A DNA stretch of 64,000 nt, taken from contig JAPDFW010000125.1 of the NCBI GenBank assembly GCA_028826165.1, positions 62,001 through 126,000 on the forward strand, in the 5' to 3' direction. The notes under the pieces are model-generated. The model saw only the letters and a list, made by a program, of their open reading frames with translations. It did no database searches and was not told the DNA's origin. This stretch comes from Anaeramoeba ignava BMAN. Lineage: Eukaryota > Protista > Anaeramoebae. Positions 1-64,000 of this stretch are shown one piece after another (the first letter of the stretch is position 1; each line of letters opens with the position of its first letter). The position numbers and the translations under genes are program-made.

Positions 1-3000
1 TTAGTTGTTTTAACTTCATATAGAGTTATAACGTTTGGAAAAAGAAAAACTTCAATAAAAGCAAAAGTAAAAAAAAAAATTAAAAAAAAAAAACAATTTG
101 AATTTTTTTTTCCAATTCATTTTCTTAAAAAAAAATTTTTTTTTAGATTTGTCGAAATGGCCATCTTTTTGATTTAAAAGAATTAACAAGTTTTGATGAT
201 AAAAAAGTAAAAGAACTTTAATTCAATTTTTAAATAATTTTTTTAAAATAAATTTTTTTTATTTTTTTAGTTAAAAGCAGTTTTTAAAGATTTTGAACTT
301 GAAATTACTTCTGAAAAAGCAAATGAAATTACAGAAACAATTTTAAAGAATTATTTAAAAATAAGTCTTGGAATACCAGAAGAACATTATTTAAAATTTT
401 CATGTATTCCTGAAGGAAGGTAAATTTAAAATTAATTATAAAATTATATATAAAATTATTTATAAAATTAATTATAAAATTATTTATAAAATTAATTATA
501 AAATTATATATAAAATTAATTATAAAATTAAATATAAAATTATTTATAAAATTATTTATAAAATTATTTATAAAATTATTTATAAAATTATTTATAAAAT
601 TATTTATAAAATTAATTATAAAATTAATTATAAAATTATTTATAAAATTATTTATAAAATTAAATATAAAAATTAATTATAAAATTAATTATAAAATTAT
701 TTATAAAATTAAATATAAAATTAAATATAAAATTAAATATAAAATTATTTATAAAATTATTTATAAAAATTATTTATAAAATTATTTATAAAATTATTTA
801 TAAAATTATTTATAAAATTATTTATAAAATTATTTATAAAATTATTTATAAAATTATTTATAAAATTATTTATAAAATTATTTATAAAATTAAATATAAA
901 ATTATTTATAAAATTTAATTATAAAATTATTTATAAAATTATTTATAAAATTAATTATAAAATTATTTTATAAAATTATTTATAAAATTAATTATAAAAT
1001 TATTTATAAAAATATAATTATAAAATTATTTATAAAATTATTTATAAAATTAAATATAAAATTAAATATAAAATTATTTATAAAATTCTTAAATAAATTA
1101 TTTTTAAAATTATTTATAAAATTAATTATAAAATTATTTATAAAATTAATTATAAAATTAAATATAAAATTAAATATAAAATTAAATATAAAATTATTTA
1201 TAAAATTAATTATTAAATTATTTATAAAATTATTTATAAAAATTAAATATAAAATTATTTATAAAATTAAATATAAAATTATTTATAAAATTATTTATAA
1301 AATTATTTATAAAATTATTTATAAAATTAAATATAAAATTAAATATAAAATTATTTATAAAATTATTTATAAAATTATTAATAAAATTATTTATAAAATT
1401 ATTTATAAAATTATTTATAAAATTAAATATAAAATTAAATATAAAATTAAATATAAAATTAATTATAAAATTATTTATAAAATTATTTATAAAATTATTT
1501 ATAAAATTATTTTATAAAATTATTTATAAAATTATTTATAAAATTATTTATAAAATTATTTATAAAATTAAATATAAAATTATTTATAAAATTAAATATA
1601 AAATTATTTATAAAATTATTTATAAAATTAATTATAAAATTATTTATAAAATTAATTATAAAATTATTTATAAAATTATTTATAAAATTAAATATAAAAT
1701 TAATTATAAAATTAATTATAAAATTATTTATAAAATTATTTATAAAATTAAATATAAAAATTATTTATAAAATTAAATATAAAATTATTTATAAAATTAT
1801 TTATAAAAATTAAATATAAAATTATTTATAAAATTAAATATAAAATTATTTATAAAATTATTTATAAAATTATTTATAAAATTAATTATAAAAATTAATT
1901 ATAAAATTATTTATAAAATTATTTATAAAATTATTTATAAAATTATATATAAAATTAAATATAAAATTATTTATAAAATTATTTATAAAATTAAATATAA
2001 AATTATTTATAAAATTATTTATAAAATTATTTATAAAATTATTTATAAAATTATTTATTAAATTATTAATAAAATTATATATTAAATTAATTATAAAATT
2101 ATATATAAAATTATTTATAAAATTAAATATAAAATTATTTATAAAATTCTTAAATAAAATTCTTAAATAAATTATTTTTAAATTTGTTTTAGATTAGGAC
2201 CATTTGATATTGGTAAAAAAAAAAATATAAATATATTTTTTAAAATATTAAAATAAATAAATAAAAAAAGAAACAAGTCAAGCAGATGGATTTTTAGATG
2301 CTTATAATGCTTGGTCTAACTATTATTCAACACCACCAAATTCTGAATTCATTAATTTTGTACAAAAAGAAATACTATCAGGAAATGATGAAGAAAAAAA
2401 AAGAATATTTGATTTAACAGGATTGAAAAATCTAGACAAATTTGCACAAGAACAAAATAACAGCATAGCAGCAATATTTGCTGCACTAAGATATAACCCT
2501 TTCTTCAATCAATTAATAGTAAGAAACGTAGCCAAAAGGGATATCATTTCACTTGCAAGCATGACAATTTCATGGAATTGCAATTTAACTAAAATAACTT
2601 TAAGTGGAACAAATACTTCAGAAGGTTTTGAAAAATTTGGTGAATCTCTTCAACAAAACAAGAAACTACCTTTGACTCACTTGGATCTTTCAATAAACAA
2701 AATACCCGAAAACAAAATGGAATCATTTACTAATGGAATCCGTTCAATGCAAACAGGATTGGTTTATCTCGATCTCTCATTTTGTCAACTTAGTGGTAAA
2801 TCAATTTCCATGTTATTTGAGGCTCTTACAAAAAATCACAGACACAGAACAATTTCTTATTTGAATCTCTCCCATAATAACTTCGGCAAAATTGGGACAG
2901 AAGGATTTAACAAATGGATGCAATCAACTCAAATGGAAAGTGTTTTGGCAACATTAAATCTTTCTAATTGCTCGCTTGATATTGGAGTGGCAGCGTTATC

Positions 3001-4090
3001 AATCGCGAAAAACTGTTCTGGACTATCTCTTCAATTCCTTAATTTGTCTGAAAATCGATTTGAAAAAAGAACTTATATTTCAGTTGCAACAATGCTTAAA
3101 GAAACTAAAACTCTTAAAGAACTTGATTTGACAAGAACTAAAATTTCAAGTGAAAATTGTGCTGATATTTTAAACGAAATTCTCTCTAATAAATCAATCA
3201 AAAATTTCTCACTCAAACTTGGAGGAAACGATATCGGTTTCCAAGGAGCTAAATGTCTTGCAAAAGTAATTGATTCTCATCCTGATTCAGATTCTTTGGA
3301 TGAAATTATTCTTGATGATAATAAATTCAAAGCTGAAGGTTTGGCTTTGGTTTCTGAATCTCTTTCCAAACTGGTTTTGCTTAAAAAAGTCTCTTTATCA
3401 AGAAATATTGTTAAAGCAAAAAACACAGTTAAAATTTTAGAGCCTCTTTCAAAATTATTCCAAAAGGCAAATCTTCAATATCTAAGAATTAAAGGAAATG
3501 ATAAAAATTTTCTTGGACCTGAAATTGAGAAAGTTTTCCAAAATTCAACAGGAAGAACAAATCTAATTGCTCTTGATATTTCGGGAAATCATTTGGGAGA
3601 AAAACCATTGAAAGCATTAGCAACAATGATTTCTCAATCAAACTGTCAAATTCAAACATTGATTTTTGATGAAAATAATACTAATATTGTTTCTCTTCAA
3701 GATTTTATTTGGGCTTTTGATTCTAATCCTAATTTATTTGATGTTCGCTGGCCTAAAAATGATTTTAATAGGTTTAAATCATCAGCGAATAAAAAAGAAT
3801 CTCAAAATATCAAAAAGGATTTAAAATCAATGAAGAAAAAATTCATTGAAGGAAATGCAAAAAACAATAAAGGAATTCAACCTATTTCAATTTCAATTGA
3901 TTATGAATTAATTTTGAATAATGATTGGAATACAATTCATTCAATTCATATTGCTAATGATTCTGTTGATGAACGTGATAATCCAAATTCTCCTTATTCT
4001 CTTATTTATGATAAATCTCCTAAAGAAGTTGATTTAAGTGAAAGTCAAGGTGAAGATTCTCAAGAACAAGAAAAAAGCAAAACTGATTAA
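1..4090 (+). CDS. CARMIL/LRRC16-like leucine-rich-repeat actin regulator, 5'-truncated by the window. Exons <1-66, 147-206, 271-419, 2193-2212, 2271-4090
   Basis: GT-AG splicing gives one continuous frame that runs into ORF 2423..4090. ADGFLDAYNAWSNYY and ALRYNPFFNQL resemble the CARMIL PH-LRR linker and LRR cap. RI-type LRRs follow (LTHLDLSIN, LVYLDLSFC, LIALDISGNHLG). Confidence 0.75.
425..2150. repeat. 12-bp minisatellite (AAAATTATTTAT)n, ~140 copies, filling intron 420-2192
   Basis: Periodicity read directly; variants AAAATTAAATAT and AAAATTAATTAT; almost no G/C. Confidence 0.95.
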
Positions 4091-4231
4091 TTAAATTTAA
4101 AACAGAAAAAAAATATAAGAAATTATTTAATCTCTTTATTTTCAATTTTATTTCTTGTTTCTTTTTTTCTTTTAAGGATGTTTTCTTTCTTAATTTCTTG
4201 ATTTGATTTCTTTTTTTGAATTTTATTAAAT

Positions 4232-5043
4232 TCAAAATTTATTTTTATTTTTTTCTTTTTCTATTTTTTCTAAAATATCTTTTTGATTATCTCTTATTTT
4301 ATCTCTCCAATAAATATTCATCTTATAATCTGGATTTGCTAATTCACTTTCATTTTCTTTAAAATTTAAAATAAAAGGATTAACTTTTTGAAAATGTTCC
4401 AAATCAAAAATAACATTTTCAATAGGATTAAATCTAGGATAACGAAAACAATTAGAGAGTTTAAACGGAGGAAAAGAAGCATGAAGATGAAGCCAATCAA
4501 TAGAAACAGGCAAATTGAATCCACAAACAAATCTTTTTGATAATTCATGAAAATCCATTTTTCGATAAATTTTTCCAGTTTCATTATTTAAAGATCTTGC
4601 ATAAGCAACTGCAATTTCAAATCCAATTCTATACATTTTCTTGACCATTCCGCAATGATTTGCTTTCAATTGATTTACTGTTTCAATTTTTGTTTTTGGA
4701 ATCACTAAAAAATGTATTTCACTAATTTTAAAAGCATCTTCCAAACAAACAATTTCTGAATCTTGATATAAAATCAATCGATTTTTATCATATTCTGCTT
4801 TTTGATTTGCTATTTTCCCAAAAAGATTTGGATCGTATTTTTCAATATCTCCTTTTTCTAATTGAAATCCACATAATGAACATCGATATGATATTGATTG
4901 ATTTGGTTTTTTGCAAACTGGACATATTCTTTTCCAGTTTTTTGGAAATTTTTAATTTCTTCTGAATATTTTAAAAAGTTTTCATTTTTCATTCGTTTTT
5001 TTCAATTTCTTTTTAATTTTTCTTCATTAACCATTTTTTCCAT
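4232..5043 (-). CDS. HIT-family (HINT3/aprataxin-like) hydrolase with an N-terminal C4 zinc finger; 5' part frameshifted in A-runs
   Basis: Reading in frame upstream of ORF 4232..4777 gives WKRICPVCKKPNQSISYRCSLCGFQL...NLFGKIA...ILYQDSEIVCLED...HFLVIPK...GFNLPVSIDWLHLH. The ATG at 5043 connects only through 1-nt indels in poly-A. Confidence 0.7.
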
Positions 5044-5226
5044 AAAAATATTTTTTGGTCTAAAAACAAAATATCTTTTTGTAAATAATGAAGATAATGA
5101 TGATAGCAAATATTTTGTTGAAGATTTAAAGTTAATTAAATTTAAATTTGAATTTGAATTTAAAACAAAATTCATTTTTTTAAAAAAAATGAAAAGAAAA
5201 AAATGAAAAATTTTTATTTTTATTTT

Positions 5227-6832
5227 TTAAAAATTATTTTCTTTAAATTCAAGTTGAAAAATTTTCATCTTTTTCAATTTTTGATTATTTAATTTCCCAA
5301 AAAATTTTAATCCTTTTTCATTCTCTTTTTGATTTAATGATTCATATTTTCGAGAATTTTTATCATTAAATAAAGAAATAAAACTAGAATTTGATTGATC
5401 AATTGGAATAAGAAGATCAAAAGCGAAAAATATTGAAATATCTTTGTTATAACCAATAGAACTATCAACATGAGAATCTTTGATATTGAAAATTAAAGGG
5501 TTTTCTTGAATTTTGCCTTCAATTTGCAAAATGAATAAAAAAGCATTTGGATCTTTAATTAAAAATTTGGAAATATTATTTGAAAAATCTTGTTTGTTTT
5601 TGTTCTTGAAATTCCATCCAACTGAAGTATAACCCCCAAAAATATCCTGTGAATTTGTTTCAATTATTGCTATTAAATTTGGTTTATTATCACAATTTTC
5701 ATGAAAAGATGAAAGAGTTGAAATTTTTGTTTCAAATATTAAATTCCATCCAATTTTTTGTTTTCCTTTTTTTCAAAAATTTGATTAAGATTTGCAAAAA
5801 TTTGTTTTTGGAAAATTGTGAGATTTTCTTTTTGATCAATTTCCTTACTACTTGTTACTTCTTTTGTTTTTGATTATCAATATATTTTGTTTTTCTTCTT
5901 GATTAATTTTTCTTGATTTGTAGATTGGAATTTTTATTCAATATTTCAACTTGTTTATCAAAAGGAACAACTTTTTGTCTTAAAAATTCAAAATCTTCCG
6001 ATTTCTCTTCAAATGATTCATAAATTGTATATTGAAATTTTTGGATTAAAAATTTTAAATTTTCTGAAAAATTATCTGATTTATTCCAAATTTCATTCTT
6101 CACAAAATCTTCATTAAGATAATATAAAATAAATTCTGGATCTTTGAAAATGAAGTCTGTGATTTTTTGGATTTTGGTTTTTAATTGATTCACATCATAT
6201 CCAATAAGTCTAAATTGTAAATCATCTAATTTAAATTTTTCAAAATTAAAATTTGCAAAATATTTGATAATTTCTATATTTTTGGTGAATTTTGGATTTT
6301 CGTATCCAATATTTATAATTTCAATAATCTTCTCAATAGATAATTTCCCAAAGTTTACAGAATCAAAAAAATCTGGGAAGCTCAAATAAATTTCATTGTG
6401 GAAAAATTGGATAATTTGCAAAAAATCTTTGAAATTTAAATTTTTTAAATCAATTAAAAAAGAATCATTTAGTTTCTTTAAATTTTGTTTGATTTCAAAC
6501 TTCCAATTTAAGGAAGGAATTAATTTTGAACCAAATTGAGATAAATTGAAACGATCAATAAAAGTAAGATCTGATAAATCAAGTTCATTTGTATATATAT
6601 AATTGAGAATAATATCAACAATTTTAGGTTTAATATTAGAAAAAATTATTTCATTTTCTGTTGATTCACAAAAGTAAGTTCTGAAATAAGAAGAACGACA
6701 TGCAAGAATATTTTTGTGACAGAAAAATTTCTTATTCTTTTCTGTTATAATTGTAAAATCTGATAATATTGATTGTGTGTAAAGTTTTTTTATATCAATA
6801 AGAAGTTGATTTTCTTTATTTAAATTTTTCAT
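5227..6832 (-). CDS. BTB/POZ + TLDc domain protein, frameshifted between domains (assembly error or pseudogene)
   Basis: BTB signature SDFTIITEKNKKFFCHKNILACRSSYF in ORF 5903..6832. Positions 5760-5227 read WNLIFE...FHENCDNKPNLIAIIETNSQDIFGGYTSVGW...DPNAFLFIL, the TLDc signature, in frame with ORF 5227..5529. Confidence 0.75.
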
Positions 6833-6882
6833 TTTAAAAAACCAAAAAAAGAAACAAAAAAATGAATTTCAAATAAATTCGG

Positions 6883-8806
6883 AAAAATAATTTTAATTTA
6901 AATTTAATTAATTAATAAATTTATTTAAAATAATCTAAATAAATAAATATAAATTAAATTTAATAAATTTATATTAATTTTTATTATTAAATATTTAATT
7001 AAAAAATAAAAATATTTTAATAAATAAATATAAATAAAATTAAATAATATTAATTTAATAATTAATTAATAAATTTATTTAAAATAATCTAAATAAATAA
7101 TATTAAATTAAATTTAATAAATTTATATTAATTTTAATTATTAAATATTTAATTAAAAAATAAAAATATTTTAATAAATAAATATAAATAAAATTAAATA
7201 ATTTTAATTTAATAATTAATTAATAAACTTATTTAAAATAATCTAAATAAATAATATTAAATTAAATTTAATAAATTTATATTAATTTTAATTATTAAAT
7301 ATTTAATTAAAAATAAAAATATTTTAATAAATAAATATAAATAAAATTAATTAATATTAATTTAATAATTAATTAATAAATTTATTTAAAATAATCTAAA
7401 TAAACAAATTTAAATTAAATTTAATAAATTTATATTAATTTTATATTATTAAATATTAAATTAAAAAAATAAAAATATTTTTAATAAATAAATATATTAA
7501 ATTAAATAATATTAACTTAATAATTAATTAATAAATTTATTTAAAATAATCTAAATAAATAAATCTAAATTAAATTTAATAAATTTATATTAATTTTATA
7601 TTATTAAATATTTAATTAAAAAAATAAAAATATTTTAATAAATAAATATAAATTAAATTAAATAATATTAATTTAATAATTAATTAATAAACTTATTTAA
7701 AATAATCTAAATAAATAATTATAAATTAAATTTAATAAATTTATATTAATTTTGATTATTAAATATTAAATTAAAAAATAAAAATATTTTAATAAATAAA
7801 TATAAATAGAATTAAATAATTTTAATTTAATAATTAATTAATAAATTTATTCAAAAATAATTCAAATAAATAATATTAAATTAAATTTAATAAATTTATA
7901 TTAATTTTTAATTATTAAATATTAAATTAAAAGTAAAAAATATTTTAATAAATAAATATAAATAAAATTAAATAATATTAATTTAATAATTAATTAATAA
8001 ATTTATTTAAAATAATCTAAATAAATAATTTTATATTAAATTTAATAAATTTATATTAATTTTTATTATTAAATATTTAATTAAAAAATAAAAATATTTT
8101 TAATAAATAAATATAAATAAAATTAATTAATATTAACTTAATAATTAATTAATAAATTTATTTAAAATAATCTAAATAAACAAATTTTAAATTAAATTTA
8201 ATAAATTTATATTAATTTTAATTATTAAATATTTAATTAAAAATAAAAATATTTTAATAAATAAATATAAATAAAATTAAATAATATTAACTTAATAATT
8301 AATTAATAAATTTATTTAAAAATAATATAAATAAACAAATCTAAATTAAATTTAATAAATTTATATTAATTTTTAATTATTAAAGATTTAATAAATAAAA
8401 ATAAAAATATTTTAATAAATAAATATAAATTAAATTAAATAATAATTTAATAATTAATTAATAAATTTATTTAAAATAATCTAAATAAACAAAATATAAA
8501 TTAAATTTAATAAATTTATATTAATTTTGATTATTAAATATTTAATTGAAAATAAATAAAAATATTTTAATAAATAAATATAAATAAAATTAAATAATAT
8601 TAATTTAATAATTAATTAATAAATTTATTTAAAATAATCTAAATAAATAATATTAAATTAAATTTAATAAATTTATATTAATTTTAATTATTAAATATTT
8701 AATTAAAAAATAAAAATATTTTAATAAATAAATATAAATTAAATTAAATAATATTAATTTAATAATTAATTAATAAACTTATTTAAAATAATATAAATAA
8801 ATAATT
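6883..8806. repeat. Tandem array A1, ~155-bp A/T unit, ~12.5 copies
   Basis: Anchor ATAATCTAAATA (or a variant) recurs 13 times from ~6930 to ~8788, mean spacing ~155 bp. Confidence 0.9.
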
Positions 8807-8988
8807 GTATATTTATATTTTTAAAATTCTGTCTTTTTTTCTTGTTCTTCAATTTCATTTTGTTTTTCAAAAAAAAAAGAAAAAAATCAAAGTCAACTAA
8901 CTGTTGTTAAAGAGATTTTAAACAAAATTTTATTTTTTTGATTTCCATTTTTTTTCTTCTTCTTTTTTTTTTCATCAAATTTTAATTT

Positions 8989-11567
8989 ATGTCAAAAAAA
9001 TTTGATCAACAAAATCAAACAATTTTAACGACTATAGAAATTCAAAATGAACTTTCAAAAATTAGAATTGAAGAACATTCAAAATCAAAACATTGTAATA
9101 AAATTAGTGGGATTCCTTATAATATTTTTCTTGATTCTCCAATTGAAATTATAAACCAAAAGCATGAAAATTTATCACCAATTTTGATAAGAAAACAAAC
9201 ACAATCTTTAATGAATGAAATACAAGAAGGTTCAAGAAAAAAAAATCTCGTTTTGTATGGAGGAAATGGAACAGGAAAATCTTACACACTTTTTCATTTA
9301 GCTTGCTATTTCTCTTCTTTTCATGTAAAAACTTCTATATATTTATATTGATATTTATATTTATATTTATATTTATATTTATATTTATATTTATATTTAT
9401 ATTTATATTTATATTGATATTTATATTTATATTTATATTTATATTTATATTTATATTGATATTTATATTTATATTTATATTTATATTTTATATTTATATT
9501 TATATTTATATTTATATTTATATTGATATTTATATTTATATTTATATTTTTATTCTTGTTTTTGTTCTTATAAAATAATTTGGAATTGAAAATTCATTTA
9601 AAATCAAATTAAAAGCCTTGGAATATCCAGAAAAAGAAAGAATCCAATAAAGAAAATTTAAATTCAAATTTAAGATTAACTAATGAAAATGATTTAAATT
9701 TTGAAAATTTAACAATCCAAGAAAAAACCAATTCAAATTCTTTGAAAAACAATTCAAGAAAAAAAAAAGATTCCTCTCTTAATATACAAATTGAAGATAA
9801 TACAATTCACAAACAAAAAAATCAAAATCAAAATCAAAAATGGGTTGTTCTTTATTTGAATGATTTGCTTCGGTTATCGAGATTGGAAAGTCATGTTGTT
9901 TCCAAACAAATAATGACATATCTTTTTGCGAAATATGGAATCAAATTATTTGAAAAATGTAATTTTGATTATGATGAACAATTATGGAATAAAAAAAAAC
10001 CCAAATCAAAGGATAAAAGACAAATGGTTAAGAATTGCAAAAACTTTTTTGAGAATCTCTTTGAATTAAATGTTGAAGAATTTAAATTTATGATTGCAAT
10101 TGATGAATACAATATTCTTTATCGAGAAAAATTTCCAGATCCAAAACACATTTTAAATATTTTCAAAGATTTAAGAAATATCAGAAATGGATTGATGATA
10201 ACAGCTGTGAGTTCAAGTTTTGATCAGGACAAGATTCCATATATTGATTTCCAAGAATTTGGAGTGAAAACAAAAAGGTTTACTGAATCGGGGAATTTGA
10301 ATCAATTTTCGAATGGAAAAGAAAAGAAGGAACAATCCCACAATATCTAACAAGAGATTATTGGCAACAGTTTACAAACGCAGTCCCAAGAGTATTATAT
10401 ATGGTGTCACGAAGATATCGAACCTCGAAAAACGAATCTTTTGATGAATCCACTTTTTTACTAAATTGTGGAATAGATTGCATTGATCATTATAAAAAAA
10501 GAGTTAGGTATGTTTTGCAGAAAATCAAAGAAATCAAAAATCCTGAAACAATCAAACAAGATATCCAACTTCCAACTCTTATTTGCCTAAATGAAAATAT
10601 TACTTCTTTACCTGAATTTTGGGAATTATCAGGTTTATTTGAAACACAATTTTCCTCAAGGAATTCGAATTATCAACAAAAAGAGAATGAAAATGATCAT
10701 AAATTGAATCAAAAACAACCTTCTCAGCCAATCGAAAAGCAAGTTGTTCCCATTTGTTCATGGGTAACATCTGCAATTCTAGAAATTTTTCGAAATGATG
10801 GAGTCAATTCGGTTAATTTTCTATGTAGTTATGATATAAAATGGAAGGCATTAGAATTATTTGTTTTGAATGGATTTCAAAATTTTTCTAGTACTTCAAA
10901 ACAGAAATTAACTTTATCAAATCGAAATCTGAAAGGAAAGAAACAAGAAAATCCTGAAACATTCCAAATTTCGATAAAAAGAATTGTTTATCAAGATCAA
11001 CAAAAATCATTAGAAGATATTTCAATAGGAGATTTGATTGTTTGTTATAAAGGTCATTCTGTTGTTGATTTCGTTTGTTTATCTAAAAATGAGAATCAAG
11101 AAAAAGAACTCTTTTATTTTCAGGTTTCAATATTAGATTATTCTCATCACGATAAAAAAGTAGATAGTTTATTCAAAAGAGATTTCAAACCAACTAAACA
11201 AAAAAAAACATCAATTTTAGAATATTATTCAAAATTATCTGGGATAAAATTAGATGAAAATACTTCCCAATTTATCGAAAGATTATCCAAACAAAATCAA
11301 AAGAAAAAAAAAGAAGAAATCTCTCCAAAAGAAGAAAAACAAAAAACACCAGAGAAAAAGCCCACAAGACATGAAAAACAAGAAATAAGGAAAAACTCAT
11401 ATATTCTTCCACCAAATCAATATTATGTTTATATTACTTCCACATCAAATTTTCTCAAATCTTCTCAATATTCTCAAGATCCAGTTATTTTGGTTAATGG
11501 TCAACATTTAAACCAAATAAATCCTTTTGATTATGCATTCTGTGAAAAAGTTTTAATTGAAAAGTAA
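8989..11567 (+). CDS. P-loop NTPase (STAND/DAP3-like) fused to a C-terminal restriction-endonuclease-fold domain (Crinkler/CR-type NTPase+REase). Exons 8989-9324 and 9616-11567; frameshift at GGGG 10290-10293
   Basis: Walker [11 protein letters not shown] (9259-9282). Intron 9325-9615 joins in frame to ORF 9742..10350, which has Walker B MIAIDEYN. After the frameshift the sequence reads EFESIFEW...FTNAVPRVL into ORF 10401..11567, which has WKALELF, SVVDFVC and LFYFQVS (E...D...QxS REase-like triad). Confidence 0.7.
9338..9550. repeat. (ATATTT)n microsatellite inside intron 9325-9615
   Basis: Read directly. Confidence 0.9.
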
Positions 11568-11650
11568 CAGAAAATAGTTTCAATTCTTTTTTTTTTGTTC
11601 TTTTCTCAATAAACAAATTCAAATTGAAATTTAGTTTTTTAATTGGAATG

Positions 11651-13608
11651 AATTAAATAATATTAATTTAATAATTATTAATAAAATTATTTAAAATAAT
11701 CTAAATAAATAAAATAAATTAAATTTTAAATTTATATTTAATTTTAAATAAATTTAATTTAATTAAAAATATTTTAATAAATAAATATAAATTAGTAAAA
11801 AATAAATTTAAAATAATCTAAATAAATAATATTAAATTAAATTTAATAAATTTATATTAATTTTGATTATTAAATATTTAAATTAAAAATAAAAAAAAAA
11901 AAAAAAATTAAATAAATTAAATTAAATAATAAAATAAAATTTATTTAAAAAATTAAATAATATAAATTAAATTTAATAATAAATTTATAATTAATATTTA
12001 ATTAAAAATAAAAATATATTTTAATAAATAAATATAAATAAAATTAAATAATATTAATTTAATAATTAATTAATAAATTTATTTAAAATAATCTAAATAA
12101 ATAATTTTAAATTAAATTTAATAAATTTATATTAATTTTTAATTATTAAATATTTAATTAAAAAATAAAAATATTTTAATAAATAAATATAAATAAAATT
12201 AAATAATATTAATTTAATAATTAATTAATAAATTTATTTAAAATAATCTAAATAAATAATATTAAATTAAATTTAATAAATTTATATTAATTTTTATTAT
12301 TAAATATTTAATTAAAAAATAAAAATATTTTAATAAATAAATATAAATTAAAATTAAATTAATTTAATAATTAATTAATAAACTTATTTAAAATAATCCA
12401 AATAAATAATATTAAATTAAATTTAATAAATTTATATTAATTTTAATTATTAAATAATATTAAAAATAAAAATAAATTAAAAAAAATAAAATTAAATAAT
12501 ATTAATTTAATAATTAATTAATAAATTTATTTTAAAAATAATCTAAATAAATTTAAATTAAATTTTTAAATTTATATTAATTTTAAAATTAAATATTAAA
12601 TTAAAAATAAAAATATTTTAATAAATAAATATAAATTAAAATTAAATAATATTAATTTTAAAATAATTAATAAATTTATTTAAAAATAATCTAAATAAAT
12701 AAATCTAAATTAAATTTAATAAATTTATATTAATTTTGATTATTAAATATTAATTAAAAAATAAAAATATTTTAATAAATAAATATAAATAAAATTAAAT
12801 AATATTAACTTAATAATTAATTAATAAATTTATTTAAAATAATCTAAATAAACAAATCTAAATTAAATTTAATAAATTTATATTAATTTTTATTATTAAA
12901 TATTAAATTAAAAAAATAAAAATATTTTAATAAATAAATATAAATAAAATTAAATAATATTAATTTAATAATTAATTAATAAATTTATTTAAAATAATCT
13001 AAATAAATAATTTTAAATTAAATTTAATAAATTTATATTAATTTTAATTATTAAATATTAAATTAAAAAATAAAAATATTTTAATAAATAAATTAAATAA
13101 TATTAATTTTAATAAATTAATAACTTATTTAAAATAATTCAAATAAATAAATCTAAATTAAATTTAATAAATTTATATTAATTTTGATTAAATATTAAAT
13201 TAAAAATAAAAAATTTATTTTAAAATAAATCTAAATAAAATAATTTATTAAATTTATTTAATAATTTAAAATAAAAATTAATTAAATTTTTAATTTTATT
13301 ATTAATTAGTAAAAATATTTTAATTAAAAAATAAAAATATTTTAATAAATAAATATAAATTAAATTAAAATAAATTAATATTAATTTAATAATTTAATTA
13401 ATAAATTTATTTAAAAATAAATTAAATAAATAATTTTAATTAAATAAAATTAAAAAAATTTATATTATTTTTATTATTAAATATTAAATTAAAAATAAAA
13501 ATATTTTAATAAATAAATTTATATTAAAAAATAAAATATTAATTTAATAATTAATAAATAAATATAAATTTAAAATAATAATAAATTTATTTAAAAATAA
13601 ATAATTTT
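11651..13608. repeat. Tandem array A2, same ~155-bp unit and orientation as A1, more degenerate at the ends
   Basis: 12020-12330 nearly matches A1 units; anchors near 12088, 12243, 12392, 12538, 12686, 12838 and 12994. Confidence 0.9.
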
Positions 13609-13650
13609 ATAAAATCATTTTTCATTTTTTTATAAATTTAAAAAAAGAAA

Positions 13651-14228
13651 ATGAATGAAGAAAACAAAAAAATATTAGTAAAAAAAATAAAGAAAATAAA
13701 ATCAATTAAAATCAAAATTAAAACAAAAAAATGAATTAATTTAATAAATAGATAACAGGAACAAACAAGGAATTAAAATTTGAATTTGGATATCAATTAG
13801 TTTCCAAAACAAAAAAATTTCAAATAATTCCAATATTTGCAAAAGAAATAACAGAAGAATTACAAGAATTAAATGAAGATTTTTTAATATTTTTAATTGA
13901 AATATCAGATTCATCAAGTTTTGAATTATTTTTACAACATTTATTAACTTTAAATATTAAAGAATTTATTGGTAAATCAAGTGTAGTTTTAATACAAACA
14001 AAAAATCAAGTTTCAAAAGCATTTCAAATAGAAGAATTAATTAGAATAACAAATTATTTTAGAATTCCTTTATTTCATATTAACGGTTTAAAAGAAAATT
14101 TAAATCAAAATTTAATTTTAGATCAAGAAGTTTTTTCACAATTAATTTCTTATATTGAAATTTGTTGTAAAATTTCTTCTTTTGATTTTTTTCTTTTTGA
14201 TTCAATTGGATTTGAATTTGAAAATTAA
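13651..14228 (+). CDS. CENPM: CENP-M-like kinetochore pseudo-GTPase, 167 aa, absent from the ORF track. Exons 13651-13677 and 13752-14228
   Basis: Spliced translation MNEENKKIL|ITGTNKELKFEFGYQLV...IFAKEI...DFLIFLIEISDSSSFELFLQHLLTLNIKEFIGKSSVVL...FQIEELIRITNYFRIPLFHI...SQLISYIEICC is colinear with human CENP-M as recalled (TILLVGT, HLAKSL, DLIVFVVNL, FFLGKV, YQSPLL, LQICA). Exon 2 is 158 sense codons plus TAA. Confidence 0.7.
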
Positions 14229-14348
14229 TTAAAAAAATAAATAAAAAATCAAATAAAAATTTTAATATAAAAGAAGTAAATTTTAAAAAAAAAATTTGAA
14301 ATTATTTAAATTAAAATAAAAATTAAAATAAAATTAAATTAAAATAAA

Positions 14349-14420
14349 TGGTCACTCGTATAATGGTTAGTACATTCGCTTCACACGCGAGAAATTTGGG
14401 TTCGATTCCCAAGTGACCAA
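14349..14420 (+). tRNA. tRNA-Val (anticodon CAC)
   Basis: Cloverleaf: acceptor TGGTCAC/GTGACCA, D arm GTAT..GTAC, anticodon arm TTCGC-TT CAC AC-GCGAG, T arm TTGGG-TTCGATT-CCCAA. Confidence 0.92.
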
Positions 14421-14504
14421 TTAATTTATTTTTTATTTTAAAAATTAAAATTGTTTTTATTTATTTTTTTTATTTAAATTTTTTGTTTTTGTTTTTGTTT
14501 TTTT

Positions 14505-17500
14505 TTAATTTTGAAATGAATTATATAAATTTTCTGAATCTGTTTGATTTGGAGCATCTAAATCTTTATAAGATTGAATTTCTCTATCAGGATGAAAAGG
14601 AGGGAAATTTTGTAAAAAAGCTGTTTGAAGGAAAAATTGTTCTTGTTGTTTTTCAATTTGTTGTCTTTTAGTTTTATTAGCCCAATCAATAGCATTTTCA
14701 AGATCATTAGCAGTAATTTTATTTTCATCATTAAAATAATTCAAGAAAAATTGTTTTTCTTCTGCTCTTTCAATCACTTTTGATTTTATTAAATCAGGAT
14801 GTTTAAATGCAATATGTTTCTTAACAAAATCAACTCCAACAAATTGTTTTTCGCAACTTCTACAACAATATCTATCATCATTGAGCTCAAGAATATATCT
14901 TCGAAAAAATTTTTTTTCTTGATGAGAAATTTGTTTTTTTGCTGTAAATTGATCTTCATCAATTTTTTGTTGAATTCTTTCTCTTAATTGTTTATCTAAT
15001 TGTTCTTCCCATTCAGTAAATTTTGGAGGATTTAAATTGAAATTTAAATTTAAATTTATATTTTGATTTGAATTTTGATTTAAATTTTGATTTATATTTT
15101 GATTTATATTTTCATTTGAATTTTCATTTGGATTTTCATTTTCATTTTGATTTTGAATGTAATTTTCATAATAACTTCGAATGTAATTTTCATTATAATT
15201 TTCTTTTTCTTTTTCTTCTTCATCAATTCCAAATTCATTTTTATTAATTTTTTTATGTGATTTTTTTTCTAAATCACTTGAATCTTCTGATTCATTATCA
15301 CTATTTTCTTCAATATTTTTAAAATCTTTTCGATCTTTTTTTTTAATAGAATTAGAAGGACTTGATTTGATTTCACCTTCTTCAATTCCATCTTCATCAA
15401 TAATATCAGGTTGAGGTATTTTATAAGTGAGTTGATTTGATAAATTAAAATTATCTAAAAAAAATTTTTTTAAATTTTAAAATTAATATTTTTTTTTACA
15501 ATCTTTTTATAAATTGATTTTTTTTACTTTGATTTAATGATTCATCTGTTTTCAATTTTTGTAATAAAACTTTTGGTGCTCGATGGAAAATTCCTACTCG
15601 AGATTCAAGTTCAGCTTCATCTTCAAAATCTTTACATGAATAATAACAAAAAGCATGAACTTTTCTTAAATAAAGAATTTGAATATCCAAAATATGAGAA
15701 AATAAATGATAAACAAGATCTTCTTTTTTTTCATCATTAAAATTAAAAGAATTAATAATTCTAATAACATTTCGAATATCTTTTGGATTAATATTTTTGA
15801 ATAAATTTTTTGGATTTTGATTTTGATTTTGATTTTTTTCTGAATTGAATAAAATCATGTGAATTTGTTCAAATTTTGCAAATATATAATTATATAAAGG
15901 ATTGTCATCTTGAGAGATTTCCTTTTCAGAATCAAGATGCTTCATAACTTGGATAATTTGCTTAATATCATGTTTGATTCTTGAAAGTAAAGAAAGTTGA
16001 GGAGGAGTAATATTTCTTTTTCTTGAACTTGGACGATGAGAATTTACTCTCAATTCGAAATCCTTCATTTTGTAATTTCTAAGAACTTGTAAAGCCTCTT
16101 GTTTCTTTTCTTCATTTTCATAGTCAACCCAAGCAAAACGAACCAATTTTCTGGTTAATTGAGGTTCTGAAATTACAAGATTTGTTAATCCTCCAATATG
16201 TCCAAAAACATCGAATAATTCCTCTCTTGAACAGTTGGGATGAATATTGCTTGCAAACACTCGATGTTCTCCTTTTTGCAATTCAATAAGTTCTGGTCGC
16301 CCCTCTTTGTCTAATATTGATCGATCTATTTCTTCTTGGCTTAATTGCAATTCGTGAGAAACATCATTGTAATTTCCGTTTTTTAATTCTTCACTGAAAA
16401 TTTTCAAATTTTTTAACGCGTTTATTTTTTTGCGTTGAATTCTTTTTCCAATTTCTATTGGCGAGTATTTTTCTTTAAACCAAGCTTCGTTTTTATGTTC
16501 TTTAAAAAAATTTTTTGCAGCTTCAGCAGATTTTTTGGAATCTGTTTTACTTCTTTTGGATAAAAATTCTTGTTCAATTTCTTCATTGACTTGCTGTTTC
16601 TCTTCAGTAATTCTTTTGTAACGAGGATATTCTTCGTATTTTCTTGGAGTATTATAATATCTATCATGCTTAACATAACGATCTGATGTGGGATATCTAT
16701 TGTAACGGTTGTAATTGTTATATCTGTTAAATCTTCCTCCTTGATATGATTTTTCGTGATGATATCTTCTGCCTCTATCGTATCGATCAGAATCTCTATA
16801 ACGAAATCTTGAATAATTATGAAAATCACGGAATTTATCATATCGTTTTGAATTTGGATGATTTTCATTCAAATTTTCATTTGCATGTTTATGTTCAATA
16901 TTATCATCTTCATCTTCATGACTTCTATCGTGATTTCTGTTGTAATTTCTGTTTTGATTTCGATTGCGATGTCTATGACGTTCATGTTCATGTTCATGTT
17001 CATGTTCATGTTCATGTTCATGATCACTTAAATCATCTTCATTATTTGATTCTTCGTTTGATTCATTTGATTCATTTTCATTTGATTCATTATCATTTGA
17101 TTCATTATCATTTGATTTGTTATCATTTGAATCATCTTCATTTGAATTATTATCATTTGAATCATTTTCATTTTCATTTTCATTTTCATTTGATAAAGAT
17201 GAATTGTCATCATTACTTTTTCTATCATCAATAACTTCTTCATTTATGTTTTTGAGCATTGGATTTTCTTCATAAGAAGGTAATTGAAGATCATGTTGTT
17301 GAGGGAAGTCTTGGAATTCCATTCTTCTTTTCCTTATACTTTTAGGTGATTGGTGAGTGATTAAAGAATCATTATTATATTGTTGGAAATTATGTTCTTC
17401 TTCTTGTTGATGATGATGAATATATGGCGGATCATCTGGTCGATAAATTTGTGGGTTTTGTTGAATCATTTCCATTTGGTTTTGTGGGTTAATTTCAACT

Positions 17501-18249
17501 TGATTTTGTCTCATTTCCATTTGTGAAGGTGAAACAGAATGTATATATTCTTGGTTATGTATTTGTTGTTGATATGAATATGGTTCCATTTGATTTCTTT
17601 CATTTGGATATTGATTTATATTAGAATTTTCTGGAATTTCATTATTTGCAAAAATATAATGTTCTTCAATATTTTGGTTATCAATATTTTGGTTATCAAT
17701 ATTTTGATTTTCAATATTTTGATTATCAATATTTTGATTATCAATATTTGGATTAAAATATTCTTGATTGAAATTTCTTGGATTATTTTGATTATTAATA
17801 TTATATTGATAATTTTGATTTTGATTTTGATTTTGATTTTGATTTTGAATTTGAATTTGTCTTTGATTTTGATTTAGATTTTGAATTTGAATTTGTCTTT
17901 GATTTTGATTTTGAATTTGATTTTGATTTTGATTTTGATTTTGAATTTGTCTTTCCATTCCAAAATGCTTTTTTTTCCAAAACTTTTTTGAATAAACATT
18001 TTCTTTATGACTCCATGAATTTTCTTGATATTGATTATTATTAATATTATTAATATTATTATTATAATTCCCATTTATTTGTTTTATATTTTCTTGAACT
18101 GGTAAATTTTGTGTTATTTTTTCATTTGGATTTTCTTGTGGATAATAAGTTTGATATGTTTGGTTTATTGTTTCTTCTTGTTTTAAATTTAATTCTTTGT
18201 ATTGATTGTTTTTTTCTGTGTTTGTTTGTATTTGATTTTTTGGATTCAT
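14505..18249 (-). CDS. SRRT: Serrate/Ars2 RNA-processing factor. Exons 18249-15528 and 15454-14505
   Basis: FFKEHKNEAWFKEKYSP; RRM; LDIQILYLRKVHAFCYYS. After intron 15527-15455 the frame gives the C2H2 finger YCCRSCEKQFVGVDFVKKHIAFKH and QFFLNYFND. Confidence 0.9.
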
Positions 18250-18699
18250 TTTTGTGTTTATTTATTTTATTTTATTATTTTTTTTAACGATAAAGTGTTA
18301 AAGAATTTAATTTATTTTAATTTTATTTATTTTTAAGAAATAGGAAATTAAATTAAAAAGAGAAAAATGCAAATTATTTTTATTTTAATTTTATAATTAA
18401 TTAATTAATAAAATTTAAAAATAATAAAAAAAGAAGAAAAATGAAAAAAAAAATTTTTAATTTTTTTTTTTTAAATTAAATTTTCTTTTTACTTTTTCTT
18501 TTATTTTTATTCTTTTCTTTCATTTAATTTTAATATAATAAAATTTTTTATAATTTAATTTTTGAAAAGAAAATAAAGAAAAAAAAAGCAAAATAAAGAA
18601 AAATAAATAAAACAATTAAAAAAAAATAAAAGAAAAATAAAAATAAAAACAAAAAAAAAATTTTTTTTATTTTTTTTTAATAAAAAGTAAAATTACTAA

Positions 18700-20265
18700 T
18701 TTTATTATTTAAATTATTAATTTATTTATAATTTATTTTTAAATTTAATTTTATTTAATTTTATAATTAAATATTTATTTAATTCTATTTAATTTTATTA
18801 TTAAAAATTTAATTAAATTTTATTACATTTTTTTATTTTAATTTTTAAATTTATTTTAATTTATTATTTATTTATAATTTATTTTTTAAATTTAATTTTA
18901 TTTTAATTTTATAATTAAATATTTATTTAATTCTATTTAATTTTATTATTAAAAATTTAATTAAATTTTAATTACATTTTTATTTTAATTTTTTAAATTT
19001 ATTTTAATTTATAATTTATTTTATAATTTATTTTTAAATTTAATTTTATTTAATTTTATAATTAAATATTTATTTAATTCTATTTAATTTTTATTATTAA
19101 AAATTTAATTAAATTTTATTACATTTTTATATTAATTTTTAAATTTATTTTAATTTATAATTTATTTATAATTTATTTTTAAATTTAATTTTATATTAAT
19201 TCTAAATTAAATATTTATTTAATTCTATTTAATTTTATTATTAAAAATTTAATTAAATTTTATTCCATTTTTATTTTTAATTTTTAAATTTATTTTAATT
19301 TATTATTTATTTATAATTTATTTTTAAATTTAATTTTTATATAATTTTATAATTAAATATTTATTTAAATCTATTTAATTTTATTATTAAAAATTTATTT
19401 AAATTTTATTCCATTTTTATATTAATTTTTAAATTTATTTTAATTTATTATTTATTTATAATTTATTTTTAAATTTAATTTTATTTAATTCTATAATTAA
19501 ATATTTATTTAATTCTATTTAATTTTATTATTAAAAATTTATTTAAATTTTATTCCATTTTTATTTTAATTTTTAAATTTATTTTATTTTTTATTATTTA
19601 TTTATAATTTATTTTTAAATTTAATTTTATTTAATTTTATAATTAAATATTAATTTAATTTTATTTAATTTTATTATTAAAAATTTAATTAAATTTTATT
19701 CCATTTTTATTTTAATTTTTAAATTTATTTTAAATTATTAATTTATTTTATAATTTATTTTTATATTTAATTTTATTTTAATTTTTATAATTAAATATTT
19801 ATTTAATTCTATTTAATTTTATTATTAAAAATTTAATTAAATTTTATTACATTTTTATATTAATTTTTAAATTTATTGTAATTTATTATTTATTTATAAT
19901 TTATTTTTAAATTTAATTTTATTTAATTTTATAATTAAATATTAATTTAATTCTATTTAATTTTATTATTAAAAATTTAATTAAATTTTATTCAATTTTT
20001 ATTTCAATTTTTAAATTTATTTTAATTTATTATTTATTTATAAATTATTTTTAAATTTAATTTTATTTAATTTTATAATTAAATATTTATTTAATTCTAC
20101 TTAATTTTATTATTAAAAATTTAATTAAATTTTATTCCATTTTTATATTAATTTTTAAATTTATTTTAATTTATAATTTATTTATAATTTATTTTTAAAT
20201 TTAATTTTATTTAATTTTATAATTAAATATTTATTTAATTCTATTTAATTTTATTATTAAAAATT
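18700..20265. repeat. Tandem array B, ~146-bp T-rich unit, ~11 copies
   Basis: Anchor TTCTATTTAATTTTATTATTAAAAATTT recurs from ~18783 to ~20239 at ~146-bp spacing. Confidence 0.9.
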
Positions 20266-20385
20266 TGAATAAAAAGAAAAAAAGATTTGATTTATTTGGA
20301 TTTGAAAAAATTTTTTAATTTCGTTTTTCAAAAGAAAAAAAAAGAATGAGAAAAAAAAAACGAAAAAAAAAAAGAAGAAAAGAAT

Positions 20386-22055
20386 TTAAATCTGTTGCCA
20401 GTCACCCATCACAGCATTTTTAATTGATCTAATGTATTGAGAAGGGACAAAATAGAACCAAATTACTGAATTTCCAGATCTATTCATTTTGAAACCTAAA
20501 ACACTATATCCTTCTTGTCCTGGAATTTTTTGACTTATTACTGATTGAATTGAATTTATCGAAATTTTTTTTGTTGAACTATATGATCCAACCCAAATTT
20601 GATCTTGATCAAATTTGAAAATTAATTGAACCTTTTTATAAAACAAAATCGGAAAAATTTTTTCAATTTAAAATTAAATTTAAAATTATGATTAAAATTA
20701 AAATTAAAATTTAAAATTTAAAATTATAATTATAATTAAAATTAAAATTAAAATTAGAATTAAAATTATAATTAATATCAAAATTAAAATTAATATTAAA
20801 ATTTAAAATTATAATTAAAATTAAAATTAAAATTAAAATAAAAATTAAAATAAAAATTAAAATTAATTTATAGAATTAAAATTAAAAGCAAAATTAAATT
20901 TAAAATTATGATTAAAATTAAAATTAATATCAAAATTAAAATTAAAATTAAAATTTAAAATTATAATTATAATTAAAATTAAAATTAAAATTAAAATCAT
21001 ATTTAAAATTAAAATTCCAATTAAAATTAAAATCAAAATCAAAATTAAAATTAAAATTAAAATTAAAATTAAAATCAAAATTTAAATTAAAATCAAAATT
21101 TAAATTAAAATTAAAATTAAAATTAAAATTAAAATTAAAATTATAATTATAATTAAAATTCATTTATAAAATTAAAATTAAAATTAAAATTAAAATTAAT
21201 ATTAAAATTAAAATTAAAAATAAAAATTAAAATTAAAATTAAAATTAAAATTAAAATTAAAATTAAAATTAAAAATTAAAATTATATTTAAAATTAAAAT
21301 TAAAATTAAAAATCAAAATTAAAATTAAAATTAAAATTAAAATTAAAATTAATATTAAAATTAAAATTAAAATTAAAATTAAAATTAAAATTAAAATTAA
21401 AATTAAAATTAAAATTAAAATTAAAATTAAAATTAAAATTAAAATTAAAATTAAAATTAAAATTAAAATTAATATCAAAATTAAAATTAAAATTAAAATT
21501 TAAAATTATAATTAAAATTAAAATTAAAATTAAAATTAAAATTAAAATTAAAATTAAAATTCAAATTAAAATTAAAATTTATATTGAAAATTAAATAACA
21601 ACCTTTTGACCATTTGAATCGAGAATATTTTTAATAGAATTTTGAGGGAGAGGATAACTCTTATTAGAAACACCAACTTCTGCATTTTGAGGAAGACCTT
21701 TTTGAAGGATTTTTTGATGAATTTCTTTTTCAATAAAAGATTCTTGATTTGAATCATCATCATTTTCAACAGGTTCTTCTTTTTCAATTGGTTTACTAGT
21801 TAAAGCTTGAGCAATTTCAACAAAAGTTGAACCCATTAAAAGTATTTTTGCTTTATTTTTAATTCCAACCGTTTCAAGTGTTTTTTTTGGTTCTTTTAAA
21901 TATTTTGATTTGAAAAATAGTTTTTGATTGTTTTTTGGAACTTTCGTTATTTCTTCAACTTTTTTTTGTAATTCTTCAATTGTTGTGTCTTTTTTTAATG
22001 TTAATGAAAAGTCATTTTTTTTATATCTTAAGTCAAATGTTAATTCTTCTGTCAT
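20386..22055 (-). CDS. UBFD1: Ubiquitin domain-containing protein UBFD1 (UBL + C-terminal PH-like domain). Exons 22055-21603 and 20631-20386
   Basis: N-terminal UBL. HQKILQKGLP...NGQK|VQLIFKFDQDQIWVG...WFYFVPSQYIRSIKNAVMGDWQ matches the UBFD1 C-domain as recalled (GKVRLTFKLEQDQLWIG...WVYWVPTQYVDAIKDTVLGKWQ). Confidence 0.9.
20670..21580. repeat. (AAAATT)n microsatellite filling the UBFD1 intron
   Basis: Read directly. Confidence 0.9.
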
Positions 22056-22394
22056 TTGTATTTGTATTTGTATTTGTATTTGTATTTATTTTTGTTTTGT
22101 TTTTGTTTTTTTTTTTTATTGTTTGTGAAAAAGGGATAAAAAAATAATGAAAAAAATGAAAAGGAAAAAAATGAAAAAATGAAAAAATGAAAAAATGAAA
22201 AGGAAAAAAATTTTGTTTTTGTTTTGTTTTTGTTTAAATGATCTTTCACCTTTCTCTTTTTTTTATGTTTTAAAAATGTTTAATTAAAAGGTTTTTCAAA
22301 AAAATAATAATAAAAAAGACACTTCATTTTTTTTTTCTTGTTAGATTATTTTTTTAAAAGAAACAAAATTTAAAAAAAAAACGGAAAAAAATTT

Positions 22395-22970
22395 TTGGAT
22401 TTTATATTTGATTTTGAATTTGATTTTGATTTTGATTTTGAATTTATATTTGATTTAGATTTTGATTTTGATTTTGATTTTCATTTTGATTTTATATTTG
22501 AATTTGATTTTGATTTTGATTTTGATTTTGATTTTGAATTTGAATTTGAATTTGAATTTGATTTTGATTTTGAATTTGAATTTGATTTTGAATTTGATTT
22601 TATATTTGAATTTGATTTTGATTTTGAATTTGATTTTGAATTTGATTTTGATTTTGATTTTGATTTTGATTTTGATTTTGAATTTTATAATTGATTTCAA
22701 TTTCATAATTGATTTTGATTTTGATTTTGATTTTGATTTGAATTTGATTTTTATATTTGATTTCAATTTCATAATTGATTTTGATTTTGATTTTGATTTT
22801 GAATTTGATTTTTGATTTTGATTTTGATTTTGATATTGATTTAGATTTTGATTTTGATTTTGATTTTGATTTTGATTTTGATTTTGAATTTGATTTTGAA
22901 TTTGATTTTGATTTTGAATTTAATTTTATAATTGATTTCAATTTCATAATTGATTTTGATTTTGATTTTA
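22395..22970. repeat. (GATTTT/GAATTT)n intergenic microsatellite
   Basis: Read directly. Confidence 0.9.
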
Positions 22971-22973
22971 ATT

Positions 22974-24344
22974 TTAATCTTTTAAAAGATCATTCAAAAG
23001 ATCAATTTCTCGATTCAATTTTTCATCACCAATAATTGGAATTTCAGTTTTCAAATATTCTAAAAATTTTTGACCTTTTTCTTTATCATTAACTCTATGA
23101 AACTTCTTAACTAAATCAACCAAACGAATTAATAAAATAGCTTTTCTAATACTTTTATCTTCAAAAATTTCATTTTGATTTTCATTCAATTCAGGAAAAA
23201 TAACATTATTAACTTCTTTAAAATCATTTCCATATTTATCCTTATAAGTAATAACAACATTCAAAGGAATACCATCAGCAACAGATTTATCCATTTTAAG
23301 CAATAAAACAGCACCTTGAACTTCACCATTCTCATTTACATCACTTGGCATTGCTGTTGAAATCTCAGCAACTGTTGTATCTTTCTTTTCTTCTGAATCA
23401 GGCGATCCATAAATTGATTGAATTTTTGCTCCTTCAACTTTAACTTCAATATCAAAACAAATAGGTGTCATAATATAATCGAATTCGGTATCCATTCTTC
23501 TTTTGAATTCTGAAGATGAATTAACTGAATAATAATTAGCTCCTTTTGTTTTTGTGATGACATCAATTAATTCTGTATTAAAATCAACTCCAACACCAAT
23601 AAAAGTTGTATAAATTTTTTTATCAGCTGATTTTTTAGTAAGTGAAAATAATCCATCGCTTCTTGTTTCTCCAGTTGTTGGATGAGCATCTGTCAAATAA
23701 AGGATTCTGTTTTCATATTCTTTCATTTCATCACCTTTGAATTTTTTCAAGTGATTTTCAATCATTCTTGATCCTTCAATAAATCCTTCTTCAAGATTAG
23801 TTCCTCCTCTTGTTTCTAATTCCTTCATTGTTTTTTTAAACTTTTCCATATCCATTTCTCCAAATTTTTGGAAAGGAATCAAAACTTCAGCATCATCATC
23901 AAAAATAACAACTCCCAAATAATCATCATCTTTTAAATGTTCAGTTAATCCAATTATGGTTCTTTTTGCAACTTCCAATTTACTTGAAGTGTTTTCATTT
24001 CTTTTCCATTCACCAGTAAAAGAACTACTCATTGAACCTGAAATATCCAAAACAATTACACAATTGATTAAAGGTCTTCCAAATTTCTTTATTCCTTCTC
24101 CATCATATTTGGATTTCATCATAAGTGATAAATAATATTCTTTTTCTTTTGTTTCTAAATTTTCTGTTATTGCACAAAAAGGTTGGATTGCCATTAATTT
24201 CTCTTCTTCTAGTTTTCCTACATTGAAATAATATTCTGCAAATAATCCATGATAAGTAATTGAACTTTCAACTACTGTTTGTTTTTTTTGCACGTTAACT
24301 CGAAAGTTAACTGTGTCTTTTGCTCCTCCAAAAAGCATATTCAT
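22974..24344 (-). CDS. von Willebrand factor A domain protein, intronless
   Basis: MIDAS motif VIVLDISGSMS, then GGTNLEEG, ILYLTDAHP and FIGVGVDFN; N-terminal GGAKD..NFR..SITYHGLFAEYYF. Confidence 0.9.
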   Translation of the reverse strand: MNMLFGGAKDTVNFRVNVQKKQTVVESSITYHGLFAEYYFNVGKLEEEKLMAIQPFCAITENLETKEKEYYLSLMMKSKYDGEGIKKFGRPLINCVIVLDISGSMSSSFTGEWKRNENTSSKLEVAKRTIIGLTEHLKDDDYLGVVIFDDDAEVLIPFQKFGEMDMEKFKKTMKELETRGGTNLEEGFIEGSRMIENHLKKFKGDEMKEYENRILYLTDAHPTTGETRSDGLFSLTKKSADKKIYTTFIGVGVDFNTELIDVITKTKGANYYSVNSSSEFKRRMDTEFDYIMTPICFDIEVKVEGAKIQSIYGSPDSEEKKDTTVAEISTAMPSDVNENGEVQGAVLLLKMDKSVADGIPLNVVITYKDKYGNDFKEVNNVIFPELNENQNEIFEDKSIRKAILLIRLVDLVKKFHRVNDKEKGQKFLEYLKTEIPIIGDEKLNREIDLLNDLLKD

Positions 24345-24504
24345 TTTTTTTTACTTCAAACAAAAAAAATAATAAAATGGAAAATGAAAAAATGAAAAAA
24401 AAAATGAAAGAAAAAATTTGCTTTTTTATTTTCTTAAAGTGAGAACTAACACGAATTTTGGCTTTTCCACTTTTCACTTTTTAATTTTAATTTTAATTTT
24501 AATT

Positions 24505-26268
24505 TTAATTTTGATTATTAAATTTGTTAATTAATAAATCAAATAAATTTGGATTTGTTTGATTTAATTGAAAATAATCAATTCCAATTTGAATTTCATT
24601 AATTATTTCTTGTGTAATTTGAATTTCATCTTTAATTTGATTTGAATAAATCCAATATTCAAATATTTGAAATGATTTATTACTTAATTCACTATAATCT
24701 GTAACTTTATTAGATTTATCTTTGTTACAGATAAAAACATTCCTCGATATAATTCACTTCTCATTATTAATATTAATTTAGGAAATTTATATTGTTTTTC
24801 TTTTCTTTCAATTATAAAATCATTTTCCATTTTCATTTAAATAAATTCTTTTAATTGTTTCTTCAATTTTTTCATTTGAATTTATAATTTCTTTAATTTC
24901 AGAATATAATTTTGGATTTATTATTCTGTTTGAATAAATCATTTCAAATATTTGATTTGATTCTTTAATTGATTTTTTTGAAATAATTTCTTGAAGTTTT
25001 TCAATTTGATTTTCATTTTCATTTTGATTTAATCTATATTTCAATATTAATTTATGAGCTTTGATTATTTCTCCATTTTTGGTTTTAAATGAAATATCAC
25101 AAAATTCTTTTCTTCTAAATAATTTTATCAAATCTTCTTCAAGATTGGAAAAAGAAGGAGAATAATAAATAAATGATTTTGAATATCCACAAGAAATATG
25201 ATAATTAGAAATATCTTCATTAAATCTTAATTTAGGAAGTTCAATTTGGATTGGAATTCTTTGAAATTTTGTATCTCCAGTTCCTAATTGACCAAAATCA
25301 TTAATTCCAAATCCTATTAATTTCCCCTTTTCTGTTAAAATCAAAGTATTATAGTATCCACAAGAAATTTCAAGAATATTATCATCATTTTCAAATAAAG
25401 ATGATTTAATTTCAGTAAATTCATAAATATCTTCATATATTTTGCCAAGTCCATTAGATCGATAATTTCCACATGAATAAAGTTTTCTTTTTGGATTTTC
25501 ATTTTCATTTTCAATCAACATTATTGAATGAGAAACTCCAGATTGAATATCAATTATTTTACCTTTTGGAATATTTTGGATTTTGGTTGGTTTTTGGATT
25601 TTTATTTCTTCTTTTCTTAATTCTCCTAATCCAAGTTGAGCAAATTGATTATTTCCGCATCCAAATAATTCTTGATTTGAATCTAAAAGAAAAACATGTT
25701 TTGAAGAAATTCCTGAAAATATTTTAGAAACATTTTTCATCATTAAAATTGGTTTTTCTGTTTTTTCAAGTGTTTTAGAATTAAAACCAAGTTGACCTTT
25801 TTCATTTGAACCAATTCCATAAACATTTTGATTTGAAGTTAATAAGTAAATTGAACTATCTCCAGAAACAATATCTTCAATTATTCTATCATTTTTATCT
25901 TCAATTAATGATGAAATATTGATAAATTCATCTGGATTATTTGGATTTATATCTTTTCCTTTGGCAAATACATTTCCTTCTTTTGTTAAAATAGCTTTAT
26001 TGTGTTCACCAACAGTTACTTTTTGAATATTTTCAATTTGGATTTTTTCAGGATTTTGTTTTGAATATTTTAAATATTCTATTGCTTTTCCATTTTCAAA
26101 AAGGAAAATTATTGAAAATAAAGCTGTTGAAATTTGTTTAATTTGATTTTCATTTTCATTTTCATTTTCATTTTCAAATTTAAATTGAATTGGTTTTGTT
26201 ATTTCTTTTGGTTTATTTTTAATAAGTCTTGGATATTTATTATAACCAAAAAATAAACAATCATTCAT
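24505..26268 (-). CDS. RCC1-repeat + BTB protein, copy A; frameshift near 24825 splits off the second BTB-like region
   Basis: RCC1 blades (GSNEKGQLG, GINDFGQLG) and BTB FCDISF..IKAHKLIL. Past the frameshift the sequence matches the copy B C-terminus to TAA at 24505-24507. Confidence 0.85.
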
Positions 26269-26512
26269 TTTTGAAAAGAAAAAAATGAAAAAAATAATTT
26301 TTGATTTTAATTTTGATTTTAATTTTAATTTTAATTTTAATTTTAATTTTAATTTTAATTTTAATTTTAATTTTTTTAATTTTAATTTTAATTTTAATTT
26401 TAATTTTAATTTTAATTTTAATTTTAATTTTAATTTTAATTTTAATTTTAATTTTGATTATAAATTTTAATTTTAATTTTAATTTTAATTTTAATTTTAA
26501 TTTCATTTTGAT

Positions 26513-28288
26513 TTAATTTTGATTTTGATTTTTAAATTTGTTAATTAATAAATCAATTAAATTTGGTTTTGTTTGATTTAATTGGAAATAGCCTGTTATA
26601 CTCTTAATTTCATCAATTATTTCTTGTGTAATTTGAATTTCTTCTTTAATTTGATTTGAATAAATCCAATATTCTAATATTTGAAATGCTTCATTACTTA
26701 ATTCACTATAATCTGTAACTTTATTAGATTTATCTTCTGTTACAGATAAAAACATTCCTCGATATAATTCACTTCTCATTATTAATATTAATTTAGGGAA
26801 TTTATATTGTTTTTCTTTTCTTTCAATTATAAAATCATTTTCATTTTCATTTTCATTTAAATAAATTCTTTTCATTGTTTCTTCAATTTTTTCATTTGAA
26901 TTTATAATTTCTTTAATTTCTAAATATAATTCTGGATTTATTATTCTGTTTGAATAAATCATTTCAAATATTTGATTTGATTCTTGAATTGATTTTTTTG
27001 AAATAATTTCTTGAAGTTTTTCAATTTCAATTTCATAATCTTTTAATCTATATTTCAATATTAATTTATGAGCTTCAATTATTTCTCCATTTTCGGTTTT
27101 AAATGAAATATTACAAAATTCTTTTCTTCTAAATAATTTTATCAAATCTTCTTCAAGATTGGAAAAAGAAGGAGGAGAATAATAAAGAAATGATTTACGA
27201 AATCCACAAGAAAGATGATAATTAGAAATATCTTCATTAAATCTTAATTTAGGAAGTTCAATTTGAATTGGAATTCTTTGAAATTTTGTATCTCCAGTTC
27301 CTAATTGACCAATTTCATTGTATCCAAATACTATTAATTTCCCTTTTTCTGTTAAAATCAAATTATGGTAATCTCCAACAGAAATTTCAAGAATATTATC
27401 ATCATTTTCAAATAAAGATGATTTGATTTCAGTAAATTTATAAATATCTCGCCTTTTACCAAATCCATTATATTTAAAATCTCCACATGAATAAAGTTTT
27501 CTTTTTGGATTTTGATTTTGATTTTCATCTTCAATCAACATTATTGAATGATTATATCCACATTGAATATCAATTATTTTGCCTTTTGGAATATTTTGGA
27601 TTTTGGTTAATTTTTGGATTTTAGTTCCTCTTGGTTTTCTTGATCTTCCTAATCCAAGTTTGCCAAATGAATTAAATCCACATCCAAATAATTCTTGATT
27701 TGAATTTAAAAGAAAAACATGATCTGAAGCAATTCCTGAAAATATTTTAGAAACATTTTTCATCATTAAAATTGGTTTTTCTGTTTTTTGAAGTGTGTTA
27801 GAATCAAAACCAAGTTGACCTTTTTCATTTGAACCAATTCCATAAGCATTTTGATTTGAAGTTAATAAGTAAATTGAACGAGATCCAGAAACAATATCTT
27901 GAATTATTCTATCATTTGTATCTTCAATTAATGATGAAATATTGATAAATTCTTTTGGATTATTTGGATTAATATGATATCCTTTGGCAAATACATTTCC
28001 TTCAGTTGTTAAAATAGCTTCATTTTCACCAGTTACTTTTTGAATATTTTCTTCAATTTGGATTTTTGAAGGATTTTGTTTTGAATATTTTAAGTATTCT
28101 ATTGCTTTTCCATTTTTAAAAAGGAAAATTATTGAAAGTATTCCTAATGAAATTTGTTTAATTTGTTTTTCATTTTCATTTTCATTTTCATTTTCAAATT
28201 TAAATTGAATTGGTTTTATTATTTGAAATGATTCATTTTCGAAAAGAGTTGGAAATTGATTCCAACCAAAAAATAAACAATCATTCAT
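26513..28288 (-). CDS. RCC1-repeat + BTB protein, copy B (intact, 591 aa)
   Basis: Complete ORF: RCC1 repeats, then BTB (IEAHKLIL), then a second BTB-like region (DFIIER..YKFPKLILIMRSELYRGMF). Confidence 0.9.
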   Translation of the reverse strand: MNDCLFFGWNQFPTLFENESFQIIKPIQFKFENENENENEKQIKQISLGILSIIFLFKNGKAIEYLKYSKQNPSKIQIEENIQKVTGENEAILTTEGNVFAKGYHINPNNPKEFINISSLIEDTNDRIIQDIVSGSRSIYLLTSNQNAYGIGSNEKGQLGFDSNTLQKTEKPILMMKNVSKIFSGIASDHVFLLNSNQELFGCGFNSFGKLGLGRSRKPRGTKIQKLTKIQNIPKGKIIDIQCGYNHSIMLIEDENQNQNPKRKLYSCGDFKYNGFGKRRDIYKFTEIKSSLFENDDNILEISVGDYHNLILTEKGKLIVFGYNEIGQLGTGDTKFQRIPIQIELPKLRFNEDISNYHLSCGFRKSFLYYSPPSFSNLEEDLIKLFRRKEFCNISFKTENGEIIEAHKLILKYRLKDYEIEIEKLQEIISKKSIQESNQIFEMIYSNRIINPELYLEIKEIINSNEKIEETMKRIYLNENENENDFIIERKEKQYKFPKLILIMRSELYRGMFLSVTEDKSNKVTDYSELSNEAFQILEYWIYSNQIKEEIQITQEIIDEIKSITGYFQLNQTKPNLIDLLINKFKNQNQN

Positions 28289-28324
28289 TTTTGAAAAGAA
28301 AAAAATGAAAAATAATGAATTTGG

Positions 28325-28815
28325 AATTTTAATTTTAATTTTAATTTTAATTTTAATTTTAATTTTTGAATTTTAATTTTGATTTTAATTTTAATTTTAA
28401 TTTTAATTTTGATTTTGATTTTAATTTTAATTTTAATTTTAATTTTAATTTTAATTTTGATTTTAATTTTAATTTTAATTTTGATTTTAATTTTAATTTT
28501 AAATTTTAATTTTAATTTTTAATTTTATTTTAATTTTAATTTTAATTTTAATTTTAATTTTTTTTAATTTTAATTTTAATTTTAATTTTAATTTTAAATT
28601 TTAATTTTAATTTTAATTTTAATTTTAATTTTAATTTAAATTTTTAATTTTAATTTTAATTTTAAATTTTGATTTTAATTTTAATTTAAATTTTGATTTT
28701 GATTTTAATTTTTTTTAAATTTTGATTTTAATTTTAATTTTTTAATTTTAATTTTAATTTTTAATTTTAATTTTAATTTTGATTTTTTTTAATTTTAATT
28801 TTGATTTTTTTTAAT
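28325..28815. repeat. (TTTTAA)n spacer between RCC1-BTB copies; similar tracts at 26300-26510 and 30650-31255
   Basis: Read directly. Confidence 0.9.
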
Positions 28816-28816
28816 T

Positions 28817-30622
28817 TTAATTTTGATTATTAAACTTGTTAATTTTAATAAATCAAATAAATTTAATTTTGTTTGATTTTAATTGAAAATCAATTAAAAT
28901 CAATTCCAGTTTCAATTTCATTAATGATTTCTTGTGTAATTTGAATTTCATCTTTAATTTGATTTGAATAAATCCAATATTCAAATATTTGAAATGATTT
29001 ATTACTTAATTCACTATAATCAGTAACTTTATTAGATTTATCATTTGTTACAGATAAAAACATTCCTCGATATAATTCACTTCTCATTATTAATATTAAT
29101 TTTGGAAATTTATATTGTTTTTCTTTTCTTTCAATAATAAAATCTTTTTCATTTTCATTTTCATTTTCATTTAAATAAATTCTTTTCATTGTTTCTTCAA
29201 TTTTTTCATTTGAATTTATAATTTCTTTAATTTCAAAATATAATATTGGATTTATTATTCTGTTTGAATAAATCATTTCAAATATTTGATTTGATTCTTT
29301 AATTGATTTTTTTGAAATAATTTCTTTAAGTTTTTCAATTTGATTTTGATTTTGATTTAATCTATATTTCAATATTAATTTATGAGCTTCAATTATTTCT
29401 CCATTTTTGGTTTTAAATGAAATATCACAAAATTCTTTTCTTCTAAATAGATTTTATCAAATCTTCTTCAAGATTGGAAAAAGAAGGAGAATAATAAAGA
29501 AATGATTTTTGAAATCCACAAGAAATATGATAATTGGAAATATCTTCATTAAATCTTAATTTAGGAAGATTGACTTGAAAATGGTTTTTGACATCTTCTC
29601 CCATAATTCCCATATTTTCATTTCCTAATTGACCAAAAAAATTATTCCCAAATCCAATTAATTTCCCTTTTGAAGTTAAAATCAAAGTATGCATATATCC
29701 AACAGAAAAATCAAGAATATTATCATCATTTTCAAATAAAGGAGATTCTATTTCAGTAAATTCTTGTATATTATAATATTTTCTAAGGCCATTGTATCTA
29801 TGATATCCACATGAATAAAGTTTTCTTTTTGGATTTTCATTTTCATTTTCATTTTCATTTTCAATCAACATTATTGAATACCAATTCCCACATTGAATAT
29901 CAATTATTTTGCCTTTTGGAATATTTTGGATTTTGGTTAATTTTTGGATTTCTTCTTCTTTTCTTGATTCTCCTAATCCAAGTTGACCTGAAACATTTCT
30001 TCCGCATCCAAATAATTCTTGATTTGAATTTAAAAGAAAAACATGATCTGAAGAAATTCCTGAAAATATTTTAGAAACATTTTTCATCATTAAAATTGGT
30101 TTTTCTGTTTTTTCAAGTGTTTCAGAATCAAAACCAAGTTGACCAAATTGATTTGAACCAATTCCATAAACATTTTGATTTAAAGTTAATAAATAAATTG
30201 AACTTCTTGAACAAATAATATCTTCAATTATTCTATCATTTGTATCTTCAATTAATGATGAAATATTCATAAATTCATTTGGATTATTTGGATTAATATC
30301 TTTTCCTTTTGCAAATACATTTCTTTCTTTTGTTAAAATAGCTACATTTCCAGAACCAACAGATACTTTTTGAATATTTTCAATTTGGATTTTTGAAGGA
30401 TTTTGTTTTGAATCATTTTCATTTAAATATTCTATTGCTTTTCCATTTTTAAAAAGGAAAATTGTTGAAAAATAACCTGATGAAATTTGTTTAATTTGTT
30501 TTTCATTTTCATTTTCATTTTCAATTTTCAAATTTAAATTGAATTGGTTTTATTATTTTTTCTGATTCATTTTTGATAAGTTTTTTTTCTTTATTTAAAC
30601 CAAAAAATAAACAATCATTCAT
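28817..30622 (-). CDS. RCC1-repeat + BTB protein, copy C; several frameshifts (possible pseudogene)
   Basis: MNDCLFFG start at 30622. ORFs 29443..30531 and 28890..29372 align to copy B, with breaks near 30540, 29445 and 28890. Confidence 0.8.
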
Positions 30623-31258
30623 TTTCGAAAAGAAAAAAATGAAAAATGAATTTTTAATTTCAATTTTAATTTTAATTTTAATTTTAATTTTAATTTTAAT
30701 TTTGATTTAATTTCAATTTCAATTTTAATTTTAATTTTAATTTTAATTTTAATTTTAATTTTAATTTTAATTTTAATTTTAATTTTAATTTTAATTTTAA
30801 TTTTAATTTTAATTTTAATTTTAATTTTAATTTTAATTTTAATTTAATTTTAATTTTAATTTTAATTTTAATTTTAATTTTAATTTTAATTTTAATTTTA
30901 ATTTTAATTTTAATTTTAATTTTAATTTTAATTTTAATTTTAATTTTGATTTTGATTTTGATTCTAATTTTAATTTTGATTTTAATTTTAATTTTTAATT
31001 TTAATTTTAATTTTAATTTTGATTTTAATTTTAATTTTAATTTTAATTTCAATTTTAATTTTGATTTTGATTTTGATTTTGATTTTGATTTTAATTTTAA
31101 TTTTAATTTTAATTTTAATTTTAATTTTAATTTTAATTTTGATTTTAATTTTAATTTTAATTTTAATTTTAATTTTAATTTTATTTTGATTTTGATTTTG
31201 ATTTTGATTTTGATTTTGATTTTAATTTTTGATTTTTATTTTGATTTTTATTTTAATT

Positions 31259-34200
31259 TTAATTTTTTTCTTCTTCTTTCTTCTCAATAAAATTTCCAAT
31301 AATTAATTTTCCAGTTCCAGATCCAATAACAATAAATCCTTTTTCAATAATTGAAATTGAATGAATTGCTTCTTTTAAATCAAAATTTTGAAAAGGTTTT
31401 AAATCAGTTATTTTCCTAATTTCAAGAATTCCTTTTTCTCCTCCTGTGAAAAAAAATTGATCACAAGGTGAAAAAGTAATTGAATAAATATTTTGTAAAG
31501 ATTCAACTTTTTGTTGAAAATATCCATTAATTGTAAATAATCTTAAACTATTGGAATTTTCTGAAAATGTAATAATATTTCCTTCTTTACTTATTTTAAT
31601 AATTGAAATTGGTTGTTTATCTGAGAAATTTACTGTTTGAATATGTTTTCCTTTGTTTAAAGAATGAAATATTAATTTTCCATCAATTGATCCACTTAAT
31701 ACAATATCATATTCAACTGAAATTGCAACATTTTTCACTTCTTTTTCATGTTCAAAAAAAATATGTTTTGGTTTTTCTTTAACTTTTCCTTCTGTTTCTT
31801 CAAATTCCCAAACAATTACTGTTGTATCTTTTGATCCTGTAACAAAATATTGCCAATCAGTTGCTAAACAATTTACAATATCTTTATGTTTGGAAATACT
31901 TTGAATTATTTTGTAAGTTCCCATTTTGTATGTTTTGAAAGTATTATCACAAAAGCCACAACAAAATAAATGTCTAAAAATGTAATCAATTACTAAGCAT
32001 TGTTGAAAATTATTGAAATCTTGTGAAAAAGGTATTCCAATTTTTTGGTGTTGTTGATTTTTATCTATATCAACTCCAAAATGTAAATCATGAATTTTTC
32101 TATCAAAAAAAGTCCATTTATGATTTCCCAAAAATCTTTCTTTATTTAATGTAATAATTTGTTCAGGATCTTGTGCTAAATATATTCCTTTTGTTGCCAT
32201 ATCTGAAAAATGAGTAAATATTATTGGATTTTTACTTATTTCGAATTTTTTGTTTATGAAATTTATATCTTCAAATTTTAAAATATCTTTCCAATAAAAG
32301 AAATTTTTTTTTCTGTATTTTTTTTCTGTTGTTCTTTTTGGATGTTTTTTTGTGAATAATTGAACTGGAATTTGTCCATTTGCTTGGATGTCTTGTTTTA
32401 TTTTTTCTAATCTTTTTCCATCAAAATTTGGAAAGTCAACATTTTCTTCATATGAAATTGGATGAAATAAATTGTTTGATTTTTTAGCTTGTTTTCCTTT
32501 TTGTTTATATCCAAATATTAAATCAATCCATTCATTAAGATGTTCTGAAACATATTCTGATTCAAGTGCTTCTTTATTTATTTGAATAAATTCTTCTGGA
32601 GTTTTAGCCCATTTTGGAAGTTCAACATTTGGAATTTCATTTTCATTTTTATTTTTATTTTTATTTTTATTTTCAATTATTTTTGATCCTTTTAAGAAAT
32701 CTGGTAAATGGAAAAATTCTGGAATAAGTTCTCCAATAAATTGATTCTTAGTTTTTTCTTGAATAATTTTGCATGTTTCTGGGATTGATTTGAAAATTGG
32801 ATATTTTTTTTCTAAACAAATTGAAGTAAATGGTTCTAGTCTAACCAAATAAGATGATACAATTTCTGGATTTGAATAAAATGTTTTATAATTGTATTGG
32901 AATTCTTTCTCTTTTCCGTTTAATTGGTTTGTTTCAATATAATTATTTATTTGATTTTTTAATGTTCCAATAGGTTTTGATAAATCTCTAAATATTTTGG
33001 GATTATTCAAATCTAATTTTTCAGATTCATAATCAGAAATAATCCATGGAAAAATTGGATATTGTGAAAGATCTTGATATGTTCTTCCTGATATTATGTT
33101 TAAATACATAAGATAATCAAAATTTGATATTTCTCTTTCTTGCCATTCGTCTGTTGTTTTTGTGTTAAACCATTTTTTTGCATAATTTCCTGAATAATTA
33201 TATTTTGATTGATTAATATTTGTTAATTTATGATTTTGAATTTTTTCATAAATTCGATTTCTTTTTTCTATTGTTTCAAAATTGAAAAATATACATTTTC
33301 GATTATTTGCAAAAAATATTTCTATTGCTGAATTTTTGAAAATATATCTCCTTTTATTAATTCCTTTAATATTTTCAATTTCCCATAAATAATATTTTCC
33401 TTTTTCTTTTTTTTCCAAATTAGAAAAAAAATTAATTGAATTCTTTGTAATTTGGAATATTCCTTTTGTTATTTTTGTTTTTGAAATGAGTTCACATTCT
33501 ATTGGAAAGGAATAATTATTTTCGTTTTTCAAATTTTCATTTTCATTTTCATTTTGGATTTTTGATAATTTTTTTTTAATTTTTTGATTTAATTTTATTA
33601 AATTCTTTCTTTCTTTTTCATTTTCATTTTGATTTTGATTTTGATTTTGATTTTGATTTTGATTTTCTTTTTTGGAATAAAATTTTATTTTCTTTTGTCT
33701 TCTCATTTCATCTTCAACTTCTGAAAGTTTAAAATAATAATTTCGTTTTTCAAATTTATTATCTGAAATATTTATTGAATTTGAACTCCATGGATATTTT
33801 TCTAAAATTGAATTTTCAATCATTTTTCTAAATTTTGTTAAACTTTGATTAATTTCTGTTTCTTCTTTTCCTTCATTTTCTTTTAAAATTAAATTTTGTT
33901 TTTCTTCTTCAATTTTTTTGGAAATTATTTTAATTTCTTTTTGTTTTGTATAAAATTGATTTTCCAAATAAGAGAAATTATTTGATTGAATTTTAATAAA
34001 CTCTTTTTCATTTTCTTCAATATCTTTTAAAATTTTTTGATTTATTGGAAAGAAAATATTCTTTGTTACTTTTTTCCATTTTTTTCTCATCATTTCTTTT
34101 TCAAATTCTTTGAAATCTTGACAATTTGAAAACAAATGAATTTTTTGTATCTTGGGAAAGTACATTATATTTTTTGTTTTGATTTGAAAATAATCCAAAT

Positions 34201-37200
34201 ATGAAATTGTAATTTTCTTGCATAATCATTTGTAAATTTATCAATAAAAGATTTCTTTTTAATTTCTTTTCAATCATTTCATTCGGAATTTCAACATGAT
34301 TTTGAATTTGGATTTGATTATGATTATGAATAAAAGAAAATAAAAATAAAAAGCAAGTTGAAATTAATTCTTGTGAATTTTGAATTGAAGATATTTTGTA
34401 ATTTAATGGTCCATTAATAATTTCTCTTAATTTTGAAAGAAGAAATTCTGTTAATTCTATCTGATTTTGTATTGTTGCAAAAATTAAAAAAATGATAATT
34501 TTGTAAATTATTCTTGTTTCTTCTTTGTTTTTACTTTGGATTCCTCCATTTTTAAAAAATCCAAATTTTTCCAATAAAATAATTAGATTTTTAATAATTT
34601 CTTTTCCAATAATTTCTATTCCTTTTCCAATTTTAATTTCTAAAATTTCATTGATGCTTGATTTTTCATTTTCATTTTGTTTTTCATTTTCATCTTCATT
34701 TTCTTCTTCATTTGATTTTTTGATTTTTAGATTTGTCATTTTGAAAAATTGATTTGAAACATATGCTTGAATAATTTCATTTGATATTTGCTTTTTGTTT
34801 TCATTTTGTTTTGATTGTTTGATTTTAATATTGTTGTTTGGTAAATTATATATAGCCATATTTAATATTTGGATTAAAGAAAATAAATTTTTGGTAAATT
34901 CTTCTTTTTTAATGGAAACTCCTGATATTTTTATTGTTGAAAGAGTTGGTTTTTTTTCTTGTGTTTGAGAAGTATTTTTTGTAATATCAATAATTATATT
35001 ATTTATTATTCTTGAAATTATTTTTATAATTGAATTGTTGTTAATTGAATTAATTAAATAAATTGATGAAATAAATTCTTGAAATATTTTTGGAAAATTA
35101 TAATTTGTATTATAAAATGAATAAATAAATAATATATTGATAATTTTGAAAGCAAATTCATTTATTTCATTTTGATTTTCATTTTCATTTTGATTTTGAT
35201 TTTGATTTTGATTTTGATTTTGATTTTGATTTTGATTTTGATTTTGATTTTGATTTTGATTTTGATTTTGATTTTGATTTTGATTTTGATTTTGATTTTG
35301 ATTTTCTTTTTGATTTTGATTTTGATTTTGATTTTGATTTTGATTTTGATTTTGATTTTGATTTTGATTTTGATTTTGATTTTGATTTTGATTTTGATTT
35401 TGATTTTGATTTTGATTTTGATTTTGATTTTGATTTTGATTTTGATTTTGATTTTGATTTTGATTTTGATTTTGATTTTGATTTTGATTTTGATTTTCAT
35501 TTTGATTTTGATTTTGATTTTGATTTTGATTTTGATTTTGATTTTGATTTTGATTTTGATTTTGATTTTGATTTTCATTTTTCATTTTCATTTTCATTTT
35601 CATTTTGATTTTCATTTTTGATTTTCATTTTCATTTTCATTTTCATTTTGATTTTGATTTTGATTTTGATTTTGATTTTGATTTTGATTTTGATTTTGAT
35701 TTTGATTTTGATTTTGATTTTGATTTTCTTTTTGATTTTCATTTTGATTTTCTTTTTCATTTTGAATTTCACTTTCATCTTGATTTTGATTTTCATTTTG
35801 ATTTTATTTTCATTTTCATCTTGATTTTGATTTTGATTTTGATTTGTTAAATTAATTAATAATAATAAAGATTTTTGCCATCCAAATTGTGAAATAATTT
35901 TCTCTTTATTGATATTATTTTCCATTAGCAAAATCGATAATTGATGAAAATATTTAATATCAATTAAATTTGGAGATTGATTATATATTTCACAAATTGT
36001 GTGTAAAATAAATGGATTTTGAATAAATTGCAATTGAGTTTGAGATTGAATATTTTGATATGTATAAACCATCATTTTGAAAAGAATATCAATACTTTTT
36101 TTTGAAATTTGATTTATGTTATCAATTAATATTTTGTGAATAAATGGATAAATATTTTCTAATTTTTCAATTTGATAATTTTTTTTCTTTTCATATTTTG
36201 GGATTGTTTGATTTTTATTAACAAATATATCAATAACATAAATAATTTCGAGACATAATTGAATTATTTTGATGTTATTTAATTTGTTTTCTTTCATTAA
36301 TTGAATAAATGGATTCATTAATTTAATTGAAAATAATTGTTGGAAATTTTGTTTTTGTTGTTGCTCCAAAATAATTTTTTTGATAAATTTAAGTGTTTTT
36401 TGGATAAAGTATTGAGTTTTGAAAATAGATAATGTTGAAATCAAAGATTGAATATATTTCAATTTGGAAATATTATTTTCAATTTGATTAAAAAGGTATT
36501 CAATTATTGAAAATATTTTTGAAGATAATTCATAATATTTCTTTTTATCATCAAAACAATAAAAAGATTTTTGAGAATCAATTTTAATTTGTGAATTTTG
36601 TTCTAAAATATCTAAATTTTCATCATAATAACGTAATATAATTAATAAATCAAAAATTGTAATCTCTGATTCTTTTTGGTTTTGGTTTTGATTTTGATTT
36701 TCTTTTTGATTTTTATTTTGATTTTGATTTTGATTTTGATTTTCATTTTGATTTTCATTTTGATCTAATTTAATATTTTCTTTCTTAGATTGTGTTTGAG
36801 TTAATTCTTGGATAATTTCAATAATTTGTTTTTGAATTTCAAAACTAAAATTTTTCCAAATTTCAAAATCAAAAATTAAATAATTTTTCAGTTGTATTTG
36901 GAATTGTTGATTTTCTGTTTTTTCTTTTAGATCTTTGAAAAATTCAAAAATTTCATTTGAAAAATATTTTGGATTAATTGATTTGAGAATATTATTAAAT
37001 ATTGAAAATTCTTGTTTTTGAATCATTTCTTCTTGGAAATTTAAATTATTTAATAAAACAATTTTAAATGTTTTTAATATTTCTTGAAAAATTAATTTTG
37101 GATCAAATTCATTTTCATTTTCATTTTCATTTTGATTTTCAATTTCATTTTCACTTTGATTTTGATTTTGATTTTCATTTTCAATTTCATTTCCAAATTC

Positions 37201-40200
37201 AATTTCAATGTCACTTTCACTTTCACTTTCAATTTCAATTTTGATTTTGATTTTGATTTTGATTTTGATTTTGATTTTGATTTTGATTTTCAATTTCAAT
37301 TTCATTTTGATTTTGATAAAATAATTGATCAATTTCAAAAATTAAATAAAAAAATAATTGAATTCCTCCTAAACATTCAATAATATCTTTGAAATTAGTT
37401 GTTGTAGATAAATAAATTTCTTTGGTTTTTGAATTTTGTTTGATAATATTTGATGGACTTTCATTGAAACATAAATTTTCTTTCATTGTTCTTGGATTAT
37501 GATAAATTAATATTTTTTGTTTTAATTTTCCATTAAAAATTTCTTTTAATTCTTTTTCCATTTTTTGTATGTTTGAATAGTTATAGATTTCATATTTATG
37601 GAAAAAAGATTGATAATTTGGCCCAAGAAAATGAATTGCTTTAACTTGATTTTCATTAAAAAATTCTTGAAAAATATAAATTGATCCCATTTGTCCAAAA
37701 AATGTTTTTTCATTTAGTTTTTGTTTTTGAATAGAAAGGGAGAAATATAATCCAATTTCATTTTTAATAAAATGGGTTTTTTCATTTCCAATTTTTGTTA
37801 TTTCTTTGATTTTTTCTTTTTTTTCATTATTATCAAGATAAATTGAAACTTCTAATTCTGAATTTGATTTGTTGTATTTTTGTGTGAAGATGAAAAAATA
37901 CCATTTCTTAGTTTCAATTTCAAATGGAAATCTTTTTTCAATCATTTCAATTTTATTTTCATTTTTATTTTTATTTTGATTTTCATTTTCATTTTTATTT
38001 TGATTTTCATTTTCATTTTCATTTTTATTTTCATTTTCATTTTCATTTTCATTTTGATTTTCATTTTCATTTTCATTTTTATTCTTATTTTTATTTTCAT
38101 TTTTATTTTCATTTTCATTTTTATTTTCATTTTCATTTTTATTTTCATTTTCATTTTCATTTTCATTTTCATTTTCATTTTTATTTTTATTTTCATTTTT
38201 ATTTTTATTTTTATTTTCATTTTCATTTTCATTTTCATTTTTATTTTCATTTTCATTTTCATTTTCATTTTCATTTTCATTTTCAGAATTTGAATAAATT
38301 TGATAAAGAAAGGATTCTGGTTTTTTTGTTTTTTTGTTAAATTCTAAAAATAATTCAATTCCTTCTAATTTTTCTTTTAAGAAACTAAATATTTTGGATT
38401 TATAAGTTTTTTGAAAATTTTCATTTTCATTTTCAATTTCATTTTCATCTTCATCTTCATCTTCATTTTCATTTTCATTTTCATTTCATTTTCATCTTCA
38501 TTTTCATTTTCATTTGGATTTGATAAAGAAAAATCAAATGGAAAATCTTCAATTCTTATCCAAGTAACAAAACTAAATTTTTTAGAAATTAAATCATTAT
38601 GGAAAGTTGGAAGTTGAATATTTGAATTTTCATCATAAAAATCAAAAAAATTAATTGGATTTTCTTGTTTTTGATGTAGATTTTGATTTTGATTAATTAT
38701 TTTTGTTAATTCAATTATCATTTCTTTTGCAAATTTTTTCCTGTTTTTTTTCCTTAATTGATCTTTCAAAATTGAAAAATATTTTTTCATTTCAGAAACA
38801 AGAATTTTATGTGTTGCTAGTTTCCTAATAAATTGAATAATTTCCTTGAATAAATCAAAATTTTGAATTTTGGGAATGAATTCAAGTAAAAAAGAAATTA
38901 TTCCTTTTTCACAACAACAATAAATATTATGAGTTAATTTTTCACAAATTTGATTAAATGTTTTGAAAACTTCATTAAAAGAAATTTCTTCATTTTGATT
39001 TTCATTTTCATTTTGAATTATTTCTATTTTGTTATTGTTATTGTTATTGTTATTTTGAATGATTTTTTCTTCATTTCGATAAGAAAATGCGAAAATGATA
39101 TTTATGATATTTGTATTTCTGATTATAAAATTGTTTTCTATTGAAAAATTTCCATTATTAATCATTAAATCCAAAAGAAGTTGAAATAATTTTTTTGTTA
39201 GTTTTCCTTTTTCTGTTTCATGAATTATTTGAATAAATTCTTGTTTTGGAATTACTTTATGGAATTCATAAATCATTTTTTCATTATTTCTGATAATTCC
39301 TTTTAGAATTAATAAAATAAGATAAGTTAATTTTTGTTCTTTATCATTTAGTAATTGTTTCAAAAAATTTAATAAATGTGAACTTAAAATTATTTCTTGA
39401 ATAACTTCTCGGTTTTTGGAAATTGATTCTGAACATTTTAAAAAGAGTTTTTCAATATCTTCAAATTCAATTTCATTTGATTTTTCTTTTTGATCATTTT
39501 TCTTTTTGATTTGTTTAGATAATAAAAGAATTTTTTGAATTAAATAAGGAATGTATTCTTTTTCTTTTTCTTCTTTTGTTTTTTTTATTGTTTCAATAAT
39601 TTTTGGAATATAAATGAAAGGAATTTTTCGTGTAATTTTGTTTTGAAATAATTTAACCAAAAAATTGAAAATTTCTCCATCTTGAAGAATAATTTTAATA
39701 TCTAAATTTTGGAATAATAAACTCAAAATTTCTAAAAATGAATTAATTGTTTGATTTTTAATTTCATTTTTAATTTGATTTTGATCATCTTTCTCTTCAA
39801 TTAATTTCAATAAAAATTCTTGAATTTGTTGATATCCTTGAATTTGAATTATTTTATTGGTTGTAATTGGCGATTTTCTTTTGAGAATTTTAATTATCAT
39901 TCTTAAAAATCTATTGAATAAAAATAAATTTGATTTTATATTTTCATTTCCATTTTCATTTTCATTTTCATTTTCATTTTGAAAAATTTGATTAAATAAG
40001 AACTTATAATCAAAATTGTTTGGATATTCTAAAATAACATTCAATATAAAATTAATTAATAAGGTTTGCAAGTTTGTGTGCATTTCATATAATTGAACCT
40101 TTTCATTTTCTTGAATCTAATTGAAAATATAATGAAAAAAAATATTATAAATAATTTTAATTTTAATTTTAATTTTAATTTTAATTTTACATTTAAATTA

Positions 40201-43064
40201 TCAAAATTTATTTTTCTGATAAAATAATCAGAAAACAAAATTTCAAATCCTCCATTTTCTTGGAAAAATTGAAAAGTTTCTTTATCAATATCATTAATAA
40301 TCATTTTCTTGAATTCAAATAAAATATATATTTGAAGTTCTGGATAAACATTTTTGATATATTTTTGAATTTTAATAATTTTTTGGTTTGATAAATTATG
40401 AATTAATGATGAATTTTTTTCATTTTCTGGATTTTTAAATAAATCAAGATAAATTAAAATGAATCTTTGTTTGAAATTATTAACTTTGATTTTAATTTGG
40501 TTTGTAAATTGATTTAATTCGTTTTTGATATTTTCTTTTGTTGGATCAATTTCATTTGGTTTTTGAATATTTTGAAAATGTCTAACATGATCAAAAAGTC
40601 TATCTAAATAAGGGTTATATAATTTGATTTGTGAAAATTTTTTTGTACATTCCATTTCTTTTTCTAAATTTATTTTTTCAATTTCTTTTTCTTCAATTTC
40701 TTTTATCAATTCTTTCCATTTTTTTGATAATTTTGGTTTAACAGAATAAGAAGCCCAAATAATAAAATCTCCAAGATATGAAATATTATTATTGTTTACA
40801 ATTTGTTCAATTATATTTTCTTCCTGAATAACAAAAATGAGAAAATCAAAAGCATTGAAACGAAAATCAGTTTCTAAATGAATTAAATTTGCTTTTAAAG
40901 TTTGAAAATTTTCTAAAATTAAAGGATTTTCTTCTTTTTTGATTTTTGGATCAAATATAAAGAAATTTGTTTGAAAAAAATCTTCAATTTCAATTTGATT
41001 TTGATTTTGATTTTGATTTTGATTTTGATTTTCTATTTCTTCTTGATTTGAAAATCCAATATTTGGAAAAGAAGATGAACAATTTGGAGATTTAAAAAAA
41101 GATACAAGAACTAAAATTAAATCAGTTTTCTGTTCTTCTTTTAATAATCCATATTCATAAAAACTTTCAAGATTCTCAAAAATTGTTAATTGAAGAGAAA
41201 ATTGTTTTTTGGTAAATATAAATGCTTTTCTAAGATCTAAATTAGTTTGAAGAATATCTATTTTTTTTTGTTTGAATCAAAGAAAAATTAATTGGATTTT
41301 AAGAATTTTAATTTTAATATTTTGATATTTTAATATTAATTACTAATCATTAAAGAAATTATTCTTGAATTTTGGATTGATTTCAAAATTTCTTTGTTTG
41401 GATAAATTTTTTTAGATTTTACAAAATTTTTCAATGATTGCATAATTTCAAAAATAATAAATTGAATTTCAAGTAAATAATAAATTGAAAGTGAAGGATT
41501 TGATTTCTTTTTTTTTTTGTTTTAAAAAAAATAATTTGATTAATAAGGAAAAAATAAAAAGAATAATTTAATTTATTTTTCTTTTTCTTTTTACTCTTAA
41601 ATTCTTCATTAATTCGAAATGATTTTGAATAATTTCCAATAATTCTTCAATAATTCCAAAAATTCTATTTTCAAATAAAATTTGTCGATTAAATTTTGAT
41701 TTTGAAATGATTGAAATGACAGATAAAGAAATCAAATATTTTTCAGCTAATATTTGATTTTGATTTTGATTTTGATTTTGATTTTGATTTGATTTTGATT
41801 TTGATTTTGATTTCGATTTTGATTTATATTTGTATTTATATTTGGAGTTGGAGTTGGAGTTGGAGTTGGAGTTGGGTTAAATTTTGATTTTGATTTTGAT
41901 TTTGATTTTGATTTTGATTTTGATTTTGATTTTGATTTTGATTTTGATTTTGATTTTGATTTTGATTTTGATTTTGATTTTGATTTTGATTTTGATTTTC
42001 ATTTTGATTTTGATTTTGATTTTGATTTTGATTTTGATTTTGATTTATATTTGTATTTATATTTGGAGTTGGAGTTGGAGTTGGAGTTAAATTTATATTT
42101 TGATTGATTTCTATTTTTCAAATTTTTTTTAAAGAGAATTTAAATATTTTCCAAATTAATTTTCAATTTTGAAAAAAAAAATAATTGATAAAAAACCTTT
42201 TAAAATATTTTTTGAATTATTCAAAATGTTCAAAATAAATTGAATAAAGTTTATTGGATGAGCTTCGTTTCTTGAAATTGCTTGATTAATTTCTTCAATT
42301 TTAAAATATTTTTCAAATTGACTTTCTTGTTGAATTTGTAAATTTGATTCATATGGATTCCAATATTTGAATATTTCTTGAAATAATAAAGAAAATTGAA
42401 CAAAATCATCATGAATCTAAAAAAATTGGAAAAAATAATAAATGTTTAAAAAATTTAATTGAAAAATTTTTAATTGAAAATTTTACATTTTCATTTTGAT
42501 TTTGATTTTCAATTTGATTTTGATTTTGATTTTGATTTTGATTTTGATTTTGATTTTGATTTTGATTTTGATTTTGATTTTGATTTTGATTTTGATTTTG
42601 ATTTTGATTTTGATTTTGATTTTGATTTTGATTTTTGATTTTGATTTTGATTTTGATTTTGATTTTGATTTTGATTTTGATTTTGATTCCTAAATTTTGA
42701 TTTTGATTTTGATTTTTGATTTTTGATTTTGATTTTGATTTGATTTTTGATTTTGATTTGATTTTGATTTTGATTTTGATTTTTTTGATTTGATTTTGAT
42801 TTTCATTTTTTTGCCATTTTGATTTTGATTTTAGTTTTTGCATTTTTGATTTTATTTTGATTTTCATTTTCATTTGCATTTTTCTTTTAAATTTTTTTGC
42901 ATTTTTCTTAATTTTTGAATTCATCAAATTTTTTTATCATTTTTTTGCATTTTATTAATTTTTTATTAATTTTCAAATTTTTTTGCATTTTCTTTATTAA
43001 TTTCTTTATTAATTTCTTTATTAATTTCTTTATTAATTTCTTTATCATTTTCTTTATTACTCAT
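31259..43064 (-). CDS. Large BEACH-domain protein (neurobeachin/Lvs-like: ConA-like, PH, BEACH, WD40). Multi-exon 5' end, frameshifts in NQ/NE microsatellites, start approximate
   Basis: [67 protein letters not shown] and C-terminal WD40 in ORF 31259..34198. ConA-like FSFVTWIRIE/FFGQMGSIY and IECLGGIQLF upstream. Spliceable exons continue to ~42416, with a candidate ATG at 43064. Confidence 0.85.
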
Positions 43065-43154
43065 TTTAAAATAATTTCAAAAAAAAATTAAAAAAAATTA
43101 AAAAAAATGAAAAAATGGAAAAAAAAAGTTTTCATTTTTTTCTTTTTTTTAGAA

Positions 43155-44050
<896 letters not shown>

Positions 44051-44113
44051 TATAAAATTATCATTTAATTTTGACATTTTATTTTTATTTTTCTTCTTTT
44101 TTTTAAAATCAAA

Positions 44114-44470
44114 ATGAAAAATAAAAATCAAAATATAAATCAAAATCAAAATCAAAATAAAAATCAAAATCAAAATCAAAATAAAAATCAAAAACAAAAT
44201 CAAAATCAAAATCAAAATCAAAATCAAAATCAAAATCAAAATAAAAATAAAAATCAAAATCAAAATCAAAATCAAAATCAAAATGAAAATCAAAACCAAA
44301 ATCAAAATCAAAATCAAAATCAAAATCAAAATCAAAATCAAAATCAAAATCAAAATCAAAATCAAAATCAAAATCAAAATCAAAATCAAAATCAAAATCA
44401 AAATCAAAATCAAAATCAAAATGAAAATCAAAATCAAAATCAAAATCAAAATCAAAATCAAAATCAAAAT
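44114..44470. repeat. (AATCAA)n microsatellite between the convergent 3' ends of Siw14 and Rho
   Basis: Read directly; lies between two stop codons. Confidence 0.9.
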
Positions 44471-44555
44471 GAAAAATTGTTTGTTTTTTATTTTTGGAAA
44501 AATAGAAAAATGAAATTTTTTAAAGGAAGAAAGAAATGTAAAAAAAAATATCATT

Positions 44556-46015
44556 TTATAAAATAATGCAACCTGATTCCTTTTTAATATTTTCTTTTGA
44601 TGCTTTAAGTGCATCAATAAAAACATCATCAATATTTTCTTTTAATTTTGCAGAACATTCATGAAAACTATAAGCTTGAATTTCTTCTGAAAGTTTTTTT
44701 CCCTAAATTTTTTTTAATTAATTTTTCTAATTGAAATTTTTTTATTTAAAATTTTTAATTGAAATTACTTGTTCTATTGTAACAAAACTTTGATTTGCTT
44801 TTGTTAGTTTGTCAATTGCTTCTTGATCTTTTCGAAGATCTGATTTTAAAGCAACAAGAATTATAGGTGCTTTTGGACAATAATGTCTTCCTTCTTTAAT
44901 CCACTTTTTTTAATATTAAAATCAAAATCAAAAATTTTGATTTTAATTTTAAATCAAAAATCAAAATTTAATTTTAATTTTCAAATTGAAAAATTTCAAT
45001 ATTAATTTTAATAGAAAATTTTAATTTTTAATTTTAATTTTAATTTTAATTTTAATTTTAATATTTAATTTTAATTTTAATTTCAATATTAATTTTAATT
45101 TAATTTTGATTTTAATTTTAATTTTAATTTTTAATTTTTTAATTTTAATAATTTTTAATTGAAATTTTTATTTAAATTTTTAATTGAAATTTTAATTTTA
45201 ATTTCAAATTTTAATTTTAAATTTGATTTCAATATTGATTTTAATTTTAATTTTAATTTTAATTTTAAGCAACAATTTTAATTTTTTTGGAATTTTAATT
45301 TTATTAATTTTAATTTTAATTTTAATTTTAATTTTAATTTTGATTTTAATTTTAATTTTAATTTTAATTTTAATTTTAATTTTAATTTTAATTTTAATTT
45401 TAATTTTAATTTTAATTTTAATTTTGATTTTAATTTTAATTTTAATTTTACATTTTCTTTAACATCATGAAAAGAACTCATTAAATCCACAGAATAACAA
45501 ACTATTAAAGCATTTGCTCCATTATAACTTAAAGAACGAATTCTTCCTAAATCCTCTTGACCTTTTATTTATTAAATTATTATTAAATTTATTTATTAAA
45601 TTATTATTAAATTTATTTATTAAATTATTATTAAATTATTATTAAATTTATTTATTAAATTTATTTATTAAATTTATTTATTAATTATTTATTAAATTTA
45701 TTTATTAAATTTATTTATTAAATTTATTTATTAAATTTATTAAATTTATTAAAATTAAAAATTACCAGCAGTATCAAAAATTTCAAGTTCATAAGTCTTG
45801 TTTTCAAAATCAATATCTCTAACATGTTGTTCAAACACAGTAGGAATATGTTCTTCAGGAAATCTTTATAAAATTTTTAAGAAAAATCCATTTAGTTTTT
45901 TTTTTAAAAAAAAAATTGGAATGAATTTAACTTACTCATTACTTGCAAAAGTCATACATAAAGCAGTTTTTCCAACTGCTCCATCTCCAATAACAACAAG
46001 TTTAAAACGAGGCAT
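44556..46015 (-). CDS. Rho-family small GTPase, not in the ORF track as a unit. Exons 46015-45936, 45863-45766, 45561-45452, 44903-44769, 44702-44556
   Basis: Spliced: MPRFKLVVIGDGAVGKT...FPEEHIPTVFE...IFDTAGQED...LVALKSDLR...ECSAK...ESGCIIL*. Contains the Rho insert and a CAAX box. Confidence 0.93.
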
Positions 46016-46088
46016 TTTTTTTTTTTGATAAAATAATAAAAAAGAAAAAAAAAGAAAAAAATGAATTTTTATTTTTTAAAAATTATAT

Positions 46089-49000
46089 TTAATTTTTATT
46101 TATTGAATTTGAAAATTTTTCAAAGTAATTCCTTAATTTTGCAAATTGATTTTGAAAGTTTAATTGATCTTTTGAAAATTCTTCATTTTCTATTTCTTTT
46201 TTTGATAAAATTTCTTCAAGAAATACTAAAATTGAAATTGAACTTGAAATTTCTTCTAAAATTCTTTTTTTTTTACTTTTTGGATAAACAGAAATTTCAA
46301 TCTTTTCAAAACAATTAATAAATTCATTAACAAAAATATTTGCAATTTTTAAGGAAATTTCTTGCAATTCAATTTTTTGAATATATTGTTTTAAAACAGA
46401 ATATAATCTTTTTGTATCTTCTGATAATTTTTCTATTAATATTTGATCATCATTAGTTTGATTTGCTTTAAAAATTTTACTTAAATTTTTTTTCTTTTGT
46501 AATTGAGATTGATTGATTTGATTTTTAGTTGTTTGAGATAAAGGAAAGAAAATCTCATTAAAGGATTCAATTTGCTTCAATAAAACATCTTGAATAATTC
46601 CAATTATTTTTTCAAAAACCTCGTTTTTATGTTCATTATAATCTCTGTTTAATTTATCAAATTCAGAAAGTAAAGGTGAATAAGATTCTGGTAAAAGTGA
46701 AGAAAATACTTTTTGGATTTTAATGTTTGTTTCAAAAAGTATATTTAATGTTTGTGATGATAATGCAAGATTTTGTGTTGTTATTCTTTTCAATCCTGCT
46801 ACTTGAATTGCTCCAGCTCCTAAAACTAATTGGCACATTCTTGAATTAAATTGTTTCAAAATTCCAATTATTTTTTGCATTAAATCTGTCAAATTTGATT
46901 TTGAGAATTTTCTTGCACATTTCATATAATTTGTTAAAATTTGGAAAAGAAAAAGTACACTTTTAACTGCTGGTATTCGATTAAATTTGGATCCTTGAAC
47001 AAGAAGATAATTGTTCAAAATTTCTTTATTATCTTTGCTTTTTGGTTCTTTTGTGCTGTTTTCATCTGTTAAATTTACTTTTTTATTATCAAGATTGTTA
47101 AATAATATTTGGATTTTCCATGGAACTTTTTCTATTTTCCATTTATCTTGAACTAGAATTTTTTCAATATATTCCATTGAAAATTTATGAAGAATTTCGA
47201 TAAATTTCTTGGTTAAATTTTTAATCTCAATATCTAATGAATTGCATTTATATTTTGTTGTTTTTTCACTTTCAATCATAAAATTTTGTGTTATTGAAAC
47301 GAGATTTAGGAATTCATCAATTGAATTGTTCATTTCTTGTGGAGAATTAATCAATCTAATTGATATTGATTCTTTTCGTGTTTGCAGAATTCTTGTACAT
47401 TTATTATGACTAATTTCGCATGCATGATTTATTATTGATTCTGAATCTTTGATCATTTGGTTTATAACAATCTCATCTACATTATTTTCAAGTCCATTCC
47501 AAGTTTTCATTTTCATTTTTTCATTTCCATTTTGATTTTTCATCTCCAAAATTTCTTGAAATATTCTTTTTAAAATATTATTTACTTCAAGAGATATTTT
47601 TAATAAATAAATAACACGAGAATAAACTTTTTCAATAAATTCAAGAAAAGTTTGTGAATCCAATTCTTTAAGTGCTTCTTTTCTTCCTGTTGTAATTTTA
47701 GAGGAATATTGTCTAATGAGATTATTTGGTAAATTGCTATTTTCTTTTTGTTTGTTTTGAGAAACAAGAAAATCATCAATCATTTTATTAATTTCATTTT
47801 CAAATTTATTCGAAATTTTTTCATTGTATTGAATAAATGCATCTTGTAAATATTTTATATTCAATAAGCAAAGGATGATTGGTTTTAAATTTTCATAAGT
47901 ATCATTAATTTCTTTTTGATTTTCATTTTGATTTAAACAAAATTTTGAAAAATCTTCACATAATTCACTTTTCATTTTATCATTCATTTTATTCAATTCC
48001 ATTTTTAAACCTTTAATACATTGAATTCCATTTAATTGATTTTCAATAACAAATTTAGTTGTTGTTATAACTTCAAGAGCACCTGCAAAATCACGATTAT
48101 TTAATAATAATTGTGCTGTATTTACTCCATTTTTAACTACAGAAATTAGTTTCATTTTATCAGTTAATTTATTCATATTTTGTTGTTGTGTTTTTGATTT
48201 TGTAATTTGAATTGATTTAATAACAATATCTTGATCAATTTTGTTCAATAAATCTCTAATAAATGTAATTTTTTGAAGAGTATTTTGAACTTTATATGTT
48301 AAATCAGATAATTCATTAATTGATGAGAAAATATATGGAGTTTTTTCTAATAATTCACTAGATAATTTATTTTCAATCAATTCAAGGAAATGTTGAGCCT
48401 TAAATTTTTAAATTTTCAAAATGAATTTCAAAATGAATTTTAATTTCAAAATGAATTTTAATTTTTAAAATGAATTTTTAAAATGAATTTTAATTCTAAT
48501 TTTACTTTTTGATGTGGTTTCAATGATACTTTAGAATCTGAATCAATTTCATAAATATTTTGAAAAATTTCTGTATTTGATAAATCAAAAAAAGGAGAGA
48601 AAAATATTGAAGGAATAATTTTTTTCATAGTTTCCAAATTCATATTCAAATCATTTTCTTGACTAATTTTATAAAATTCAAATTCATTTAAATTAAAATC
48701 AATTCAAAATTCAAATTCAAAATTAAAATTAAATTACTTTGAATGATTTTGATTTTGATTTTGATTTTGATTTTGATTTGATTTTGATTTGATTTGATTT
48801 TGATTTTGATTTTCTGAATAAATTTTTGTTGAATCTAATTTTTTATCTTCAATTCTTGATAAAATTTGAATTTTTAATTTTTGATTTTCTTCAAATTTTT
48901 CTTGAATTTCTTTAATACTTTGATAATATTTTTTAATTCTATTATTTAATTTTTGTCTAAATTCTTGTGAAATATTTTGTTCTTCTGAAGTATAAACTGG

Positions 49001-49486
49001 AACTTCAAAAACTTTATCAAGAAACCAATCACTCCAAGTTTGCTATTTTATTTCCAACAATTTAATTATTATAAATTTAATTTGAATAAAAAGTTGTTTA
49101 CAAATAAATAATTTGTTTTTTGATTTTTTCATTTTGATTTTTGATTTACTTTTGTTGGATCATTTATTATTGAAATTATATTTTGACTTTCAACATATTC
49201 ATTAAATCTAGTTTTATTTTTATTTTTATTTTGATTTTGATTTTGATTTTTATTTTGATTTTTATTTTGATTTTGATTTTGATTTTGATTTTGATTTTGA
49301 TTTTGATTTTGATTTTGATTTTGATTTTGATTTTGATTTTTGATTTTGATTTTGATTTTGATTTTGATTTTGATTTTGATTTTGATTTTGATTTTGATTT
49401 TGATTTTGATTTTGATTTTGATTTTGATTTTGATTTTGATTTTGATTTTGATTTTGATTTTGATTTTGATTTTGATTTTGATTCAT
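46089..49486 (-). CDS. VPS54: Vps54 (GARP tethering complex subunit); short 5' exons, start approximate
   Basis: FNSRMCQLVLGAGAIQVAGLKRITTQNLALSSQ in ORF 46089..48380. Upstream exons include QNIISIINDP and IPSIFFSPFFDL. Confidence 0.88.
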
Positions 49487-49677
49487 ATTTGAATTATTTC
49501 AATTATTTCAATTATTTGAATTATTTAAATTATTTAAATTATTTAAATTATTTAAAAAGAAAAAAGAAAAAAATGAATAATTTGTTTTTAAAAATTAATA
49601 ATTTAAATTTTTTTTTCCTTTTTTCATTTTTTTTTTCATTTTTTTTCATTTTTTTTAAAAAAAAAAACAAACTTAAA

Positions 49678-52600
49678 ATGAATTTAGAAAAGGTAAATTT
49701 AATAAATAATTCCTTTTAAAAATAATTTTAAAAATAATTTCATGTTATTTGTTTATTTTTGTTTTAAAAATTAATTACATAATTAAACTCAAAAAAATAA
49801 GAATTAATACAAATCAAATCTCAAAAACATAAGAATTAAATCATAATAAAAAAAGATCAAATAACAAAAAAACAAAGAAAAACAAAATCCATTTTTTAAT
49901 TTTATAAAAAAATAATAAAAAAAATTTATATTAAATATTTAAAAGTTAAATTCTAAAATTATTGAAGAACAAAATCCTCAAAATTTAATTGATCTTCTTC
50001 TTCCAAATTTAAAATGGAATTTTTTAAATGTAAAAAAATTTAAATTTAAATTAAAATTGAATTAAAAATTAAAATTAAAATTTAAAAAAAATTTAAATTA
50101 AAAAGAAAGCAAACTTAAATGAATGGAAAAATGTTCTTAACAAATTTCAAGATATTTTCAAAGAACAAGGATTATCAAATTCAATACAAAAAAATTTAGA
50201 AAAAAAACATCAACTTAATTCAACTTTAATATTTACAATTTTAAAATTTATTAAAACATTACTTAGCAATACAAATAAAAATTTATCTTCATTTAATTTA
50301 GAACAAGATATTTTAAATTTTATTTACTTGGGTGATGAATATTTATTACTTAGTTTAGATATAATTCGTGTCTTTTATTCTCAAGTTAATTTTACAGATT
50401 CTTTTAATTATAAAAAATTAAAAAATCAAAATTCCAAAAAATCTTGGGATTTAATTGTTTTTGAATCTCTATTTCATTTCGCAAATCCAATATTATTCAA
50501 TTCAAAATCAATTCCATTTACATTTTTAGATTCTTTCCATAATGAATTCAATCAAAATTTAAAACAAAAAGTATTCAATTTAAAATTAAACAAAAATTTT
50601 AATTAAAATTAATTAATTAAAATTAATTAAATTAATAGAAATATGGGAAAATAAGCTTTGGATTCTTTGTTTCAGATCAAAATGAAAATCAAGAAGAACT
50701 TCTTCAAAAAATGGAAATTGATTTTAATGAATGGAAAGGATCTCCAGTTGATCATCTTCAAAAACTTTATTCACAAAACCAAGAAATTGATAAATTTTCA
50801 GAAATCATTTTGACAAATTATTTTTTATTTCAAAATTTCCAAAAAGATCCAAATTTATTTTCTCAAATTAGACTTAAAGCATTAAGAACTCTATTTTCAA
50901 TTCTTCCTAGAAATAATATTTTTGTTGAACAAATTAAGAAAAATGAACCAAATTTAATTCAACAATTAAATGATCTTATACTTACAGAAGAAAAAATTGA
51001 TTATGTAAATTTTATTCACTTTAATCAAAAAAGCAAACGAAGAATAATATAACAATAATTTGAAAATTATTTAAAAATTAGAAACTTCGATTTTTAGCTT
51101 TAGATCTTTTAAAAGAAATTTTTTTACACTCTTCATTTGAAACATTAATTTTCTCCAAAATTGATTTCATTACCCCAAAAGAAACACAATCAAAAAAACA
51201 AACAATTTCAGAAATGATTCAATCTCGTTGTTTAAGTTTTAATGAATCTCTGAAAGATGATGAATATGATATCAATGTTAAGATTCTTCAAAAACTAATG
51301 AAATTTTTAAAGAAAATTTCCGCATCTCAAAATGGGAAATTTATTTATCAAGAAAAAATCCATGGATCTTTTCTCCTTCAACTTTAATCACAGAAAATAT
51401 TAACCAAAAAACACTAAAACTCAACAAAATTATCATTAATACTTGGTATTATCTTTCAATTCGAAATGACCAATTTGCATCTTTTCTGAAGGATCAAAAC
51501 TTACCAGAAAAATTGATAAAAATTATTGAGTCTCATTTGAAATTAAATGTTCAAAAAAAGCAATTAAATTTAATGCTCTTTTCAAACAGACAAATGATGT
51601 CGTATATTAATTGTTGTTTTTCGCTTCTTAGTTTATTTACTTCAAAATTCGGAAATGAATTGAAAGAAAAAATATCAAAATCATTTGTTCCGCAAATTAT
51701 TCAAAATATATTCAAAAACCAAGAATTGTGTGAAAAATCTCATAATTTATATATTCGAGTTAGTGCGCTTTTTTTATGAAATATCCCATCACCAAAACAT
51801 GATATCGTCATCTCAAGAAAAAAAAATATTAAACCATTTTGTCCAAATCACAAAACAAATTCTTCCTTCTATTGAAGAAAATGGAATCAATATAATTTTT
51901 ATGATTATATCATTCTTTTCTAAAAAGGAAAAAACAGCAAAAATTATTTCTTCACAACAATTTATCGAGTCTTTTCTCAGAGCTTTGATAATTCCACAAT
52001 TTGCAAATACAATGAAAAATTCACTTGCAGATGAAATTGGGCAATTATTAGATAATATTATAAATCTTATCCCAAATGTTCATGATAATGTTATGGAAAT
52101 GATTATCACTCTCCTTCAAGAAATCTCTAAATTCCAAAATGAAAAACAAAATGAAGATTTAGAGAAAAGCAAATATCAAAATTTCCAGTCTTCAATTGAT
52201 ATTATGAGTCAATTTCTACTCAAATTCCTCAGTTATAAAGACAATTTATCTTCATTTATTAAAAAAAAGGGGGTTGAAGCATTACTTAATGTTTTTACAT
52301 CTGAAAATTTATCAGAAGATTTATCAGTTGAAAATACTTCAAATTCATTAATAAGATTGTTGTTTCATTTTCTTCTTCGATCTCGCATTGAATTTTTTAA
52401 TCCAATGTTTGTGGTTGTGGATGAATATTTTAAAGGATTTGAAAAATTATCTTCTTCATTGCAATATTTACAAACAGCTTGTGTTTATATGAAAATTTTA
52501 TCCCATCTTATCCATTTCAAACCAGAAAATAAACAACAACAAACGATTGTGATATTGATATCGAAAGAATTGCAATACTATCATCAAATCGGATTGGATG

Positions 52601-55600
52601 AAAAGTTATGGATTTTGTTAAATGAACTTGAATGGGGAAATATTGAAAATTCATTTAAAAATAAGTTGTCTAATAATATAGAAAATATTCCCAATGAGAA
52701 TGATGAAAAAGATGAGAAAACAAAAACAAGTAAAAAGGAATCTTTATTAAATCAATATAAAAAATCATTGGAAAATTATATAGAAGAATTCTTTATTGGA
52801 GTTAGTCATATTACTACATTGTCTTTGTTTATTGAAAAAGATGGAGACAAAAAAACAGCTTCTCCACCTTCAGAACAAGCACTCGAAATTTCATCAACAA
52901 CTGCTAATTTGATGATATCCCAGTTTAATTTCTTGATATCAAAACAAAAACAATCAAAAGAATTTAAATTAGAGCATCTTCTTTTCATCATTTCTCTTCT
53001 TAAAAGATCAGACAAAATGCTAATTCTTAAAATACCTAAAATCACACAATCTGAAATTCTCGATACACTACTTCTAACAAATTTGTATTATAAAGGATTT
53101 ATTAAATCACTGATCAATTTATTTAAGGATATTGTTTCAATTCCAAAAGAAAGTTTATCATCTTTGACACAATCTGAAAAAATGCAAAGTAATCAAGAAG
53201 ATACAAAATCGCAATCCCAAAATGCAATTAATGCTTATGATCAATGCTTGGAAAGCTTTATCCAGTTATTTATACCGATTACTTCTTTTAAAAGCGTTCT
53301 ATCATCTCCAATCTCATCTTCTATTAATGGATTCAAATTTCCTTTCATTTCTAATCCATTAAACATTGAAAATTTTTCTTATACTTTACAAAAAGATATT
53401 ATATACAAAATCACTGAACAGATATGGATTCAAGACTTCAAAGGATTATTTTCTCAAGAAAGATATCCAACACAATTTTTGAAGCAAATCATACTTACAG
53501 TGGGGTTTGTTCTTGATGAATCCAATGAAAAAACAATGGAGAAAATCAAGAAAATTGCAGACGAAAACATGAAAAATACATCAGCAGAATTACTAGGAGC
53601 AAAGAAAAACATAAGAAGTGTTAATCAAGATTTAGTGAATATTCTTGTTGATATGGGATTCCAAAGAAAGCATGCTGAAAGAGCATTAAAAGAAGTTGGT
53701 GGTGATAGTCTTGAAGCAGCAACAGAATGGATGATCTCAAATCCTATTCAGGAAGATGATCTCCAATTACAAGATGACCAAATACTTGATCAAATTCTAA
53801 AGGAGTCTTTAGGAGAGAAGGAAAAAAAACAAGAAGATGAAAAGCAAACCCAAGAATTTAGACAAAATTTTGTTGATAATATCGAGAAAGATTTATTTTC
53901 TAAATTGTTTAATTTATTAAACAACAGGAAATTTGGTGAAATTGAAAACGAAGTTGCAAGTATTTTCAAATATCAATCCCAAAAGCAAGAAGATCCTCAA
54001 ATTTTGTGTTCTATGATAATTTCAGAATTCCAAGAAAAACTTCAAAAAGCATACAATATGAAAGTTGAATCTAATGTTATATTGGATGAAAACAATCAAA
54101 TTCGAGAGCAGAGACTAAATGTTTTGATTAAAACTTTCGCTCTATTTCTTTATTCACCAGAAATTTTTGAACTTGAACACGTTCAGGCTCTCGAAATAAA
54201 TGATGAAGATAAGTTCCATCAAGAGCTTATTATAATGAGTAGAGAATCAGGAATAGTTGAAATTTTATTCCAAGTTATCGAAGATTTTGTGGAAGATTGT
54301 GAAAAAATGAAAGAATCCAAAGAAAAAATATGGAAACCATATATAACATCAGGATTGCTTGCATTAGAAATGCTTGTTCCATCATCAGAAGATCGAAAAA
54401 AAGAAAATGATTTTGATGAAAAAAAAGATTTCTATAAAAAAATGATTGTTGTTGGTGTGAAATTACTACAAATAATACCTTCTGAATTGGAGGCTTTCCA
54501 AGCTCTTTTACAATTTATTTCTAAATTAATTTCTGAATTTGGATTGGCATCAAAATTTGTGGATTTAAATGGGTTGAAATATCTTATTGAAATGAATATT
54601 GATCAATACAATTTCCCTCTCAACAAAATAAACCCACTCTATTATACAATATTACGTGAAGTTATTGAAGATCCAGAAACAATACAACATTGTATGGAAA
54701 ATGAAATTATATCCTCATTTTTTTATCAATTTGAACCAGAATTTACAGCTGATTTTACTTTATTGGTTCGTAATTATTCTCGAATGATTTGCAAAAATTT
54801 TGATATTTTCATGAAAAGTTTATTAAATGTGTGTAAATTCCAATCTCTAGATTTAAATACAAATCAAAAAGTATGTCTTGTTGATGAAAAGCAAATAAAA
54901 GAAAGATTTAAAAAGGAAATTCCAAAGGAAAACCATAAATGGATCATTTCGAAATTGATGGATTCTCTTTCTGAGAGAATAAAATTACAGAATTTAAATT
55001 TAAATACCAAATTCAACGATTTCAATAGCAATAACAAAGAACCATCAATTAATTTTGTACTTGATACATTGATTCATTTAGTAAAATCATTTCCTGACCA
55101 ATTTAGTGAAGTTATATTGAAATCAATTGTTAAAATTGAAAAGGATGATACAGTTGTTGAAATTGAATTTCCAGAATTAGTTTTGAAATTTTTGATTTTA
55201 GTTTCTCCTGAAAGATCATTCGAGTTATTCACCTTGATTTGTTCAAATAGAAATGTTAATGGAGAAATTTTGAGGAAAGCATTTAATCTGATTTCAGATG
55301 ATTTAAATGAATATGTAAATAAGATTGAGAAGGATTCCTCAATTTTCTTGTGCAAACATGTTCATATGTTGATTGACATGATCTTTGTATTATCCAAAAT
55401 GTTTGGATTTCCAGGAATTTTAGATTTCTCAACAATGGAGCGATTTTTTGAGACAATTTTATTTAAAGTTTTCTATGAAGAACGTCGCCAAGAAATTGTG
55501 AATAATTTGATTAATATACTCAACAAAATTGATATAACAAATCCTGAACTTATATTTCTAATTGTTTCAACCTTGCGTTTTCTTGAGATATATAGTAGAG

Positions 55601-58600
55601 TTTTATACGTTCCTCAGAATAGATTATTGAAATTACAAGATGATTTAAATACAAATAAAATTCAGGTTGTTTCAATTTCAAAAGAAGAAATTTCAGATCT
55701 TATTAATAGAATTAATGAAATCAAAACTCGTTTTGTGGAATTTTTGAAAGTCAAACAAGGGAATGAACAAGATCAAAATATTTACAATACATATTTAGTA
55801 GCTTTACAAAAAGAAGGAGTGATTGATTTCGATGATATTACTGATAGTCAAACAACAAAAGTTGATGAAATTAACAGCAAGAAGCGTGTTATCAAGCAAT
55901 TAAAACCATTACATCACCCAATTTTTGAGGAATATGAAGATTTCCTCATCATTTTTTTTACTTCAAACACAAATGAAGAGAATAAAAAGAATAACGATAA
56001 TGCTGATAAACAGCAAGCTTCTCAACATCAAAGTTTGGGGAATTTGGATAAAATACATCATCTTCAAATATTTGGTCGGAATTTGTTTAATAAATTTGAA
56101 CCAAAGAATAGAAGCCAAAAGAAAAAGAAAAAATATGAAAAAAATGAAGGATTATCCTTTTTAGAACAATATTCATTGTTATTACAATCCAAAATTCAAA
56201 ATCCGTTACTTGAAAAAACGAAAAAAGAAGAAAAAAAAGAAAAAGAAGATACAAAAAAAGAAGAAGAAATTGAGGAATTTTTTGAAGAACTTGATCCATC
56301 AATTTTGGAAGTGCTTCCTGAAGATTTGAGATTGGAAGCAATTGAAAATCATGAAAAGAAAAGAGCAGAATTTATACAAAAACAAAAATCGAAAAAAAAA
56401 CAAGAAAATACAACAGAACCAACACAAGACAGCAGTGAGGTTGATAATGCAGTTTTTGTTGCATCACTGCCTTTTGATTTACGTAAGGAAGTTTATTTGA
56501 CTTGTGATGAAGCTTTCTTGAAATCATTACCACCAAATCTCAGAGCAGAAGCAGATAATATTCGCAATAAAGTTCTCAATGAATTGCAAGGAAATCAACC
56601 ACAAAATAGTGTGAATAGACTCCAATACAATGATATTTGCGATTCACTTAAGGAGACAGTGGGGTTAAATAGATCCAAAATAATCCAATTTATGGAAATT
56701 GTGAATCAAGAAGTTAATAAAGAGGTTCCAGTTATTGATGAATTTGGAATCAGTCAAATTGTGAAATTAAGTTCTTTGTATGGAAGCGATTTATTTGGAA
56801 CAACTATTGAAAGATTTTTGATTGAAACAATATATAATTTGTGCCAGCATCAAGATTTGAAAATTAAAGTAGTTAATGTTTTACTTTCTATTATTGGATG
56901 TTCAAAACCAAGAGAAATTAACAAAATTTTGAACATGGAAATTAAAGAAGATATAAAACAGGAAAATGTAACAATGAGCAAATTGAGTGATTTCACAAAG
57001 AAAATAGGATATTTTATTTTCGAATCTGAGTTTAAATCTGAGCAAAATGAAAATATTTCAAGAAATGAAAAGGAATCATTTGCTCTAACAACTGAAACAA
57101 TTTTGACTGAAGCAACAATTCCATTTGGAATTGTAAATCATGTTTTTGATCTTATGACTTCCTTAATCAATCTCGATAGTGTTTGTGATTATTTAGTTTA
57201 TCCTCAAGAAAAACAAGAGAAAAATAATGAGAATATTCAAATTGAAAATGTTTCTCCAAATAACCAATTTACATTTTTCGCAGAATTGCTTCATATTTTC
57301 TCAAGAATTGCATTTGAATCGAAATCTGATGCTTTAGTTTCGAAAAACTTTACAATTATGGAAAAATTAGCGAAATATATAGAAAATGAAAAGGAGGAGC
57401 AAAAAGCAGAAATTCCATTTGTATCTGAAGAATATATCAAAACATTTGTTGATTTCATCTTGAATAACTCATTTGGAGAATCTTTTCTTGAAAGAGGGAT
57501 AAGTCTTCTTGAATTTCTTATATTAAACCCAAAAAATTGCGAAAAGACACTTTCTGTATTGATTTCTGTTTCCAAAAAACTAGGAGATGAAGTTTTTAGA
57601 AGTCTCAAGTCTTTCCATCGTGATTTAACAAAGACGATCCAAAATGGAATGAAAAAATTCCCTGAATTATCCAAATATGATAAAATGAAGAATCCTAAAT
57701 TTATTCGTGTGATAAAAACATTTGTTCGTTCAATTCGACAATATCGACGAGAATATGCTAAAAATTTCGCAAAAAAAATCCCAGATAGTACAGAAAAGCC
57801 ACTTAATCCAAATTATTTAAGATCACAATTAAAATTTGAGAATTTGCAAAAAACATTTGGGAATTGTCTTGTGAAAGTGTTTCAGTTTAAAAATCAACAG
57901 GAAGGAGAACAAAAAGAGAATGAAACTGATTCTCAAAACAAAAAAGATTTATCACAAGAATTTGAAGAACCGACAATTCCAATAACAAAAGAAACAACAG
58001 TGAATTTTCTTAAAATTTTATCACCAATTATCCAAGTATTTTGTTTGTTATTTTTACCAGAAAAAGGAGATTCATTCAATAATTCTAAATTTAGAAATGA
58101 AAATGAAAAAGAAAACGAAAATGAAGATGAAAAAGAAAAAGAAAAAGATGATGAAAAAGAAAAAGGGAAAAAAACTCGATTGAGAAGATTGGAGAGTATT
58201 GTATCAACACTTTCTAGTGATTATTCAATGAAAAATGATCAAGAATCAATTTCTTTCATTTCAATGATTACACAGCATCGCAAGATAATTAACAACATAA
58301 TTGCAGAAAATCCAAATTTACTAAGTCAAGAATTATCAGTGTTGAAACTAGTTCCAAACTTGATTGATTTTGACAATAAAAGAAAGTATTTTTACGAGGC
58401 ATTGCATGCGAATCAAGAGAATAATTATGGGAGTGTATCATTAACAATACGAAGAAGCAAAATACTGGAAGATTCATACAATCAATTACGGCATCAATCA
58501 GTACAAAAATTGCATGGAGGATTGCGAATCAAATTTACAGGAGAAGAGGCAGCAGATGCAGGAGGAGTAAGACGAGATTGGTTTTCGAATCTAACCAAAG

Positions 58601-59502
58601 CGATGTTCAATCCAGGATATGCTTTGTTTGCACCGACAAACAAAAAGGACTCAACTTATCAACCAAATCGATTTTCTTATATCAATCCTGTTCATTTGGA
58701 TTATTTTAATTTTGTTGGGAAAATTATTGGCAAGGCAATTTATGATGGGATTTGTTTGGATGCATATTTTACACGCTCTTTTTATAAGCACATGCTGGGG
58801 ATTCCTGTTACTTACCATGATATGGAGGCTATTGATAATGAATATTATAAGAGTTTGAAATGGATGCTTGAGAATGATATCACAGGAATTCTCGATCTTG
58901 TTTTTTCTGCTGATTTTGAAGAATTTGGAAATACTGTTGCTGTTGATTTAATTCCTAATGGAAGGAATATTCCTGTAACTGAACAGAATAAACGAGCTTA
59001 TGTTAAATTAGTTTGTGAGCTGAAAATGACAAAATCAATTGAATCTCAAATTAAATCTTTTTTGCAAGGTTTTCATGCTTTAATTCCGCGTGATTTAATT
59101 TCCATTTTCGATGAAAACGAGTTGGAATTGCTTATTTCGGGTCTTCCAACAATTGATATTTCTGATCTTCGTGCGAATGTGAATTATAGTGGATACACAG
59201 AAAGCAGTTCGCAAATCAAGTGGTTTTGGGAAATTGTTGAATCTTTTGATCAAGAACAACGAGCAAAACTTCTTTTATTTGTTACAGGAACTTCAAAAGT
59301 TCCTCTTGATGGATTTTCTGCTCTTCAAGGAATGAATGGTTTACAAAAATTCCAGATTCATCGTACTGGTGATTTGAGAAGGCTTCCTAGTGCTCATACT
59401 TGTTTTAATCAACTTGATCTTCCTGAATATAAAACTCAAGATGCTATGAGACAAAAATTGGTTTATGCGATTAATGAAACAAAAGGATTTGGTTTTATTT
59501 AG
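49678..59502 (+). CDS. Giant HECT E3 ubiquitin ligase, HUWE1/Tom1/UPL1-like. Several 5' introns; apparent frameshifts at ~51400-51780
   Basis: UBA (LVDMGFQRKHAERAL), UBM repeats (LDPSILEVLPEDLR, FVASLPFDLR), HECT with catalytic LPSAHTCFNQLDLP and terminal GFGFI. Candidate ATG at 49678 is followed by a GT donor. Confidence 0.9.
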
Positions 59503-59504
59503 AA

Positions 59505-60240
59505 TTTACAAACAATTTTCAAACAATTTACATTAAAAATTTAAAAGAGATTTATAAACAATTTACATTAAAATTTTGAAAGAGATTTACAAACAATTTC
59601 ACAAACAAATTTATAAACAATTTTACAAACAAATTTATAAACAATTTTACAAACAATTTTACAAATAATTTTACAAACAAATTTACAAACAATTTTACAA
59701 ACAATTTTACAAACAATTTTACAAACAAATTTACAAACAATTTTACATTAAGATTTATAAACAAATTTACAAACAATTTTACAAACAAATTTACAAATAA
59801 TTTTACAAACAGATTTGCAAACAATTTTATAAACAGATTTACATTAAAAATTTTAAAAGAGATTTACAAACAATTTTCAAACAATTTTACAAACAATTTT
59901 GAAAGAGATTTATAAACAATTTTACAAACAATTTTACAAACAAATTTACAAACAAATTTATAAACAATTTATAAACAATTTACAAACAATTTCACAAACA
60001 AATTTACATACAAATTTACAAACAAATTTACATACAAATTTACATACAAATTTCACAAACAAATTTATAAACAATTTTACAAACAATTTTACAAACAAAT
60101 TTACAAACAATTTTATAAATAATTTTATAAACAATTTTACAAACAATTTTACAAACAATTTCACAAACAATTTACAAACAATTTACATTAAAATTTTACA
60201 AACAATTTTACAAACAATTTTACAAACAATTTATATTAAA
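59505..60240. repeat. 12-bp minisatellite (ACAAACAATTTT)n, intergenic
   Basis: Read directly. Confidence 0.9.
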
Positions 60241-60431
60241 AATTTTGAAAGAGATTTATATCAAATCATAAATTGGAAAGATTATTTTGAAAATCTTTTT
60301 ATTTTCTTCTTAATTTTTTTCTTTTTTTTTTTTCAAACAAAATTCAAAAATGAAAAATCATTTTTTTCCTTTTTTTTATTTACTTATTTTTATTCTTATT
60401 TTATTTACTTTTCTTCTTTAAAAAAAAGAAA

Positions 60432-61531
60432 ATGGAAAAAACTGAAGAATTATCAGAATTATTATTTAAACTTCAAATTGAAAATGAAAATGAAAATGAA
60501 ATTGAAAATGAAAATGAAAATGAAAATGAAAATGAAAATGAAAATGGAAATCAAAATGGAAATGGAAATCAAATTGGAAATGGAAATCAAAATGAATTCA
60601 TAAAACAAAATGATTGGGAAATTTTAAGAAACTTAATAGAAAATTTCCCTATATCTTTAAAAACAAGAGAATCAAAAGAAATTATTAATTTAAGCATTTA
60701 TATATTTATGGCAATGATAAAAATCAATAAAGATTCAATTAATATAATGAAATCAAATAATTTAGTTTTAAAAATTAAACAAATTTTTATTGAGAAAATT
60801 GAAGATCAAGAAATAAAAGACAAATTTTATGATGATATAATATTGAATTTATTAAAACTCTTTTCATTCATTATATCTAAAACATCAAAAGAAGTTCCCA
60901 ATGCTGAGCAAGTATTTGATTTGGTGTTTGTGGAGTCTTTATTTGGAATATTAAATGAAGATCATCAAAATGTTAAAATTTATAAAGCTTGTGTTGAATC
61001 AATAATTTGCTTTAATTTCCAACAAAAATCGACAAATTGGATTTTGGAAAAGATTCGAAGACAAGATCTTGATGTTGTTTCATTTGGAGAGTTATTGATT
61101 TTGTACTTGAATAAAGTGAAGGATCGTTCATTAAAATTTCTCGCTTTGATTTTTTTAGAACAACTTTTTTCAGATAAAAATGCAAATTCTCATTCTTTTT
61201 TTTATGATAATGATTTGGTTGTTCTTGTTGATTTAATAATTCGAGAATTGAATAATTTAGTCTTAGAAGAAAAAACTGTAAGTCAAAAAGAAAAAGAAAA
61301 AGAAAAAGCAAAAAAAAAGTGGAACAAAAAATTATTTTTATTTTTATTTTTTAGATTATCAAACAATTTTTAAAAGTACTTTTTTTCATTTTGAAAAGTT
61401 CAGTTTACAAATCAAATGATCGAAATTCTGATATAATTTCAACATGTGAAAGTATAGTTCAAAAAGAAGAAGAAATTAAATCATTAAAAAAAAATGCCAA
61501 AAAAATTTTAGAACTTTTTAAAACAAATTAA
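60432..61531 (+). CDS. SPIN90/Ldb17 (NCKIPSD/WDS family) Arp2/3-activator-like protein. Exons 60432-61277 and 61355-61531
   Basis: FGELLILYLNK and FFYDNDLVVLVDLIIRELNNL resemble the SPIN90/Ldb17 leucine-rich domain. Intron 61278-61354 (GTAAGT...TTTAG) gives an open second exon to TAA at 61531. Confidence 0.72.
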
Positions 61532-61684
61532 CAAATTAATAAATTAACAAATTAAGAAATTAAGAAATTAAGAAATTAAGAAATTATTAAAGTTTTTTTT
61601 TATATAAATGACATTTTAAAAAAAAGATTGTTGTTTTGTTTGTTTGAATTAAAGTTAAAGTTAAAGTTAAAGTTAAAGTTAAAA

Positions 61685-64000
61685 TTAAAATTCAAATAAA
61701 AATTGAGAAGGTTTTTGAGCTAATTGAACAGTCAAAATACGAATTAAACTCAAATCAATTTTTTGTTTAATTCTCTTTTCAATCCAATGAGTGATATTTG
61801 ACTGTAATAATTGATGAGAAAAATCTAAAGCAATAAAAGTTTTTTTGAACATTTTAGGGAATTTAAGATGTTTATCAAAAGAAGCAAAAAAACAAGTTGA
61901 GCTCCATAAAGGGGTTGGGTTTTTTCCCAAGGAATTCATTTGCTGGTTGATAGATTCAATATCTTCGAATTCATTAGATAAAGAAGATCTTAAATCAATA
62001 TCTTCATCAGTAAAAGTGTCAATATTTTCATGGAAAATTAATGGAGAATTTTCTTGTGAATTTTGCGGGTTATTTTCTGGGAGATCAATAACCATCACTT
62101 CATCGGGAGACAAACCCATTGACTCGGCAAGACGGATCTTTTCAAGTTGGAAATTTTCAAGTATTGATTTTAATGTTGCGGATCGAAAGGCTTGCAACCA
62201 AATGTCAGTTGTTTCTTGGCTATTTGATCCGATAATAAAACTTCCAACGGAAGAAATAATTTTGATTGCATAAGGAGGATTGTTTCCAAATGCCTTTTCT
62301 GGATATGCTTCTGCGAAAACCGAGATCATTGGGATTTCGTACTGGACTTCGAATGAAGACTCTTTTGTCGGTTTGCAGACGAGAAGATAGTCATTGAAAA
62401 GAAAAAGGTATTTTGGGGAAAATAACGGATTTGGAATTCCGATTGGATTCTCGGTTGAATTGGCAATTGCTGAACGAGTTTTGTGAAGTTTTTTGGAGTA
62501 CAATTTGGCAACCATTCTCTTTGTTGTTCTTTCTGTTACCATTTCCATGTCTGACTGAGAAACTAAGTTCTGGGGTTGAAGGGATGACAAAGATGATGCT
62601 TTCAATTGAATAGGGTCTGAGGAGAGCTGGAAAACACCGTGGATATAAGACAAGCAGTAATGGTTTCTAAGAAAGTTCTCATTTTTTGGGGGACTATTTG
62701 GATAGTCTTTAAATTTGATGAATGAAAGTAAATAATCAATTGCAACGGAAGGACCGAGTTCGTTTATGTTGAGAACGGAAAGTGTTCCTTCCATCAAGAA
62801 TCTGCGCAAGGGTTTTGCGGTAAGATCAAATGTGCCGTGAGAAAGCATGCCTTGGATGTTCTGTATTTTGACTGCGTCTTCTTGAGCGCGTTTTGAATCC
62901 TTGATTTCCTCGGTGATTTTCTTCACAAAACGAAATGCTCTTTGTGATTGAGCAAAATCAGGATGAGTCTTTGGCGTTGTTTTCGCAACTTCCTCCATAA
63001 GCACTGGATACATCCCGACATGTTTGACTGGTTCGAGAAGAAGATTTGTGAGAGTCATCCTGTTCATTCGAGGATCCTCCGCAATTGATCTCATAAAAGA
63101 CGCAAAGACGCTATTTTTTGCGCATTTGGCGATCATTTTTTGAGACTCTTCAAAATGCAAGTGATATGGGATGTATTGTCGTAAGTTCGGCGCAAATTCC
63201 CAGATGATATTCGAGATGCCTTTTGTCGAATTCCATTTCTTAAGATGCTCCTCGAGATCCTTAACAAGAACAGCGCTGAGCTCGAGAATATCACCAACAC
63301 CTCGAAAAATCACCTCCATTTCATTAGGTTTCAAGATCTGCTGTTTGCTTATTGGGGCAATTATGAAGTCGATTAGACTCTTCATGATCTGTGCGTATTT
63401 TTTCTCGTTTTCAAATAATTTTTGGATCGCCGAAAGTCGTTTAAATTCCGTTTTGAGAACTGAATAACATGTTGACTTGTTTTTTTTTGCAAGAACATGT
63501 AAAAATTCCCCGTCTTTTTTCGCCATTACATCTGCACCAGCAATCATCAAACTCTTGCACATTGCCGCATTTCCTGACATCACGGCTTCATATAACGGAA
63601 AGTTCATCTGGTTATTTGGGATATTTGGGTCTGCATCATGCTCAAGAAGTTTTTGAACCAAATTTTCATTTGAAGTTCTTATTGCGTAATGCAGATGAGT
63701 ATCACCGTTCTTGTCTCTCAGATTGAGTGTGTATCCTTGATCGCACAAACTCTCAACCTCGGGGATATTCTGCGAAAGCACCGCGTTAAGAAGCGGTGAT
63801 TGTGATCCAGCCTGAAAAAGCATTTCGGCGATCTCATTGAATCCAGAACTGACAGCTGTCATAAAAGGAGTTTTCAAATGGGAATCTTTGATTGTCAAGT
63901 CTGCTTTGTTTTCGACTAGAATTTCTGCACAAGACGCTCGACCGTTGGCACATGCCAAATGTAATGGAGTTTGTTTTTCCGAATTCTGCCTATTCAAATC
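61685..64000 (-). CDS. Ankyrin-repeat + RhoGEF (DH) + PH protein, 5'-truncated by the window
   Basis: Ankyrin TPLHLAC and GDTHLHYA; DH motifs AIQKLFENEKKY and LLLEPVKHVGMYPVLMEEVAKTTP..HPD; PH motif YLFLFNDYLLVCK. Confidence 0.9.
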   Translation of the reverse strand, partial: DLNRQNSEKQTPLHLACANGRASCAEILVENKADLTIKDSHLKTPFMTAVSSGFNEIAEMLFQAGSQSPLLNAVLSQNIPEVESLCDQGYTLNLRDKNGDTHLHYAIRTSNENLVQKLLEHDADPNIPNNQMNFPLYEAVMSGNAAMCKSLMIAGADVMAKKDGEFLHVLAKKNKSTCYSVLKTEFKRLSAIQKLFENEKKYAQIMKSLIDFIIAPISKQQILKPNEMEVIFRGVGDILELSAVLVKDLEEHLKKWNSTKGISNIIWEFAPNLRQYIPYHLHFEESQKMIAKCAKNSVFASFMRSIAEDPRMNRMTLTNLLLEPVKHVGMYPVLMEEVAKTTPKTHPDFAQSQRAFRFVKKITEEIKDSKRAQEDAVKIQNIQGMLSHGTFDLTAKPLRRFLMEGTLSVLNINELGPSVAIDYLLSFIKFKDYPNSPPKNENFLRNHYCLSYIHGVFQLSSDPIQLKASSLSSLQPQNLVSQSDMEMVTERTTKRMVAKLYSKKLHKTRSAIANSTENPIGIPNPLFSPKYLFLFNDYLLVCKPTKESSFEVQYEIPMISVFAEAYPEKAFGNNPPYAIKIISSVGSFIIGSNSQETTDIWLQAFRSATLKSILENFQLEKIRLAESMGLSPDEVMVIDLPENNPQNSQENSPLIFHENIDTFTDEDIDLRSSLSNEFEDIESINQQMNSLGKNPTPLWSSTCFFASFDKHLKFPKMFKKTFIALDFSHQLLQSNITHWIEKRIKQKIDLSLIRILTVQLAQKPSQFLFEF

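Follow-up and report, generated by a model that had tools for sequence, protein, structure and literature searches.

Long direct repeats of host DNA around a dispersed NTPase-nuclease gene family in Anaeramoeba ignava: twin minisatellite arrays as a probable target duplication

Why should a single nuclease-like gene of Anaeramoeba ignava BMAN be enclosed by two arrays of the same minisatellite, similar in length and identical in orientation? The locus lies within a stretch of 64,000 nucleotides (assembly GCA_028826165.1, contig JAPDFW010000125.1, positions 62,001 to 126,000 of the forward strand), referred to below as the window, for which an earlier note had proposed a novel selfish or mobile system whose arrays are the element's own satellite. 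We find that the gene belongs to a dispersed family that moves at the DNA level and that carries, at several of its sites, long and site-specific direct repeats of host DNA. The twin arrays are probably one more instance of this pattern, that is, a target duplication of a minisatellite that was already resident at the site. Hence, of the original proposal, the dispersed multi-copy family that looks mobile stands, and the view of the 155-bp unit as the element's own satellite does not; the mobile-element idea survives in an altered, testable form, and the satellite model is not supported.

The arrays, referred to as A1 and A2, were delimited with Tandem Repeats Finder, which places A1 at 6885-8804 and A2 at about 11651-13604, and a reference unit was compared along the window (Table 1). 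Full units of both arrays match the reference at 79-100% identity and in the same orientation, with exactly one gene between the arrays, as the earlier note had described. The claim that this unit forms arrays nowhere else in the window also holds, the remaining matches reaching only 68-78%, which is the level of any A/T-only DNA. The clean units of A1 and A2 are mutually 94-99% alike based on a block-collinearity comparison (unit splitting missed the degenerate anchors). At the level of the whole 42.8-Mb assembly, a 24-mer taken from the unit has 24 exact matches, all of them within these two arrays or their segmental duplicate (see below), and a DNA search for the 155-bp unit agrees with this count within the limits of the search. 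The window is rich in other large, AT-rich arrays with different units (e.g., 427-2182, 18708-20274 and 20668-21595), and thus a gene with an array next to it is nothing out of the ordinary; only the matched pair is unusual. Kinship of the 155-bp unit with the 144-bp array at 18708, or with the 144-bp family found at paralogous locus L020, was considered and rejected, as the likeness is AT background only and no 18-mers are shared above threshold. The genes that flank the minisatellite locus are a BTB gene on one side and a CENP-M-like gene on the other.

Table 1. Features of the repeat-bracketed locus, in window coordinates. REase, restriction endonuclease.
Feature	Position	Strand	Description
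Left direct repeat (A1)	about 6885-8806	+	~12.4 copies of a 154-155-bp minisatellite unit, ~1.5% GC; private to the locus
Inserted cassette (proposed)	8807-11650	+	2844 bp with promoter region, gene and 3' flank; delimited by the inner repeat boundaries
Upstream motif	8895-8925	+	~95 bp ahead of the ATG; common to L016, L017, L018 and L022
Exon 1	8989-9324	+	Start of the DAP3/STAND-like NTPase; Walker A at 9259-9282
Intron	9325-9615	+	Phase 0, GT-AG, contains a 6-bp microsatellite; acceptor placed from the reading frame
Exon 2	9616-11567 (stop)	+	Walker B at 10090-10113, GxP-like TNAVPR at 10374-10391, helical domain, REase domain
REase-fold (PD-(D/E)xK-like) domain	10848-11567	+	Conserved E, H-x-x-D and Q-x-S; E..HxxD..QxS motif at 10848-11129
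Right direct repeat (A2)	about 11651-13608	+	~12.6 copies of the A1 unit, both ends more degenerate

A layout of this kind could, in principle, be produced by an assembler that doubled one array around the gene, and at least one base-level assembly error does exist within the gene. Specifically, the frameshift at 10290-10291 is missing from the full-depth read contigs of all three sequencing runs that cover the position as well as from a second genomic copy of the locus; it is an assembly error, and the reading of the gene as a pseudogene was rejected on the basis of these read contigs. The same second copy speaks against an artefactual layout. Positions 1-20274 of the window recur, inverted, on the same contig (C115:816-835k) at 88-99% identity, and the copy of the locus therein (C115:823-829k) includes the gene and both arrays, with unit counts that differ from those of the window (3.4 and 10.4 units), and has a private 969-bp inverted-repeat element inside exon 2. 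The presence of both arrays in the second copy means that the layout is not a one-off misassembly; further, A1 and A2 have distinct unique flanks, both inner and outer. We therefore consider an assembly artefact, which the earlier note had named as an outcome that would undo its proposal, to be extremely unlikely.

To characterize the protein, the exons of the window gene were searched separately, and folds and family searches were performed on naturally intact, single-frame paralogues. Profile searches with 14 aligned A. ignava copies recovered the DAP3 and STAND-type NTPase families, as well as mS29 structures with a profile E of 2e-12. In the AlphaFold model of one paralogue (L030; pLDDT 78), the first 320-410 residues resemble mS29 (Z 22) and, at Z 16-17, STAND-like ATPases of archaea. 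Residues 425-618 of L030, which are homologous to the C-terminal frame of the window gene (E 3e-31), resemble, in an Atlas model, Crinkler-family proteins (TM 0.66 and 0.61) and the XamI, Mrr and PDDEXK_4 domains (TM 0.47-0.51). The NTPase filled the PDB matches of the whole model, and the REase assignment rests, for this reason, on the Atlas model and the motifs; folded alone without an alignment, the REase domain reached a pLDDT of 37. Conservation of the presumed catalytic residues, in the nuclease as well as the ATPase motifs, extends to homologues found in aphelids, a chytrid, a choanoflagellate and metagenomes. Accordingly, the STAND-like NTPase joined to a PD-(D/E)xK fold that had been anticipated from the letters alone was recovered on L030, and the Walker A and B, TNAVPR and E..D..QxS-type motifs are found where they had been placed. 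The absence of a ubiquitin-like header was likewise confirmed: our search returned no ubiquitin-like or other header family, and exon 1 begins ~25 residues ahead of the NTPase-aligned region. Family searches of the copies gave no match to a DDE transposase or a reverse transcriptase, and the cassette, with its one gene between the repeats, contains no cognate methyltransferase. Based on these models, the protein is assigned to the NTPase + REase core of CR (Crinkler/RHS-type) proteins in a header-less form, with its enzymatic activity being a prediction. The label "mitochondrial ribosomal protein S29" assigned by NCBI is a domain-level mislabel that is misleading for these genes. The likeness to mS29/DAP3 is one of NTPase fold and covers residues ~30-330 only; ~22 divergent loci with an added C-terminal REase domain are not compatible with a ribosomal protein that is single-copy and NTPase-only.

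These ~22 loci are situated in unrelated neighbourhoods of the A. ignava genome, and 17 independent ones (the window locus and 16 others) were examined. In a quick tree, the family copies constitute one A. ignava clade, with the repeat-bearing copies scattered through it. Identity between subfamilies ranges from 27 to 65%, and the copies appear, judging from their sequences, to be old, with no young burst. Among subfamily members the frames are mostly open and dN/dS is ~0.55-0.7, a crude estimate given the very AT-rich genome. L016-L022 have a GT donor at the same codon position as the intron of the window gene, and the shared upstream motif is probably the gene's own promoter element. That the intron donor and this motif have been kept across loci indicates that the subfamily of the window gene moved as DNA and, together with the missing reverse transcriptase, excludes a non-LTR retrotransposon. 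Scans of metagenomes and viruses yielded no useful new loci.

The DNA around the paralogues is where the arrays of the window find their context. Comparing upstream with downstream DNA, we observed tight long direct repeats (i.e., at least 100 bp, at least 85% identity and tightly around the gene) at 6/17 loci, namely the window locus, L016/L017, L020, L022, L025 and L028, and no long direct repeat at the other 11/17. The repeats consist of local host DNA, are 0.3-2 kb long and differ at each site, and several represent truncated ends of host genes. For instance, the 909-bp repeat at L022 (94% identity) begins inside a 244-aa host ORF and has only two copies in the genome, while the 300-bp repeat at L028 (97.7%) reproduces an SLC12 3' gene end, of which one more copy lies 7 kb away. 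At L016/L017, 263 bp of unique DNA together with an 11-bp array are present three times around the two gene copies, and at L020 there are twin ~144-bp arrays, the downstream of which is without the head of its family and hence represents a partial copy of the 144-bp minisatellite. L026 has a 27-bp leader repeat and L023 a looser 2.6-kb repeat, and the order at C82:342k is repeat-gene-repeat-gene-repeat; repeat length is not fixed across loci but varies between ~28 bp and 2 kb. None of the repeats was found beside a sister paralogue among the fetched loci, and we therefore reject the possibility that the repeat was brought along from a donor locus. Such bracketing was not seen at any of the 17 non-tandem control genes (Fisher p=0.018 against 6/17, or p=0.044 when the ambiguous L025, which is located among RCC1-BTB tandem genes, is omitted), with the control genes being mostly non-mobile and single-copy, so that the comparison does not establish that the pattern is specific to the family. 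Among nine loci from other eukaryotes, a long direct repeat was found at one (L033) and none at the other eight. L033 comes from an unrelated eukaryote with 41% GC, and its sharp 415-bp repeats (96% identity), a duplicated 3' end of a GATA gene, enclose a 2.1-kb cassette.

How do these observations compare with the original idea of a selfish element with a 155-bp satellite of its own, which it would target, amplify or move with, and whose arrays would be terminal repeats or binding or cut sites? The unit is indeed private to the flanks of the gene, a second family member (L020) also has twin arrays, and members of the family lie next to nucleosome-sized arrays more often than expected. However, the co-occurrence of unit and paralogues that this idea calls for was not observed, since 0/16 of the other fetched family loci carry the 155-bp unit; the L020 unit belongs to another minisatellite family, which is dispersed over 143 places, almost none of which has the gene; and the closest paralogues lie between repeats of host DNA that is not satellite. 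With the 24-mer confined to this locus and its duplicate and with the paralogues bracketed by other local DNA, the own-satellite reading is, in our view, very unlikely.

Alternatively, it is possible that the gene landed in pre-existing tandem repeats, either a minisatellite or a gene array, and split them with no duplication involved, AT-rich arrays perhaps being favoured break sites. In line with this, an array of 140-160 bp (nucleosome-sized) units is located directly upstream at 7/17 loci, these arrays representing four different unit families. Three of the loci (L020, L024 and L027) are behind one dispersed, headed 144-bp minisatellite family with 143 heads genome-wide, nearly all of them far from the gene, which has a probability of P~0.001 if ~15,000 genes are assumed for the genome; further, L021, L025 and L026 are in or beside RCC1-BTB tandem arrays. 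What argues against a simple interruption is the register of the arrays and the nature of the repeats at other loci. A2 begins ~6 bp ahead of a unit start and A1 stops ~58 bp into a unit, and an offset of this size does not fit the clean split of a single array but requires that at least ~60 bp, modulo 155, were duplicated. Moreover, the repeats at L022, L028 and L033 are truncated gene fragments that abut the cassette on both sides, an outcome not expected from a random split. We thus regard the interruption of existing repeats as improbable.

We favor, instead, insertion accompanied by a long target duplication. Under this model, the cassette would be one copy of a lineage-expanded, header-less NTPase + REase gene that spreads as DNA and takes its intron and promoter along. 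A break in the target, either staggered or resected, would be repaired with a gene copy as the template, and the stretch between the two offset break points would thereby become duplicated on both sides of the gene. At the window locus this stretch would have been part or all of the resident 155-bp minisatellite, and the two array halves could then have lengthened or shortened independently, as the unit counts of the two copies (12.4/12.6 vs. 3.4/10.4) suggest. The flanking repeats would subsequently permit local amplification, perhaps as at C82:342k, or loss. The least certain step is the origin of the break, which the model ascribes to the gene's own REase, with the NTPase as its loader or motor; with this step included, the full model comes close to an even prospect in our estimation, without reaching it. 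Evidence counter to the model is the lack of conserved element ends: no terminal inverted repeats were found in the cassettes, none of which exceeds its own shuffled control, and no ends are shared among cassettes. A dedicated transposase normally needs such conserved ends. The 11/17 A. ignava loci and 8/9 loci of other eukaryotes at which no long direct repeat was found count against the model as well, as does the age of the copies, among which there is no recent burst.

A close rival to the self-made break is that the genes are passive passengers; that is, host break repair moves expanding gene families and duplicates the target in doing so, and the nuclease serves as a conflict or defence effector with no role in its own movement. 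The twin arrays would represent a target duplication in this case as well. The missing element ends are consistent with this view, and many copies are immediately preceded by host-type leaders or arrays. The recent copies L029-L031 show replacement changes in excess (30.5 vs. 2.5, based on few sites), which fits an effector, and some homologues are fixed at a single locus across strains; for example, the 16-member cluster of P0039 represents one fixed orthologous locus with no repeats. Ordinary transposed genes of Arabidopsis also have target-derived flanking repeats, at a rate close to that of the family (PMC2869330). On the other hand, the control genes, none of which was bracketed, included one BTB and one ankyrin-BTB gene; within the window, repeat-bracketed genes are otherwise limited to tandem RCC1-BTB-like genes. 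The pattern also recurs at the homologue of the unrelated eukaryote (L033), and bacterial nuclease genes show it at raised frequency (PMC2853133). Taken together, we consider passive movement a serious contender, albeit one that we would not call likely; if true, it would mean that in Anaeramoeba a strong host process moves genes and duplicates the target in doing so, a less surprising outcome. In the opposite direction, the family might constitute an autonomous mobile class that does without terminal repeats, in which a nuclease positioned or translocated by the ATPase makes widely spaced nicks, host repair generates the 0.3-2-kb duplications, and the other repeat-bracketed cassettes of the genome are maybe moved in trans. 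We view this possibility as rather doubtful; if true, such a class would be the transposon state from which Crinkler/RHS effectors have been proposed to descend.

Finally, it is important to place the insertion model among known systems. A cut-and-paste DNA transposon was rejected since there are no terminal inverted repeats, shared termini, DDE transposase or short duplication of fixed length, and an LTR-like or satellite-terminated element since the copies share no terminal repeat. In PMC5289972 and PMC11342252, CR proteins are described as having an NTPase + REase core, with descent from NTPase + REase mobile elements being proposed. The A. ignava proteins share with CR proteins and with their header-less relatives, such as Medea1 of Tribolium (Zhang et al. 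2016, as summarised in these two papers), the P-loop NTPase, the helical domain, the C-terminal REase and the lineage-specific expansion. In contrast to CR effectors, the window copy is without a ubiquitin-like or other header, and its NTPase is closest to DAP3/mS29 among solved structures. In a literature search that had the original CR paper outside its scope, we found no earlier mention of CR genes flanked by long direct repeats that derive from the target, nor a description of how the CR-ancestral NTPase + REase element inserts. That is, the protein is of a known kind, and the insertion footprint appears to be undescribed for CR-type genes.

Parts of this footprint are known from other genes and elements. 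In Arabidopsis, 36% of the transposed genes with a known parent have target-derived flanking repeats of over 30 bp (Woodhouse et al. 2010, PMC2869330), and these non-TE genes likewise moved singly and as DNA, with genic repeats matching the target in about a third of the cases. In Arabidopsis, however, the repeat is often present at the donor locus as well and no nuclease is encoded, whereas the repeats of A. ignava exceed these in length and do not occur at sister paralogues. The LINEs Dualen of Chlamydomonas (median duplication of 900 bp) and R9 of rotifers (126 bp) similarly produce very long and variable target-site duplications, which have been attributed to widely spaced nicks (PMC9977147), but the A. 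ignava genes have no reverse transcriptase and retain the intron and the upstream motif.

The closest precedent is provided by the bacterial restriction-modification genes, whose insertion produces long target duplications of variable length, between which the genes amplify (Furuta, Abe, Kobayashi 2010, PMC2853133). The characteristics of such insertions, i.e., a nuclease gene, no transposase or terminal repeats, and direct repeats that are long, variable and unique to the site (45 to about 420 bp in the bacterial cases), are all found in A. ignava. The differences are that the eukaryotic gene is a fused NTPase-REase with an intron, that its repeats extend up to ~2 kb, that it is known here from occupied sites, and that there is no methyltransferase, for which reason a restriction-modification system proper was rejected. 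A footprint of long, variable, target-derived direct repeats with no defined ends and a DNA intermediate, observed at six loci of one genome and in one unrelated eukaryote, makes the hypothesis of a transposon origin of Crinkler/RHS effectors directly testable and parallels the mobility of restriction genes in bacteria.

The left part of the window is present twice over at least 20 kb: positions 1-20274 recur, inverted, at G000:C115:816376-835216 (loci L013-L015), close to the opposite end of the contig, with 88-99% identity between the two copies. Their minisatellites are all unequal in length (e.g., the 144/145-bp array spans 1.6 kb in the window vs. 5.3 kb in the second copy). The pair may represent a segmental duplication or, alternatively, a second haplotype. 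The second copy of the NTPase + REase gene carries a 969-bp insertion with an apparent 3-bp target duplication (AAT), and this element is found in five genomic copies that are 97-100% identical; judged by these features, the element and its copies are a young MITE family.

Other genes of the duplicated part are given in the table below. The CENP-M match falls narrowly short of the curated cut-off, and the gene, absent from the ORF list, is a probable CENP-M-like gene. The shorter length of the HIT/DcpS-type protein in the window is probably due to another assembly frameshift.

Features of the window, the second copy of its left part and the paralogous loci
Feature	Position	Remarks
HIT/DcpS-type gene	window 4232-4777	181 aa in window vs. 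313 aa in second copy
Probable CENP-M-like gene, two exons	window 13651-14228	right of A2; Pfam CENP-M, E 3.5e-5
tRNA-Val(CAC) gene	window 14349-14420	also in second copy
Non-coding element (969 bp), terminal inverted repeats	L013:5966-6934	in exon 2 of second gene copy
144-bp minisatellite, constant unique head	L020:6733-7573; L024:2425-2821; L027:3365-3830	dispersed

The headed minisatellite of three paralogous loci (L020, L024 and L027) has 143 copies in the genome (93-97% identity) and frequently ends at a gene leader of the TCATTTTT type; it looks like a mobile minisatellite or a portable promoter. Two more pairs of same-orientation arrays, spaced 4 and 8 kb apart, were observed at G000:C35:387328-392179 and C91:99319-108198, and no NTPase + REase family gene was detected between the paired arrays at either location.

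Among the paralogues, L029, L030 and L031 are three recent copies (proteins 94-97% identical) that differ by ~30 replacement vs. ~3 other changes, an excess that, at these few sites, hints at diversifying selection. Paralogue L024 has a long extension (2899-3969) N-terminal to the NTPase, possibly an acquired header, for which no Pfam match was found. Finally, a homologue in Amoeboaphelidium protococcarum (L041) has a 72-bp inverted repeat (83%) on both sides (5864-5930 and 7890-7961), weaker in two orthologous copies, and, at this one locus, the repeats are possibly old terminal repeats.
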